Shown here piece by piece: positions 1 through 64,000 of a DNA stretch of 64,000 bases. The translations under genes were made by a program, and so were the position numbers. The DNA is taken from NCBI GenBank assembly GCA_963727525.1, contig CAVSGO010000007.1, positions 1,376,001 through 1,440,000 of the forward strand, in the 5' to 3' direction. The number at the start of each line of letters is the position of its first letter. Position 1 is the first letter of the stretch. Below the pieces are notes generated by a model. The model did no database searches and was not told the origin of the DNA. It saw only the letters and a list, made by a program, of their open reading frames with translations. This stretch comes from an uncultured bacterium (lineage in GTDB: Bacteria; Krumholzibacteriota; Krumholzibacteriia; LZORAL124-64-63).

Positions 1-1505
1 AGGTACTGGGCGCGCGCGAGCGGTCCCCAGCCGGCGAACCCGGCCGGCAACCCGGCCGCAAGCCGCGCCTCGGGCGCGCTCGCATGGAACCTGGCCACGG
101 CGTCCTCCGCGAGGAAGGTGGTCATCATGCCCGTGTTGTGCCAGCGCGGACGATGACTGAAGAAGGGCTCGTCGGGGTCGTCGAGGCCATGGCCGTAGAA
201 CTGGCTGAGGATCTGCGGCGACGATTGCGCGAGGTAGGGGTAGAGGCGCGTCAGCAGCCGCGCGCGCGCCTGCGAGCGCGGATCGCGGGCCCAGAATCGG
301 CGCACCTTCGTCTCGCGAAAGATGTTGTAGCCGGCGAAGACCTCGTCGGCCCCCTCGCCGGTAAGGACGACCTTGTAGCCCGCATCGTGCACGAGCTGCG
401 AAAGTACGTGCAGGGGCGCCGGCGCCGTGCGCAGGATCGGCATCTCCGCGTGCCAGACCACGTCGACCAGACGCTCCGCGATGGCATCGCCGTCCACGCG
501 CACGGAACGGTGGTCCGTTCCCAGATGCGCGGACATCGCGTGTTGCCACGGGCTCTCGTCGAAATCGCCGTCGACGAAGCCGACGGAGAACGTCTCGAGT
601 CGCCGATCGGTGGTGCTGTGAATGAGCGCGGCGGTGGCGGAGCTGTCGAGCCCGCCCGAGAGATAGGCACCCACCGGCACGTCGGCGCGCAGACGAATCA
701 CCGACGCCGCCTCCAGCGCGTCGCGCACCTGCCGCGCCATGGCGGCCCGCTCGACGCGATCCACGAAGCGACGATCCTCGTCCGCAGGCAGGAAGTCCGG
801 CGTCCAGTAGCGCCGCACAGCGAGGCAGGCCGGCAACGGCGCCGGACCGGCCGTGGTCTCGGGATCTGTCCCCCGGCAGGTCGCCACATGGCCCGGCGGC
901 AGCTGGGCCACGCCGGAGAAGACCGATGCAGGCGGCAGCGTCACCCAGTACGTGAAGACCTCGGCGAGTCGCGCCGGATCGAGCGTCCGCGCCAGGCCCG
1001 GCCAGGCGAGGATCGCCTTGACCTCGGAGCCGAAGAGGAGCACGTCGCCGTGTCGGGCCACGAACAGCGGCCTGATGCCGAAGCGGTCGCGCGCGAGGAA
1101 GAGGCACCGTTCCCGGCGGTCCCAGATGGCACAGGCGAACTGGCCGTTGAATCGATCGACGCAGCCCTCGCCCCATTCGGCGAAGGCCTGCACCAGCACC
1201 TCGGTGTCGCTGCGCGTGCGGAACACGCGGCCACGCGCGGCCAGCTCGTCGCGCAGCTCCGGGTAATTGAAGATCTCGCCGTTGAACGTCACCCAGTAGC
1301 GCTCGTCGGGCGTGCTCAGAGGCTGCTGGCCCCCAGCCAGGTCGATGATGCTCAGGCGGGCGTGACCGAGAAACGTCGTGTCGTCTCGCCAGGCCCCGAA
1401 CTCGTCGGGACCACGGTGACGCATCGCCCCGATCATCCGCTCGGGGGTGCCGGGCGCAAGCTCGAGGCGGCCACGCAGGGCCATCGCACCACAAATGCCA
1501 CACAT
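1..1505 (-). CDS. asnB: Asparagine synthase (glutamine-hydrolysing), partial; runs off the left edge
   Basis: Not in the ORF track. The minus strand from ATG at 1505 reads MCGICG...HRGPDEFG...HARLSIIDLAGGQQP...FNGEIFN...RDRFGIRP...YLSGGLDS...VVLTGEGADEVFAGY: an Ntn glutaminase domain plus a synthetase domain. Confidence 0.93.
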   Translation of the reverse strand, partial: MCGICGAMALRGRLELAPGTPERMIGAMRHRGPDEFGAWRDDTTFLGHARLSIIDLAGGQQPLSTPDERYWVTFNGEIFNYPELRDELAARGRVFRTRSDTEVLVQAFAEWGEGCVDRFNGQFACAIWDRRERCLFLARDRFGIRPLFVARHGDVLLFGSEVKAILAWPGLARTLDPARLAEVFTYWVTLPPASVFSGVAQLPPGHVATCRGTDPETTAGPAPLPACLAVRRYWTPDFLPADEDRRFVDRVERAAMARQVRDALEAASVIRLRADVPVGAYLSGGLDSSATAALIHSTTDRRLETFSVGFVDGDFDESPWQHAMSAHLGTDHRSVRVDGDAIAERLVDVVWHAEMPILRTAPAPLHVLSQLVHDAGYKVVLTGEGADEVFAGYNIFRETKVRRFWARDPRSQARARLLTRLYPYLAQSSPQILSQFYGHGLDDPDEPFFSHRPRWHNTGMMTTFLAEDAVARFHASAPEARLAAGLPAGFAGWGPLARAQY

Positions 1506-1675
1506 ACAGTTTCGCGCCTCCGGCGTCGTCGGGGTCGATTCACGATATCGGCAATCCAGGGGGCATCTGAAGCCCGGCCCGGGTGACGGATTCCGGCGTG
1601 TGTCGCGGGGAATCGTGGTCTATGCTAGAGGGATCCTGCTCGTCACCGTCGGACCAAGCCTCGGAGGTGAATCCC

Positions 1676-3742
1676 TTGCGCGCGTCGATCCTCGCTCTGC
1701 TACTCGCTCTCGTCGCGGCGCCGCCGCCGGCCATGGCGGCCGATATGCCGGCCCGCAACCACGATATCGTCCCGGAAGACTACCTCGATATCGCCACCTT
1801 GACCAGCCTCGCCGCGTCCCCTGACGGCACCCGCGCCGCCTGGACGGAAAGCCGCTGGGGCGAGGCCCGCGAGAATGACCTCTGGTTGCTCGACCGCCGG
1901 ACCAACGCGCCGGCGACCGTGCGCCGCCTCACCTTCGACGGCTTCGGCGGCAATGACCCGACGTGGTCGCCCGATGGTGCCTGGATCTACATGACCGGCA
2001 AGCAGACCCGCGCCGATGCCGACGCGCCACCTTACGACGGGACCACCCAGGTGTGGCGCATCGCTCCCGATGGAGGCCGGCTCGAACCGGTGACACGCGC
2101 CGCCGAAGGAGTGGGCCACTTCGTCCTTGCACCCAACGGCGCCACCCTCTACTACACCGTGGGGCACGAGGTCACGCAGGATCCCTGGCGTGAGATGAAG
2201 GAGACGTACAAGGACCTCGAGTACGGCAGCGGCGTGGATCACCTGGACGCCGTGGAGAGCCTGGACCTGACGAACTGGCGCGTGCACGAGTTGGCTCCCG
2301 CCAGCCGCTCGATCCGCGACCTCGCCGTATCGCCCGATGGGCGCCACCTGGCGTTGATCACCACGCCCTCCGCCGCCACGATCACCAGCGAGGGCTGGTC
2401 GCGCGTGGACCTGCTCGATGTCGCCACCGGCGACGTCACCGTGCTCACCGACGAGGGCTGGCGCGCCGACCATCCCTCGCCCTATGGCTGGCTCGATGAT
2501 CTGGCCTGGGCCCCTGATAGCCGCGCTCTCGCATTCACGATCAGCTACGACGGCTACCCCACCCGGATCTACGTCGGCGAACAGGTGGGCGACGGCTGGC
2601 CACTGCATGAGATCGTTCGCCACGACGAGGCCCACTATGACGGCGGGCTCTGCTGGCGCGGCAAGGACCGTGTGCTCTGCTGGCGCGGCGAACGCGATGC
2701 CTGTGTTCGGGTGCTGGCAACCGCCGGCGTGGAGATGGGTGGCCAGGGCCGCACGACGGCGCTCACGCCCGTGGACGTGGTGGCCGGGCCGTTCAGCTTC
2801 TCCCGGGATGGCCAGGTGCTGCTGGCGTCCCTGGCGACCACCAAGCGCCTGAACGACATCTACCTATGCGGAGCCAAGGGCTCGGACACCATGGAGTCGG
2901 CCACGGTGCTCACCGACCTCAATCCGCAGGTGGCCACCTGGAAGCTGCCGCAGATCTCGCGCATCACCTGGCAGGGCGGGGACGGCGACCCGTGCAGCGG
3001 CATCCTCGAGTTGCCGCCAGGTTACGATCGCAAGTCCGGCGGCCCCCTCCCCATGATCCTCGAGATCCACGGCGGGCCCACGGCGTCGACCCGCTACCGC
3101 CTGCGCCTATGGAGCTACGGCCGCGCCCTGATGCCGGCGAACGGCTACGCCCTGCTGAGCCCTAATTATCATGGATCAACAGGTTATGGCGATGCCTTCA
3201 TGGAAAAGCTCATCGGCCGCGAGAACGACATCGAGGTCCAGGATCTCCTGACGGGCGTCCATCACCTCATCGACACCGGCCTCGTGGATCCGCAGCGCGT
3301 GGGAGTGTCTGGCTGGAGCAATGGCGGCTACCTGACGAACTGCGTCATCGTGGCTGAACCCACCCTGTTCAAGGCTGCCAGCAGCGGCGCCGGCGTACTC
3401 GACATGGTGATCCAGTGGGGCACCGAGGACACGCCGGGCCATGTCATCAACTTCGCCGAGGGCCTGCCCTGGGAGGTGCCCGACCACTACCGGGCGTCGT
3501 CGCCGCTCTACCACCTCGACCGGGTTCAAACCCCCACCTTGATCCACGTGGGCGGGGCGGATCCCCGCGTGCCGCCAGCCCACAGCAAGGCCCTCTTTCG
3601 CGCCCTGCACAGGTATCTCGGCGTGCCGTGCGAACTCGTGATCTACCCCGGCGAACCGCACGGCCTGACGAAGGCGAAGAACCGCGTGGCCAAGATGACA
3701 TGGGACCTAGCCTGGTTCAAAAAATACCTGGCGGGAACTTAA
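1676..3742 (+). CDS. S9 family peptidase (dipeptidyl aminopeptidase/acylaminoacyl peptidase), secreted
   Basis: Signal peptide, PD40-like propeller repeats, IHGGP, nucleophile GWSNGG, DPRVP and GEPHG. The start is probably TTG 1676 (GGAGG upstream) or GTG 1667. Confidence 0.92.
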   Translation: MRASILALLLALVAAPPPAMAADMPARNHDIVPEDYLDIATLTSLAASPDGTRAAWTESRWGEARENDLWLLDRRTNAPATVRRLTFDGFGGNDPTWSPDGAWIYMTGKQTRADADAPPYDGTTQVWRIAPDGGRLEPVTRAAEGVGHFVLAPNGATLYYTVGHEVTQDPWREMKETYKDLEYGSGVDHLDAVESLDLTNWRVHELAPASRSIRDLAVSPDGRHLALITTPSAATITSEGWSRVDLLDVATGDVTVLTDEGWRADHPSPYGWLDDLAWAPDSRALAFTISYDGYPTRIYVGEQVGDGWPLHEIVRHDEAHYDGGLCWRGKDRVLCWRGERDACVRVLATAGVEMGGQGRTTALTPVDVVAGPFSFSRDGQVLLASLATTKRLNDIYLCGAKGSDTMESATVLTDLNPQVATWKLPQISRITWQGGDGDPCSGILELPPGYDRKSGGPLPMILEIHGGPTASTRYRLRLWSYGRALMPANGYALLSPNYHGSTGYGDAFMEKLIGRENDIEVQDLLTGVHHLIDTGLVDPQRVGVSGWSNGGYLTNCVIVAEPTLFKAASSGAGVLDMVIQWGTEDTPGHVINFAEGLPWEVPDHYRASSPLYHLDRVQTPTLIHVGGADPRVPPAHSKALFRALHRYLGVPCELVIYPGEPHGLTKAKNRVAKMTWDLAWFKKYLAGT

Positions 3743-3760
3743 AGATCCTACGATCGTTTC

Positions 3761-3795
3761 AAACGGGGTCGGTTCCCTACACCGATCCCGTTTTT
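3761..3795 (+). terminator. Intrinsic terminator after the S9 peptidase
   Basis: aaacggggtcggt/accgatcccgttt stem followed by a T-run. Confidence 0.7.
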
Positions 3796-3899
3796 GGAAC
3801 TGGAGGACCTTGCCAAAAGTGCGTTCCCATAGATTCTGCCGAGCCGCCCATCGCACCATCGCCGCCATCCAGACGCTCACAGGCCACCCTCGGCGCGCC

Positions 3900-4709
3900 A
3901 TGGTGCCTGTGGATGCAGACGAGGTGGTCGCCGGGATTGGTCGCGCGACAAGCAGCGACGACACCCAGGACACGCTCACCATTGCCACCTTCAATATCAA
4001 GTTCGGCCTGGCGGCGAGCCGCGCGGCACAGGAGCTGGCCGAGATGAGCCGGTTCCGACGCCCGGACCTCATCCTGCTCCAGGAGATGGATCCGGTGGGT
4101 ACGGCGCGCATCGCCGAAAGTCTGGGCTACCACTACGTCTACGCCCCCGCGGTGGTGCACTCGCGCCATGGCCGCCTTTTCGGTCAGGCCGTGCTCTCGC
4201 CCTGGCCGCTGCGCGACGTGAACATCGTCCCCCTGCCCCACAAGCATCCCTTGAACGGGCAGCGACGCATCGCGTTGATCGTCACCGCGGAGGTAGCGGG
4301 TCGCGAGGTGCGCGCGTGCAGCGTCCACACCGAGACGGCCCTGCTGCCGGCGTCCTGCCGACGCGAGCAGGTGGCCACGGCCCTCGCCGCCCTGGACGAC
4401 TGGCACGGCCCGGCGATCGTTGCCGGCGATTTCAATACCGTCACCCGCGCCAACGTGCTCGACCTGGCACGAGCAGGCAGGGTAGCGGGCTTCCACCGCC
4501 TCGGCGGCTACGGCCCCACGGTGGAGTGGCGCGCGGCCGGCCTGCGCCTGCGCCGCTTCGTGCTCGATCACGTCCTGCATCGGGGATTGCGCCCACACGC
4601 GGATACGGCGACGCCCGCCACCGCGGCGAGCGACCACCGTCCGGTATGGGCGACCTTTGATCTGCCGCCGCTGCTTCACGTCCAACCCGAGCTCGCGCAG
4701 GCCGTTTAA
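3900..4709 (+). CDS. Endonuclease/exonuclease/phosphatase (EEP) family protein
   Basis: TFNIK, LLQEM, AGDFN, LDH and SDHRP motifs. Start uncertain (3810-3900). Confidence 0.88.
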   Translation: MVPVDADEVVAGIGRATSSDDTQDTLTIATFNIKFGLAASRAAQELAEMSRFRRPDLILLQEMDPVGTARIAESLGYHYVYAPAVVHSRHGRLFGQAVLSPWPLRDVNIVPLPHKHPLNGQRRIALIVTAEVAGREVRACSVHTETALLPASCRREQVATALAALDDWHGPAIVAGDFNTVTRANVLDLARAGRVAGFHRLGGYGPTVEWRAAGLRLRRFVLDHVLHRGLRPHADTATPATAASDHRPVWATFDLPPLLHVQPELAQAV

Positions 4710-4710
4710 C

Positions 4711-5933
4711 GTGCCACGAAGAATGTTGACGGGTCCAGCGCTTGCCTGGGCCCGTCCTCATGAACACCAAAACCCTCACTTCATGCCCTACGCTTCCTCC
4801 CCACTGCCCCAACCCTAACTGCAAATACCACAAGCCTCAGCCGCAACCCTGGCCCTTCGCGCTCTTCGGCACCTTCTCCCGAAAATCCCCACCCTACACC
4901 GTCCAACGCTACCTCTGCCTGGCCTGCGGCAGGACCTGCTCAGACCAGACCTTCCGCACCACATACTGGCTCAAACGCGCCGATCTCCTGCCCAAGGTCC
5001 ACAAGCACGCCGTCTCAGGCGCCGCCAATCGCCAGATCGCCAGGCTCCTCGACACCTCGCCGACGACCGTCGACAACCTCCTCGCCCGCCTCGGCCGGCA
5101 CTGCATCCTCTTCCATCGACACCTGGTGTCCCAGGCGTCACCCTTCGTGGACATCGCCATCGACGGCCTCGTCACCTTCGAGCACTCCCAGTATTTCCCC
5201 TACGAGATCGTCGCGGCCGTCGATCGCCCCTCCAGCTTCATCATCCACTTCGCCGAGGCCGAGCGACGACGCAGCGGGGCGATGACCGACGAGCAGAAAT
5301 GGAAACGGTCCCTCTTTGAACAAAACTATGGCCGGCCGGACCCCAGGTCGTTGATGCGGGCGCTGCTCGAGGTGCTCTCGGTCTCGCTCGACGGCGCCAC
5401 CGAGGCCCACATCTGGAGCGACAAGCACAAGACCTATCCCTACGCGATCGCGAAGCTACGGTATTGCAAGGTGATCCACGAGACGATCGACTCCCGTCAG
5501 CCGCGGACGAGTCGCAACCCGTTGTTCGAGGTCAACTTGCTGGACATGTTGCTGCGGCATTGTCTGAAAGACCACACGCGGGAGACGATCGCGTTCGGAA
5601 AGCGACGCCAGCATTCGATCTACCGGCTGGCGATCTTCCTGGTGTGGCGCAACACGATCAAGTTGCGTCGGGAGAAGCGGTGCTGGAGCACGCCGGCGAT
5701 GCAGATCGGGATCGCCACGAAGCCCTTGACCGAGGAGGAGGTGTTGTCGCGGCGGCTGTTCGTGTCGCATATCGAGTTGCCGCCGTTGTGGGATGACTAC
5801 TACTGGCGACGGGTCGAGACGCGGCCATTGAAGGTGAACCGGAGGCACAAGCTGACGTACGCCGTGTAGTGAGAAAGTCGGGCCTAGCGGGCGAGATCCC
5901 GGTGCGAAGCCTCGTCAACATTCTTCTTGGCAC
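4711..5933 (+). mobile_element. Insertion sequence, IS1-like single-ORF type, with 21-bp terminal inverted repeats
   Basis: Left end 4711-4731 is GTGCCACGAAGAATGTTGACG. The reverse complement of 5913-5933 is GTGCCAAGAAGAATGTTGACG (1 mismatch). The repeats enclose the transposase. Confidence 0.85.
4760..5869 (+). CDS. Transposase (Zn finger + HTH + DDE-like domain; IS1-like)
   Basis: CPNPNC...QRYLCLACGRTCS zinc finger, an HTH (NRQIARLLDTSPTTV), acidic motifs AIDG, WSDKHKTY and FEVN, and RETIAFGK, which resembles the IS1 InsB RKTxxFSK motif. Confidence 0.8.
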   Translation: MNTKTLTSCPTLPPHCPNPNCKYHKPQPQPWPFALFGTFSRKSPPYTVQRYLCLACGRTCSDQTFRTTYWLKRADLLPKVHKHAVSGAANRQIARLLDTSPTTVDNLLARLGRHCILFHRHLVSQASPFVDIAIDGLVTFEHSQYFPYEIVAAVDRPSSFIIHFAEAERRRSGAMTDEQKWKRSLFEQNYGRPDPRSLMRALLEVLSVSLDGATEAHIWSDKHKTYPYAIAKLRYCKVIHETIDSRQPRTSRNPLFEVNLLDMLLRHCLKDHTRETIAFGKRRQHSIYRLAIFLVWRNTIKLRREKRCWSTPAMQIGIATKPLTEEEVLSRRLFVSHIELPPLWDDYYWRRVETRPLKVNRRHKLTYAV

Positions 5934-7092
5934 AAGTTGCGGCACGCCGCAGTCTTGCGATCGCCAGGTCGAGGGTTGCGCCGGTGCAGCCGAAGTTCAG
6001 CCGCACGAACCCCTCTCCCCGGAACTCGCGGCCGCAGTTCAGCCCCAGGCCGTGGGCCTCAAAGTGGGCGCAAGGATCGACGGCGCCCAGCCCCCGCGCA
6101 TCGATCCATGCCAGGTACGTCGCCTCCACGTGAGCCATGCGCAGCCCCGGCAGGCTCGCCACCGCATTCTCAAGCCGGTCGCGGTTGCGTCTCAGATGTA
6201 CGAGCTGGGCGGACAGCCAGTCCCCACCCTTCTCGTAAGCTGCGAAGGCCGCCATGTAACCAAGGGCATTCACGTGAGGTACGATCATGGCCATGGCCCG
6301 CGCGAATCGCCGCCGCATACTGTCGTCGGGGACCACCGCGAAGGCGCAGCCTAGGCCGGCCAGATTGTAGGTCTTGCTGGGCGCCATGAGGGTGACCGTG
6401 CGCGCGGCCACCTCCGGATCGAGGGTCGCCGTCGGCACGTGCGAGCGGTCGCCATCGAGGACGAGCTGATTGTGAATCTCGTCGGACACGATCACGAGGT
6501 CATGCCGGGCGCAGACGTCGGCCAGGCGCGCCAGCTCGTCTCGCGTCCATACGCGCCCGCACGGATTGTGCGGCGAGCAGAGCAGGAGCACCCGTGTCTG
6601 CGGCGTGATCGCCGCGGCCAGGGCGTCCCAATCCCAGCCCCAGCAGCCGTCCGGCGCCTGGACCAGCGCCGCCGTCTGGAGCTGCCGGTCCATCGCTGTG
6701 GGGCACGACAGGAAGGGCGGGTAGACTGGGGTGGTCGTCAGGACCGCCTCGCCGGCGGCCGCGAAGGCGCGGCAGCACACGCTCAGGCCGGTGACCAGTC
6801 CCGGCAGCCAGACGAGCCAGTCGGGCTCCACGCGCCAGCCAAAGTCCCGGTGCAGGTGGGCGAGTACCGCTTCGACCAGGCAGTCCGGCGGCAACCCGTA
6901 GCCGAAGACGCCGTGGTCCACCCGGGCCCGCAGTGCCTCGAGCACGGCGGGCGGCGCGGCGAAGTCGGTGTCGGCCACCCACATCGGCAAGACGTCGCGG
7001 CCGGCATAACGCCCCCATTTCAGGCTGTCGGTGCCCCGGCGCTCGATGGGCCGGTCGAAATCGAAGTGTTCGTGGGCGCCATCACCGTTCAT
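5884..7092 (-). CDS. PatB/MalY-family PLP-dependent cystathionine beta-lyase/aminotransferase; its C-terminus extends into the IS
   Basis: PMWVADTDF, CSPHNPCGRVW, SDEIH, APSKTYN, ATYLAW, FVRLNFG. ATG 7092 overlaps the upstream stop codon (ATGA). Confidence 0.92.
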   Translation of the reverse strand: MNGDGAHEHFDFDRPIERRGTDSLKWGRYAGRDVLPMWVADTDFAAPPAVLEALRARVDHGVFGYGLPPDCLVEAVLAHLHRDFGWRVEPDWLVWLPGLVTGLSVCCRAFAAAGEAVLTTTPVYPPFLSCPTAMDRQLQTAALVQAPDGCWGWDWDALAAAITPQTRVLLLCSPHNPCGRVWTRDELARLADVCARHDLVIVSDEIHNQLVLDGDRSHVPTATLDPEVAARTVTLMAPSKTYNLAGLGCAFAVVPDDSMRRRFARAMAMIVPHVNALGYMAAFAAYEKGGDWLSAQLVHLRRNRDRLENAVASLPGLRMAHVEATYLAWIDARGLGAVDPCAHFEAHGLGLNCGREFRGEGFVRLNFGCTGATLDLAIARLRRAATCAKKNVDEASHRDLAR

Positions 7093-7586
7093 GCGCGACC
7101 GAGCTCCTCGAGCCGCGCCGCCACCGCTGTCACCGCCGCATCGGGCGTGGGCGCGAGGATCCAGCGGCCCGGTCCACAGGCATCGAGGAAAGCCGCGCCG
7201 GGGTCGAAGTCGAGCAAGACGACGGTGCGCGCGAAGCGAAGAGCGATGGCGATCTCGCTGAGCGTGCCGCCGGTGCCGCGGCAAGCCACCACGACATCGC
7301 TGGCCAGTACGTTGATGACGTTGCGTCCGGCCCCCATGCCGGTGGGGATGACGATGTCCAGGTCGGGGCTGGCGGCGTCATGCGCATCGTCGAAGAGCAC
7401 GCCGACGGTGAGCCCGCCCGCCTCGCGCGCGCCCTGGGCCGAAGCCCCCATCACGCCCGTGGGGCGGCCGCCGTTGAGCAGCACCCAGCCACGCTCGGCG
7501 ATGAGGCGGCCAAGCTGGTACGCGAGGTCGGTGGTGCGCGCATCGGCCTCGGTGCCGCCCATCACGCCGATGATCGTGCGTCGCAT
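7089..7586 (-). CDS. TIGR00725 / LOG-like Rossmann-fold nucleotide-binding protein
   Basis: IGVMGG, NGG..GVM.A.A.GA, TGMGAGRN, GTGGTLSE. Confidence 0.85.
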   Translation of the reverse strand: MRRTIIGVMGGTEADARTTDLAYQLGRLIAERGWVLLNGGRPTGVMGASAQGAREAGGLTVGVLFDDAHDAASPDLDIVIPTGMGAGRNVINVLASDVVVACRGTGGTLSEIAIALRFARTVVLLDFDPGAAFLDACGPGRWILAPTPDAAVTAVAARLEELGRA

Positions 7587-7619
7587 TTCCGATGTCTCCT
7601 CTGTCTCGGCTCCCGCAAC

Positions 7620-8357
7620 CTATCCGTCCCCGGCGGATGCCCCGATCTCGGGAATGGCTGCCTCGATCCGCGACGTGTCGACCGTGGGCTGGAACGTGGG
7701 CGTCGTCCTGAACTCGAACTCGGCATGGTGTCGGCCCAGGCTCTGCGCGAGCGATGTGAGCGTGCGGCGTGCCGAGGCCTGCGCCGCAGCCGTCGCCTTG
7801 CCCACGAGCGAGCCGGCGAAGCGCGTGGCCTCCTGACGCGTCTCCTGGATGAGCTTGTTCTTCGCCTCCACCGAGAAGCCGCCCGTGAAGAACCGATTGA
7901 CCATCTCGGGCATCAGCCAGGGCAGCAGTTCGGTATTGTCTTCGCTGTGCACGCGCATGTCGCGGATGAGCACCTCGTGGCGGCACGGCGGCAGCACGAA
8001 GCGCACGGCATCGGCACCGCGCTGCTGGATCTGGAACGTGGGGTCGGTGAGGTCGTAGCGGAAGTCGACGTCGAACTCGATGATCAACGTGATCCGGCGC
8101 GACGACAGCAGCCAGTGCAGGTACTTCTTGCCGAACTCGCCCAGCCAGTGGTCGCTCGCGGTGATGACCTCCTTGGTCATCACGCGAAATACCGACAGCT
8201 CGCCGACGGCCCGCATCGAGGTGATGAAATGTTCGATGCTGACCACCTGCGGCGCACGCGACCCACGGCGGCGCCCACGGCGCGCCAGGCGCCAGGTGAG
8301 CAACGTCGCCAGGGCCAGAAGTACCCCCCCGCCAAAACCGATCAGGAGATTCGACAC
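7620..8357 (-). CDS. DUF4230-like protein with an N-terminal membrane anchor
   Basis: N-terminal TM helix, then GELSV...FRYDL...LPP pattern and a C-terminal helix. GTG start preceded by GGAG. Confidence 0.65.
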   Translation of the reverse strand: MSNLLIGFGGGVLLALATLLTWRLARRGRRRGSRAPQVVSIEHFITSMRAVGELSVFRVMTKEVITASDHWLGEFGKKYLHWLLSSRRITLIIEFDVDFRYDLTDPTFQIQQRGADAVRFVLPPCRHEVLIRDMRVHSEDNTELLPWLMPEMVNRFFTGGFSVEAKNKLIQETRQEATRFAGSLVGKATAAAQASARRTLTSLAQSLGRHHAEFEFRTTPTFQPTVDTSRIEAAIPEIGASAGDG

Positions 8358-8467
8358 ACCGGCACTCCTCGGGACCATACCGGGGCGCACCCGTCGCGCA
8401 CCGGCCGCTCCCAGGATGGCATCGCGGGGGCCAGGGCGCAAGCGGAGGCCAGCATGGGCCGACGGCG

Positions 8468-9700
8468 CTAGACCGTCACGAGCGACGCCAGACGCTGAAT
8501 ATCGGCGCGGGAGAAAACGTACGGCAGTTCAGGCAGATCGGCGAGCAGCTCGGGCGGCCACGTCGGCACATCCGCGGTGCGCAGGGCAGCCGTGACGATG
8601 GGCTGCTGGCGTAGAAAGGCGAGCAAGCGCGCGAGCTGCTCCCGCGTCACGCCGCTGGGATCCAGCACGACCAGCTTCACGTGGCGCGCGCTCTGTTCGC
8701 GTCCAAAGAAGTCGCGCGCCGGATACTGGGTATGTCCGAAGTGCTCGAGCAGACCACCCACCCAGCGCTGAGTCTCGGGGTCGGTCGAGACGAGCACCAC
8801 CGGAAACGCATCGTCGTTCGCGGACCTGGCCTGCCCGATCGTGCCGTCTTCGTCGGCGATCTGCAGGAAGATCCTCATCTCGTCGATCTTGGCGTGCATC
8901 CGGTTAAGAGCGCCACGGAGCTGGTCCGGCTCCAGGCACCACAGCCGCAGCAAGCGGCTCACCGCGTTCTCGCTCGCGGGGCGCTCGAATGCACCGCCAT
9001 GGATGCAAGCCAGTACGTCGCCGAGGGCCACCAGCGTGGTCAGCGGTTGCTCGCGGCTCGCCGTGATCCGCAGCGAGTGATGGTAGCGCGCAGCGTCCTG
9101 GAGGGCCGCCGGAAGCTGCCAGAATTCCATCAGTTTCTGCCCCACCTGGGCGTGGCTCATGCCGAGGGCCACCTTCTCGGCCAGGAGGGGATCATCGGCG
9201 TCACCGCTGGCCTCGCAGGCCTGCGTGTAGGCGCCGGGTGCCGCACTGGCCAGGATGAGGTGACCGATGTCGTGCATGAGACCCGCGATGAAGGCCTCCT
9301 CGGGATCGTGGCGCAGGCAGTCGGTCATCTCGGCCAGGGCCTGCGCGCCGGCTCCGGTGGCCAGGGCGTGGTCCCAGAAGTCGGACATCGCGCGGCCGCC
9401 GCCCAGCTTCTTGAGCGCCGAAACCATGCCGAAACCCATGGCCACGTTGCGCACGCCGCTGAAGCCGAGCACGACCACGGCACGCGTGATCGTCGAGATC
9501 TCGCCGGTCAGACCGTAGAAGGGACTGTTGACGAGCTTGAGCACCTTGCCCGCCAGGGCCTGGTCGCTGGACAGCACCCTGGTCACATCGTCCGCGGAAC
9601 TGTCCTCGTCGTTCATCACCGAGAGCAGCTTCGACACAACGATCGGCAACGGCGGCAGCGTGCGCATCGCCGTCATCACCTTGGCCTTGATATTGGACAC
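8468..9700 (-). CDS. HDOD domain signalling protein with a C-terminal extension
   Basis: LPPLP, DQALAGKVLKLVNSPFYG, AGLMHDIG, HAQVG..LMEFWQLP and YHH motifs. Confidence 0.88.
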   Translation of the reverse strand: MSNIKAKVMTAMRTLPPLPIVVSKLLSVMNDEDSSADDVTRVLSSDQALAGKVLKLVNSPFYGLTGEISTITRAVVVLGFSGVRNVAMGFGMVSALKKLGGGRAMSDFWDHALATGAGAQALAEMTDCLRHDPEEAFIAGLMHDIGHLILASAAPGAYTQACEASGDADDPLLAEKVALGMSHAQVGQKLMEFWQLPAALQDAARYHHSLRITASREQPLTTLVALGDVLACIHGGAFERPASENAVSRLLRLWCLEPDQLRGALNRMHAKIDEMRIFLQIADEDGTIGQARSANDDAFPVVLVSTDPETQRWVGGLLEHFGHTQYPARDFFGREQSARHVKLVVLDPSGVTREQLARLLAFLRQQPIVTAALRTADVPTWPPELLADLPELPYVFSRADIQRLASLVTV

Positions 9701-9778
9701 GGCCGGCCTCCGGGCGCGGGTCAGGCTTGAAGGATCCGTAGGGCTATCGGCCGGCGGCAGTGGGACTTGAGCCGCGCC

Positions 9779-10969
9779 TCAGTCGCGTTCGTCGCGCCTT
9801 GGCGGGCCGCCACGTCGCAGCATCGTGCCGAACCGCTCGTTGACGCGGTCGACGATGCGATCGAGGGTGCGCTCCCGCTCGCGCGTGGGATCGCCGAAGA
9901 GTTCGCTCTGGCTCGCGCCGGCATGGTCGAAACCCGAGGTGGTCACCCCGATGAGCCGCAGGGGACGGCCGCGCCGGCCCAGCCGCTCGGCGAGTAGCCT
10001 CCGCGCTGCGGCGCGGATGGTGATGGTGGAATCGGTGGGCTGCGGCAACGTCTGGGCCCGCGTGTGCGTCGTGAAATCCGGATAGCGCGCCTTGAGCGTC
10101 ACCGTGCGCGCGCTCAAGCCCGCCCGCCGCAGGCGCCAGGCCACCTTCTCGGCCAGGCCATCGAGGATCTCCTGCAGCGTCGCGGCATCGGCGATATCCT
10201 CCGCGAACGTCAGCTCGTTGCCTATCGACCTGGCCTCATGCTCCGGCACAACCGGGCGCTCGTCCTCGCCCACCGCGAGTTGCAACAGATGGTCGACCTG
10301 ATCACCGAGGCGGAAGGCGAGCACGTCCCGCGGCGTGGCCAGCAGGTCGGCGACGCGGCGGATGCCGAGAGCATGCAGTTCCCGCGCCGTCACCTTGCCC
10401 ACGCCCCAAAGTGCCTCCACCGGCAGGGCGGCCAGCCGCGCCCGGGCATCTTGCGGCGTGAAGACCACGAAACCGTCAGGCTTCTCGAGGCCGCTTGCGA
10501 GCTTGGCGAGGAACTTGTTCGGCGCCACGCCCACCGAGGCCGCCAGTCCCAGTTCGTCGCGGATCGCCGTCTTGATGACGCGGCCGACCGCGGGCGCCGG
10601 ACCGAAGAGGCGCTGGCAACCGGTGACGTCGAGGAAAGCCTCGTCGATGCTCAACGGCTCCACCAGCGGCGTCATGCGCGCGAAGATGGCGAAGACCTGC
10701 TGCGACACCTCGAGGTAACGGGCCATGCGGGGGCGCAGGAACACGCCCTCGGGACAGAGCGTCACCGCACGCGCCGCGGGCATGGCGCTGTGCACGCCGT
10801 GGCGACGCGCCTCGTAGCTGGCCGCGGCCACCACACCGCGGCCCTCGGGCGTGCCGCCCACGATCACGGGCTTGCCGCGCAGCGAGGGTTCGTCGAGCAC
10901 CTCGACCGATGCGTAGAACGCGTCCATGTCCACGTGCAGGATCGCGCGTCCGGGCGTGATCGCCATCAC
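9779..10969 (-). CDS. dinB: DNA polymerase IV
   Basis: HVDMDAFYASVE, SYEARRHGV, SIDEAFLD, NKFLAKLAS, little-finger RLIGV. Confidence 0.96.
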   Translation of the reverse strand: MMAITPGRAILHVDMDAFYASVEVLDEPSLRGKPVIVGGTPEGRGVVAAASYEARRHGVHSAMPAARAVTLCPEGVFLRPRMARYLEVSQQVFAIFARMTPLVEPLSIDEAFLDVTGCQRLFGPAPAVGRVIKTAIRDELGLAASVGVAPNKFLAKLASGLEKPDGFVVFTPQDARARLAALPVEALWGVGKVTARELHALGIRRVADLLATPRDVLAFRLGDQVDHLLQLAVGEDERPVVPEHEARSIGNELTFAEDIADAATLQEILDGLAEKVAWRLRRAGLSARTVTLKARYPDFTTHTRAQTLPQPTDSTITIRAAARRLLAERLGRRGRPLRLIGVTTSGFDHAGASQSELFGDPTRERERTLDRIVDRVNERFGTMLRRGGPPRRDERD

Positions 10970-12459
10970 GGCTCTCCGCGGAAGGTCCGTTCGAGGTGGG
11001 CGAGCTTCATTTCCAGCTCCCGATTCCAGATGCGATTCAGGGCCGTGTCAGCGCGCCGGCGCCACAGGGGCGACGCATCCGCGAGCGCGGCCTCGAGCTG
11101 CCAGCGGTGCTCGAAACTCCGCCCGGCGAGCCCGCGCAACGCCCGGAGCTGATCGAGGCTGAGCCAGTCCGCGTCGACACTCAGGTTGATCCGCCCGAGG
11201 TCGACCTTCAGCGGCAACACCTCGGCCGCTTCCACCGCGGCCCGCGCCTGGTCGCCCGAAAGGTGCGTCACCTTTTCCACGCGCGACTGGAGAGCCACGG
11301 CATTGTCGAAATCCCGCCCGGCGAGGGCGTCGAATCCCGCGCCAGGAATGCCGCGCGCCTCGAGGTGGGCCACGACTGCGCTGTCGATACGGTAGGTCAC
11401 CGCGCGCGCCACCGGCTGGTCGAAGACGTTCTCCACGAAGAATAGCAGGAAGAACGCGATCGCTCCCGCCGCGATCGGCGTGATCAGCCAGCCCAGACCG
11501 ATCTCGCCGAGCGCACGCCAGCGGACGCCGCGTCCACCCTTGAGCAGTCCGAGTCCGATGATCGCCCCCACGACCGCCTGGCTCGCCGAGACGGGCACGA
11601 GCGGGAAGGTGGGCAAGCCATGCTGGGCGAGCCACGCCTGCAGCCCCTCGCTCGCGAAGAGCGTGAGCACCAGCGCGGTGGCCAGCACCACGACGATGGC
11701 CGCCTCCGGCGAGATGCGCATGAGTCTGCCGCCGACGGTGCGCATCACGCGCCCCGAGTACGTGAGCACGCCCGAGGCGATGGCCAGTCCGCCGAGCAGG
11801 AACAGAAGCTGGTCCGCGGAGAGCGTGAAGAGTCCGCCCACCGATGCGGCGCGGAACGGGTTGTCGGGCACGAAGACACCCACCACGTTGGCGATGTTGT
11901 TGGCTCCGAGGCTGAACGAGCCCAGCGCGCCCACGACGATGAGCGCCGCGCGCACGTACGCATCCTGGCGCATCATGTGCGGCCGCGTGGCGCGCAGCAA
12001 CCACCGCATCAACAGGTAAAGGAGCGCCGCCGCCAGTGCGGCGATCGCCGGGCTGAGCACCCAGGTCGTGAGGATCATCAGCAGCACGCTCGTGTCGGTG
12101 AGCGACGCGGTGTAGAGGTTCCAGCCGAGAATGGCGCCGACCACGGCCTGGCCGGTGGAGATGGGCAGTCCGGCGCGCGTCATGATGAGCGTGGCGAGCG
12201 CCGCCGCGAGCGCCACCGTGAACGAGCCACCGATCGCCGTCACCGACCCCAACCGTGCCAGGGTACCGGTCGGGCCGGAGCCGCCGATCACGGCGCCCGC
12301 CACCACGGCCACGGAACAGATGATCGTCGCCATGCGCAGCGTCACCATACGGCTGCCCACCGCGGTGCCGAACACGCTGGCCGCATTGTTCGCGCCCAGC
12401 GACCAGCCCAGAAAGAGGCCGCTCGAGAGGAAGACGAGGATTCCCAGGCCCAGGTTCAT
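10966..12459 (-). CDS. Inorganic phosphate transporter (PiT/PHO4 family) with a soluble C-terminal extension
   Basis: Two GANN repeats, GLPIST and PVSASQ motifs, many TM helices. Confidence 0.92.
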   Translation of the reverse strand: MNLGLGILVFLSSGLFLGWSLGANNAASVFGTAVGSRMVTLRMATIICSVAVVAGAVIGGSGPTGTLARLGSVTAIGGSFTVALAAALATLIMTRAGLPISTGQAVVGAILGWNLYTASLTDTSVLLMILTTWVLSPAIAALAAALLYLLMRWLLRATRPHMMRQDAYVRAALIVVGALGSFSLGANNIANVVGVFVPDNPFRAASVGGLFTLSADQLLFLLGGLAIASGVLTYSGRVMRTVGGRLMRISPEAAIVVVLATALVLTLFASEGLQAWLAQHGLPTFPLVPVSASQAVVGAIIGLGLLKGGRGVRWRALGEIGLGWLITPIAAGAIAFFLLFFVENVFDQPVARAVTYRIDSAVVAHLEARGIPGAGFDALAGRDFDNAVALQSRVEKVTHLSGDQARAAVEAAEVLPLKVDLGRINLSVDADWLSLDQLRALRGLAGRSFEHRWQLEAALADASPLWRRRADTALNRIWNRELEMKLAHLERTFRGEP

Positions 12460-12467
12460 CGCGCCGC

Positions 12468-13109
12468 CTACATCTGCCGCTTGATGGCGTAGATCGCCAG
12501 GCGTCCGGCCACGTGCTCGGCCGTGTCGGCCACGAAGTCCACCGACTCGGCGAAGTACCGGAGCTGCACCTTGTGCGCGAGTTCGAGATCGCCGGCGAAA
12601 ATGCGCCGCTTCAGCTCCAGGCCGATATGATCCGCCTGGCCCTCGAAGTGGTATACCTTGACCAGGTGGTCCGACACGGCGGCGGGATCGCGGAAGAATC
12701 GCCGCGCCGCCAGCACGACGGCCTCGGCGGCCTCGGCGGCCGATTCGGTGAGGCGCCGGAACTCGTCGCCCAGCGGATGCGGCACCTGCGGCCGTTCCAC
12801 GTCGAAGCGGTGCAGGCAGCTCTTGGCGCGGTCGATGATGTCGTCGGTGTGCTCGAGCAGGCCGAGCACGTCGCCGCGGTGCTCGGGGATGAGCGAGTGG
12901 CTGTAGAGGAACGACTCGACCTCGCGGCTCAGATGATCGGCATTGCGCTCGAGTTCGTCGATCAACGCCAGCTTGGCCGCGAAATCGCGCTCGCGATCGC
13001 CGAGGTAGTCGTCGATGCCGTCGCGAAAGATGAGGATGCCCTTCGTGATGGTGTCGAGGAAATCGTCGATCTGCTTCTCGACCACGATCGTCTTGCCGAA
13101 GAACGGCAT
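12468..13109 (-). CDS. DUF47 / PhoU-like phosphate transport regulator
   Basis: ERNAD and EGQAD repeats; lies directly upstream of PiT. Confidence 0.88.
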   Translation of the reverse strand: MPFFGKTIVVEKQIDDFLDTITKGILIFRDGIDDYLGDRERDFAAKLALIDELERNADHLSREVESFLYSHSLIPEHRGDVLGLLEHTDDIIDRAKSCLHRFDVERPQVPHPLGDEFRRLTESAAEAAEAVVLAARRFFRDPAAVSDHLVKVYHFEGQADHIGLELKRRIFAGDLELAHKVQLRYFAESVDFVADTAEHVAGRLAIYAIKRQM

Positions 13110-13125
13110 GTCTACCTCCCGGCGT

Positions 13126-13590
13126 TCACCAGCGCGAGTAGGGGTTCACGGCAAGCTGCGAGTTCTTGTAACGGTGGTCGTCGGTCACCTCGGCACCCAC
13201 CCAGGGCGGCCGCGGAAACGTGTCGGCGGCGTGCTCCAGCTCGAGCTCGGCGAGCACGAGACCGGCGTTCTCGCCGGCGAACACGTCCACCTCCCAGACC
13301 CGCTCACCGTGCGCCACACGGTGGCGCACCTTGCGGATGATCGGTCCGGGGCACAGCGACAGGAGCTGCCTCGCGTCGTCCACCGGAATCGCGTACTCGA
13401 ACTCCAACCGCTCGGGTCCACGCGACGCACCCTTGATTGTGAGCCAGGCGGCTTCGGCGGCCCGGCGCACGCGCACCGTCGGCGTGGTGCCACTCGTGAG
13501 GTAGCCCTGTTCGTATTCGGTACTCGTGACGACGTCGGCACGCCAGCCGTCGTCCGCCACCAGGAACTTGCGCTCGATCTCGCGTCCCAC
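13126..13590 (-). CDS. CYTH domain protein (triphosphate tunnel metalloenzyme)
   Basis: EIERKFLV, QGYL, VRVR, LTIKG, EFEY, KVRH, WEVDVF, ELEL. Confidence 0.93.
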   Translation of the reverse strand: MGREIERKFLVADDGWRADVVTSTEYEQGYLTSGTTPTVRVRRAAEAAWLTIKGASRGPERLEFEYAIPVDDARQLLSLCPGPIIRKVRHRVAHGERVWEVDVFAGENAGLVLAELELEHAADTFPRPPWVGAEVTDDHRYKNSQLAVNPYSRW

Positions 13591-13751
13591 GGCCACTCCT
13601 TCCGCGCTCCCCAGCATAGTCCGCGCGACGCCGGCTGTCCAAGACCATTCCCCCTGGCGATGGCCATGCCGGGCGGCTAAGCTGGTGCCTGTCCGATGGG
13701 TGGCCGGGTTCGTCGTCGAGGGGATCGGGCGCCGGCAGGAGGAGTCTCGCG

Positions 13752-14453
13752 ATGTGCGGCCGCATCACTCTGAAGTCGCCCGCTCAGCTCGTGGCCGAGG
13801 AGTTCCAGCTCGCCCACGTGCCGGAGCTGATCCCGCGCTACAACATCGCCCCCACGCAACCGGTGCTCGCCGTCCTCCTGGACTCCGACGGCCGGCGGAC
13901 GCCTCGCGCCCTGAAGTGGGGCCTCGTTCCGCCCTGGAGTCGCGACCCCCGCAACGGTGCCAAGATGTTCAACGCGCGCGGCGAGACGGTGATGGAGAAG
14001 CCGGCCTTCCGCGAGGCCTTTGCGCACCGCCGCTGCCTGATCCCGGTCGACGGCTTCTACGAATGGCGCAAGCAGGGACGTGAACGCTTGCCGCTCTACT
14101 TTCACGCCGGCGACGATCGGCTGCTGGCGCTGGCCGGATTGTGGGAACACTGGGAGTACCCGGGCGGCGAGGTCATCGAGTCGTGCAGCATCCTGACAAC
14201 CGCCGCCAACGATCTGATGCGTCCCATCCACCACCGCATGCCCGTGATCCTGGACCGCGCGTCCCGCGAACCGTGGCTGAGGACACCGCCCGACGCCGCT
14301 GCGGCGTTGCTTCCCCTGCTGCAGCCGGCGCGCGAGGGGTGGCTGGCGGCCCACCCGGTGGCGTCCCTGGTCAACAAGCCGGCGAACGACGGTCCGGAAC
14401 TGATCGTGCCGCAGCACCGCACGCCGCCGGGGCAGCTGAATCTCTTCTCATAG
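13752..14453 (+). CDS. SOS response-associated peptidase (SRAP; YedK/HMCES family)
   Basis: N-terminal MCGR, RYNIAP, FNARGET, GFYEW, IHHRMPV. Confidence 0.95.
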   Translation: MCGRITLKSPAQLVAEEFQLAHVPELIPRYNIAPTQPVLAVLLDSDGRRTPRALKWGLVPPWSRDPRNGAKMFNARGETVMEKPAFREAFAHRRCLIPVDGFYEWRKQGRERLPLYFHAGDDRLLALAGLWEHWEYPGGEVIESCSILTTAANDLMRPIHHRMPVILDRASREPWLRTPPDAAAALLPLLQPAREGWLAAHPVASLVNKPANDGPELIVPQHRTPPGQLNLFS

Positions 14454-14461
14454 ATCGTCTT

Positions 14462-15805
14462 CTAGATCGTCTTTTCAGAGATCTTCGCCGTCGCGACGCG
14501 CCCGGTCTCGTACTGCTCGAGCAACTCCGCCAGCAGCCGCGGCACCAGAGCCAGGTGTTCCGGCGTTTCCACGTACGCGATGCGCATCTGCGTGGCCCCT
14601 GGATTGGGCGCGCCCGGCGGCAGGCTGTAGAAGCCGGCCATCGGGGCCGTCAGCAACGTGAGCTGCCGCGCGTCGACGTCCACGGCCCCCTCCCGCGCGC
14701 ACCAGGAGACAAAGGCTTTCGCGTCGAAGCCGGACTGCACAATGTCGCGCACGTCCACCACCGAGTAGATGCTTGCGTCCGGATTCGAGACGATGATCCC
14801 GGGGATCGTGCCGTGCAGCCCCTCCGTCACTCGCAGCAGCAGACGGCGGTAGTACTCGCGCTGGCTTGCGAACCAGCGCCGCAGATCGTCGCGCGACTCG
14901 TGGGCGATGGCTCCGAAGATCCACTGGCCGATGTGGCTGCTGCACAGGCTGGCCGTGTTCTCGGCGACGGCGCGTGCATGCAGCTCGGGGTTGTCGGTGA
15001 CCAGGGCGCCGATGCGCAGGCCGCAGGCGTTCCAAACCTTGCTCGTCGTCTCGATGCTCACACGCCTCCCGGTGATGCCGGGCACCTCGTCCTCGCTGAT
15101 TCCCCAGATGCTCACCGGGCCATCGCCGGTGTAGTACAGTTCGCGGTAGGCCTCGTCGCTGATCAACCACATGCCGTGCTCCACGCACAGTCGCGCCAGG
15201 TCGCATAGCTGCTGCCGCGTGTAGAGCTGGCCGGTGGGATTGTCATACGGGATGACGACGAGCGCGCCGGGGCGGTGCTCGCGGATGACGGCCTCGATCT
15301 GTGCGATGTTCGGCAGCGTGAAGCGACCATCTTCCTGCAGGTTGCGCGTGATCGACACCGTGGCGCGGCCCAGGCGATCGGCGAAGCTCTTGTAGTTCGT
15401 GTAGGCCGCGTCGATGAGCATGAGCGGCTTCTCGGCGCTGCCGGCTGGACCACAACAGCCCACGATCACCAGTTCCATCGCCTGACTGCCCCCGTCGGTG
15501 ATCTGCACGTGCAAACCATCCACGGGCAGATCGCTGGCCGCGATGATCGTACGGAAGGCCAGGATCGTCTCGGGTAGCCCCACCGTGGCGGTGTACTTCA
15601 CCACACCGTCGGCGAATGGGCTGCCGGGCGTGCCCAGATGGCGCAGCCGATCGGTCATCGCGGGATGCATCGGCAAGGTGACGTTGCCGATCGCCACGTT
15701 GATGGCTTCCACCTGATCGGTGCGCCTGGCGAACTCGATCTGAGCCATACGGATGACGCTGGGCTGGCGGCTGGCGTAGTGCGCGGAGAGCGTGGCCTCG
15801 GCCAT
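14462..15805 (-). CDS. Class I/II PLP-dependent aminotransferase
   Basis: DNPTG, SDEAY, TSKVWNACGLRIG, MRIAY. ATG 15805 has GAGGAG upstream. Confidence 0.9.
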   Translation of the reverse strand: MAEATLSAHYASRQPSVIRMAQIEFARRTDQVEAINVAIGNVTLPMHPAMTDRLRHLGTPGSPFADGVVKYTATVGLPETILAFRTIIAASDLPVDGLHVQITDGGSQAMELVIVGCCGPAGSAEKPLMLIDAAYTNYKSFADRLGRATVSITRNLQEDGRFTLPNIAQIEAVIREHRPGALVVIPYDNPTGQLYTRQQLCDLARLCVEHGMWLISDEAYRELYYTGDGPVSIWGISEDEVPGITGRRVSIETTSKVWNACGLRIGALVTDNPELHARAVAENTASLCSSHIGQWIFGAIAHESRDDLRRWFASQREYYRRLLLRVTEGLHGTIPGIIVSNPDASIYSVVDVRDIVQSGFDAKAFVSWCAREGAVDVDARQLTLLTAPMAGFYSLPPGAPNPGATQMRIAYVETPEHLALVPRLLAELLEQYETGRVATAKISEKTI

Positions 15806-16067
15806 GGTCGACTCCTCAGCGGGGTTTGGAAACGCGGGTGCCGGACCCCGAATCTGGTCAATGCCGTCGCCATCGGCAAGGCGCCACGAGACCGGGAGCA
15901 CACGCCGGCACACCGAAATCGGCGATCGACTCCCCAACCCCCGCGACCGTACGGCCACCGTAGTTCATGCAGAACCCGAACGATAGTATGGTAATCGCTT
16001 GAAATATTATACAGTTGCGAACGCGGATCGCGCGATCCAAAGGACCTCTCGAGGCGGCTGTCCGGGC

Positions 16068-16280
16068 TCACCCGCCCCGAGGCTCTCCCACGTTCTGATG
16101 GAATACATGGCGCTCGCGGGAACGGTTGTCGTGGCCGACGAGACGAACCGTTGCCAGGTTCCCAAGCGCCTCCAGAACCTCGCCAGGGTCCCACACGAGG
16201 GCGCGGACGGCCGGCGAGAGAACGTGGACGTCGCTGAACCCCGCGGTCAGCAACGTGATGGCCTTGCCATCGATGGTCAC
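16068..16280 (-). CDS. Possible small hypothetical protein (70 aa)
   Basis: GTG start with AAGGA upstream, in an otherwise empty intergenic gap of about 600 bp. No motif recognised. Confidence 0.25.
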   Translation of the reverse strand: MTIDGKAITLLTAGFSDVHVLSPAVRALVWDPGEVLEALGNLATVRLVGHDNRSRERHVFHQNVGEPRGG

Positions 16281-16407
16281 GAGGCACTATCCTTCTGGCG
16301 CGATTTCGCCGTTTGCGGCGATTTCGCGTTCCGCGGCGATCTTGGTCCTTCAGTCCCGTGAGGGCAGGCCGAACCCGCGAGACACACCCGCACCCGGAGC
16401 GTGAGAC

Positions 16408-17514
16408 ATGAAAGTGGCGTTCGTCGACCTCAAGGCCCAGTACGCGAGCATCAAGCCCGAGATCGATCAGGCCCTGGCTGCCGTGGTCGGCGACTGTGCG
16501 TTCATCGCAGGCAAGTATGCGACGGCGTTCGAGAACGACTTCGCGGCGTACATCGGTCGGCAGCACTGCGTCGGCGTGGCCAATGGCACGGACGCACTCT
16601 ACGTGGCCATGAAGGGGCTGGGCCTCGGCCCGGGCGACGAAGCCATCACCGCCGCCAACACGTTCATCGCCACTGCCGAGGCCATCACGCACACCGGCGC
16701 TGAGGTGGCCTTCGTCGACAACGATCCCCTCACGTACAACCTGGACATCGACCGAATCGAGGCCGCCATCACGCCGCGCACGCGGGCCATCGTCCCGGTG
16801 CATCTCTACGGCCAGCCCTGCGACATCGAGGGCGTGATGAGGATCGCGGCGAAGCACGATCTCCTCGTGATCGAGGACGCGGCACAGGCCCACGGTGCGA
16901 AGGTGGTCGACCGCAACGTCGGCACGTTCGGCCACTGCGCTTGCTACAGCTTCTATCCGGGCAAGAACCTGGGCGCCTACGGCGACGCCGGAGCTATCGT
17001 CACCGACGACGCGAAGCTCGACGCCTTCGCGCGCAGCTTTGCCAACCACGGCCGCAGCGAACAGTACTTCCACGACATCGAGGGCGTGAACAGCCGCCTC
17101 GACGGGTTCCAGGCGGCCGTCCTCGCCGTGAAGCTGCGCCACCTCGAGACGTGGACCGAGGCCCGCATCGCCACGGCCCGCCGCTATGACGCGGGGCTGC
17201 AGGGCGTGTGCGTGACACCCGCCGTCTCCCCCGGCGTGCGGCACGTCTACCACCTCTACGTCATCCGCGTGGCCAATCGCGACGAGGTGCGCCAGCACCT
17301 GCAGGAGGCCGGGATCGCCACCGGTATCCACTACCCCGTGGCGCTGCCCTATCTGCCGGCTTTCGCCCGACTCGGCCACCGGCCGCAGGATTTCCCGGTG
17401 GCCCACGGAGCCATGACCGAGATCCTCAGCCTGCCCATGCACGGCGATCTGACGAGCGACCAGATCGACCATGTGATCGAGACGGTGCGCCAGGTGGCCC
17501 GCATGCCCGAGTAG
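16408..17514 (+). CDS. DegT/DnrJ/EryC1/StrS family sugar aminotransferase
   Basis: NGTDAL, PVHLYGQ, EDAAQAHGA, SFYPGKNLGAYGDAG, NSRLD, LSLPM. Confidence 0.95.
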   Translation: MKVAFVDLKAQYASIKPEIDQALAAVVGDCAFIAGKYATAFENDFAAYIGRQHCVGVANGTDALYVAMKGLGLGPGDEAITAANTFIATAEAITHTGAEVAFVDNDPLTYNLDIDRIEAAITPRTRAIVPVHLYGQPCDIEGVMRIAAKHDLLVIEDAAQAHGAKVVDRNVGTFGHCACYSFYPGKNLGAYGDAGAIVTDDAKLDAFARSFANHGRSEQYFHDIEGVNSRLDGFQAAVLAVKLRHLETWTEARIATARRYDAGLQGVCVTPAVSPGVRHVYHLYVIRVANRDEVRQHLQEAGIATGIHYPVALPYLPAFARLGHRPQDFPVAHGAMTEILSLPMHGDLTSDQIDHVIETVRQVARMPE

Positions 17515-17546
17515 CCTGCCACCGCGCGGTCAGGCCCAAGAAACGC

Positions 17547-17572
17547 GGGGCCGGGGATCTCTCCCCGGCCCC
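17547..17572. terminator. Hairpin between convergent genes (likely bidirectional terminator)
   Basis: ggggccgggga / tccccggcccc 11-bp stem. Confidence 0.65.
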
Positions 17573-17604
17573 AAACGTCCCGCCGCAGCGTACTCAGCTC
17601 GAGC

Positions 17605-18645
17605 TTACTCGAAGAGCGCCTTCACGGTCGACCAGCTGGTCGGCACGGTGGCGATGTCCGGCTCGATGCCTGTGATGCTGGCCACGTAGTCGTACATGTT
17701 GGGATCACCGGCTGGCGGCGCAAACACCGTCGGGCCGACCCAGAACCACACCGCTGCGCCATGGGCGTAGCCGGTGATCGTCATATAGGCCTCGAGGCAA
17801 GGACCGCCAGTCGCCTGCTGAGCAACGGCGACGCTCGCGCAGTCCTGGGGGCTGAGTTCGAACATGTAGGTCGCCTGCTCGGCATCCAGCGTCACATCGA
17901 TCGCCAGATCCGGCCCCATGAGCAAGATGAACCAGTCGGTGTCGCGGTACTGCGCGCCACCGGGGGAGCTGTACCAGCCGCTGACGCCGCACAACGTGAG
18001 CGCACCGTCATTGTTGTTGTCGATCAGGTTCTGGAACGGGAAGCCCGCCGAGTTGCAGCCACCGTTGTAGTGGTCCACGTAGCCGTCCATCAGGTCCGGC
18101 TCACCCTCGGCGACAGCGTCGCCGCCCGGGCATTCGAGGATGCAGGGCTGGTGCCACAAGACGGTGATCGTGTAGTCGCCATTGGCGGTGGAGTACCCGT
18201 CGACGACGATGTAGTACTGCACACCGGCCATCACCGGAGCCGTGAGCTGTGACTGCAAGCCACAGAAGTCGTCGTTGCAGGCGACTTCCACCAAGCCCGC
18301 ATCAAAGACATACAAGCCGGTGTCATAGGTGGAGCCGCAGAGCGAGATGTCCAGGGCTCCGTCCTCCGTCGGCGTGTAGGTGTAGACGACATCGGGTGCC
18401 CCCGCGTCATAGACGCACGCGCTCGAGTAGTCGTTAACGTAGCCTGTCGTGGTGCCCGCGTCGTTGTAGGGCAGACTGGAGATCACCGTCGCGTCGAAGA
18501 TGGTGTCGCCGCCCTGGAGCGCGGGGTTGGGAATATTCACGGGATAGACGGACGGGACCTTCACGGGAGCCTGGTTACCGACATCGGCGGCGGATGCAGC
18601 ACCGACCAGACAAAGTACGAGTGCAATCGTGAACAACTTCCACAT
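17605..18645 (-). CDS. Secreted Cys/Asp-rich protein with a PPC-like domain and WSTVKALF tail (paralog A)
   Basis: Signal peptide MWKLFTIAL..., PDVVY, YDTGLYVF, ACNDDFC, YYIVVDGY; ends TSWSTVKALFE. Confidence 0.8.
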   Translation of the reverse strand: MWKLFTIALVLCLVGAASAADVGNQAPVKVPSVYPVNIPNPALQGGDTIFDATVISSLPYNDAGTTTGYVNDYSSACVYDAGAPDVVYTYTPTEDGALDISLCGSTYDTGLYVFDAGLVEVACNDDFCGLQSQLTAPVMAGVQYYIVVDGYSTANGDYTITVLWHQPCILECPGGDAVAEGEPDLMDGYVDHYNGGCNSAGFPFQNLIDNNNDGALTLCGVSGWYSSPGGAQYRDTDWFILLMGPDLAIDVTLDAEQATYMFELSPQDCASVAVAQQATGGPCLEAYMTITGYAHGAAVWFWVGPTVFAPPAGDPNMYDYVASITGIEPDIATVPTSWSTVKALFE

Positions 18646-19012
18646 GGCTGCTGTCCCTTCGCTTGAGATCTGTGTACTCCATATCGGTCGCTCGTAGAAA
18701 TGCGGGCGATCGTATCCGAGGGTCTCGAGAACGGGGGCGATGCGTGTTCGCGATGCTGCGTCTTCAATCAGCGGCCGGCGGGTCCCCGCTGCCCCCATCA
18801 CTCGTCAATGACGAGATCCTATCACATCGGGATATCACGATTCCATCACAAAAGAATAAAGATATCCGTTTTTATAGAGACATCATCGGTGTAATTGCTC
18901 AATCAGGCCACCGCCAGTCAGGACCTCCCGGAACGGCGGGAACATCAAGGCGCGGATCGCGTTGGCCGTGCCCCGCCCCATCAACCGAACGGCCCGGAAC
19001 GCCATGACACGC

Positions 19013-19048
19013 AAAAAACCGGGACCGGCGCTTGCGCACCGGCCCCGG
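19013..19048 (-). terminator. Intrinsic terminator of paralog B
   Basis: On the minus strand: ccggggccggtgc-GCAA-gcgccggtcccgg followed by T6. Confidence 0.75.
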
Positions 19049-19079
19049 CATGACCAGAAATCTGGTTCTCGAATCAGGC

Positions 19080-20138
19080 CTAGTTGAACAGGGCCTTCAC
19101 GGTCGACCAGTTCGCGGACTCGGTGGCCACATCGGGCTCGAGACCGGTGAAGCTGTCGACGTAGTTGTACTCGTTACCCGCACCGGACGGCGGTGCGAAG
19201 ACCGTCGAGCCGTTCCAGAACCACACCGTCTGGCCCTCGGCGTAACCGGTGATGGTCATGTAAGCCTCGAGGCACGGGCCACCGGTGGCCTGCTGAGCGA
19301 CGGCGACGGAGGCGCAGTCCTGGGGGCTGAGCTCGAACATGTAGGTCGCCTGCTCGGCGTCCAGCGTCACGTCGATCGCGCCGCTGGGGCCCATGGTGAG
19401 GATGTACCAGTCGGTGTCACGGTACTGCGCGCCACCCGGCGAGCTGTACCAGCCGCCAACGCCGCACAGGGTCAGGTTACCGGAGTTGTCGCCAATGAGG
19501 GTCTGGAACGGGGTACCGGCCGAGTTGCAGCCACCGTTCCAGTGGTCCACGTAGCCGTCCTGCAGCGTGGGCTCACCCTCGGCCACGGAGCCGGCCGGGC
19601 AGCTGATGATGCAGGGCACGTTCTCGGTGACGTCCATGGAGTAGTCACCGAACGAGCCGCCGTAACCGTCGACGATGATGTAGTAGGTCTGGCCGGCCGT
19701 CATGGCCACGTTCTCGACCTTGGAGGAGTACACGAAGCAAGGAGCGCTCAGGTAGAAGTCGTCGTTGCAGGCGACCAGCGCGAGCGAGCTGTCGTACACG
19801 TAAACCTTCGTGTCGTAGCTCGAGTTGCACAGGTCGACGTCGACGGCGACGTTGCTCGACGGGGTGTAGGAGTAGCACACGTCCGGCGCGGTCGAGCCGG
19901 TGTACGGGCAAGCCTCGTCGTAGTCGTTGACGTAGCCGGAGGTCGTGCCGCTGTCGCTATAAGGCACGCTCGAAATCACGGTCGCGGAGAAGATGGTGTC
20001 GCCACCCTGGAGTTCAGGGTTGGGGACGTTCTCGGGAACCACGGGAGTAGCCTTGACGGGAGCCTGAATGCCAAGGTCGTTGGCGGCGGCGACGCCGACC
20101 ATACACAGGACCAAGGCAATCGTGAGCAACTTACGCAT
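19080..20138 (-). CDS. Secreted Cys/Asp-rich protein with a PPC-like domain and WSTVKALF tail (paralog B)
   Basis: Colinear with paralog A, with long identical blocks; ends ANWSTVKALFN. Confidence 0.82.
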   Translation of the reverse strand: MRKLLTIALVLCMVGVAAANDLGIQAPVKATPVVPENVPNPELQGGDTIFSATVISSVPYSDSGTTSGYVNDYDEACPYTGSTAPDVCYSYTPSSNVAVDVDLCNSSYDTKVYVYDSSLALVACNDDFYLSAPCFVYSSKVENVAMTAGQTYYIIVDGYGGSFGDYSMDVTENVPCIISCPAGSVAEGEPTLQDGYVDHWNGGCNSAGTPFQTLIGDNSGNLTLCGVGGWYSSPGGAQYRDTDWYILTMGPSGAIDVTLDAEQATYMFELSPQDCASVAVAQQATGGPCLEAYMTITGYAEGQTVWFWNGSTVFAPPSGAGNEYNYVDSFTGLEPDVATESANWSTVKALFN

Positions 20139-20406
20139 GGTTCATTTTCCCTTCGCTTTAAGTGGGCCAACCTGAGTTGCGAGGGCGGATCCGGGCTTGC
20201 CGGGCCGCCCAATCGTTGGCGAGTGGTAACCTCTCTTGTCTATCCGGACCAGGTCGGGCCAGCCGCCCTGAACGAGGTCCAAATCACTCGCACATCGGAC
20301 TGTATCACGAATTCCGACTAAATTTCTAGAAGAAAATACTACAGAATCCATTTTTTTTTGTTCACTGCGGTCTGGATATCAGGAAACGCGATACCAGCGA
20401 GACGAC

Positions 20407-20441
20407 GACGGCCCGTGGCGCTGCGCGCGCCACGGGCCGTC
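20407..20441 (-). terminator. Hairpin downstream of hppA
   Basis: Perfect 15-bp stem gacggcccgtggcgc/gcgccacgggccgtc; no clear U-tract. Confidence 0.55.
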
Positions 20442-20461
20442 ATGCATTGCGAATAAATCAT

Positions 20462-22483
20462 TTACCGAACTAGCAGCGGCGCCACCACGACCGAGATCAC
20501 GGACATGAGCTTGATCAGGATGTTGAGGCTCGGGCCACTCGTGTCCTTGAACGGGTCGCCCACGGTATCGCCAACCACGGCGGCCTTGTGAGCGTCGCTG
20601 CCCTTGCCCCCGTGATGTCCGCCCTCGATGTATTTCTTGGCGTTGTCCCACGCACCGCCCGAATTCGACTGGAAAAGCGCCATCAGCACGCCCGACACGG
20701 TCACGCCGGCCAGCAACCCGCCCAGCATCTGGACGCCGCCGAGAAAGCCCACGGCCACCGGGGTGACGATGGCGATGAGGCCCGGCAACACCATCTGCTT
20801 GATGGCCGCCGCCGTCGAGATGTCCACGCAGGTGCGGTAGTCCGCCTTGGCCTCGCCGCTGAGCAGGCCGGGGATCTCGCGGAACTGGCGCCGCACCTCC
20901 TCGATCATCGAGAAGGCCGCCTTGCCCACGGCGAGCATGGCGAGGCTCGAGAAGAGGAAAGGCAGCATCGCGCCGAAGAACAGCCCCACCAGCACGTGAG
21001 GCTCGAGCAGGTCGATCTTCTCGAGGTGGACTGCCTGCTGGTACGCGCTGAACATGGCCAGCGCCGTGAGGGCAGCCGAACCGATCGCGAAGCCCTTCCC
21101 GATCGCCGCGGTAGTGTTGCCCACGGCGTCGAGCTTGTCGGTACGCGCGCGGACGTCCGGCCCGAGGGCGGCCATCTCGCTGATGCCCCCCGCGTTGTCG
21201 GCGATGGGACCGTACGCGTCTACCGCGAGCTGGATCCCGGTCGTCGACAGCATGCCGAGTGCTGCGATACCGATGCCGTAGAGGCCCGCCGTCGCATAGG
21301 CCGCGAGGATCACACCGCAGAGCACCACGATGGGCAGAGCGGTGGAGAGCATGCCGGTGGCCAGGCCGGTGATGATGTTGGTGGCCGACCCGGTCTCGCA
21401 AGCCTTCGCGATGTTGTGCACCGGGCGGCGATTCTCCGCCGTGAAGTACTCGGTGAGCATACCGATGGCGATGCCGCCGGCGAGCCCGGCCACTGTCGCC
21501 CAGAAGACGCCCATGGCCTTGTCGGCAGGCAGCATGTTGCGCACGAGGAAGAGCGTGACGATGACCATCAGGATTCCGGCGCCGAAGGTGCCGGTGTTGA
21601 GCGCGGTCTGAGGGTTGCCGCCCTCGCGGGTGCGCACGAAGAACGTGCCCGCGATGGAGACGACGATGCCGATCGCCGCCACGGCCAGCGGCAACAGCAC
21701 CGCCGGCAGCGGGTTCTGCGGCACGAAGCCCACCGCCAGGATCATGGTGCCCACGATCGAGCCGACGTAGCTCTCGAAGAGGTCGGCGCCCATGCCGGCC
21801 ACGTCGCCCACGTTGTCGCCCACGTTGTCTGCAATCACGGCCGGGTTGCGCGGATCGTCCTCGGGGATGCCCGCTTCGAGCTTGCCCACCAGGTCGGCGC
21901 CCACGTCCGCCGCCTTGGTGTAGATACCGCCGCCCACGCGCGCGAAGAGCGCGATGCTGCTGGCGCCGAGGGAGAAGCCGGAAAGCACCTGGAGGATGCG
22001 CTGCATTCCCCAGGTACCGCCAAAGAAATGATCGTAGGCGATGAAGAGTACGCTGAGCCCCAGCACACCCAGACCCACCACGCAGAAGCCCATCACGGTG
22101 CCGCCGCTGAAGGCGACGACGAGCGCCTTGCTCAGCCCCGTGCGCGCCGCGTTCGTCGTGCGCACGTTGGCCACCGTCGCGATCTTCATGCCGAAGTACC
22201 CGGCCAGCGCCGAGCACACGGCGCCGACCACGAAGCTCAGGCCGATGAGCATCGACGATTCGGCCTGGTGAGCGTTGCCGACGGCCAGCAGCACGCCGAC
22301 CACGACCACGAAGACGGCCAGCACGCGGTACTCGCGGGTCAGGAACGCGATGGCGCCTTCCTGGATATGGGCGGCGATGGTCTGCATCTCGGGCGTACCG
22401 GCGTCTTGCTTGCGCACCCAGGCCGCCTTGTAGGCAGCGAATGCGAGGCCCAGGATACCGGCGAGAGGAATGAGGTAGATCAT
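20462..22483 (-). CDS. hppA: Membrane-bound ion-translocating pyrophosphatase, K+-dependent type (probably Na+-translocating)
   Basis: [27 protein letters not shown] and [14 protein letters not shown] motifs. GNTTAA (Ala, not Lys) indicates K+ dependence. Confidence 0.96.
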
Positions 22484-22672
22484 CAGCGCTAGCTCCTCAC
22501 GGTCGGGACTGGTGGGGTCGTCCAGCCTTGTTTCATGGCAGGCGGCCCCGACGTGGATCGCGATCGTCGGGGCCTGCCTGGAAGCAGAAAAGGGCGTATC
22601 AGTCCGCCGGAAACGCGCCCAAAGGTACCCTGCTTCGCCAGGACACGCAAGGTCGGGTTGAACCCGCTCCGC

Positions 22673-23770
22673 CTACCGCCCCTTGATCTCCAGCATCTCG
22701 ATGTCGAAGATCAGGGTGGCGTCGGGTGGGATCACTTCCTTAGGTCCCATGTGGATGCCCCGCGAACCGTACGCCAGATCGGGCGGGACCGTCAGCTCCC
22801 GCAGCTCGCCCTTCTTCATGCCCAGCAGACCGGCCTCCCAGCCCGGGATGACTTTCTTCTGGCCCAGCTTCAGGGTGAAGGGTCGTTTGCGATCGCGGGA
22901 GCTGTCGAACTTGTCGCCCTTGTTGCCGTCGGCATCGGCGAGGTACCCGTCGTAGTGCACCGTGCAGATATCATCGACCTCGGCAGCCGGGCCCTCCCCT
23001 TCCTTGAGCACCTTGATGCCGACCCGCGGGATCCCCACGACCTCGACCTCGAAATGCAACGTCGCATTGGCGGGGATGTTGGTGGTGCCGCGCTCGCCGT
23101 ATCCCAGCTCCGGTGGGATCACCAGCTCTCGCTTGCCGCCCAACCGCATGCCCACGATGCCGCGGTCCCAGCCCTTGATCACCATGCCCGAGCCCACCTT
23201 GAAGGAGAATGGCTCGTTGCGGTCGTAGGAGCTGTCGAACTTCTCGCCCTTCTGGCCGTTGTCGTCGAGCCAGCCGGTGTAGTTCACCTTCACGAAGTCG
23301 CCATCGGCCACCTCGGGGCCATCGCCCACGGTGATGTCATGGATGTCGACGCGGGGCACGTTCACGAGCTCGATCGTGTACTTCAGGGTGCTGTTCGCGG
23401 GAATCTTGGGCAGTTCGCGCTCGCCGTAGCCCAGCTCGGGGCCGATGATGAGCGTGCGCTTGCCGCCGACGCGCATCCCGATGAGGCCCTTGTCCCAGCC
23501 CTCGACCATGGCGCCGTGGCCGACCTGGTAGTCGAATGGCGCATCGTGGCTGCGATCGAACTCCTCACCCTGCTTGCCGCCGTCGTACAGCCAGCCGATG
23601 TAGTTGACCTGGACGAAGTCGCCGTCCTGGACCGTCTCACCGGTGCCGACCACCTCGTCCTCGACGAAGATGTAGTCGCTCTTCAAGGCCTTCTCGACCG
23701 GATTGCCGCATCCGGCCACCAGGATGATGGCCGGCAGAACCAGCCACCAGATCCTCGCGTCGCACCGCAT
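22673..23770 (-). CDS. Lipoprotein with three tandem FKBP-type peptidyl-prolyl isomerase domains
   Basis: Lipobox LVAGC, then three repeats of V.Y.G.L...FD.S...GW..G..GM..G..R.L...P.L.YG. Confidence 0.93.
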
Positions 23771-23905
23771 GGAATCCCCTTCTGTATGGGTCTATTGTCT
23801 CGGGACAGCCTTGAGGTTGACATTCTCGCGCGAAAAGTCAAGGTTCAGGCGGGCGGCCGATCGCCCGGGCATCCGGCTCCACCATCACGCTTCGCAGGAC
23901 TGTCC

Positions 23906-25240
23906 ATGTTCGAACGCGCCCGTCAACACCTGGTCTGGCTGCTGGGTTTCCTGCTGATGGCCAATCTCTACCTCGTGCCCACGCTGGCCGCTTCGCCGCG
24001 GGCCACGGACCTGGTGGGCATGGTGCTCGGCCTGTGGGCCCTGCGGCGCCTCGCCATGGGCCGCCTGCCCGTGGCCGCCCTGGCCGTGCTCGCCCTCGTC
24101 GACCTCGGCCCCATCGGCTGGCTGTTCATGAGCCTGCTCAACCCCGACCAGGCCACCCTGGCGCAGAGCGCCCGCTGGCTGCTGGCAGCCCCCTGGGCCC
24201 TGGCGCTTCTCGTCTTCGTACAGAACGAGGACGCGTGCCAGCGTTTCGCCTGGGGCCTGGTGTGGGGCGGTGCCACGAACATCGCGGTGATCATCGCCCA
24301 GTTCGTGGGCCTCGAGGGGCTCCTGCGGCGCGCGGGACTATCGAGCAACCAGTCGGTATTCTACTACTACGTCTACAACACCGTGCGCATCCCCGGCCTG
24401 CACGGCACACCGAACGCGAGCGCGGCCATCGTCAGCCTGGTGGTGCCGGCGAGTTTCTACCTCTACTTCCGCAAGCGCGTCTCGCTCCTGATCCCCCTGG
24501 CCGCCCTGGGCGGTTTCGCGATCGCGCTCAGCCTGACGAGCACGCGCAGCCCCCTCCTCGTCACCGTGGTCTTTCTCGCCTATGCCTTCGTCGTCGCCCG
24601 CGAGGTGGGGCGCGCCCTGCTGATCGGCACCCTCGTCATCGCCCTGGTCGTGCCGGCCTTGCTCGTCTTCGGCCCCCCCGGTGGACGCAGCCGCTGGGAA
24701 GACACCATGGCCATTCAGGTGAACGCGAGCGAACGTCTGGAGACGAACCGAGCTTCGGTGGGACTGGCGCTCGCCCATCCCCTCGGGCTCGGCGTCACAC
24801 AGGGCAAGGAAGCGCTCTACGACGCCGCCGGGATTTCCGCCACGCACGACGCCTTCCTGCAGGCGGCCGTCTTCCTCGGCCTTCCCCTCGCGCTCGCGCT
24901 CATCACCGCGATGCTCGCGCTCATCGCCCGCGGCATCGCCGGCGGGGGCAGTCCGACGCTGCTGCTGCTTGCCCTGCTCGCCTTCCACACGACCGGGCTC
25001 TTCCTGTTCGAGGAACACCTCAACAACCCGAGCTTCGTGATCCTCGCGAGCTGGTTCATCGTGGCCGCGAGCCGCTTGCACGGTCGGGGCATGGGCGTGG
25101 CGGGATCAGTCGTGGAAGATCTCGCGCCGGTGCCGATCGACGTAATCCCAGCCGAAGGCGAGCACGAGCCCGCCGAATATACCCAGGAACACCAGGATCG
25201 TGATGGCGCGCAGGGGCCGCGGCCGTACGGGTTTCGATGA
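23906..25240 (+). CDS. O-antigen ligase/polymerase-like polytopic membrane protein
   Basis: About 10-12 TM helices; RIPGLHGTPN, LTSTRS, ASER and THDAFL (Wzy_C-like). The real start is ATG 23906, within the 901-aa ORF. Confidence 0.75.
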   Translation: MFERARQHLVWLLGFLLMANLYLVPTLAASPRATDLVGMVLGLWALRRLAMGRLPVAALAVLALVDLGPIGWLFMSLLNPDQATLAQSARWLLAAPWALALLVFVQNEDACQRFAWGLVWGGATNIAVIIAQFVGLEGLLRRAGLSSNQSVFYYYVYNTVRIPGLHGTPNASAAIVSLVVPASFYLYFRKRVSLLIPLAALGGFAIALSLTSTRSPLLVTVVFLAYAFVVAREVGRALLIGTLVIALVVPALLVFGPPGGRSRWEDTMAIQVNASERLETNRASVGLALAHPLGLGVTQGKEALYDAAGISATHDAFLQAAVFLGLPLALALITAMLALIARGIAGGGSPTLLLLALLAFHTTGLFLFEEHLNNPSFVILASWFIVAASRLHGRGMGVAGSVVEDLAPVPIDVIPAEGEHEPAEYTQEHQDRDGAQGPRPYGFR

Positions 25241-26371
25241 CACGATCGTCGTGCCCACGCGCTGCAATGGCGCCAGGGTCCCCAGCTTGACGAGGCGTCC
25301 CCGGATCTCCGTCTTCAGGTCGCGCCGTTTCATGGGCAGTTCCACGCGGATCTGCGCTTTCAGTTCGCCGATCTTGCGGTGAGCATCCGAGCGTTTGGCG
25401 GCGATCACGGTGGTGCGGTCGATACCGAGGCGCTCCTGCTGGAATCCGAGGCGCTTGATCTCGAGGGCGAAGCTGTCCTGCCGCGACTGGTTGCGCCACA
25501 GGGCCTGCTCCACCGTCACCTTGGCCAGCACCAGGTTGTGCTGCAGATCGCTGCGGTCGAGCACGGCATCGCGCTTGACCCAGGCGGGGATCTCCGCATC
25601 CCGCGCGTTGGACCCCTCGTTCTGTACTCGCGCGAGCGCGTCCTTGAGGGAGTCGAGGTCGTTCGCCAGACGTGGCTCCTGGTCGGTCAGCACCTCGAGT
25701 TGATTCTCGCAGCGCGCCTGCTGCGCCGTGGCCATGGCGAGGTCGATGTCGAGCTGCTTGGCCTGAGCCTCGATCTGGGCCGAGTCGGCGATGGCCGCTT
25801 CCAGACGCAACGCGGCGTTGTCCGTATCCTGTTCGAGGCCCGCGATCTGCGTCTCGAGGTTCTCGATCTGCAGCTCGAGGCCATCGCGCGTGAGGTTCAG
25901 CTCACTGGATAGCGTATCGCGTTCGGCAAACTCCATGAACAGCGTGATCCCGGTATCGAGGGTGGCCGTGGCCATCTCCGGGCTCGCGGCCGTGGTGGAC
26001 AGGGTGACGACGTCGCCGCCTTGCAGATTCTGCAACCCCTGCGCCACGAAGTCGGCCTTGATCACCGGCCGCGCGGCCGATGGCAGGTCGAGACGCTTCA
26101 CCAGTTCCCGCCGGTAGAGCATGTTCTCGTAATACTTCGTGATGTCCTTGAGCTGCCACTGGCGGTACGGGCCACCGTCGGGACTGAAGGCTGTGATGCC
26201 CGGACGCACCGTGGCGGTCGCCTCCCAGCGTCGCGTCCCGAAGAGGCCGTAGAGCACGCCCACGAGAAGGCCGAACACGGGCGGCAGGATGACCAGCAGC
26301 CGGCGGCGCCACAGGATGTTGAGGAGCGACGCCAGCGTCGCCTCGGACGCCGGTTCCTGGATCACTGTCAA
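25106..26371 (-). CDS. Wzz/polysaccharide co-polymerase-like chain-length protein
   Basis: N-terminal LWRRR plus TM helix, long coiled coil, then PVRPRP plus a C-terminal TM helix. Confidence 0.78.
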   Translation of the reverse strand: MTVIQEPASEATLASLLNILWRRRLLVILPPVFGLLVGVLYGLFGTRRWEATATVRPGITAFSPDGGPYRQWQLKDITKYYENMLYRRELVKRLDLPSAARPVIKADFVAQGLQNLQGGDVVTLSTTAASPEMATATLDTGITLFMEFAERDTLSSELNLTRDGLELQIENLETQIAGLEQDTDNAALRLEAAIADSAQIEAQAKQLDIDLAMATAQQARCENQLEVLTDQEPRLANDLDSLKDALARVQNEGSNARDAEIPAWVKRDAVLDRSDLQHNLVLAKVTVEQALWRNQSRQDSFALEIKRLGFQQERLGIDRTTVIAAKRSDAHRKIGELKAQIRVELPMKRRDLKTEIRGRLVKLGTLAPLQRVGTTIVSSKPVRPRPLRAITILVFLGIFGGLVLAFGWDYVDRHRREIFHD

Positions 26372-26425
26372 CCCGATCCTCCCTGATCTGGAGTACCTAC
26401 GCGCGACTCCACGAGCTTCGCGCGA

Positions 26426-26989
26426 CTACAAGAGCTTGCCCAGGGCCGCCTGCGAGTCGGCGAGCACCTGCGTGTGCAAGGACCCGCCGTGCGAGTCCAT
26501 CGTCACCACGGCCGGGAACCGATCCACCCGGAACATCCAGATGGCCTCGGGCGAGCCGAACTTTTCCATCAGATGCACGCCCTCGACCGCCACCACCCGT
26601 TCGGCCAGCACCTGGGCGGCGCCACCGATGGCGTGCAGATACGCGGCACCCACCTTCTGGCAGTACTCCAGCGTCTTGGGCCCCATGCCGCCCTTGCCGA
26701 TGACGCCACGGATTCCGTACTGCGCCATGAGCGGACCCTGGTACGGTTCCTCGCGGATGCTCGTCGTCGGGCCGGCCGCCTTGACCACCCAGCGATCGCC
26801 CTCGCGCACCACGACCGGTCCGCAGTGGTAGATGATGCTGTCCTTCAGATCGACCGGCGGCTTGCCGCCGTCGTGCAGGTACTTGTGGACGGCATCGCGG
26901 CCAGTGTACAACAGGCCCGTGATCTCGACCATCTGACCCACGCGCAGCTCGCGCATCTTTGCTTCGGTGAAGGGCGCTTCCAGCAACAT
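26426..26989 (-). CDS. Fe-S hydro-lyase (class I fumarate hydratase/tartrate dehydratase) beta subunit
   Basis: TGRDAVH, YHCGP, GPTTSIRE, IGKGG, MDSHG. Confidence 0.93.
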   Translation of the reverse strand: MLLEAPFTEAKMRELRVGQMVEITGLLYTGRDAVHKYLHDGGKPPVDLKDSIIYHCGPVVVREGDRWVVKAAGPTTSIREEPYQGPLMAQYGIRGVIGKGGMGPKTLEYCQKVGAAYLHAIGGAAQVLAERVVAVEGVHLMEKFGSPEAIWMFRVDRFPAVVTMDSHGGSLHTQVLADSQAALGKLL

Positions 26990-27024
26990 GGTCGGTACCT
27001 CTCGAACTCGGGTGACGAGTGGGC

Positions 27025-27915
27025 TCAGGGTTCGTACAGCCAGCTCGTGATCTTGCCCGACGGCGACACGCGCATCCCGTTGCGCCGGTACGCCCAGCAC
27101 ATGTAGGACACCGAGACGAAGAACGAGGCCGGGAGGCGATTGCGATGCGTGATCTTGCACCCCAGCAGCGTGGTTGCGCCGCCGAAGCCCATCGGGCCGA
27201 TGCCGAGACTATTGGCTTCCTTGACGATGCGCTTCTCGAGCTTGGCGAGGCTGGGTTCTGGATTCACGTCGTCGAGCGCACGGAAGAACTCCTCCTTGCT
27301 CGCCACGTAACCGGCACCGCGGTCGCCGCCGATGCACACGCCGAGGATGCCTGGCCCGCAACCCTTCCCCTGAGCCTGCATCACGGCATCGAGGACCGCC
27401 CGACGCACGCCCTCCAGATCGCGCCCGGCCCCGAGGCGGGTATCGGGCAGGCTGTACTGCGCCCCCACGTTCTCGCAGCCGCCACCCTTGAGGATGAGGC
27501 GCACGGTGAGGCTCTTGCCGGTGGTCTGGTGCAGATGGTACGACGGACTGCCCGGACCGAGGTTGGTCCCCGAGTTCTTCCCGGTGAGCGAGTCCACGGA
27601 GTTCTGGCGCAGGTAGCCGACACGGGTGGCCTCGACCACGGCCTTGTCGAAGACGCGACGGAACGTCTTCTCGTCGAGCCACGCCGGCAGGTCGGCGTAG
27701 CAGATGATGGTGCCGGTGTCCTGGCACAGCGGCAGGCTCTTGTCCCTGGCGAGCACGATGTTGTCGAGAATGACCTTCAGAGCGTACTTGGCCGTGGAAT
27801 CCCTGGCCTCCCGCCGGTGCCCTTTCTCGATGACGCGCACCACGTCGGCAGGCAGCTCGGAAGAGGTGCGCCGGACGAGCTCCAGCAGGTGCTTCTCCAA
27901 GAGTTTGGCGTCCAT
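27025..27915 (-). CDS. Fe-S hydro-lyase (class I fumarate hydratase) alpha subunit
   Basis: PLCQDTG, LRQN, KGGGCEN, GCGP, GIGPMGFGG, MCWAYRR. Confidence 0.93.
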   Translation of the reverse strand: MDAKLLEKHLLELVRRTSSELPADVVRVIEKGHRREARDSTAKYALKVILDNIVLARDKSLPLCQDTGTIICYADLPAWLDEKTFRRVFDKAVVEATRVGYLRQNSVDSLTGKNSGTNLGPGSPSYHLHQTTGKSLTVRLILKGGGCENVGAQYSLPDTRLGAGRDLEGVRRAVLDAVMQAQGKGCGPGILGVCIGGDRGAGYVASKEEFFRALDDVNPEPSLAKLEKRIVKEANSLGIGPMGFGGATTLLGCKITHRNRLPASFFVSVSYMCWAYRRNGMRVSPSGKITSWLYEP

Positions 27916-28125
27916 GCTCGCTCCTTTGCGCTGGCAGGGGACGGACGGCGACGACGGGTGATCCCCGGTGGCCACGCGGCCGAACCGATGGTAACGGGCG
28001 GGACTGGCGCGGTCAAACCCAGTTCCGGCGCGCCCCGTTCCGGCGAGATCCCGCAGATCAGGGCGACGGGACACGGCCCCGGGATGCCGACTTGCCGGCC
28101 CGGGACCGGTCGTGATAGTTTTCAT

Positions 28126-28303
28126 CCCACCTTATTCATGCTATCGCGTAGCGAGGCGAGTGGAACGGTCTCTGTGAGCGGGATCTCGCAGGGTTTGTGA
28201 GGGAGCCGTACCCGCCGGGGTACGGTGACCGAAACAAACCCGAGAAAGCCCGCTCACAGAGACCGTTACGCCGCCGCATTAGCGATAGCATGAATAAGGT
28301 GGG
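28126..28303. mobile_element. 178-bp non-coding fold-back element (MITE/REP-like)
   Basis: Perfect 22-bp terminal IR (28126-28147 / 28282-28303), a nested perfect 19-bp IR (28164-28182 / 28249-28267), an 8-bp IR and an apical stem. Flanks are TTCAT and TTCAC. Confidence 0.65.
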
Positions 28304-28354
28304 TTCACAGCCAGATCGCGTCAGGCGACCGCGCCAACGTCAGAGGAGACCGCC

Positions 28355-29536
28355 ATGAAGTACCTGTTGCTCGGTGCCGGCCTGCAGGGTACGGCCATCG
28401 CCTTCGACCTGCTCCAGCAGGCGCCCGACACGACCTCGCTCGTCGTGGTCGATTCCCGCGCGGACGCGCTGGACCATCTCGCCACGCGTTTCGACGATAG
28501 GCGCCTGCGCTGCGTGCAGGGCGACGTGAGCGACGGCGCTTTCCTGGCTCCCCTGGTCGCGGCCGCCGACTGCATGATCAGTGCCGTCAATTACTGGTAC
28601 AACGTCGACCTGGCCCAGGCCGCGGTGGCCGGCGGGGCGCATTTCGTCGATCTGGGCGGCAACAATGACGTCGTGGCCCAGGAACTGAACCTCGACGCGG
28701 CCGCCCGGGCGGCCGGCGTGTCCGTCGTGCCCGACTGCGGGCTCGCTCCCGGCCTGGCCAATATCCTCGGCTACTGGGTCGCCAGCCAGCTCACCACCTG
28801 CGAGACGGTGCGGCTGCGGGTGGGAGGCCTGCCCCAGCAGCCACGGCCGCCCCTGAATTACCAGCTCGCGTTCTCCGTGCAGGGCCTGATCAACGAGTAC
28901 CTCGAGCCGGCGCTCGTGATCCGCGATGGCAAGGTGCGGACGGTGCCCTCGCTCACGGAGCTGGAGACCATCGCCTTTCCCCCACCGTTCGGCGAGCTGG
29001 AGGCCTTCCAGACCAGCGGCGGCACGTCGACCCTGCCGCACACCCTCGAGGGCCGTGTGCAGCAACTCGACTACAAGACCATCCGTTACCGCGGGCACTG
29101 CGACCAGCTGCGTACGCTCCACAGCCTCGGGCTCTTCGGCAACGACCCGGTGATGGTGGCCGGCGCCGAGGTGAAACCCCGGGACGTGCTGGCCGAAATG
29201 CTCACGCGCACCTTGCCGACCAGCGGGGACGATGTTGTCTTGATACTCGTCGAGGCCGAGGGAACCGTCGCGGCGGGAGGGAACTTGCCGCCGCAGCCGA
29301 TCCGGCGTTCGGTGCGGATCATCGATCGCAACGACGTACGGACGCGGCTCTCGGCCATGATGCGCATGACCGGTTTCCCGGCCGCGATCATCGCCCAGAT
29401 GCTCGCCCGGGGCGACATCGCGGCCCCCGGCGCCCGCCCCCAGGAGCTGATCGTGCCCGCGGAGCGCATGCTCGACGAGCTGAAGCGCCGCGGCGTGCAG
29501 GTGGAGTCCTGGCAGAGCGAACCGCGCAAGGCCTAG
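28355..29536 (+). CDS. Saccharopine dehydrogenase / lysine 6-dehydrogenase family protein
   Basis: LLGAGLQG, FVDLGG, DCGLAPG, VGGLPQ, GLINEY, YKTIRYRGH. Confidence 0.9.
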   Translation: MKYLLLGAGLQGTAIAFDLLQQAPDTTSLVVVDSRADALDHLATRFDDRRLRCVQGDVSDGAFLAPLVAAADCMISAVNYWYNVDLAQAAVAGGAHFVDLGGNNDVVAQELNLDAAARAAGVSVVPDCGLAPGLANILGYWVASQLTTCETVRLRVGGLPQQPRPPLNYQLAFSVQGLINEYLEPALVIRDGKVRTVPSLTELETIAFPPPFGELEAFQTSGGTSTLPHTLEGRVQQLDYKTIRYRGHCDQLRTLHSLGLFGNDPVMVAGAEVKPRDVLAEMLTRTLPTSGDDVVLILVEAEGTVAAGGNLPPQPIRRSVRIIDRNDVRTRLSAMMRMTGFPAAIIAQMLARGDIAAPGARPQELIVPAERMLDELKRRGVQVESWQSEPRKA

Positions 29537-29551
29537 ACCTCGAGCCAAAGG

Positions 29552-30643
29552 ATGTGTGTCTTGAAGCTGTCCGGATCCCTAGGTACCGCGACGACCGTGG
29601 CGGCTGCCATCGTGGCGACGGCCGCCCTCGCGACGGCGGCCTTACCCGCCGGCACCTCGAGCAAGGAATTCGCGCCCGATCCGCGCGAGGTCCACTTCTC
29701 CACCCTCCATATGCTCACCGATGGCGCCGAGAACGCCGAAGCCTACTTCAGCGGCAACGGTCAGCATCTGCTCTTCCAGAGCAACCGGCCACCGTACGGC
29801 TGCGACCAGATCTATCTCATGCCCACGACGGGCGGCACACCGCAGCTCATCTCCAGCGGCAAGGGCCGCACCACGTGCTCATACTTCATCGGTGACGCCG
29901 ACCGCTACATCATCTACTCCACCACCGCACTTGCCGATGCCGCCTGCCCGCCGCCTGCCGACATGTCCAAGGGTTACGTGTGGGCCGTGTATCCAAGTTA
30001 CGACATCGTGCGCCTCGACCGCGTGAGCGGCGAACTGGTGCGGCTCACCGACCAGCCGGGCTACGACGCGGAATCGACCGTGGGCCCGGACAAGCGCACG
30101 ATCGTCTTCACGTCCGATCGCGACGGCGACCTCGACGTCTACACGATGGACATGGATGGCAAGCATGTGAAGCGCCTGACCACCACGCCCGGCTACGACG
30201 GCGGGCCGTTCTTCTCGCCCGACGGCAAGCTCATCTGCTACCGCGGTTTCCACCCCACGGATCCGCAGCAACTCGCCGACTACCAGAACCTTCTCTCGCG
30301 CGGGCTCGTGCGCCCCACGGTGATGGACATCTGGGTGATGAATGCCGACGGCAGCGATCAACGGCAGGTGACCCACCTGAACTGCGCGTCGTTCGGACCC
30401 TACTTCCATCCCTCGGGCAAGAAGATCATCTTCTCGAGCAATTACCCTGATCCGCACGGGCGCGAGTTCAACCTGTGGATGGTGAACGTCGACGGCACCG
30501 GCCTCGAGCAGATCACCTTCGCCGACGGCTTCGACGGTTTCCCCATGTGGGGCCCCGACGGCAAGACATTCGCCTTCTGCGCCAACCGCCACGACACCAA
30601 GCCCGGCGAGACGAACGTCTTCGTGACGCAGTGGAAGGAGTAG
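29552..30643 (+). CDS. Secreted TolB-like PD40 beta-propeller protein
   Basis: Signal peptide, ENAEAYFS, GYDAE, FTSDRDGDLDVY, GYDGGPFFSPDG repeats. Confidence 0.85.
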   Translation: MCVLKLSGSLGTATTVAAAIVATAALATAALPAGTSSKEFAPDPREVHFSTLHMLTDGAENAEAYFSGNGQHLLFQSNRPPYGCDQIYLMPTTGGTPQLISSGKGRTTCSYFIGDADRYIIYSTTALADAACPPPADMSKGYVWAVYPSYDIVRLDRVSGELVRLTDQPGYDAESTVGPDKRTIVFTSDRDGDLDVYTMDMDGKHVKRLTTTPGYDGGPFFSPDGKLICYRGFHPTDPQQLADYQNLLSRGLVRPTVMDIWVMNADGSDQRQVTHLNCASFGPYFHPSGKKIIFSSNYPDPHGREFNLWMVNVDGTGLEQITFADGFDGFPMWGPDGKTFAFCANRHDTKPGETNVFVTQWKE

Positions 30644-30666
30644 ACCCCTTCCCGGACCGCGAAAAG

Positions 30667-30701
30667 ACGGGGCACGGTGTCCACCACCGTGCCCCGTTTT
30701 T
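30667..30701. terminator. Terminator between convergent genes
   Basis: acggggcacggtg/caccgtgccccgt stem flanked by A- and T-runs. Confidence 0.75.
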
Positions 30702-30743
30702 CGCGGCGCGTCGTTTCAGGAATTTTCAAAGGAATTTCGAACG

Positions 30744-32018
30744 TCAATTCTCGCCGTTCAGCAGTCCACGCAACCGATCCTTGTGAACAAGGATCGTCAA
30801 CATCTTCAGCTTGATGTAGTCGCCCTCATAGAAGTAATACCCCTGGAACCGACCGAGCCGACTCGAGCGATTCGAGTCCTTGATGAGGAACCAGTCGCGC
30901 CCCTTGTAGCGCTTGAAGGCGACGGCGTGGATGCCGTGGTCGTCGGTGGTCTGATGGGTAACGATGCGGAACTCGCGTGCGCCCTGGTCGACCGCGTCGT
31001 GCGGGATGTCGAAGGACGGGATGACCGCCACGTCGTGCTGGCCGTCGAGCCCGGGCTCGCTGACGTCGCCGCCCAGGCACACCGAGTACCCGTTCTGGAG
31101 CGACTCTCGTAGCACCCGGTACCACGTGTCGAGCGGCAGGTTGAGGTAGTCGTCGTTGCGACGCCAGTTATCGGGCACGTCGAGCAGCACCCGCGTGCCG
31201 AAGGGCTCGTCGAGGCGGGAGACGCAGCCGACGTAGTCGTCGAGATCGAGCTGGCACACCTCGTCGCGAAACGTCTCGGGCGTGTACTCGCGGCCCTCAT
31301 AGGTAAACCGCTCCGGCACCGGCCCCATGAACGTGTCGAGAATGGTGCGTACGACGGCGAGGTTCTCCGCCTCGTTCCACGTCCTGCTCGCCTTGACCCA
31401 GTCGAGATAGCCCTCGAGTTCCGCGATGAGGGGCACGTGGTCGTAGCGCCCGTCCGCCCTTAGCACGCCGGCGTAGGCGCTGGCCGGCACGGCGCCGTAA
31501 AGCTTCATGACCTCGATCGTACCGTCGTCCTCGCTGCCCTCGGCGATCGGGCTGTGGCCGTACTCGCGGATGAAGCGGCGGGCCTTCTCCACGTACTCCC
31601 AGTAGACGGTATACATCTCCGAGAGCTTCACGTCGCGCCCGTGCAGGCGGTGGATCTCCGACTCGAAGTACGACGTGGCACAGAACGCCCAGCAGGTTCC
31701 CGTGTAGTATTGCGGCACCGGCGGATTGTGCCAGACGGCGTCGAAGACCTCGGGTCCTTTCGGCACGGCGATGGCGCTCAGATCGACGCGCAGACTGCGC
31801 GCCGAGTCATCGCGGGCCTTGGCCTCGGCCTTGTAGCGGGCGTCGGTGGCGGCGATCAGCGAGTCGCGCACCGCATCGATCCGCTCGCGCTGAGCGTCCA
31901 TCTCCTCGAGCACAGGATAGCGAGTGGCGGGACGATAGACGGGCTTGTCGTCGGCCGTGGCCATTGAAGCCAGCGCCGCGACCAGCAGGGACGCCGCCAC
32001 GAGGGAACGCAGGGTCAT
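30744..32018 (-). CDS. C1 family cysteine peptidase (aminopeptidase C-like), secreted
   Basis: Signal peptide from ATG 32018; QYYTGTCWAF, DDHGIH and IKDS catalytic motifs. Confidence 0.9.
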   Translation of the reverse strand: MTLRSLVAASLLVAALASMATADDKPVYRPATRYPVLEEMDAQRERIDAVRDSLIAATDARYKAEAKARDDSARSLRVDLSAIAVPKGPEVFDAVWHNPPVPQYYTGTCWAFCATSYFESEIHRLHGRDVKLSEMYTVYWEYVEKARRFIREYGHSPIAEGSEDDGTIEVMKLYGAVPASAYAGVLRADGRYDHVPLIAELEGYLDWVKASRTWNEAENLAVVRTILDTFMGPVPERFTYEGREYTPETFRDEVCQLDLDDYVGCVSRLDEPFGTRVLLDVPDNWRRNDDYLNLPLDTWYRVLRESLQNGYSVCLGGDVSEPGLDGQHDVAVIPSFDIPHDAVDQGAREFRIVTHQTTDDHGIHAVAFKRYKGRDWFLIKDSNRSSRLGRFQGYYFYEGDYIKLKMLTILVHKDRLRGLLNGEN

Positions 32019-32038
32019 TGTCGGGATCCTTTCGCGAG

Positions 32039-32965
32039 CTACTCGGTGAACATGAACGTGACGCCGACCTGCGCACCGAGCACGGAGCCGTGCGCCCATT
32101 CGGTGGCGCCCGTGTACACCCAGTGGGCCTGGAGGTCGAGCGCCAGGTTGGCGTTGAGGGGGACGAGGGCGCCGAACTGGCCGACGAAGGCGAACTGATC
32201 GTCGTTGAGTTGCTCGACGTAGTCGCCGACGTCGCCGCGCGCATCGTAGTCGAGGCCATGCGACGCGGCCGCAAGCATCAGTTCCAGGTAGGGCACCGGC
32301 TGGCGATAGGTGGCGCGTCCGGGCATGAAGCCCACGCCCATGGCGAACTGGTGCAGGTGGCCCGTGCCGCTGAAGACCTGGTAGCCGCCGGGATAGTTGG
32401 GCATGTACCCGGACACGTCCATGGACTGGTTGCGCAGCACGGCCGTGAGGTAGACGTAGCGCTGCACCGCGGCGCGCACCTGGAACGCGTACGAGACGCC
32501 GTCCTCGAGGCCGGTGAACCAGTCGCCCATCGGCAGCCCCCACCCCACGCCGGCGCTGACGGCGGCGCGGAACCGCGGCACCTCGGGATCGATCTGCGGC
32601 GGGGGGGCATCGTCCGGCACGCGCCGGCCCCAGCGCGGCGGTTCCTGGGGCTCGAAGAGCACGGCGTCGTCGGGGATGAACTGTTCGGTCACGTCGGTGC
32701 CCGACTCCGTCCAGATCGTCCGCACCTCGGCGTACGCGAAGACGCGCTGACTCGCGTCGCCGCGGACCACGCGCAGGTAGCCCTCGTTTTCGGCGGCCTC
32801 GACGGTGACGTCGTGGTAGAGCCAGCCGTCCCAGGTCTCCACGGTCATGTGATCCCACCGCGTGGGCATGACCACGTCGGCGCGCGCAAGGGATGCGATC
32901 ATCGGCAAACAGCCGAGGCACAAGAGGGCGGCGGATCGTGGGCGGAGCACGAGGGCAGCGAGCAT
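32039..32965 (-). CDS. Putative outer-membrane beta-barrel protein with an N-terminal domain
   Basis: Signal peptide, alternating amphipathic strands, C-terminal GVTFMF. Confidence 0.6.
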   Translation of the reverse strand: MLAALVLRPRSAALLCLGCLPMIASLARADVVMPTRWDHMTVETWDGWLYHDVTVEAAENEGYLRVVRGDASQRVFAYAEVRTIWTESGTDVTEQFIPDDAVLFEPQEPPRWGRRVPDDAPPPQIDPEVPRFRAAVSAGVGWGLPMGDWFTGLEDGVSYAFQVRAAVQRYVYLTAVLRNQSMDVSGYMPNYPGGYQVFSGTGHLHQFAMGVGFMPGRATYRQPVPYLELMLAAASHGLDYDARGDVGDYVEQLNDDQFAFVGQFGALVPLNANLALDLQAHWVYTGATEWAHGSVLGAQVGVTFMFTE

Positions 32966-33138
32966 GCGCGGATATCCTCTTCGTCACGACCGGGGTGGCA
33001 GTCGGCCCAACGATAAGCGCCTGGCCCCGGCCTCTGCAAGGAAGACTCGGCTGGGAAGAACCGGCAAGCGAAACCTGTCGCGCTGCCGCCACCCGTGCTA
33101 TCTTCGCCACCGAAAACCGCGAACAGGAGGACGTCATC

Positions 33139-35186
<2,048 letters not shown>

Positions 35187-35190
<4 letters not shown>

Positions 35191-36128
35191 CGCAACCCCG
35201 CGCCCAGCGCCTCGCTCGCCCCGCCGTGCCCGTCCTCGACGCGCTTCTGGGCCTTTCCCTGCCCGTGCTCGACGATGGTTTCGTGCGCGTGGTCGACTAC
35301 ATGGGCGACGATGCCGCCGTGGTGCAGGCCGCGCGCGTGAGCTACGGCGACGGCACGAAGAAGGTGACCGACGACCGCGGCCTCATCCGCTACCTGTTAC
35401 GCCACCGCCACACCACGCCCTTCGAGATGTGCGAGCTGAAGCTGCACGTGCGCGTGCCCATGGACGCGTGGCGCCAGTGGATCCGCCACCGCACGGCCAG
35501 CGTGAACGAGTACAGCACGCGGTATTCCGTGGCGATCGACGCTGCGCAACGCACCGCAGCCGACGCCTGGCGCACCCAGGCCACCAACAACCGTCAGGGC
35601 AGCGGCGACCACCTCGACGACGCCACCGGCGCAGCGCTCAGCGCGGAGGAAATCTCGCTGCAACAGCGCGCCCGCGCGGTCTATCAGGGCCGTCTCGAGC
35701 GCGGCGTGGCGCGCGAGCAGGCGCGCAAGGACCTGCCGCTGTGCACCTATACCGAAGCCTACTGGAAGGTCGACCTCCACAACCTCCTGCATTTCCTCGC
35801 CCTGCGCATGGATACGCACGCCCAGCTCGAGATCCGCGCCTACGCGGCCGTGATCGGCGAGCAGGTGGTGGCCCGCTGGGTGCCGCTGGTATGGGAGGCC
35901 TTCCGCGACTACCGCGAGGGTGCGCTGGCGTTGTCGCGCCTGGAGCGCGCGGTGCTCGCGGCCACCGGCCGTGGCGATGCGGCGGCGGCTCTGGCCATCG
36001 CCGAGCAGGCGGGCTGGCTTGCCCGCAAGGCCAAGACCGGCGGCCTCGCGCGTAACCGCGAGCGCGCCGAGTGCGAGGCGAAGGCTCGCGAGCTGGGAAT
36101 CGCCCTGCCCTGGGACGCGAACGACTGA
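35187..36128 (+). CDS. thyX: FAD-dependent thymidylate synthase
   Basis: AARVSY, HTTPFE, RHRTASVNEYSTRY, REQAR, HAQLEIR. Confidence 0.96.
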
Positions 36129-36131
36129 CTG

Positions 36132-36740
36132 TCAGTGGATTTCGGGCGCGTCGGTGTGCAGGCCCCCGCCGCCGCTGTCGGTGTTCTGCGCACGCGCGTT
36201 GCGCTCCGAAACCTGTCGGTCGGCCCGTTCCACGAGCGCCTGGCGCACGTCGGGCGCGAGCTGATCCATGGCGGCAACACGCGTCTTGAAGTCGGCGCAA
36301 GGTAAACCCACGAGCACATAGCACGCGCCGTCACGGGCGGTCCAGGCGGCCGATTCCGGAAGATCCGACAGGTCGATCCGACCGACTTCGGCGCTGATGA
36401 CGTCGATATCGATCTTGGCACCGCTGTGCGCCCGGTAGTCGGCCAGCATCGCATGCGTCTCTTCGACCAGGGCGCGGGCGATCGTGTCCCTGGCCCGGGC
36501 CAAGGCCGTCTTGCGTGCGAGGACATCGCTGTTGAGGCCGCGGCAGTCGCCAACGCCCCACACTGTATGCGCGTCGTCGCCGCGCTGCTGCGCGACCCAG
36601 GCGGGCGCCCCCGTGAGATCGCCCTCGACCAGGGCCTGCGTGCGCAGGCTCGAGCGCATACCCGTGGCGTCGCAACCGGCCAGCAGGGCCGGGCAGGCGG
36701 CGAAAACGATGATCGCGACGAACCGACGTGGCCACGGCAT
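36132..36740 (-). CDS. Putative lipoprotein (LPP20-like)
   Basis: Lipobox LAGC; APAWV, WGVG and ARKTALARAR pattern. Confidence 0.6.
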   Translation of the reverse strand: MPWPRRFVAIIVFAACPALLAGCDATGMRSSLRTQALVEGDLTGAPAWVAQQRGDDAHTVWGVGDCRGLNSDVLARKTALARARDTIARALVEETHAMLADYRAHSGAKIDIDVISAEVGRIDLSDLPESAAWTARDGACYVLVGLPCADFKTRVAAMDQLAPDVRQALVERADRQVSERNARAQNTDSGGGGLHTDAPEIH

Positions 36741-36840
36741 ACGGCGCCTCCCGTTCGAGTTGGCTCAACTCCCGCGGCAGGGTACCAGCGGCCCGCGAGG
36801 CCGTCAATCAGCCAGGCACGTCACCACACCAGGGATTCCG

Positions 36841-37812
36841 TCACGGGTCGAGGTCGAGCCGCAGCACCACCGGGGCGTGGTCGCTGAGTTGTGCCTGGTA
36901 CTCACCGCTCGTGAGGGCGAGGTCGAGCCGCGCCGTGTGACACGTCGCGGCCGGCGCGGCAAAGGCGGCGAACAGTTCGTCCGTGATCACGAAGTGGTCG
37001 AGATGGCTGCGACCCGGCCCCCAGGACCATCCGGCCAGCGAGCCGGTGGCCACCGACATGTCGGCGAAGAGGTAGCTGGCCGGATCGTCGAGGAACGCCG
37101 TGAAGACGTTGTTCGCCGGCATATCGGTGAGCAGGTCGTTCATGTCGCCCATCACGATCACGGCGCGACCGACGGCCTCGGACGCGATCCACTCGCTCAG
37201 CAGGTTGCAGGCGTCGCGCCGTCGCGTCTCCTCGTCGCCGCTATCGCCGGCGTCGAGCGTGCCGTCGCCGCAGCATTTGAGATGGTTGTCGATGAGCAGC
37301 ACGGGGTGGCCGTTCCACACGAGGTCCAGGACCAGCGGCGGCCGTGGAAACTCCCGCGACGAGTGGGCGAAGATCTCATAGGCGCCATCCGGACCGAGCG
37401 ACACGTGGTTCGCGTTCCACACGTAGGCGAGTTGCTGACCGTAGCTGTTGCTCGTCGCCAGCGCGCCGTCCCAGCCGGACAGGGCCCCGACGAGATCGGC
37501 GAAGCGAGCCGGCTGCGCGATCTCCTGCAATGCGACGACATCGGCATCGAGCCCGCCGATCGCCTCGGCGGCGAGCGCCACGGTGGTGGCGCCGGCGCTC
37601 ATGGCAAAGTTGTGGAGATTCCAGGTCACGACCTCGAAGGTCGAGTCGGTCCCCACACGGTAAGCGTCGAACGGATTGGACGAGACGGGCGCCAGCGGCG
37701 TCACATCGCTCGACCCGCAGCCGGTCAACCCGGCGATGAAGCCGCCGAGCGCCAGGGCGAGCGCGAACGTGACGAGGCGTCGCGAACTCGGGGATGGAAT
37801 CGACGTCTTCAA
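36841..37812 (-). CDS. EEP family nuclease/phosphatase lipoprotein
   Basis: LTGC lipobox; TWNLH, ALQEI, HLKCC, MGDMND, HLDH, SDHAP. Start uncertain. Confidence 0.85.
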   Translation of the reverse strand: MKTSIPSPSSRRLVTFALALALGGFIAGLTGCGSSDVTPLAPVSSNPFDAYRVGTDSTFEVVTWNLHNFAMSAGATTVALAAEAIGGLDADVVALQEIAQPARFADLVGALSGWDGALATSNSYGQQLAYVWNANHVSLGPDGAYEIFAHSSREFPRPPLVLDLVWNGHPVLLIDNHLKCCGDGTLDAGDSGDEETRRRDACNLLSEWIASEAVGRAVIVMGDMNDLLTDMPANNVFTAFLDDPASYLFADMSVATGSLAGWSWGPGRSHLDHFVITDELFAAFAAPAATCHTARLDLALTSGEYQAQLSDHAPVVLRLDLDP

Positions 37813-37970
37813 GGGGTTTGCGTCCTCCCGGAACCGGTCGCGGGGCGGGCAGGGCGAATCCGCCAAGTGCAGGGCGACCCCAACGTTAAGTGCTGGCCAA
37901 CGCCAGAGCCAGCTCCGGGTTCCCATTCGCCGCCCGGTCCGTTACCTTGGGTGGCCATGGGAGGTGGGGC

Positions 37971-38855
37971 GTGGCCTTAGATCTGGTTCTGCTGGCGGCC
38001 GGCCGAGGCCGGCGTTTCGGCGGTTTTAAACAAACAGCGCCCGTCGGCCCGCGCGGCCAGGCGCTGTGCGAGTACACGATCTTCGACGCGCTGCTTGTGG
38101 GCTTCGACCGCGTGATCCTGGTCACCTCGCCCGAGCTGGCCCCGGAGTTCGCGCCTTGGGCGGCCGCGCGTTTCGGCCGCCACGTGCCCGTGCACCTCGC
38201 AGTCCAGGCGCCCAGCGGCCTGCCTGCCGGACGCGTCCGTCCCTGGGGCACCGGCCATGCCGTGCTGGCGGCGGCGGAGCACGTCGCGGGCCCATTCGCC
38301 GTGGTCAACGCCGACGACCACTACGGCGTGGCCGCCATGGCCTCCCTGGCGCGGTTCCTGCGCCGCACCCCGCCGGACGCGTCACCTGGGTGGGCGATGG
38401 TCGGATTCTCCCTCGTGGAGACCCTGCCCCCGCGTGGTGGTGTGTCGCGCGCCATATGCCGTACCGATGGTCCGTGGCTCACAGCCCTGCGGGAACATGA
38501 GGAAGTGGCTCGCGACGCCAGCGGGGCACTCTCCACGCTGGCGGATGGCCGGTTGACGGCGCTGCCGCCGACGACACTCGTGTCCATGAATGCCTGGGCA
38601 TTCCTGCCCGATGTCTTCGCCCGTTTACATGACGGCTTCACGCGCTTCCGCGCCGACGCCTCACCGGAACACGACGAGTACCACTTGCCAACCGCGGTCT
38701 CCGCCTGCATCGCCGCCGGCCAGACGACGGTGCGCGTACTCCCCGGCGCCGACGAGTGGTTCGGCCTGACGAACCCCGACGACCGGTTCCTGGTGGGACG
38801 TCGCCTGGCGGAACTCACGGCAGCCGGTCGCTACCCTGAGGAACTATGGACGTGA
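37971..38855 (+). CDS. Sugar-phosphate nucleotidyltransferase family protein
   Basis: LAAGRGRRFGGFKQ, PWGTGHA, NADDHYG, VSMN, WFGLT. GTG start after GGAGG. Confidence 0.85.
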   Translation: MALDLVLLAAGRGRRFGGFKQTAPVGPRGQALCEYTIFDALLVGFDRVILVTSPELAPEFAPWAAARFGRHVPVHLAVQAPSGLPAGRVRPWGTGHAVLAAAEHVAGPFAVVNADDHYGVAAMASLARFLRRTPPDASPGWAMVGFSLVETLPPRGGVSRAICRTDGPWLTALREHEEVARDASGALSTLADGRLTALPPTTLVSMNAWAFLPDVFARLHDGFTRFRADASPEHDEYHLPTAVSACIAAGQTTVRVLPGADEWFGLTNPDDRFLVGRRLAELTAAGRYPEELWT

Positions 38856-39135
38856 CGCGACTCGCCGAGTTGACGGCAGCAGGGCGCTAGCCCGAGCGCC
38901 TCTGGGACGAGCCGGGCATTCTGCAACGTGATCAGGCATTATCCCACGTGTCGCGGAACGAATCGGACGAGAAAAAACCCGCAACTGAGTATCTGCCTTC
39001 AAATCCAGCCGCCGCCGCATTCGTGGCGGCGGGATTGCTCTCCTCGGCGCGATGGACCATGGGCAAGGCATTCTCGCCGATCGTGCCGCGATTCTGGCAA
39101 CGTCGGCGCGGTGCAACCGACCGAGGAGGGCCGAG

Positions 39136-40173
39136 ATGTCGAGGAATCGAAAGGCGATGATCGCCACGCTGGGGATGTTCACTCTGATCGCGTTCGTCGG
39201 ATGCAGTCAAGACGACAGCACCCCCACGGCTCCGGCCGGCAACAACGAAACAGTGGTCTTCTCCGACTATGCCGCCGCGCTCGCGGCGGTTGTTCCGCCG
39301 GAGTTCACGGGCAGGGCCAAGGCAGCCGGCAACTACAGCATCTGGATCGACGGCGACTATCCGTTGCTCGGCAAGGCGATCGGCAATGCGCAGTCCGATG
39401 AGCCTATGTCGCTCTATCGCAACCTGAACACGCTCGAGTCGACGGTCGAACTCATCGAGCAGGTGCTCGCCCAGGGCGAAGGTCAGGTGGAGGCGAACGA
39501 CCCCGACGGCAACCCCGTCAATGCCAACCTCGTCGTCGAGGACCTGACCGCGCCCGTCGCGATCCCGGTCGAATGCCAGGGCGCGCTCGGTTTCGACGAG
39601 CTGACGCTGGCGCACGTTTGCCGGCTGAGTGCCGACGGCGACACCATGGCATTGAATTTCGGCTACACCAGGACCGAGGCGCGCGAGACGATCCTCAGCT
39701 GGAACCAGGAAGGCACCGAGGCGACCAGCATCTTCTACGCGACGAAGGACGTGGCTTCAGGCGAGATCGAGATCCGCGGCGCGTTCTACAAGGTCACTAC
39801 CGCCGAGACGGCATCCTGGATCTACGCTATCGGCACCGCCGGCGACGACAACACCCAGTTCGTCTACAACATGGCCTGGTACAGTGATGGCATGGGTGAC
39901 GCCGCGGGCCTGGGCTGTGTGCAGGGCAGCGGCGACCGGAACGAAAGCTTCGGCCTGCGCTACCACCAGTACCGCGCACCGTGGACGCGCGGCGTGTACG
40001 ATGCCTGGGGTCCGTTCGAGCAACTGTTCGGGCCGAGCGGCGACAATCCCTATGCCGATCTGAACGTCGATGGCGAATACCCGACCGACCGTGCCGGCCT
40101 CATCGACGAGGACGCCATGTTCGTCTACGACGACATGCCGCACGCCTTCTTCGCGAGCCCGTTCGGCGAGTAA
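39136..40173 (+). CDS. Hypothetical acidic lipoprotein
   Basis: GAGGAGG RBS, lipobox FVGC, codon usage typical of the region. No family recognised. Confidence 0.75.
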   Translation: MSRNRKAMIATLGMFTLIAFVGCSQDDSTPTAPAGNNETVVFSDYAAALAAVVPPEFTGRAKAAGNYSIWIDGDYPLLGKAIGNAQSDEPMSLYRNLNTLESTVELIEQVLAQGEGQVEANDPDGNPVNANLVVEDLTAPVAIPVECQGALGFDELTLAHVCRLSADGDTMALNFGYTRTEARETILSWNQEGTEATSIFYATKDVASGEIEIRGAFYKVTTAETASWIYAIGTAGDDNTQFVYNMAWYSDGMGDAAGLGCVQGSGDRNESFGLRYHQYRAPWTRGVYDAWGPFEQLFGPSGDNPYADLNVDGEYPTDRAGLIDEDAMFVYDDMPHAFFASPFGE

Positions 40174-40206
40174 CCGCACTCGCATTGCGCCCACCGCGGC
40201 CTCCGT

Positions 40207-41382
40207 TCAGTCGAGCGGAGGCCGCGGCACGCGGATGCGCAGGCACACGAAGAAGCCGGCCATGGCGATGGCGGTGGCCAGCAGGAAGACCCAGCGAAAG
40301 TTGATGCTCTCCCACAGGTAGCCCGAGAGGATGGGCAGGGTCATCGCGACGATATGGTCGATGCCCTGTCCCACGCTCATCGTCGACGTGATGTCGGCGG
40401 GATCGACGGCGATCTTTTGCAGGTACGTGGTGCGCGCCACGCGCAGACCGAAGAGCGTCTGGTCGAGGATATAGGCGCCGTAGAGCAGGCGCAGGTCCCA
40501 TGGTGCCGGCAGCAGATCGCTCGCGAAGGCGTAGCTCAGACAGATGACGATGAGCAGCAGCTCATCGACGGCGAGCACGGCGCGTTCGCCCACCCAATCG
40601 ATCACGTCGCCCAGCAACGGCCGCAGCACCACGCCGAGCGCGGCCCCCATGAAGAACAGCGACGCGATGGTGGCCACGCTCACCCCATGGAGCTGGATGA
40701 GTACCCACGAGCCGAACACATAGAAGATCTGCTTGCGGATGCCGAAGAGCGCACTGATCGCGTAGTACACGCCGTACTCGCGGCGCAGCACGAGGCGGCG
40801 GCTCGGCGCGCGGCCGCGGTCCACCTCCATCCGCGAGAACAGGTAAGCGCCGACGATGGCGCACGCGGCGCCGAGGGTGAAGAACAGGCGGTAGCGGTCG
40901 CCCAGGAACTTCGCCAGCAGGAACACGCCTCCCGCACCGATCAGGATGCCCACGTTGGTCGCCGCACCGAACTGCCCGAGGCGCCGGCCTTCGCCGCCGC
41001 GGGCGGCCAGCTTCAGCCCCACGGCACCGCTGAGCGCGAAGTTCATGTGATCGCCGAGCGACCACACGAAGATCCACCACACCACGAGCGCGTTCACAGG
41101 CGACAGGAAGGCCGTGCCGAGCGCGCCGGCCGCCGTCACCAGGGCGGCCAGCGCCAGCATCCGCGTCTCGCGGAAGCGCACCACCAGCGCGCTGATCACG
41201 AAGATGACGAGGAAGCCCGGCAGTTCGCGCGGAAACTCGAGCCACCCGCGCATTTCGGTATCGAAGCTGTGGACCTCGGCGAGGAAGTTGTTGAGCGACG
41301 CGTTGAAGACGCCGCTGACCGCACCGAAGCACATGCTCGCAAGCAGCATCCGACGCAGATCCTGGCGCAACGGATGGGTCAC
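40207..41382 (-). CDS. MFS transporter
   Basis: About 12 TM helices; RELPG and LGDVIDWVGER loop motif. Confidence 0.88.
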   Translation of the reverse strand: MTHPLRQDLRRMLLASMCFGAVSGVFNASLNNFLAEVHSFDTEMRGWLEFPRELPGFLVIFVISALVVRFRETRMLALAALVTAAGALGTAFLSPVNALVVWWIFVWSLGDHMNFALSGAVGLKLAARGGEGRRLGQFGAATNVGILIGAGGVFLLAKFLGDRYRLFFTLGAACAIVGAYLFSRMEVDRGRAPSRRLVLRREYGVYYAISALFGIRKQIFYVFGSWVLIQLHGVSVATIASLFFMGAALGVVLRPLLGDVIDWVGERAVLAVDELLLIVICLSYAFASDLLPAPWDLRLLYGAYILDQTLFGLRVARTTYLQKIAVDPADITSTMSVGQGIDHIVAMTLPILSGYLWESINFRWVFLLATAIAMAGFFVCLRIRVPRPPLD

Positions 41383-41407
41383 GGAGGTGTCCTTCGGGAG
41401 CGGTGAT

Positions 41408-41572
41408 CTAGAACAGCGTGTAGATGAACGGCGCCGCGGCCTGGCCCGTGAAGATGAGCACGCCCAGCACCAGCAGCACGACAACCATCGGCACGATCCA
41501 CCACGCCTTGTTGCGCGCGGCGAAGCGGCCGAGTTCGGCCAGCAGGTGTCCGAGGTGCTTGAGTCGATGCAC
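41408..41572 (-). CDS. DUF5989 / SxtK-like small membrane protein (54 aa)
   Basis: Below the ORF-track cutoff. Reads (M)HRLKHLGHLLAELGRFAARNKAWWIVPMVVVLLVLGVLIFTGQAAAPFIYTLF*, with the hallmark KxWW..P and APFIYTLF. Confidence 0.88.
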   Translation of the reverse strand: MHRLKHLGHLLAELGRFAARNKAWWIVPMVVVLLVLGVLIFTGQAAAPFIYTLF

Positions 41573-41584
41573 GGGAGCCTCCGC

Positions 41585-43426
41585 TCAGTCGAGAGGGAAT
41601 TCCTGGCGCCAGTCGTCCGGATCGTCCCACGCCGGCTGGCGCGATCTTAGCAGAACATGATGGCCCATGACCAGCGTGTCCATCTCCGTGCGCATGAAGC
41701 AGCGGTAGGCGTCCTCGGGGGTGCACACGATGGGCTCGCCGCGCACGTTGAAGCTGGTGTTGATGATCACGGGAAAGCCGGTGAGCGCCGCGAACTCGCT
41801 GATGATACGGTGGTAGCGCGGGTTGGTGTCGGCGTGCACCGTCTGGATGCGGGCCGACCGGTCCACGTGGGTGACGGCCGGGATATCCGAGCGCACCTGG
41901 TTGACGATGGTGACCACGTCGTCGGCCTTGCCTGTGGACGCGGCGGGGCGATCGGTCGGAAAGCAGCGCTCGCGCGCCACCGGGGCGACCAGGAGCATGT
42001 ACGGCGAGTCATGGTCCAGCTCGAAGCACTCGCGGCAACGCTCGGCCAGCACCGACGGTGCGAAAGGCCGGAACGACTCGCGGTACTTGATCTTGAGGTT
42101 GAGCTGCGACTGCATGGCCGGCGAGCGCGCATCGCCGACGATCGAGCGATTGCCCAACGCGCGCGGCCCGAACTCCATGCGCCCGCCGAAGAGCCCGATG
42201 ACCTCCTGGCCGGCGATGCGCCGGGCGACGTCGCGCTCGAGCTCGCCGTCGGAAAGGGTGTCGTAGGGCAGGTCGAGATGGTCGAGCCAGGCCGCGATGT
42301 CGGCGTCGCTGAACTCGGGGCCCAGATACGTGCCCTCCATGCGGTCCTGGCCGTCGAGCACCCGCGGGCCGTCCTCGAGCATATGCCAGGCGTAGAGAGC
42401 GGTGCCCACGGCGCCGCCGGCGTCGCCGCTGGCCGGCTGGATCCACAGGTCGGTGAACGGGCCCTCCCGCAGCACCCGTCCGTTGGCCACGCAGTTCAGG
42501 GCCACACCACCGGCGAGGCAGAGATTCGACTCGCCCGTCACCGCGTGGGCATGGCGCGCCATGCGCAGCACCACCTCCTCGGTGACCTCCTGGATCGACC
42601 GGGCCATATCCATCTCCCGCCGCGTGATCACGCTCTCGGGCTGCCGCGGCGGCCCGCCGAAGAGGCGGGCAAAGCGCTCGTTCGTCATCGTGAGGCCATC
42701 GACATAGCCGAAGTAGTCGAGGTTGAGGCGGAAGCTGCCGTCGCTGCGCAGGTCGAGCAGCTCGTCGCGGATCTGCGTCACGTAGCGCGGCTCGCCGTAC
42801 GGCGCCAGGCCCATGAGCTTGTACTCGCCGCTGTTCACGCGAAAGCCCGTGAAGTAGGTGAAGGCCGAGTACAGCAGACCGAGGGAGTGCGGGAAGTGGA
42901 TCTCCTCGAGAATGCGCAGGCGATTGTCGCGGCCTGCGCCCAGGCTCGAGGTGGCCCACTCGCCGACACCGTCGAGCGTGAGGATGGCCGCCCGGTCGAA
43001 CGGCGAGGCGAAGAACGCGCTCGCCGCATGGGCCTCGTGGTGCTCGGTGAAGAGGATCTTGCCGGGCTTGCCCGCGCCCGCGCGCTGGAGTTCGCGTTCG
43101 ATCTCGGCCGGGATCCACAGCTTCTCGCGCAGCCACACGGGCATGGCCTGCAGGAAGGGGCGCATCCCGCGCGGCGCCACGCCGAAGGCCGTCTCGAGGA
43201 TGCGTACGAACTTCGTGAGCGGCTTGTCGTAGAAGACCACCGCGTCGATTCCGCCCGCGGCCACGCCGGCCTCGGCCAGGCAGTAGCGCACGGCGTGACG
43301 GGGAAAACCGGCGTCGTGCTTGCGGCGCGAGAAGCGTTCCTCCTGGGCGGCGGCGACGATGCGACCATCGCGCACCAGGCAGGCCGCACTGTCGTGATAG
43401 AAGGCGCTGATGCCCAGGATGGTCAT
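41585..43426 (-). CDS. Carbamoyltransferase (NodU/CmcH family)
   Basis: ILGISAFYHDSAA, EERFSRRKH, EHHEAHAAS, GEYKLMGLAPYG, AGGVALNC, EFGPRALGNRS, NTSFNVRGEP. Confidence 0.95.
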   Translation of the reverse strand: MTILGISAFYHDSAACLVRDGRIVAAAQEERFSRRKHDAGFPRHAVRYCLAEAGVAAGGIDAVVFYDKPLTKFVRILETAFGVAPRGMRPFLQAMPVWLREKLWIPAEIERELQRAGAGKPGKILFTEHHEAHAASAFFASPFDRAAILTLDGVGEWATSSLGAGRDNRLRILEEIHFPHSLGLLYSAFTYFTGFRVNSGEYKLMGLAPYGEPRYVTQIRDELLDLRSDGSFRLNLDYFGYVDGLTMTNERFARLFGGPPRQPESVITRREMDMARSIQEVTEEVVLRMARHAHAVTGESNLCLAGGVALNCVANGRVLREGPFTDLWIQPASGDAGGAVGTALYAWHMLEDGPRVLDGQDRMEGTYLGPEFSDADIAAWLDHLDLPYDTLSDGELERDVARRIAGQEVIGLFGGRMEFGPRALGNRSIVGDARSPAMQSQLNLKIKYRESFRPFAPSVLAERCRECFELDHDSPYMLLVAPVARERCFPTDRPAASTGKADDVVTIVNQVRSDIPAVTHVDRSARIQTVHADTNPRYHRIISEFAALTGFPVIINTSFNVRGEPIVCTPEDAYRCFMRTEMDTLVMGHHVLLRSRQPAWDDPDDWRQEFPLD

Positions 43427-43968
43427 CGCGGCGCCTCCAGCTCGGCGAGCAACGCCGGCTCCACGCCCGCGCCCTCGGCACGCCCCAGGGTTCGTGCCGC
43501 GCGATCCTCCTCGATGAATTGCCGCGCACAGCTCTCCGATGTGGCCCCACGCCGGCGCGGGATCCACGCCGTCAAGCCGGGCGCGAGTGGCCGGCGCTGC
43601 AGCGGGTCGAGGCCGCGCAGGCGCACGACCAGCGCCGACGGCACGACGACGATGACGAACAGGGGCACCAGGAGCAGCCAGGTCAGCACCAAGCCGACGC
43701 CGCGTCCGAAGCCGCGCGTCAACCGGCGAACCGGACGCAGCCACAGAGGCCGCCACAGTCCGACCAGGGCCTGCAGGGCGCCCAGAAGCACGAGCACGTT
43801 GCCGAGGGTGACGTGGCCGAGGAGGTGACGCATCACGACGCCCAGGCCGAGCGTCACGAAGCCCTGCAGCAGGCCCTCGCGTCGCAGACGAGCCAGGGCG
43901 CGCGCGCGTTCGGCGTCGACAGAACGCTCGCGCCAGTTCCAGATGCTCCTGCCCGCCGTAGACGTCAC
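43423..43968 (-). CDS. SxtJ-like membrane protein
   Basis: TM helices followed by a GLDPL.R...W..R...RQF tail; overlaps the carbamoyltransferase start. Confidence 0.7.
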   Translation of the reverse strand: MTSTAGRSIWNWRERSVDAERARALARLRREGLLQGFVTLGLGVVMRHLLGHVTLGNVLVLLGALQALVGLWRPLWLRPVRRLTRGFGRGVGLVLTWLLLVPLFVIVVVPSALVVRLRGLDPLQRRPLAPGLTAWIPRRRGATSESCARQFIEEDRAARTLGRAEGAGVEPALLAELEAPR

Positions 43969-44097
43969 CGCGTCATGAACTCGCTTGGTAGAGTATCCCG
44001 CCTGAAAGAAAGAGCGGGCTTCCCCGCTCGAACTCGGCTAATTTGAGCCGCGGTCTTAGTATCGCCCTGGCCCCGGAAAAAGGCAAGAGCACCGGCC

Positions 44098-45258
44098 GTG
44101 CCGTCCGCACCGTCCCCAGCCTCGACCACGCGTCCCCTGCGCCGCGGCCTGCGGGCCCTCGGCTTCATGATCCGCCTCGGCCTCGCGGTGGTCGTCACCC
44201 TGGCCGCCCTCGAGATCGGAGTGCGCCTCCTCGCGCCGGTCGACCGTTTCGAGTACATCCCCAACACTTTCGATCCGGTCTGCCAGATCCGGCAGGAGCC
44301 CCATGCGCGCGGCTTCATCATCTGCCCCGAGTACCGCATGGAGATCCGCACCAACGGCGGCGGGCTGCGCGAGAACCGCGAGATCCCGTACGCCAAGCCG
44401 GCGGGGCAAACCCGGATCCTCTGCCTGGGTGACTCGTTCACCAGCGGCTTCGGCGTGACGCGCGCCGAGACCTTCGCCGGCCTCATCGAGAACGATCTCG
44501 ATGCCGACGTCGACAGCGCGCTCGTCATCGACGCCGGCGTGGCCGGCACCGGTACGGCCCAGCAGCTCGCCTGGTTCGACCTCGAGGGTCGCCGTTACGA
44601 TCCCGACCTCGTGCTGCTCACCCCCTGCGCCAACGACTTTGCCGACAACACGGCGAGCGCCCTCTTCACCCTCGCCGCCGACAGCACGCTCGTCCAGCAT
44701 CCCGCGGTCCAGAGCCGGACGCTCCAGGTCCTGCGCTGGCTGCGGCGCGTGCCGGGCTACACCACATTCTTTGCCCGGTCCCACCTGCTCAACGCCATCA
44801 AGCAGGGTTTCGCCCGCTGGTACCACGAACGTCTCGCCGCGCGCGCGTCCGGCGAGGCGCCGTCGGATGCCGTGCTCACCCATGAGGACAAGCTGACAGA
44901 CGCGCTCCTGCTGCGCCTGCGGGAGCGTTGCGAGCAGCAGGGCGCCGCCCTGGTCGTGATGCCGGTGCCGGCCCTGCCCGGCAGCCGTCCGGCAGAGCAG
45001 CAGGTGGACACGCTCTATCGATTCCTCGCGCAACAGGGCTTCGCCGTGGTGGATCTGCGCGCGGCCTTCGCCGAGGCGCGGGGCCGCGGCGAGGCACTGG
45101 AATATCCGGTCGACGGTCACTGGACACCGGCGGGTCACCGCCTGGCCGCCGCCGAGTTCCTCGCATCTTGTACGACGACCTTGGCCGCCACGCGAGATCG
45201 TGCTACGGTGCCATCGATTCCTGAAGGCCATCACAAGACGAAGGAGCGACCGCGATGA
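44098..45258 (+). CDS. SGNH/GDSL hydrolase family protein, membrane-anchored
   Basis: CLGDSFTSG, AGVAG, AND, DGHWTPAGH. Confidence 0.88.
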   Translation: MPSAPSPASTTRPLRRGLRALGFMIRLGLAVVVTLAALEIGVRLLAPVDRFEYIPNTFDPVCQIRQEPHARGFIICPEYRMEIRTNGGGLRENREIPYAKPAGQTRILCLGDSFTSGFGVTRAETFAGLIENDLDADVDSALVIDAGVAGTGTAQQLAWFDLEGRRYDPDLVLLTPCANDFADNTASALFTLAADSTLVQHPAVQSRTLQVLRWLRRVPGYTTFFARSHLLNAIKQGFARWYHERLAARASGEAPSDAVLTHEDKLTDALLLRLRERCEQQGAALVVMPVPALPGSRPAEQQVDTLYRFLAQQGFAVVDLRAAFAEARGRGEALEYPVDGHWTPAGHRLAAAEFLASCTTTLAATRDRATVPSIPEGHHKTKERPR

Positions 45259-45626
45259 CCCAACCCCCCTGCTTCGCCATCACCTTCCGCGAGGAACCGT
45301 CGCGGCACGCGCTGGTCTGCGCCCTCGGCGGCAAGCTCATCGGGCGTCCAGACTGCTACGCGTTCTTGCAAGACACACGCCGGCACATCGAAGCGGGTCT
45401 GATCAACGTCATCATCGACTTCTCGGATATCCAGCGCATCGACAGCACGGGCGTCGGCATCCTGGCGTCGATCTACACGAGCGCCAACCGGCGCAGCGGC
45501 CGGGTCTTCATCGTCAATCCCGATGCCCGGGCTCAGGAAGTGATGACCGTGATGCGGCTCTTCGACTTCCTCGAGCCGGCCACTTCGGTCGACGACGCGC
45601 TGGCGCGCGCCCAACCCGGGATCTAG
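45255..45626 (+). CDS. STAS-domain anti-sigma-factor antagonist
   Basis: VIIDFSDIQRIDSTGVGIL. Confidence 0.88.
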   Translation: MTQPPCFAITFREEPSRHALVCALGGKLIGRPDCYAFLQDTRRHIEAGLINVIIDFSDIQRIDSTGVGILASIYTSANRRSGRVFIVNPDARAQEVMTVMRLFDFLEPATSVDDALARAQPGI

Positions 45627-47212
45627 GGCGACGAGGCGCCGGGCTCGGCCGCGTCTTCGGTTGTCTCGCCGCGCGCGTCGTCGTACAGCGACGTGCGCTG
45701 ATCGGGCCGCCGGCGGTAGAGCCATGTGAGATGCCCGAGATGGTTGCGGGCCGGGCTGGTGAACGCGTGGTCCTGCATGCGCCAGCTCCAGTTCCCGCCC
45801 GCGGCGCCCGGCCGGTTCATGCGCCCCTCCTGCCCGAGTCCGAGCACGTCCTGCAGCGGGATCATGCACGTATGCGCCACCGATTGCATGGCGAGACGGA
45901 TGAACGTCCAGTGCGGCTCCTCGTGCACCTGGCCGCCCACGTAGTCGCGCACGGCGCGGCGGGTGTCTTCGTCGGCGGCATCGTGCCACCAGGCCACAGT
46001 GGGGTCGTTGTCGTGCGTGCCCGTGTAGACGATGCAGTTGGACGGGTAATTGTGCGGCTGGAAGGGGCTCTTCGGCCCGCTCCAGGCGAATTGCAGCACC
46101 TTCATCCCGGGTAGCGCGAAGGTGTCGCGCAGATCCTCCACCGACTCGGTGATTACGCCGAGATCCTCGGCCACGATGGGGAGCCCGCCGAGCTGGCGCT
46201 GCAGCGCCGCGAAGAAGTCGGAGCCCGGCCCGGCGACCCAGCGGCCGGACACCGCCGTCGGCGCCGACGCGGGAATCTCCCAGTAGGCGTCGAAGCCGCG
46301 GAAGTGGTCGATGCGCACGACGTCGGTCTGACGCAGGCAGGCCGACACGCGCTTCACCCACCAGGCGTAGTCCTCGTCGGCCATGGCGCGCCAGTCGTAC
46401 AGCGGATTGCCCCAGAGCTGGCCCGTGGCACTGAAGTAGTCGGGCGGCACGCCGGCCACCACCGTGGGCCGTCCCTGCGGATCGAGGTGGAAGAGATCCG
46501 GACGCGCCCACACGTCGCAAGAATCGTGGGCCACGAAGATGGGCAGATCGCCCAGCAGACGGATGTCGTGCGCGGCGCAATAGGCGCGCAACTCCTGCCA
46601 CTGGCGGTGGAAGAGCCACTGCCGGAAAGCGTGGGCGTCGATACGGTCGTCGAGGCGGGTGCGCGCCTCCGCGAGCGCGGCCCGGTCGCGCTTGGCCAGC
46701 ACCGGCGGCCACTCCACCCAGGGCTTGCCGCCCTGGTCCTCCTTCAAGGCCACGAAGAGGGTGAAATCGGCGAGCCACTCGCCCTCCTCCCGCACCCACC
46801 TCTGCCAGGCGTGGCGGTCGTCGGCGCTCGCGTCCGCGGCGAAGCGGCGCCACGCGAGGTCGAGCTTGGCGTTCTTCCAGGGGATCACTCGCCCGAAGTC
46901 GACGCGGTCGGGCTCGCCGCCCGGCGTATCGCTCAGATCGTCGGCCTCGAGCCAGCCCGTCGCCACGAGGGCGTCGAGGCTGATGAGCAACGGGTTGCCG
47001 GCCAGGGCAGACAGGGTCTGGTACGGCGAATCGCCGAAGCTCGTGGGCCCCAGCGGCAGCACCTGCCACACGCTCTGCCCCGCCTCCTGCAGCCAGTCGG
47101 CGAAGCGGCGCGCCGCCGCCCCGAGATCGCCGATGCCCTGCCCCCCCGGCAAACTCGTGGGGTGCAGGATGATGCCGCTGCTGCGGGGAAAAAGGTCGCG
47201 CGTATCCGTCAT
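45623..47212 (-). CDS. malQ: 4-alpha-glucanotransferase (GH77)
   Basis: HPTSLPG, WQVLPLGP, GVPPDYFS, RIDHFRG, AEDLG, YTGTHDN, MNRPG. Confidence 0.96.
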   Translation of the reverse strand: MTDTRDLFPRSSGIILHPTSLPGGQGIGDLGAAARRFADWLQEAGQSVWQVLPLGPTSFGDSPYQTLSALAGNPLLISLDALVATGWLEADDLSDTPGGEPDRVDFGRVIPWKNAKLDLAWRRFAADASADDRHAWQRWVREEGEWLADFTLFVALKEDQGGKPWVEWPPVLAKRDRAALAEARTRLDDRIDAHAFRQWLFHRQWQELRAYCAAHDIRLLGDLPIFVAHDSCDVWARPDLFHLDPQGRPTVVAGVPPDYFSATGQLWGNPLYDWRAMADEDYAWWVKRVSACLRQTDVVRIDHFRGFDAYWEIPASAPTAVSGRWVAGPGSDFFAALQRQLGGLPIVAEDLGVITESVEDLRDTFALPGMKVLQFAWSGPKSPFQPHNYPSNCIVYTGTHDNDPTVAWWHDAADEDTRRAVRDYVGGQVHEEPHWTFIRLAMQSVAHTCMIPLQDVLGLGQEGRMNRPGAAGGNWSWRMQDHAFTSPARNHLGHLTWLYRRRPDQRTSLYDDARGETTEDAAEPGASSP

Positions 47213-47401
47213 CGTCCATCCCATCGCCGTCGGTTCAGCCCGGAGCAACCCCTACCGGGCTCCCTGGCACCATACCTACCGCAAGCACGGACAGATGGCC
47301 AGTGGAACCGCGCGAGGCGAGCCCATGACCGCCGACCCCTCTTTTGCTGGTCGCCTTCCCTAGCAAGGTCGATGCGCTGTTCAGGCCGGGATACCTCGGA
47401 T

Positions 47402-47941
47402 CTAGCTGCGACCCAGGCTGCGCCACAGCGCCAGCAAGAAGAGCCCCAGTGTGAGACCCATGCCGGCATGGATGACACCATACACGCCGTAGCGCAAAGG
47501 CGAAGCGCCGCCGAGGAAGGCAGCGTCGACGGTGGCGAGGTCGGTCTGGCCGTGGCGCACGGCGAGGAGGATGTGGTAGCCCTTCACGAGTTGCAGGGCG
47601 ACGGTGGCGGCGGTGAAGGGGAGGTAGCCGCGGACGAGCGCCTGCAATCCCCACGCCGGCACCTCGGCGCTGCCCGTGCGCCACGCCAGGCCCAGTGCGC
47701 TGGCGAGGACCAGCGGTAATATCACCGCCATCACGAAGATGTGGCCGTGGACGAGGGCGAGCGTGATGATGGACTCGAGGTGCAGGCCGGCACCCGCGGC
47801 CGCGAACGGTAGCTTGCGCGCCGACTCCTGGAACGAGATGCCCACCAGCAGGCCGATCACGGCCATCACGATGGCGTAGCGGATCAGCGTGCGCAACGGC
47901 GCACGGTAAGCTTCGGGCAGGCGGTCGCGATCAGCGGACAT
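47402..47941 (-). CDS. DUF2871-like membrane protein
   Basis: Four TM helices with LVHGH and a conserved C-terminal His (GVIHAG). Confidence 0.6.
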   Translation of the reverse strand: MSADRDRLPEAYRAPLRTLIRYAIVMAVIGLLVGISFQESARKLPFAAAGAGLHLESIITLALVHGHIFVMAVILPLVLASALGLAWRTGSAEVPAWGLQALVRGYLPFTAATVALQLVKGYHILLAVRHGQTDLATVDAAFLGGASPLRYGVYGVIHAGMGLTLGLFLLALWRSLGRS

Positions 47942-47998
47942 TGGCGCAGCTCCCGGGGGACCGAGGGATCGTGTTCAGAGCTGCGCCAATGTATCACG

Positions 47999-49150
47999 CT
48001 ACGAGCGCGCGTGCCAGGCGGCGAGCAGTTCCGCCTCGCGCTCCGGCTTCAGGCCAGCGCGCGCCAGACCGAAGCGTTCCTGGTCCGCGGCCGACAGTGT
48101 GGCCCACCAGTCGAGGGCGTCGCGCACCGTCTCGCTGAGAGGGCGGAAGCGCATACCGGCGCCGAGCGCCCGGCCGACCTCCACGAAGGGCTGGCCGCCG
48201 TCCTCGCTGTCGAGGGGGATCCACACGGGCATGTCGGTCCAGGCCGAGACGCCGTGCTCTTTCAGGAAGTCGGCGCTGACCCAGGTGAAGGTGGCGTCGC
48301 TCCCCGACACCGCCTTGCAGGTATCCATGATCTCGCCCATCGTCATCTCGTTGGGCGGCGACGTGGCGTTGAAGGTGCCGTTGATGTTCTGCTCCGCGCA
48401 GTGGACGATGAAGTCGCCGAGGTCGCGCACGTCGATGATCTCCGTGGGCACCTGGGGGCTGTCGGGCGCCAGCACCTCACCACCCTTGCTCACGCGCACG
48501 GGCCAGTAGGTGAAGCGGCCACTGCGGTCGCGAGGGCCGACGATCAGGCCGGGTCGGATGGCGCAGGTCCGGTCCGGCATGATCTTCGCGGCGGCCTGCT
48601 CGCACAGCGCCTTCAGAGGACCGTAGTTGGCGCCGGTGATGTCGCGCACGGAACTGACCGCGGCCACCTCGTCCGGGGTGATCGTACCCACCGGTGATGA
48701 TTCGTCGATGCCGCGCCGGCTGAAATCCGCGTACACGGAGATCGAGGAGATGATGATGTACTGCTTCACGTGGTCGGCGAGGAGGCCTGCGGAAGCCTCC
48801 ACCACCCGCGGGTAATATGCGCTCGTATCCACCACCACGTCCCAGTCGCGGCCGCTGAGCGCGGCGATGTCGCCGTCGCGGTCGCCCCGCAACTTCTCGA
48901 GATCGGGGAACAGATCGGCGTTGGTCTTGCCGCGGTTGAAGAGCGTGACGTGGTGTCCGCGGCGGCGGGCCGTCTCCACGACGGCGGGGCCGAGGAAGGC
49001 CGTGCCGCCGAGGATCAGGAAGCGCAGGTGGTGGTCGGCGCGGGTGTGGACGAAGTCGGCGCGGGCGCGCGTCGACAGCAGCGGGCCGGCGGCTGCGGCC
49101 GCGCCGGCGGCGACGGCCGTCTTGAGAAAGTCGCGTCGGTTCCAGGTCAT
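47999..49150 (-). CDS. NAD-dependent epimerase/dehydratase (extended SDR) with a Tat signal peptide
   Basis: NRRDFLK twin-arginine motif; ILGGTAFLG, YGPLK, RPGLIVGP. Confidence 0.9.
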   Translation of the reverse strand: MTWNRRDFLKTAVAAGAAAAAGPLLSTRARADFVHTRADHHLRFLILGGTAFLGPAVVETARRRGHHVTLFNRGKTNADLFPDLEKLRGDRDGDIAALSGRDWDVVVDTSAYYPRVVEASAGLLADHVKQYIIISSISVYADFSRRGIDESSPVGTITPDEVAAVSSVRDITGANYGPLKALCEQAAAKIMPDRTCAIRPGLIVGPRDRSGRFTYWPVRVSKGGEVLAPDSPQVPTEIIDVRDLGDFIVHCAEQNINGTFNATSPPNEMTMGEIMDTCKAVSGSDATFTWVSADFLKEHGVSAWTDMPVWIPLDSEDGGQPFVEVGRALGAGMRFRPLSETVRDALDWWATLSAADQERFGLARAGLKPEREAELLAAWHARS

Positions 49151-49199
49151 GATCTCTCTCCCGTATCGAGGGTCGGCGCCGTGACGTCAGACGGCGATG

Positions 49200-51057
49200 T
49201 TACGCGTCGAGACGCGCGACGGTTTCCGTCAATCCCGGCAACGGCGGCGGCGCGCCGGGGATGGTCGGATCGATCGCTGCCGCCGCCCCCAGCAGCGCGC
49301 GCAGATGGCGCACGCCGGTCGGCATGGCGTCGCGATACTGGCGCTTGCCGCGCACGTGCGTGAGGAAGCCGAACGCCCCCAGCGCCTGCATCACGCGCTG
49401 CAGCCCCGCCGTCACGCACCACGCGCGCCAGGTGGCCGCGTCGGGCGCGGGGTATCCTCGTTGCTGCAATCGCCGGGGATGGCCGGCGGCGAGGTGTTCG
49501 CGCAGGTCGTCGGGCAGAGCGACGTAGCTGTCGCGCAGCAACGCCATCACATCGTACGCGAGCGGCCCCAGGCGCATACCCTGCACGTCGACCAGGCGAA
49601 TCGTGCCATCTTGCACAAGGATGTTCTGCGCCTGGTAGTCGCGGTGCACCAGCACTTGCGGCTGGGCCAGGGCGGCGCTGGCGAGGGCCTCGAACTCGGC
49701 GTCGAGATAGGCGACTGCAGACTCCCCCAGGCCGGCGTGGCCGATGAGGAAGCGCGCCCGGAAATAATCGGTCTCCCAGCGGAGATAGGAATGGTCGAAG
49801 ACACGGTCGCTGCAGCATGGGCAATCATTGCGCGCCGCCGTCCCGCGCGTCTGGAGATCGGCCAGGACGTCGAGCGCTCGCCCATAGACCTCGGCGCGGT
49901 CTTGCGGGCGCGAGCGCGCGATGGCCACCAGCGTGTCGTCGCCAAGATCCTCGCTCACGAGCACGCCCTGCGCCTCGTCGACGGCCAGCACCGCCGCGGC
50001 GCCCAGGTCGTGCGCGTGCAGGAAGCGCGCGACCGCCGCGCTGCGCCGGATCTCGTCGCTCCCTGGCTCGTCGCGCATGACCATGGCGCGGCGATCAAGG
50101 TCGACGATGCGCCAGAAACGGCGCGGCGAACCGTGGCCGGTGAGCGGCACCACGCGACTGTGCGGCGCGAAGCCCAGGGCGCGCACTGGTGCCGGCGCCA
50201 GCGCGAGGTTCTGGTCCTCGTCCACCTGCCAGTCCGGGCCGAGCACGGCGCGTTCGGCCTGTGCGTTCGCCGGCACGGCCGCGCCCGGTAGCACGACGCA
50301 AGCCCGCAGACGCGCACCCGCGGCGACCTGCGCGCTCTCTCCGCAACTGACGAAATCCGGTCCGAGCGCGGCGGCATGGGCGTCGAGATAGCGGGTGAGC
50401 GTGCCCAGATCCATCCAGGCGCCGACATGGACCAAGCCCCGGACACGCGCAGGATCGCGCTGCATGGCGCTCACGAGGGCCGCCACGAGATCCGATGGTC
50501 CCGCAGGCACGAGATCGAGGAAGGCACGCGCGAGTGCGGCCACGCCCGTGTAGGTGAGAGAGCGATCGTCGCCGCACGCCGGCACGTCGCACCGTCCGGC
50601 GATGCCGCGTATCGTGCCGTCCGCACCGAGGACGACGGTGTTTACCTGTGGCCAGTCCGTGAGCACGAGCGTCGCCAGCGCACCGCTTTGGCGATGGGTC
50701 GCCAGGAGCGCCGACACGTCGATGTCGCTGGCCACGTCGCCGTTGGAGAGCAGGATGGTGTCGGCAGCGGCGAGATGCACGCGCGCGCCCGCGAGGGCGC
50801 CGCCCGTGCCGAGGATCTGCGGCTCGCGGCTCACGACGAGGCGGGGGTCATCGCGCGCCGCCACGTGCTCCGCCACCTGGTCGGCGAGATGATGCGCGTT
50901 CACGACGCAGCGCGCGCAGCCCGCGGCGAGGAGCGCATCGACCGCGCGGTCGAGCAGGGTGCGGCCCAGCAACGGCAACAGCGGCTTGGGCAGGTGGGCC
51001 GTGAGTGGCCACAGGCGCGCGCCGTGACCGGCGGCGAGCACCAGACCGTGCACGCGC

Positions 51058-51065
<8 letters not shown>
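49200..51065 (-). CDS. Nucleotidyltransferase-phosphotransferase fusion (MurU-like + AmgK-like)
   Basis: N-terminal half: LAAGHGARLWPLT..PKPLL, NAHHL, LGTGG, NGDV, WMDLGT. C-terminal half: HGSPRRFWR, EDLGD, HRDYQAQN, LVDVQG, YDVMALL, ALGAF. Confidence 0.85.
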
Positions 51066-52239
<1,174 letters not shown>

Positions 52240-52258
52240 GGTGGGTCTCCTGCGGCGA

Positions 52259-52279
52259 GGCCGAGCGCCCGGCTCAGCC
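52259..52279 (-). promoter_or_regulatory. Candidate bacterial SECIS element
   Basis: GGCUGAGC-CGGGC-GCUCGGCC: 8-bp stem with one G-U pair, G at loop position 2, and 29 nt between the UGA and the loop. Confidence 0.6.
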
Positions 52280-52588
52280 GAAATAATCAATCTTGCAGCC
52301 TCAGCCGTCCCACATGCGTTCGTAGGCGGCGAGGCGCTCGCGGACGAAGTTGCGCCCGGCCGCGCCGTCGGCGAGCGGCCGGATCACGCGCTCGCCCGGT
52401 CGGGGGCACTCCACGGCCGCCCAGCTCGCGTCGTCGCGTACGATGAGCAACGGACCGGCGAGGCCGGTGTCATGCGTGGCCGCCACCGGGAACGACGCCG
52501 CCAGCGCCTGCCACTGCGCCTCGGCAAGACGCACGATCTCCCCACGCCCGAGGCGCCGGCGCACCGTGGCCAGCGTGGGCGCGCTCAT
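52274..52588 (-). CDS. Putative small selenoprotein (104 aa; Sec at the UGA 52301-52303, U-G-C motif)
   Basis: The ORF from ATG 52588 reads ...RERLAAYERMWDG-TGA-GGC TGC AAG ATT GAT TAT TTC GGC-TGA, with a stem-loop downstream of the first UGA. The CDS itself is well supported; readthrough is inferred. Confidence 0.75.
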
Positions 52589-53742
52589 GGCGCACCGCCC
52601 GCGGCGAGGGTCTCCACCGCCAGCGCCACGTTGTCCCACGAATACCGTGCCTTCTCGCGCGCCACCGCCGCGGCGAAGGCCGTGGCGTGCTGCTCGTCGA
52701 AGAAGCGCACCACCGCCTGCGCCAGGGCGCCGGCATCGCCTGGCGGCACGATGAATCCCGTCTCGCCGTCCTTGACCACTTCGGGCAATCCGCCCACGCG
52801 CGTGGTGACGACGGGCCGGTCGTAGTTATAGGCGATCTGTACGATACCGCTCTGCGTGGCCGATACGTAGGGCAGCACCACGAGGTCCGCGGCCTGGAAG
52901 TAGTCCTCGATCTGGTCGTCGGGCACGTAGCGGTCGACCAGGTCGATCACGTCGGCCGCCCCGCTGGCCGCGATCCTCTCGCGATACGGCAGGGCATCGC
53001 CGTAGATATCGCCCACGATGAGCACGCGCACGCCATCGCGCCCATAGCGCGCGCGCAGCAGCGGCGCGGCATCGATGAGATGGGGCACGCCCTTGTACGG
53101 CTTGATGAACCCGAAATACAGCACGATGTGTGCGTCGTGCGGCAACCCGAGAGCCGCGCGCGCCTCGGTGCGGCTCTTGCGCGGCCGCCCGGGCACGCCG
53201 AAGTCGTACACGGGGTGCGGCGCCGTGATCACCGCCCCGGGCGCCGTACGGGGTAACAGCGCCAGCAATTCCTGCCGCACCTGCTCGCTCTGTGCCACGA
53301 AGCCATGGCTGCGTCTCAGGGCTTCCCGCGTGAAGTACCGCCCGAGCGGATAGGACTCGTGCGGCACCACGTTGTGCAGGATCGTGACCACCCGCGCCCG
53401 CTTGCGCACGCGCTGCAGTACCCCGATGTAGCCTGGCGCGAAGAACGGGATCCAGTACTGCAGGAGCACCGCGTCGGGATGCCAGTCGATGATGTCCTGC
53501 GCCGTCTGCCACCAGCTCAGCGGCGACCACGGCACGAACCGCGGCTGATTGGGCCGCTGCAACCAATGCGCCGTCTGCCCGCGCTGGTCGGTCCCGGGAA
53601 AGAGGAACCGTGGATACTGCTTGCAGAAACTCGACCAGAACAGCTCGTGGCCGCGCCCCTCGAGCGTCCGGTACAGCATCGCTTGATGCGTGACGATCCC
53701 GCCCCGAAACGGCGGCGCGGGTCCCAGCATGGCCAGACGCAT
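52585..53742 (-). CDS. Glycosyltransferase family 4
   Basis: FGFIKPYKG, LPYVSATQSG, VVTTRVGGLPEVV. Confidence 0.93.
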   Translation of the reverse strand: MRLAMLGPAPPFRGGIVTHQAMLYRTLEGRGHELFWSSFCKQYPRFLFPGTDQRGQTAHWLQRPNQPRFVPWSPLSWWQTAQDIIDWHPDAVLLQYWIPFFAPGYIGVLQRVRKRARVVTILHNVVPHESYPLGRYFTREALRRSHGFVAQSEQVRQELLALLPRTAPGAVITAPHPVYDFGVPGRPRKSRTEARAALGLPHDAHIVLYFGFIKPYKGVPHLIDAAPLLRARYGRDGVRVLIVGDIYGDALPYRERIAASGAADVIDLVDRYVPDDQIEDYFQAADLVVLPYVSATQSGIVQIAYNYDRPVVTTRVGGLPEVVKDGETGFIVPPGDAGALAQAVVRFFDEQHATAFAAAVAREKARYSWDNVALAVETLAAGGAP

Positions 53743-53939
53743 GTCCACCTCCGCGCATCCTTCTGCGCCCCAGCAAGGTACCGCATCGCTCACGCCCCGC
53801 CAAGCTCGGGGGCCACCTCGACGATGTCGAGATGGGGAGGCGTCACGTCGGTTGCAGATTCGATAATGGTGCGATATGCTCCCGTTTCATTGGCGCGCCC
53901 TCGCATCGTCGAGGCGCAGCACCCGTGAAAGGACGATCC

Positions 53940-54947
53940 ATGCGGAAAGACAGGAACCAGGCATCCGACGCCCGGTCCGTGGCGGTGGGCCGAACTCCGG
54001 GCCCGCTCGGAATGGGCGATCGCGGCGCCGCTCGTGGACGCGATGCCCAGGCGCCCGCGAATCGCTCTGCATCCGACGTCGAACATCGGCACCACTTCCG
54101 CTACTGGTCCCCGGTCGAAAAATCGCAGGGCTTCGACCAGGGATCGATGCGCCGGAGCCAGTGGCAACTCGTGCCTCTTGGGAGTTCTCGCGAGGTCGAA
54201 CTCTGGTTCGATCGCGTGCGTGAGAAGGTCGTGTTCAGCGCCGATCCGGACGTGGTCTCCGTCTCGGAGGATGGCGATCGGTATGTCCTGCGCGGTCAGC
54301 GAGAGGGGACGTCGAGCATCCACGCCGCGAATCGGCGCGGTATCTGCTGGAGCGCCCTGCTCGTCACCGTGCGCCAGAGGCTCCGGGCGCCGATCGCGTT
54401 CCACTTCCTCCAGGATCGCTCGCGGCAGACGAGGCGGACGCCGGGCGAGGTGGCGCCGATGCTTGCGCGGGTGAACGAGATCCTGGTCCCGCAGACGTGC
54501 GTGTCATTCGCACAGCAGCCCGTCGGGGCCCCCCGCTTTCATGTCGACGCGGATCTGGGCGATGCGCTGGATCCCGAGGCGCCGGAGATCGCCACGCTCT
54601 GCGCCGCGCGTATCGCCAAGCTCCAGACATTCGGCGCCGTAAACGTGTTCTTCGTCTGGCGGGTCCAGTCGATCGGTTCCGACGCCGTCGGCGCCCAGAC
54701 CCTGGACAACGGTATCTGCTTCTTCGGCGATGGCGGCGGCAAGAATACGGGTCGGCGACTGGCGCACGAACTCGGCCACCATCTCACGAAGTTCGACCGC
54801 ACCGCCCTCTACGGCGATGACGAGGGTCACGCGAAGGATCCGGGCGCGCTCATGGATCCCCTCGCCACCGGGACCGCGATCTCGCGCGCCGAAGCCGACG
54901 TCATGTACCGTACGGCCAGGGAGACCGGAGCGAATCCGGTAAGGTGA
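53940..54947 (+). CDS. Putative zinc metalloprotease (metzincin-like)
   Basis: LAHELGHHL...GH..DPGALM (HExxH plus Met-turn). Start uncertain. Confidence 0.65.
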   Translation: MRKDRNQASDARSVAVGRTPGPLGMGDRGAARGRDAQAPANRSASDVEHRHHFRYWSPVEKSQGFDQGSMRRSQWQLVPLGSSREVELWFDRVREKVVFSADPDVVSVSEDGDRYVLRGQREGTSSIHAANRRGICWSALLVTVRQRLRAPIAFHFLQDRSRQTRRTPGEVAPMLARVNEILVPQTCVSFAQQPVGAPRFHVDADLGDALDPEAPEIATLCAARIAKLQTFGAVNVFFVWRVQSIGSDAVGAQTLDNGICFFGDGGGKNTGRRLAHELGHHLTKFDRTALYGDDEGHAKDPGALMDPLATGTAISRAEADVMYRTARETGANPVR

Positions 54948-55041
54948 CTCCGTTTTCGTGACTTCCCCCCCGCGTCCTGGTCCCGTAACGTATCCAGGTA
55001 CGCTCGCCAAGCTCAGCGCCGCATCTGACCGGGAGGCTCTC

Positions 55042-57498
55042 GTGCGTTCCACCCGCACCGTCCTCGTCGCCCTCTGTCTGCTGATCACGATCCCGATGCT
55101 CGCCCCGTGGGCCCGCGCCGCCGCGTCGGATCTCTCCGACGCGGTCGTGGACTGGAATCACGAGGATTGGCGGCTCGACCGGGCCATGCTCGTGAGGGTC
55201 TTCCTCTACCAGTCCGTCGCCACGTCCGATGCATGGGCCGACTACCAGCTTGCCGTCCACACGCCCGCGGGCATCGACTCGCTCACGGCCGACCAGTTCC
55301 GCGGCGCGCCGGCGCCGTTGCGGCTCGACCGCAGCCGGAAGGCGTGGCAGGAAGTGCGCAAGGGGATCCTCGCGGTGTACGATCCCGCGTCGCAGCTCGT
55401 CCAGGCGGCGCAGGAGAACGAGCAGCCATGTCTGGCGGGGTCGTGCCCACCACCCGCGTCGATGGGTGTGGGGGTCACGCGGGCGCTCGCGCACTTCACG
55501 CGGGCGGTGGCGCTGGATCCCACGAACGTCGTCGCGTGGTACCACCTCGGGTACTTTTTGGGCCTGGTAGGCGACACCGAGCGGGCCCATCTCGCCCGCA
55601 TGACCTTCCTCGCCCAGCTTGCCGACCTGCCAGGGGACGAGCAGAAGACGCTCGTCACGCTTCGCACACGCGCCGTGCTCGACGAGGCGTGGGGGCTACG
55701 CGAGGCGGGGCGTTTCGATGATTGCGAGGCGTGGCTGACCGAGCACATGCCCTACTCGGCGAAGAAGGTGGAGGGCGTGGCACCCGTCCACGAAGCGCGG
55801 CTGCTGCAGGCGTTGTGCGCCGCCGAGCAGGGGCGCTGGATCGAGGCCCGCGAGCTGGGCAACAACTTACCAATGCTCGAGGTGCCCGTGCGCAGCTTCG
55901 TGGCCTGGCAATTGCCTGCCACGTCGGCCGGACCGGGGCTGAGCAGCTATAGCCCCGAGGCGTATGACAACATCACGGACGCCAACGTCGACATCATGCG
56001 ACTGAACTTCAACAAGCTCGCGTGGGAGCGGCGCGAGAACGACATGCTGCGCCGCTGGGTGCAGGTATGGTCGGCCTTCGCGGCGGGACGCGAGGACGAG
56101 GCGCGTCGCCTGATCGGCGAGCCGACCTGGGATCTGGAGTATCCTCCCGGTCTCGGCGCGCGCTGGTGGCAGGACCAGGGAACGATCCTCGAGGCCCTCG
56201 GCGAGCATGACCTCGCCCAGCGCTGCTACGGGCGCGCGGCGGTATACCACCCCTACTTCATCTACTTCCCGCTCGAGTCGGTACGGGGTATTCCCGAGGT
56301 TCACGGCGTCAGGGATACGGGTGCCGACTACATGCTGGCCTACCGGACGTTCTTCGTCGCCGGGAGCATCTTCAGCTACGCCGCCAACGCGGCGCTGGCG
56401 TGCGAGGCCGAGCTGCCGGGCCCCGCCCGCGACCTGGTATTCAACATCGCCCTGTCGGGGCTCGACGCGTGCCGTCGTCGGCACATCCATCCCACCGACG
56501 CGCTCGCGCTGCGGGGCCGCCTGCGCTTCTTGCAGGAGAACTACACCGCCGCGCAGAGCGACCTCGAGACGGCGCACGCCGAGCTGAGCGAGGCCGGCCG
56601 CGAGGATGGCCAGGTGCAGCTCATGCTCGGACTGGTGCACTTCAACGATCACGACTTCACGGGCGCGATCCCCTGGCTGCGCCGCTTCACGGAGCTGTCG
56701 CCGGACGCCGCCATCGGCTGGCGTACGCTCGGCCTCGCGTTTGCTTACAGCGGGCAGGACACGGAAGCGCTCGCGGCCATCGACAAAGCGGTGGTCCTGG
56801 AGCCGGACGCGCCCTCGGGTCTCTATAACCGCGGCCTGCTGCATTACCGTGCCGGCGAGCGCGACCTCGCCACGGCCGACTTCGCGCGCGCCCACGATCT
56901 GCTGCCAGACAATCCCCAGATCACCCAGATGCTCGAAGCCGCGCGCTCCGGTCCTCTGCAGAAGCTCGAGCTCACCCCCTCGCCCGTGCGCCTGGAGATG
57001 AGCGCGCAGGAGCGCGCCGCGGTGGCGCGGGCGCGGCAAGCCTCCAAGGTGGGCGTGGCCGCGGCGGCCACCGACCTGGGCGCCCTCGCACCCGACGAGC
57101 GGCAACCTGTGCTGCAGCGCCTGCAGGCTGAGTACGCGAAGGAGCCCAGCCCGGCGCGGCGCGACGAGCTGGCCTGGACGGCGCTCACCGCCGATCGCGC
57201 GGACGTCACGCAACGACTCCTTAGCCCGCTCTGGCCCGACAAGCTGACGCGGGACGAGCTGATGTTGCTGCTACAGGCCGACCGCCGACGCGGCGAGGCG
57301 AAGCGCGCATCGGCGCTCGTCGCCACGTTGCCGCGAGGCACCGAGCGCTGGACCGATCCGTCAATCTGGTCCCTCGCCGCGGCCATCGCCCTGGACATCG
57401 ACAACCGAGATCTGGCGCGGCAGGCGCTCGAGGCGGCGCTGCGGCTGGCGCCCGACAACATGACGTTGAAGGCCCAGCTCGATCGGCTGAAGAACTGA
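55042..57498 (+). CDS. Secreted tetratricopeptide repeat protein
   Basis: Signal peptide and multiple TPR units (AVALDPTN, LEPDAP..LYNRG, LRLAPDN). Confidence 0.85.
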   Translation: MRSTRTVLVALCLLITIPMLAPWARAAASDLSDAVVDWNHEDWRLDRAMLVRVFLYQSVATSDAWADYQLAVHTPAGIDSLTADQFRGAPAPLRLDRSRKAWQEVRKGILAVYDPASQLVQAAQENEQPCLAGSCPPPASMGVGVTRALAHFTRAVALDPTNVVAWYHLGYFLGLVGDTERAHLARMTFLAQLADLPGDEQKTLVTLRTRAVLDEAWGLREAGRFDDCEAWLTEHMPYSAKKVEGVAPVHEARLLQALCAAEQGRWIEARELGNNLPMLEVPVRSFVAWQLPATSAGPGLSSYSPEAYDNITDANVDIMRLNFNKLAWERRENDMLRRWVQVWSAFAAGREDEARRLIGEPTWDLEYPPGLGARWWQDQGTILEALGEHDLAQRCYGRAAVYHPYFIYFPLESVRGIPEVHGVRDTGADYMLAYRTFFVAGSIFSYAANAALACEAELPGPARDLVFNIALSGLDACRRRHIHPTDALALRGRLRFLQENYTAAQSDLETAHAELSEAGREDGQVQLMLGLVHFNDHDFTGAIPWLRRFTELSPDAAIGWRTLGLAFAYSGQDTEALAAIDKAVVLEPDAPSGLYNRGLLHYRAGERDLATADFARAHDLLPDNPQITQMLEAARSGPLQKLELTPSPVRLEMSAQERAAVARARQASKVGVAAAATDLGALAPDERQPVLQRLQAEYAKEPSPARRDELAWTALTADRADVTQRLLSPLWPDKLTRDELMLLLQADRRRGEAKRASALVATLPRGTERWTDPSIWSLAAAIALDIDNRDLARQALEAALRLAPDNMTLKAQLDRLKN

Positions 57499-57507
57499 GC
57501 GTGTGAA

Positions 57508-58395
57508 CTACCGCGTGGAGTCGGGGAGGGCGGCGAGGGCGGCGCCGGCAGCGGCGTCGAGGTCGGGCGGCAAACCGAGGGCGCGCGCCGATGAGAAGGC
57601 GTCGCGGGCCTGGACCGGGTTGCGCAACGCCCGGTGCAGCACGCCCAGATCGTAGAGCACGCGCGCCGACGCTGTCGCATCCGGCGCCTGCTCCAGCGCC
57701 CGCATCAGGATGTCGAGAGCCTCGAAGTCATGTCCGGCGACCTGCCGGTCCTGGGCTTGCCGCCGCAGGTCCCTCACGCTGGCGCGGTCGGCGGCGAACC
57801 GCGTGGTATCAGCGTCGACCGTCGCCGTCGGTCCCGTGAGGCGGCGCAGCAACAGCGCGGCCACCGCGTCGCCACGGTCACCGAGCAGCGCGGCCCGGCA
57901 GTGGTCGATCGCCCCGGCACGGTCTCCCGCCGCGTATGCCTCGAGAGCGCGATTCACGTGGTACGAGTACGCGCGGACGTTCAGGTCCCTGGGCGGCCCC
58001 CAGGCCGAGATCGTGAAGACACCGCCCGTCGATCCCGCCGTCAGCACGGCGCTGAGCGACTCGCCCTCGCCCCAGGGTACGGACACCTCGTGCCGCGTCT
58101 CCCCGCGCCCGTCGTAGAGCAGGCTTCCGTCGGTCAGGCGCAGCACGTTCAGGTTCGACGGTGTCCGGTTGCTCTCCACGAGCAGCGACCAGCGGCGCAC
58201 GGGGAGCTGCGGGAAGTCGAAATGCAATGCCGCGGCCTCGCCCGGGGCGAGAGTGACGGTTTCCGAGGTCCAGGAGACGAGCCCCGGCGGTCCGCCGGCG
58301 GCCTGGAGGCTGCCGACCTGCAATACGATGGCGAGGCAAAGGCTCAACCGGCACGCCTCTTGCCAGGAGCGGTGCCGGGAAGCGGAGCGTGTCAT
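57508..58395 (-). CDS. Secreted protein with an N-terminal beta domain and C-terminal TPR-like helices
   Basis: Hydrophobic signal followed by a beta-rich region and TPR-like LYDLG..H. Start uncertain. Confidence 0.6.
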   Translation of the reverse strand: MTRSASRHRSWQEACRLSLCLAIVLQVGSLQAAGGPPGLVSWTSETVTLAPGEAAALHFDFPQLPVRRWSLLVESNRTPSNLNVLRLTDGSLLYDGRGETRHEVSVPWGEGESLSAVLTAGSTGGVFTISAWGPPRDLNVRAYSYHVNRALEAYAAGDRAGAIDHCRAALLGDRGDAVAALLLRRLTGPTATVDADTTRFAADRASVRDLRRQAQDRQVAGHDFEALDILMRALEQAPDATASARVLYDLGVLHRALRNPVQARDAFSSARALGLPPDLDAAAGAALAALPDSTR

Positions 58396-58541
58396 GTCGT
58401 CGCAAGTCATTCCCGGGCCTCGCGGTGGAGCCGGCATTGCCTCGCCGGTGAACTGCGGCTAGACTCCAGCTCAGCATAAGACGCGAGCCGGGACGCGACA
58501 AGCGCGACGCCTCGCTCGCCCCGATCCGGGAGGAGATCTCC

Positions 58542-59579
58542 GTGCCGCACCGCTCGCGACTCGTACTGATCGTGATGACCATCGCCGTCGGCGCCACGTG
58601 CGCCCTGGCGGACGATGCGGCCATGGCGCCTCAGTCAGCCGACGTCACGGTGACGATCACCAATGGCACCACCGGCAAGCCCGGCACCGCCGATCGTGTG
58701 GAAGTGCGCGAGATCGGCTACGCCATGCGGTTGCTGGCCTCGGCCGACAACGTGAAGGGCCAGATCGTGTTCCCGAACGTCGAGCTGCTGAGCTTCCGGC
58801 CCTATCTCGCCACCGCTATCCGCAACGGCGTCCCTTATCAGGCGCGTATGAACGGCCAGAACTTCCTCGACGGCGAGGCACTCACGGTCTACGTCTTCGA
58901 CGAGACCGACGACCTCGATGGCGTCACGATCACGGGGTTGAACGCCGTCCTGCGCCGCCGCGGCGCGGGCTACGAACTCGAGTACGTGATGACGATCGAG
59001 AACAAGATGCGCCCGCAGAAGACGGTGAGCGCCGCCGCTGTCCCCGTGCGGATGCTCATGCCCGCCGGCGTCGCCAACCTGCAGGGACAGGTCTTTCGCG
59101 GACCCGAATCGGAGCCCATCACGCTGCAGGCCACCGCGGACGGTTTCACCGGCTCTGCCATCGCATTGCCGCCTGGCGGCACCCGCATCACCGCCACCGG
59201 CTTCCTCGCCGCCGCGGGCAAGGCGCACGTCGACATCGCCTGCAATCTGCCCGTCGAGGCCTGGAGCCTGCTGGTCTCTCCTCAGGACCTCGTCGTGGCC
59301 TGTGCCGAACTGAATCGCAACAACGACGACGAGTACCCCACCTATACCCGCTACCGCGGGGCCGCCCTGGCGGCCGGCCAGCGGGTCCCCGTGGACGTGA
59401 ACGTGGCCCCCGGGGTCGGCCAGGCGACGGACGTCTTCGCCGGCGCCGACACCGGCACCACGCCCGCCGGCGCCCTGCCTTCTACCGGCGACGATGCCGA
59501 TGGGGGCTTCCCCTGGGCCGTGATCCTGGGCGTGAGCGTCGCCCTGGTCGCCTTCGGTATCTGGCGCCGTAGCAGATAG
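58542..59579 (+). CDS. Hypothetical exported protein with a C-terminal membrane anchor
   Basis: Signal peptide, ITNGTTG, beta-rich body, C-terminal TM helix followed by RRSR. Confidence 0.72.
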   Translation: MPHRSRLVLIVMTIAVGATCALADDAAMAPQSADVTVTITNGTTGKPGTADRVEVREIGYAMRLLASADNVKGQIVFPNVELLSFRPYLATAIRNGVPYQARMNGQNFLDGEALTVYVFDETDDLDGVTITGLNAVLRRRGAGYELEYVMTIENKMRPQKTVSAAAVPVRMLMPAGVANLQGQVFRGPESEPITLQATADGFTGSAIALPPGGTRITATGFLAAAGKAHVDIACNLPVEAWSLLVSPQDLVVACAELNRNNDDEYPTYTRYRGAALAAGQRVPVDVNVAPGVGQATDVFAGADTGTTPAGALPSTGDDADGGFPWAVILGVSVALVAFGIWRRSR

Positions 59580-59696
59580 TTGCAGCGTCGGTTGCAGACA
59601 TCTCCATAAGAGATATTGTCGCCTCCCTTGATCTAAGGGTATACTAGTCTGGCCCTTGCACCCGTAAGCCCCCTCCTGCCACAAGGAGTTCCCCAC

Positions 59697-62177
59697 ATGC
59701 ACTGGCGTCTGCTGAAGATCGCCCTGCCGGCGATCGCGCTCGTCGTGATCGCGTCGGCCGGAGCCGCTACTGTCATCCCCACGTCCCAGCTCCAGTCCGT
59801 CCAGCCCCTTTCCAGTGTCGCACGCCTCGACCTGCCCCCGGTCGACATCGCCGCCGCCAAGGCGGAGGACGCCGGCGCCAAGGACGCGCCGCCGCGCTTC
59901 GCCCTGGCGGAGAAGGTCGACATCACGCCCGACAACGCCGGCACGTGGGAATCGCTTCCCGATCCCGACACCCTGCTCTGGCGTCTGCACGTCACGGCGC
60001 CGAACGCGCTCTCGCTCAATCTCGGCTTCGATCGGTTCTGGTTGCCGAAGTCGACGCGCCTGGTGGTGTATCCCGTCGACGGCGACATGACCACGGCGCG
60101 GGTCTTCAACGAATTCGACAACCGCGACGGCGGCCAGATGTGGACGCCCGTGGTGCTGGGCAGCGACATCGTCATCGAGCTGACACTGCCCGCCGAGTTC
60201 CGCCACAACTTCGCCCTGCACATCGCGAGCATCAACAAGGGCTACCGCGTCTTCGGCGAGCAGCCCAGCGAGAAGTCGGGCGCCTGCAACATCGATGTCG
60301 TGTGCCCCGAGGGCGACGACTGGCGCGGCGAGATCAACGCCAACGGCGTCTACACCGTCAACGGCACCTGGTATTGCTCCGGCTCGATGGTGAACAACAC
60401 CGCCGATGACGGCACGCCGTACTTCCTGACGGCGTACCACTGCGGTGTCACGTCGAGCAACGCGGGCGGCGTGGTGATCTACTGGAACTTCCAGAGCCCC
60501 ACCTGCGGCCAGCACGGCGGCGGTTCCCTCGCCGATTACAGCTCGGGCACCATCTTCCGCGCGCGCTACTCGACCAGCGACTTCTGCCTCCTCGAGCTGC
60601 AGCAGGCGCCGGATCCCGCGTGGAATGTCACCTTCAATGGCTGGGACCGCACCAGCAACGACCCCACGTCAGCGGTGGCGATCCACCACCCGAACTGCGA
60701 CGAGAAGAGCATCAGCTTCGAGTATGACCCCACGTCGACCACCAGCTACCTCGGCACGAGCAGCCCGGGCGACGGCACCCACATCCGTATCACCGACTGG
60801 GACCTCGGCACCACCGAGCCCGGCAGCAGCGGCTCGCCGCTCTACGACCAGAACCACCATCTCGTGGGTCAGCTCCACGGCGGCTATGCCGCGTGCGGCA
60901 ACGACCTGTCCGACTACTACGGCCGCTTCTCGCTGAGCTGGACCGGCGGCGGCAGTGCGACCTCCCGCCTGAGCGACTGGCTCGATCCGATCGGTACGGC
61001 GCCCAGCAGTATCGATCTCTACGATCCCAACGCCACCGGCATGGCCGTCACCCCGTTCGCGGCCCTCGACAGCCAGGGCAACCATGGCGGCCCGTTCACA
61101 CCGTCGTCGAAGACGTACTCGGTGATCAACCAGGGCGACGCAGCGTTCACCTTCGCCGTGACCGTCGACCAGCCCTGGGTCTCGATCTCGGGCGGCTCGG
61201 GCTCGCTGACGCCCGGCAACAGCGCCGACGTTGTCGTCTCGCTCAACGGTGCGGCCAATGCGCTACCCAACGGCACCTACACGGCGTCTGTGAGCTTCGT
61301 CAACCAGACCAACGGCGACGGCGACACCACCCGCGCGGCGCACCTGCAGGTCGGCGTGCCCGAGGTCGTCTACAGCTTCCCGCTGGACAGCGACCCCGGC
61401 TGGACGACGGAGGGCCAGTGGGCATGGGGCCATCCCACCGGCGGCAACGGTGACCATGGCAGTCCCGACCCTACCAACGGCTACACCGGCAGCTATGTCA
61501 TGGGCTACAACCTCACGGGCGGCTACACGAACGACCTGCCCGAGTACAGCGTGACCACCGGCGCCATCGACTGCTCCCAGCTCCAAGCGGTGTCGGTACG
61601 CTTCCGCCGCTGGCTCGGCGTGGAGCAGCCGGCGTACGATCACGCGTACGTCAGGGTGAGCAATGACGGCTCGAACTGGACCACCGTGTGGGAAAACGGC
61701 GCCGAGATTTCCGACACGGCCTGGCAGCTCGTGGAGTACGACATCAGCGCCATCGCCGATGGCCACGCCACCGTGTACCTGCGCTGGACCATGGGCACCA
61801 CGGATGGCAGCTGGACATTCTGCGGATGGAACCTCGACGACGTCGAGATCCTCGGCCTGCAGCCGCAGGGCCAGACACCTGTGGAGGACACGCCCGCGCT
61901 GGCCACCGCGCTGCGCGGCGCCGCGCCCAACCCGTTCAACCCGAAGACCGACGTGCACTTCGACGTCGCGCGCGCCGGCCACACCACGCTCGCGATCTTC
62001 GACGCCCGCGGCCAGCGCGTACGCGTGCTCGTGGACGCGGAGCTGCCGGCCGGCTCGCACACCGTGCCCTGGGATGGCACCGACGCCCAGGGCCGCCGTG
62101 TCGGCAGCGGCGTGTACTTCCTGCGCCTCGCCGCCGGCGACGTGCACGACGTCAGCAAGGTCGTCATGGTGAAGTAG
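59697..62177 (+). CDS. Lysyl endopeptidase-like (Achromobacter protease I-type, S1) multidomain secreted protease with a C-terminal FlgD-Ig domain
   Basis: TAYHC, DFCLLEL and GSSGSPL triad; BACON/Ig-like and jelly-roll domains; PNPFNP...WDGTD...SGVYF tail. Confidence 0.9.
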   Translation: MHWRLLKIALPAIALVVIASAGAATVIPTSQLQSVQPLSSVARLDLPPVDIAAAKAEDAGAKDAPPRFALAEKVDITPDNAGTWESLPDPDTLLWRLHVTAPNALSLNLGFDRFWLPKSTRLVVYPVDGDMTTARVFNEFDNRDGGQMWTPVVLGSDIVIELTLPAEFRHNFALHIASINKGYRVFGEQPSEKSGACNIDVVCPEGDDWRGEINANGVYTVNGTWYCSGSMVNNTADDGTPYFLTAYHCGVTSSNAGGVVIYWNFQSPTCGQHGGGSLADYSSGTIFRARYSTSDFCLLELQQAPDPAWNVTFNGWDRTSNDPTSAVAIHHPNCDEKSISFEYDPTSTTSYLGTSSPGDGTHIRITDWDLGTTEPGSSGSPLYDQNHHLVGQLHGGYAACGNDLSDYYGRFSLSWTGGGSATSRLSDWLDPIGTAPSSIDLYDPNATGMAVTPFAALDSQGNHGGPFTPSSKTYSVINQGDAAFTFAVTVDQPWVSISGGSGSLTPGNSADVVVSLNGAANALPNGTYTASVSFVNQTNGDGDTTRAAHLQVGVPEVVYSFPLDSDPGWTTEGQWAWGHPTGGNGDHGSPDPTNGYTGSYVMGYNLTGGYTNDLPEYSVTTGAIDCSQLQAVSVRFRRWLGVEQPAYDHAYVRVSNDGSNWTTVWENGAEISDTAWQLVEYDISAIADGHATVYLRWTMGTTDGSWTFCGWNLDDVEILGLQPQGQTPVEDTPALATALRGAAPNPFNPKTDVHFDVARAGHTTLAIFDARGQRVRVLVDAELPAGSHTVPWDGTDAQGRRVGSGVYFLRLAAGDVHDVSKVVMVK

Positions 62178-62195
62178 ATCGATCGAGTATCGGTA

Positions 62196-62235
62196 GGGCA
62201 CGACCCCGGGGCTCAGGCTCCGGGGTCGCGCCTTT
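62196..62235 (+). terminator. Hairpin terminator after the protease
   Basis: cgaccccggggc/gctccggggtcg stem with a short T-run. Confidence 0.6.
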
Positions 62236-62307
62236 ACGGATCAGGCTGCGGATCCTATGCTCGGCCGGACGGCGATGGGCGCCGTCGTACCGGGAGAGGA
62301 CAACCTC

Positions 62308-64000
62308 ATGCGCACGCGGACGCTCGCCACCTTCGGGATCGCACTCGTCGTCGTCGGACTCGTGGTCATCGGGCTGATCCTGCGCCAGACGCACGAACTC
62401 GGCGCCAGGTCGCGTCCGCAGCCCGAAGCCGTCGTGCCGGCCGGTCCACCGGCCACCCTGGCCGAGGTCGATACCTTCCTGGTGCGATACAACCACGACT
62501 ACCGGCGGCTGTGGACGGGTTCCGAGGGCGCCAAGTTCCTCGCCAACTCGGACATCACCGATGAGCACACACAGCAGGAGGTGGACGCCGCGCAGGAACT
62601 GGCAGACTTCGTGGGCGATCGCCAGGTCATCGATCAGCTCCGCCATCTGCGGCGGACGCCCGACCTGGACGACCTGCACCGCCGCCAACTCGACCGCGCC
62701 TGGATCGAGGCGGCCCACTACCCCGGCACCGCACCGGCCACGGTGAGCAAGCTCCTCGCCACCGAAGCGGCCGCCACCGCCGCGATGTACAGCCACGAGT
62801 ACACGCTCGCACTTTCGGGCAAGGCGGCGCGCACCGTCACGCCCAACCAGATCGACGAGCTCCTGCGCACGAGTCGCAATCTGGCCGAGCGCCGCGCCGT
62901 GTGGGAGTGCAGCAAGAGCGGCGGCGCCGCTCTGAAGGACCAGCTCGTCGAGCTGCAGGGCTTGCGCAACACCCTGGCGCGCCAGATGGACTACTCGTCG
63001 TTCTTCGACCTGGAGTGCGCCGACTACGGCATGACCAGCGACGAGATGATGACGCTCATCGACGACATCCTCGCCTCCATCATGCCCCTCTACCAGCAGC
63101 TCCAGTGCTGGGTACGCTACGAACTGGCCGAACGCTATGGCGTGAAGGTGGTGCCGGACATGATCCCGGCGCACTGGCTAGGCAACCGCTGGGGCCAGGA
63201 ATGGCCCGGCATCGTCGAGGGAGTGGACCTGGACGCCATGCTCCGGGGCCGGTCTCCGCAGTGGATCGTGCAGCAGGGCGAGCGCTTCTACATGAGCATG
63301 GGCATGCCGTCACTGCCCCTCACGTTCTGGGGCCGCAGCGACCTCTACGAGCTGCCGCCCGACGCCACACGCAAGAAGAACACCCACGCTTCGGCCTGGC
63401 ACGTCGACCTCGACCAGGACGTGCGCTCCCTCATGAGCGTGCGCAGCGACTTCTCGTGGTTCACCACCGTGCACCACGAGCTGGGGCACATCTATTACTA
63501 CCTCGCCTACAGCCGCCCCGAGGTGCCGTACATCCTGCGACGCGGCGCCAACCGTGCCTTCCACGAGGGCATCGGCACCCTCATCGAGCTGGCGAGCAAC
63601 GAGGTCCCCTACCTCGAGGAGATCGGCCTGCTCAAGCCCGGCGAGGCGCCCGACCAGATCCGCTGGCTCTTGAACCAGGCGCTCACCGGCCCGGTCGTGT
63701 TCCTGCCCTTCGCCTGCGGCACGATGACGCACTGGGAGCATGACTTCTACGAGAACGACATGCCGCGCTACTGGATGAACACGCGCTGGTGGGCGCTGGC
63801 CGGCCAGTACCAGGGCATCGCGCCGCCGTCCGAGCGCGGCGAGGACTACTGCGACCCCGCAACCAAGACGCACATCATCGACGACCCCGCGCAGTACTAC
63901 GACTACGCCCTGAGCGAGGTCATCCTGCACCAGCTCCATCGCTATATCTGCCGCAACATCCTGCACCAGGACGTGCACGCCGCCAATTATTACGGCAACC
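62308..64000 (+). CDS. M2 family peptidyl-dipeptidase (ACE-like), partial; runs off the right edge
   Basis: Not in the ORF track. ATG 62308 follows GAGAGGA; N-terminal TM helix; IPAHWLGNRWGQEW, HASAW, VHHELGH, RGANRAFHEGIG, DPATKTH. Confidence 0.92.
   Translation, partial: MRTRTLATFGIALVVVGLVVIGLILRQTHELGARSRPQPEAVVPAGPPATLAEVDTFLVRYNHDYRRLWTGSEGAKFLANSDITDEHTQQEVDAAQELADFVGDRQVIDQLRHLRRTPDLDDLHRRQLDRAWIEAAHYPGTAPATVSKLLATEAAATAAMYSHEYTLALSGKAARTVTPNQIDELLRTSRNLAERRAVWECSKSGGAALKDQLVELQGLRNTLARQMDYSSFFDLECADYGMTSDEMMTLIDDILASIMPLYQQLQCWVRYELAERYGVKVVPDMIPAHWLGNRWGQEWPGIVEGVDLDAMLRGRSPQWIVQQGERFYMSMGMPSLPLTFWGRSDLYELPPDATRKKNTHASAWHVDLDQDVRSLMSVRSDFSWFTTVHHELGHIYYYLAYSRPEVPYILRRGANRAFHEGIGTLIELASNEVPYLEEIGLLKPGEAPDQIRWLLNQALTGPVVFLPFACGTMTHWEHDFYENDMPRYWMNTRWWALAGQYQGIAPPSERGEDYCDPATKTHIIDDPAQYYDYALSEVILHQLHRYICRNILHQDVHAANYYGN

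Follow-up and report, generated by a model that had tools for sequence, protein, structure and literature searches.

A small gene on the minus strand of the window, as we call the whole 64,000-nucleotide stretch of DNA analyzed here, is very probably a genuine selenocysteine (Sec)-decoding gene, and the sequence comparisons described below suggest that it is the founder or a member of a so far undescribed family of small, stand-alone proteins. Comparison with homologs strongly supports the assignment of its in-frame UGA, codon 96, as the position at which Sec and Cys alternate in a conserved C-terminal motif. The coordinates of the gene and of the features around it are collected in Table 1. 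The start codon, ATG at position 52588, shares bases with the TGA stop of the glycosyltransferase gene upstream (ATGA), and the minus-strand open reading frame proceeds to ...RLAAYERMWDG before it reaches a TGA at 52303-52301. The codons past this first TGA are GGC TGC AAG ATT GAT TAT TTC GGC, that is, G-C-K-I-D-Y-F-G, after which the second TGA is found. Termination at the first TGA gives 95 codons, while the read-through product has 104 residues. A first-pass annotation, made from the letters of the sequence, had described the apparent stop after YERMWDG with the frame running on as GCKIDYFG, as well as a UxC motif at the C-terminus of the read-through product. Both were confirmed, the motif being U96-G-C98. 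That annotation had also expected gene callers to cut the product short, and the public protein entry for this gene (P0002) does consist of 95 amino acids. Its interpretation of the gene as encoding a 104-amino acid selenoprotein is now strongly supported by the Cys homologs, by the conservation of the tail and by the Sec machinery of the genome. An Rfam search of the locus gave no relevant match, and the sequencing-run listing for the locus contained no RNA run and one DNA run (share 0.05).

Table 1. Features of the small gene and its surroundings, in positions of the window.
Feature	Position	Strand	Basis or remark
Small CDS, very probably of a selenoprotein (M1-G104, with U96 and C98)	52277..52588	-	104 codons; reading of the frame and homologs
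In-frame TGA, read as U96 (Sec)	52301..52303	-	Cys at the aligned site in homologs
True stop codon, TGA	52274..52276	-	Inside the 5' arm of the hairpin
SECIS-like hairpin, GGCUGAGC/CGGGC/GCUCGGCC, -13.5 kcal/mol	52259..52279	-	Folding; equivalents in 18 of 18 Sec-form loci
GT4-type glycosyltransferase	52585..53745	-	Directly upstream; in 15 of 23 related loci
NamZ-type exo-beta-N-acetylmuramidase	51058..52242	-	Downstream; in 10 of 23 related loci
MurU-like nucleotidyltransferase/AmgK-like kinase fusion (cell-wall sugar recycling)	49200..51065	-	

Sec and Cys forms among the relatives

The gene was present in 24 of a set of 61 related genomes, the window's own being one of the 24. When the DNA of these loci was read past the match, the UGA position was occupied by TGA in 18 and by Cys in six. 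Homologs that end at this position with TAA or TAG, which had been named beforehand as evidence against Sec, were found at none of the 24 related loci. Sixteen of the Sec-form loci read W-D-G-TGA and the other two have the diverged sequence ...YWLGYG-TGA-TPGCSCS. All Sec forms continue for 7-10 conserved residues past the UGA and then reach a real stop codon (TGA, TAG or TAA), the tails seen being UGCKIDYFG, UGGCKPDYYN, UCATKVDYFS, UGCTKIDYFS and UCASKVEYYR. Conservation past the UGA was a further point to be checked, and the residues G(G)CK(I/P/V)DY(F/Y) are indeed kept up to the real stop though the codons vary; changes in length are of whole codons. The motif can be written as W-D-G-[U/C]-x(0-2)-C-[K/R]-x-[D/N]-[Y/F], and across the loci 0-3 residues separate U from the second Cys. 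The diverged subfamily, represented by L027, L028 and four more genomes of the same genus (rows G007, G030, G172, G174, G175 and G176), ends in ...YWLGYG-U-TPGCSCS, where the Sec is shifted and followed by two later Cys residues, and it has its own hairpin 22-23 nt past the UGA.

A profile search across the phylum located the gene in 66 of 208 genomes. Exactly one in-frame TGA was present in 55 of the 66 and none in the other 11, so the Sec form is dominant across the window's phylum. Protein databases gave a complementary picture. A search of 5.8 billion proteins retrieved 47 relatives of 79-108 residues, 29 of which were aligned; 25 end exactly at ...YERMWDG and four read on with Cys at the UGA position, their tails being CGCRIDYDA, CGACRPDYFA, CGCKVEYYR and CGCKIDYHL. 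A profile search of 1.84 billion representatives returned 238 proteins at E ≤ 0.001. P0051, a protein of 2888 amino acids with repeats of about 100 residues, reached 1.2e-30 against the family profile by way of 22 weak stretches at profile positions 14-62, but it looks spurious as a relative and is probably a repeat artifact. The tails were then counted in 192 relatives of 400 residues or fewer, pooled from both protein-database searches: 90 carry Cys (WDGC...), 76 stop at WDG (a count of protein ends only, with the stop codons not seen), 22 have longer or other tails and four have another residue at the UGA position. Many of the 22 longer or other tails are also Cys forms, so that the Cys total is at least 90, with ...MWDGCGCK(I/V)DY.. 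as the typical end. The MWDGCGCKIDY C-termini that the first-pass annotation had mentioned do exist in database proteins, for example in P0048 and P0058. A scan of the genome collection with a pattern that required Cys detected 187 further Cys-form loci, most of them, to go by the record titles, in Gemmatimonadota and the remaining ones in Myxococcota, Eisenbacteria, Krumholzibacteriia, Acidobacteriota, Holophagae, Fibrobacteraceae, Rhodothermales, Ignavibacteriaceae, Planctomycetia, Methylomirabilota and Bdellovibrionales. The check for a Cys opposite the UGA was positive at every level at which it was made (6 of 24 related loci, 11 of 66 phylum genomes and at least 90 database proteins).

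A check for selA, selB, selC and selD found all four in the window's genome. The tRNA-Sec scored 70.4 bits (cut-off, 47) and has the anticodon tca according to ARAGORN; SelA scored 388.8 bits, SelB 302.2 bits (cut-off, 242) and SelD 365.2 bits. The SelD frame has an in-frame TGA of its own, read as ...KSAG-U-AAKL.... This selD gene (G000 contig C8:225522-226571, minus strand; L042:1387-2436) is thus itself Sec-encoding, and a hairpin with a GGA loop starts 20 nt past its UGA. SelA was found in 200 of the 208 phylum genomes and in all carriers of the small gene. With SelA this widespread, a correlation between the Sec form and SelA is uninformative.

The hairpin past the UGA

Bacterial SECIS elements were taken as hairpins whose apical loop lies about 16-37 nt past the UGA and has a G near its start, and the window hairpin has this geometry. 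It consists of 8 bp, including one G-U, its loop starts 29 nt past the UGA with a G at loop position 2, and it reaches from the last sense codon across the true stop into the untranslated 3' spacer. The geometry was therefore as described in the first-pass annotation. As lone evidence the hairpin did not hold up. Against dinucleotide shuffles the 54-nt stretch had z = 0.03, with 89 of 200 shuffles folding at least as well. In a comparison set of 762 TGA-terminated, high-GC3 open reading frames of the same genome, an equally strong hairpin at a like distance (loop 16-37 nt) followed 64 of the ordinary TGA stops, and 234 of the 762 had a hairpin of -6 kcal/mol or better. A positional test of the hairpin with mononucleotide shuffles gave 4 of 300. 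By itself, the window hairpin is not beyond chance and is weak evidence when taken singly. The weight of the case for Sec is carried by the cross-genome comparison and not by the single sequence.

Across the family, a hairpin of 5-14 bp with an energy of -6 kcal/mol or better, and with its loop 20-32 nt past the UGA, was present in 18 of 18 Sec-form loci, whereas the Cys forms are mostly without a SECIS-like hairpin. The mean hairpin energy was -9.5 kcal/mol in the 18 Sec forms and -3.5 kcal/mol in the six Cys forms. The Mann-Whitney test of this contrast gave p = 0.001 with kin counted as independent, a value that overstates the case because kin are not independent. Two stem types were distinguished. 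In type A, which includes the window, the true UGA stop lies in the 5' arm (..CUGAC(C)..) and the loops are CGGGA, CGGGC, GGA or GGG. In type B, (A)CUUCUCC-UAG.., the stop codon is UAG and sits at the top of the stem. Since the registers of the hairpins are shifted by 1-3 nt, the Sec forms were not pooled for one column-wise covariation test; pairing was instead counted in register-consistent subsets comprising 16 (type A) and 5 (type B) of 31 Sec-form sequences. In type A, 98.2% of the cells were paired, as opposed to 13-47% when the partner was slid, and two of seven pairs had changed on both sides; the observed values were reached by 2 of 500 shuffles for the covariation score and by 24 of 500 for the number of doubly changed pairs. 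In type B, 97.1% were paired versus 49-66% with the partner slid, two of seven pairs had again changed on both sides, and 42 of 500 shuffles reached the observed value for the pair count and likewise 42 of 500 for the covariation score. The covariation is modest, and it is drawn from related genomes. The window stem and that of L021 share the same register and are two G-C to C-G flips apart.

Three Cys forms, L022, L132 and L138 (tail CGACKPDYLK), belong to one genus of the window's family and retain the SECIS-like hairpin seen in Sec-form congeners, except that one stem position is mismatched (AAAUGAC where the congeners have AACUGAC). Judged from these sequences, this looks like a recent replacement of Sec by Cys with the hairpin in decay. 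In the spacer past the true stop of another locus (L014:1798-1859) there is a partial duplication, ACUGAUCCGGACC followed by ACUGACCGGGAGUCGG, which shifts the conserved hairpin downstream by about 12 nt compared with the relatives of this locus.

Following the standard bacterial mechanism, SelB with Sec-tRNA(Sec) would be recruited by the hairpin loop located 29 nt past UGA-96 when this codon is in the A site. Sec would be inserted there and eight more codons would be read. With just eight codons left after the Sec, the hairpin extends across the true stop into the 3' spacer. The second UGA would terminate translation because the ribosome has by then melted the stem and no SECIS element at the right distance is left.

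An ordinary stop at UGA-96 would imply a product of 95 amino acids and would ascribe the downstream likeness to a conserved element that is not translated, for example a terminator or a regulatory hairpin. The unexceptional window hairpin is compatible with this explanation, and so are the gene callers, which end at Gly95, and the codons of the window tail, which are AT-rich in a genome of about 70% GC. However, the Cys homologs translate the same tail unbroken, and the tail is kept at the amino acid level through codon changes and whole-codon in-frame indels. A TGA at one site has been kept in 55 genomes, and a promoter and terminator scan around the small gene detected no such site and no T-run after the gene. 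We regard an ordinary stop as extremely improbable. A reassigned genetic code is not the explanation either, because UGA is a normal stop elsewhere in the window's genome, where 762 long open reading frames end with it. The reading of UGA-96 as a Sec codon is the one followed below.

The predicted protein and its place among known families

AlphaFold2, run with an alignment of 28 sequences, produced a model with a pLDDT of 90.2 and a pTM of 0.82, and the tail (residues 94-104) had a pLDDT of about 77-82. The prediction is a compact α/β domain, built in the order helix, strand, helix, four-strand meander and long helix, after which comes the short tail with U96-G-C98. The predicted elements are a helix at 6-14, a strand at 19-22, a helix at 23-30, strands at 35-39, 47-51, 56-60 and 66-72, and a helix at 75-93. 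E60, R70, Y89, W93 and G95 are invariant in the family, and R85, R91, D94 and the Sec/Cys site are nearly so.

Pfam and NCBIfam scans of the 95-amino acid protein, the read-through protein (E ≤ 1) and four Cys homologs identified no family; an HtpX row obtained among the four Cys homologs was spurious. A sequence profile search of the PDB had a best E value of 7.8, which is noise, and Foldseek found no match of the model to the PDB below E = 0.1. The best VIA-align match was the WGR domain 2eoc (Z 5.1, rmsd 3.7, 77 residues aligned), within a Z range that the tool rates as common. Other WGR chains had Z values of 4.0-5.0, and there was no Pfam match to PF05406. No thioredoxin-like fold was among the listed Foldseek and VIA-align matches. 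The ESM Atlas contained unnamed clusters, with a best score of 0.78. No fused forms were found at E ≤ 1e-5, in a search that the tool rates as weak evidence, and the longer database matches had no informative extra domain. The few relatives that carry a name are called 'hypothetical protein'.

A 2026 review (PMC13188914) gives domain identifiers for 119 prokaryotic selenoprotein families in its Table 1, and the small protein matched none of the Pfam and NCBIfam models of these families; the scan covered all but the few families that have cd or PTHR identifiers alone. The passages on deep-Sep (PMC12013277) and BSepDB (PMC13326102) make no mention of the family, and the supplementary tables of these works could bear on its novelty. 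Literature searches by motif, by selenoproteins of these phyla and by C-terminal C-x-C selenoproteins returned no description of it. By the models scanned, then, the family is undescribed, being absent from Pfam, NCBIfam and the catalog of 119 families.

Several known proteins resemble it in part. UXX-star, KCU-star and Cys-Cys-COOH SaoC (Table 1 in PMC13188914) are bacterial selenoproteins that have their Sec close to the C-terminus; like the small protein, they are small or stand-alone, have the Sec a few residues from the stop and have Cys homologs. In all of them the proximity of the Sec to the stop means that the recoding hairpin must sit at or beyond the stop codon. Their NCBIfam models, however, do not match the small protein, whose domain is different and unnamed and whose motif is U-x(0-2)-C with K-x-D-Y after it, 8-10 residues before the stop. 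A Sec-Gly-Cys type of motif is shared with the UGC-motif selenoproteins (DUF1573, PF07610, and the TlpA family, cd02966) and with the UGSC protein NF041046. The small protein gave no Pfam or NCBIfam match to any of them, nor was a thioredoxin-like fold present among its listed fold matches.

The genes around the small gene in the window are suggestive at the level of the lineage. The GTG start of the NamZ gene, at 52242, is 31 nt past the true stop of the small gene and is preceded by GGAGA. The MurU/AmgK-like fusion, of 621 residues, comes directly after NamZ and overlaps its gene by 8 nt; these two genes look like a compact peptidoglycan-sugar recycling cassette that is conserved in related genomes. 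Outside the window's lineage, the GT4/NamZ context was found at 5 of 80 Cys-form loci. The neighbors in the Gemmatimonadota subset of these 80 loci included an Asp/Glu racemase directly upstream (11 loci), MsrA (13), an α/β hydrolase (16) and a creatininase (12), and at ten loci from other phyla the neighbors differed at each. At two distant Cys-form loci, Nitro_FeMo-Co (NifX/NifB-like) and DUF134 proteins are same-strand neighbors (L103:5553-5942 and L116:6407-6847). No conserved partner gene across phyla was found among the loci examined. As the neighbors differ between lineages, there is no family-wide partner, and the gene order gives a lineage-level hint only of a link between the small gene and the cell wall.

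Possible roles of the tail

The U/C pair, on a tail that follows a long helix, could cycle between a selenol/thiol form and an intramolecular selenenylsulfide. By analogy with other C-terminal C-x-C or C-U arms, the tail would then act as a small redox shuttle or reductant, the likeliest of the roles considered although its odds are somewhat below even. Erv2p has a Cys-Gly-Cys tail. The varied spacing between U and Cys, together with the terminal position, would fit a flexible arm and not one fixed redox geometry. The C-terminal arm of mammalian thioredoxin reductase, Gly-Cys-Sec-Gly, can form a selenenylsulfide and take part in electron transfer (PMC10957665). Analogy suggests that the small protein resembles it in having, on a flexible C-terminal tail, a Sec/Cys pair able to form a selenenylsulfide. 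The two differ in that thioredoxin reductase is a large flavoenzyme with an adjacent C-U and a eukaryotic SECIS, while the small protein has U-G-C and no flavin or NADPH domain.

Other explanations accept the conserved tail but give it a different purpose. If the protein were a ribosomal peptide precursor, its folded part would serve as a leader, and the short Sec/Cys core behind it (UGCKIDYFG) would be cleaved off and modified. The conserved motif is located at the extreme C-terminus after an invariant Gly, and Sec-containing precursors are known ('Selenobacteriocin', Table 1 in PMC13188914). Nevertheless, none of the lineages examined has a conserved maturase, protease or exporter close to the gene, and the N-terminal part is confidently predicted as a folded domain with invariant residues of its own, which leaves a peptide precursor with hardly any probability. 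Alternatively, the selenoprotein may be real and its tail a carrier of selenium, sulfur or a metal, in effect a portable version of the loop with which SelD binds selenium. The Cys-form tail G-C-G-C-K-I (as in P0048) is identical to a hexapeptide of the Gly-rich N-terminal loop of SelD (3u0o_A, ...HGAGCGCKISP...), the Sec/Cys-variable residue is the same first Cys, and the SelD of the window's genome has U there (SAGUAAKL). SelD was also above the cut-off in 8 of 10 diverse Cys-form carrier genomes versus 2 of 14 controls, although the 10 carriers checked were hand-picked from selenium-using phyla and two of them had no SelD above the cut-off. A six-residue match to the SelD loop can be due to chance, and the U-to-K spacing of that loop is lost in the commonest Sec forms (UGGCK, UCATK and UGCTK). 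The small protein differs further from SelD in that its motif is C-terminal, its length is about 100 residues and it lacks the PurM-like ATP-binding fold; it gave no match to the SelD model TIGR00476. A carrier of this kind is unlikely, though it is the main alternative to the redox role. A narrower proposal is that the tail is a free-standing SelD selenium-binding loop (G-[U/C]-G-C-K-I) acting as a dedicated selenium or persulfide carrier, which would hand activated chalcogen to SelD or other acceptors and which the window's lineage would have taken up into an operon for the recycling of cell-wall sugars (GT4, NamZ, MurU/AmgK). We consider this proposal quite improbable; if it is true, a carrier in such an operon would hint that some step of peptidoglycan turnover involves redox chemistry or depends on selenium.

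As a very probable Sec-decoding gene, the small gene adds a family to the prokaryotic selenoproteome, one that counts 238 representative clusters in public data. Its current annotation is systematically wrong, since 76 of the 192 database relatives end at the same Gly and the window entry stops at 95 amino acids. The family also provides a natural series for the study of a bacterial SECIS that straddles the true stop, with two stem types and one genus that has both Sec and fresh Cys forms. Being a folded protein of about 100 residues, it offers a small system in which to ask what favors Sec over Cys in a U-x-C center at the C-terminus.
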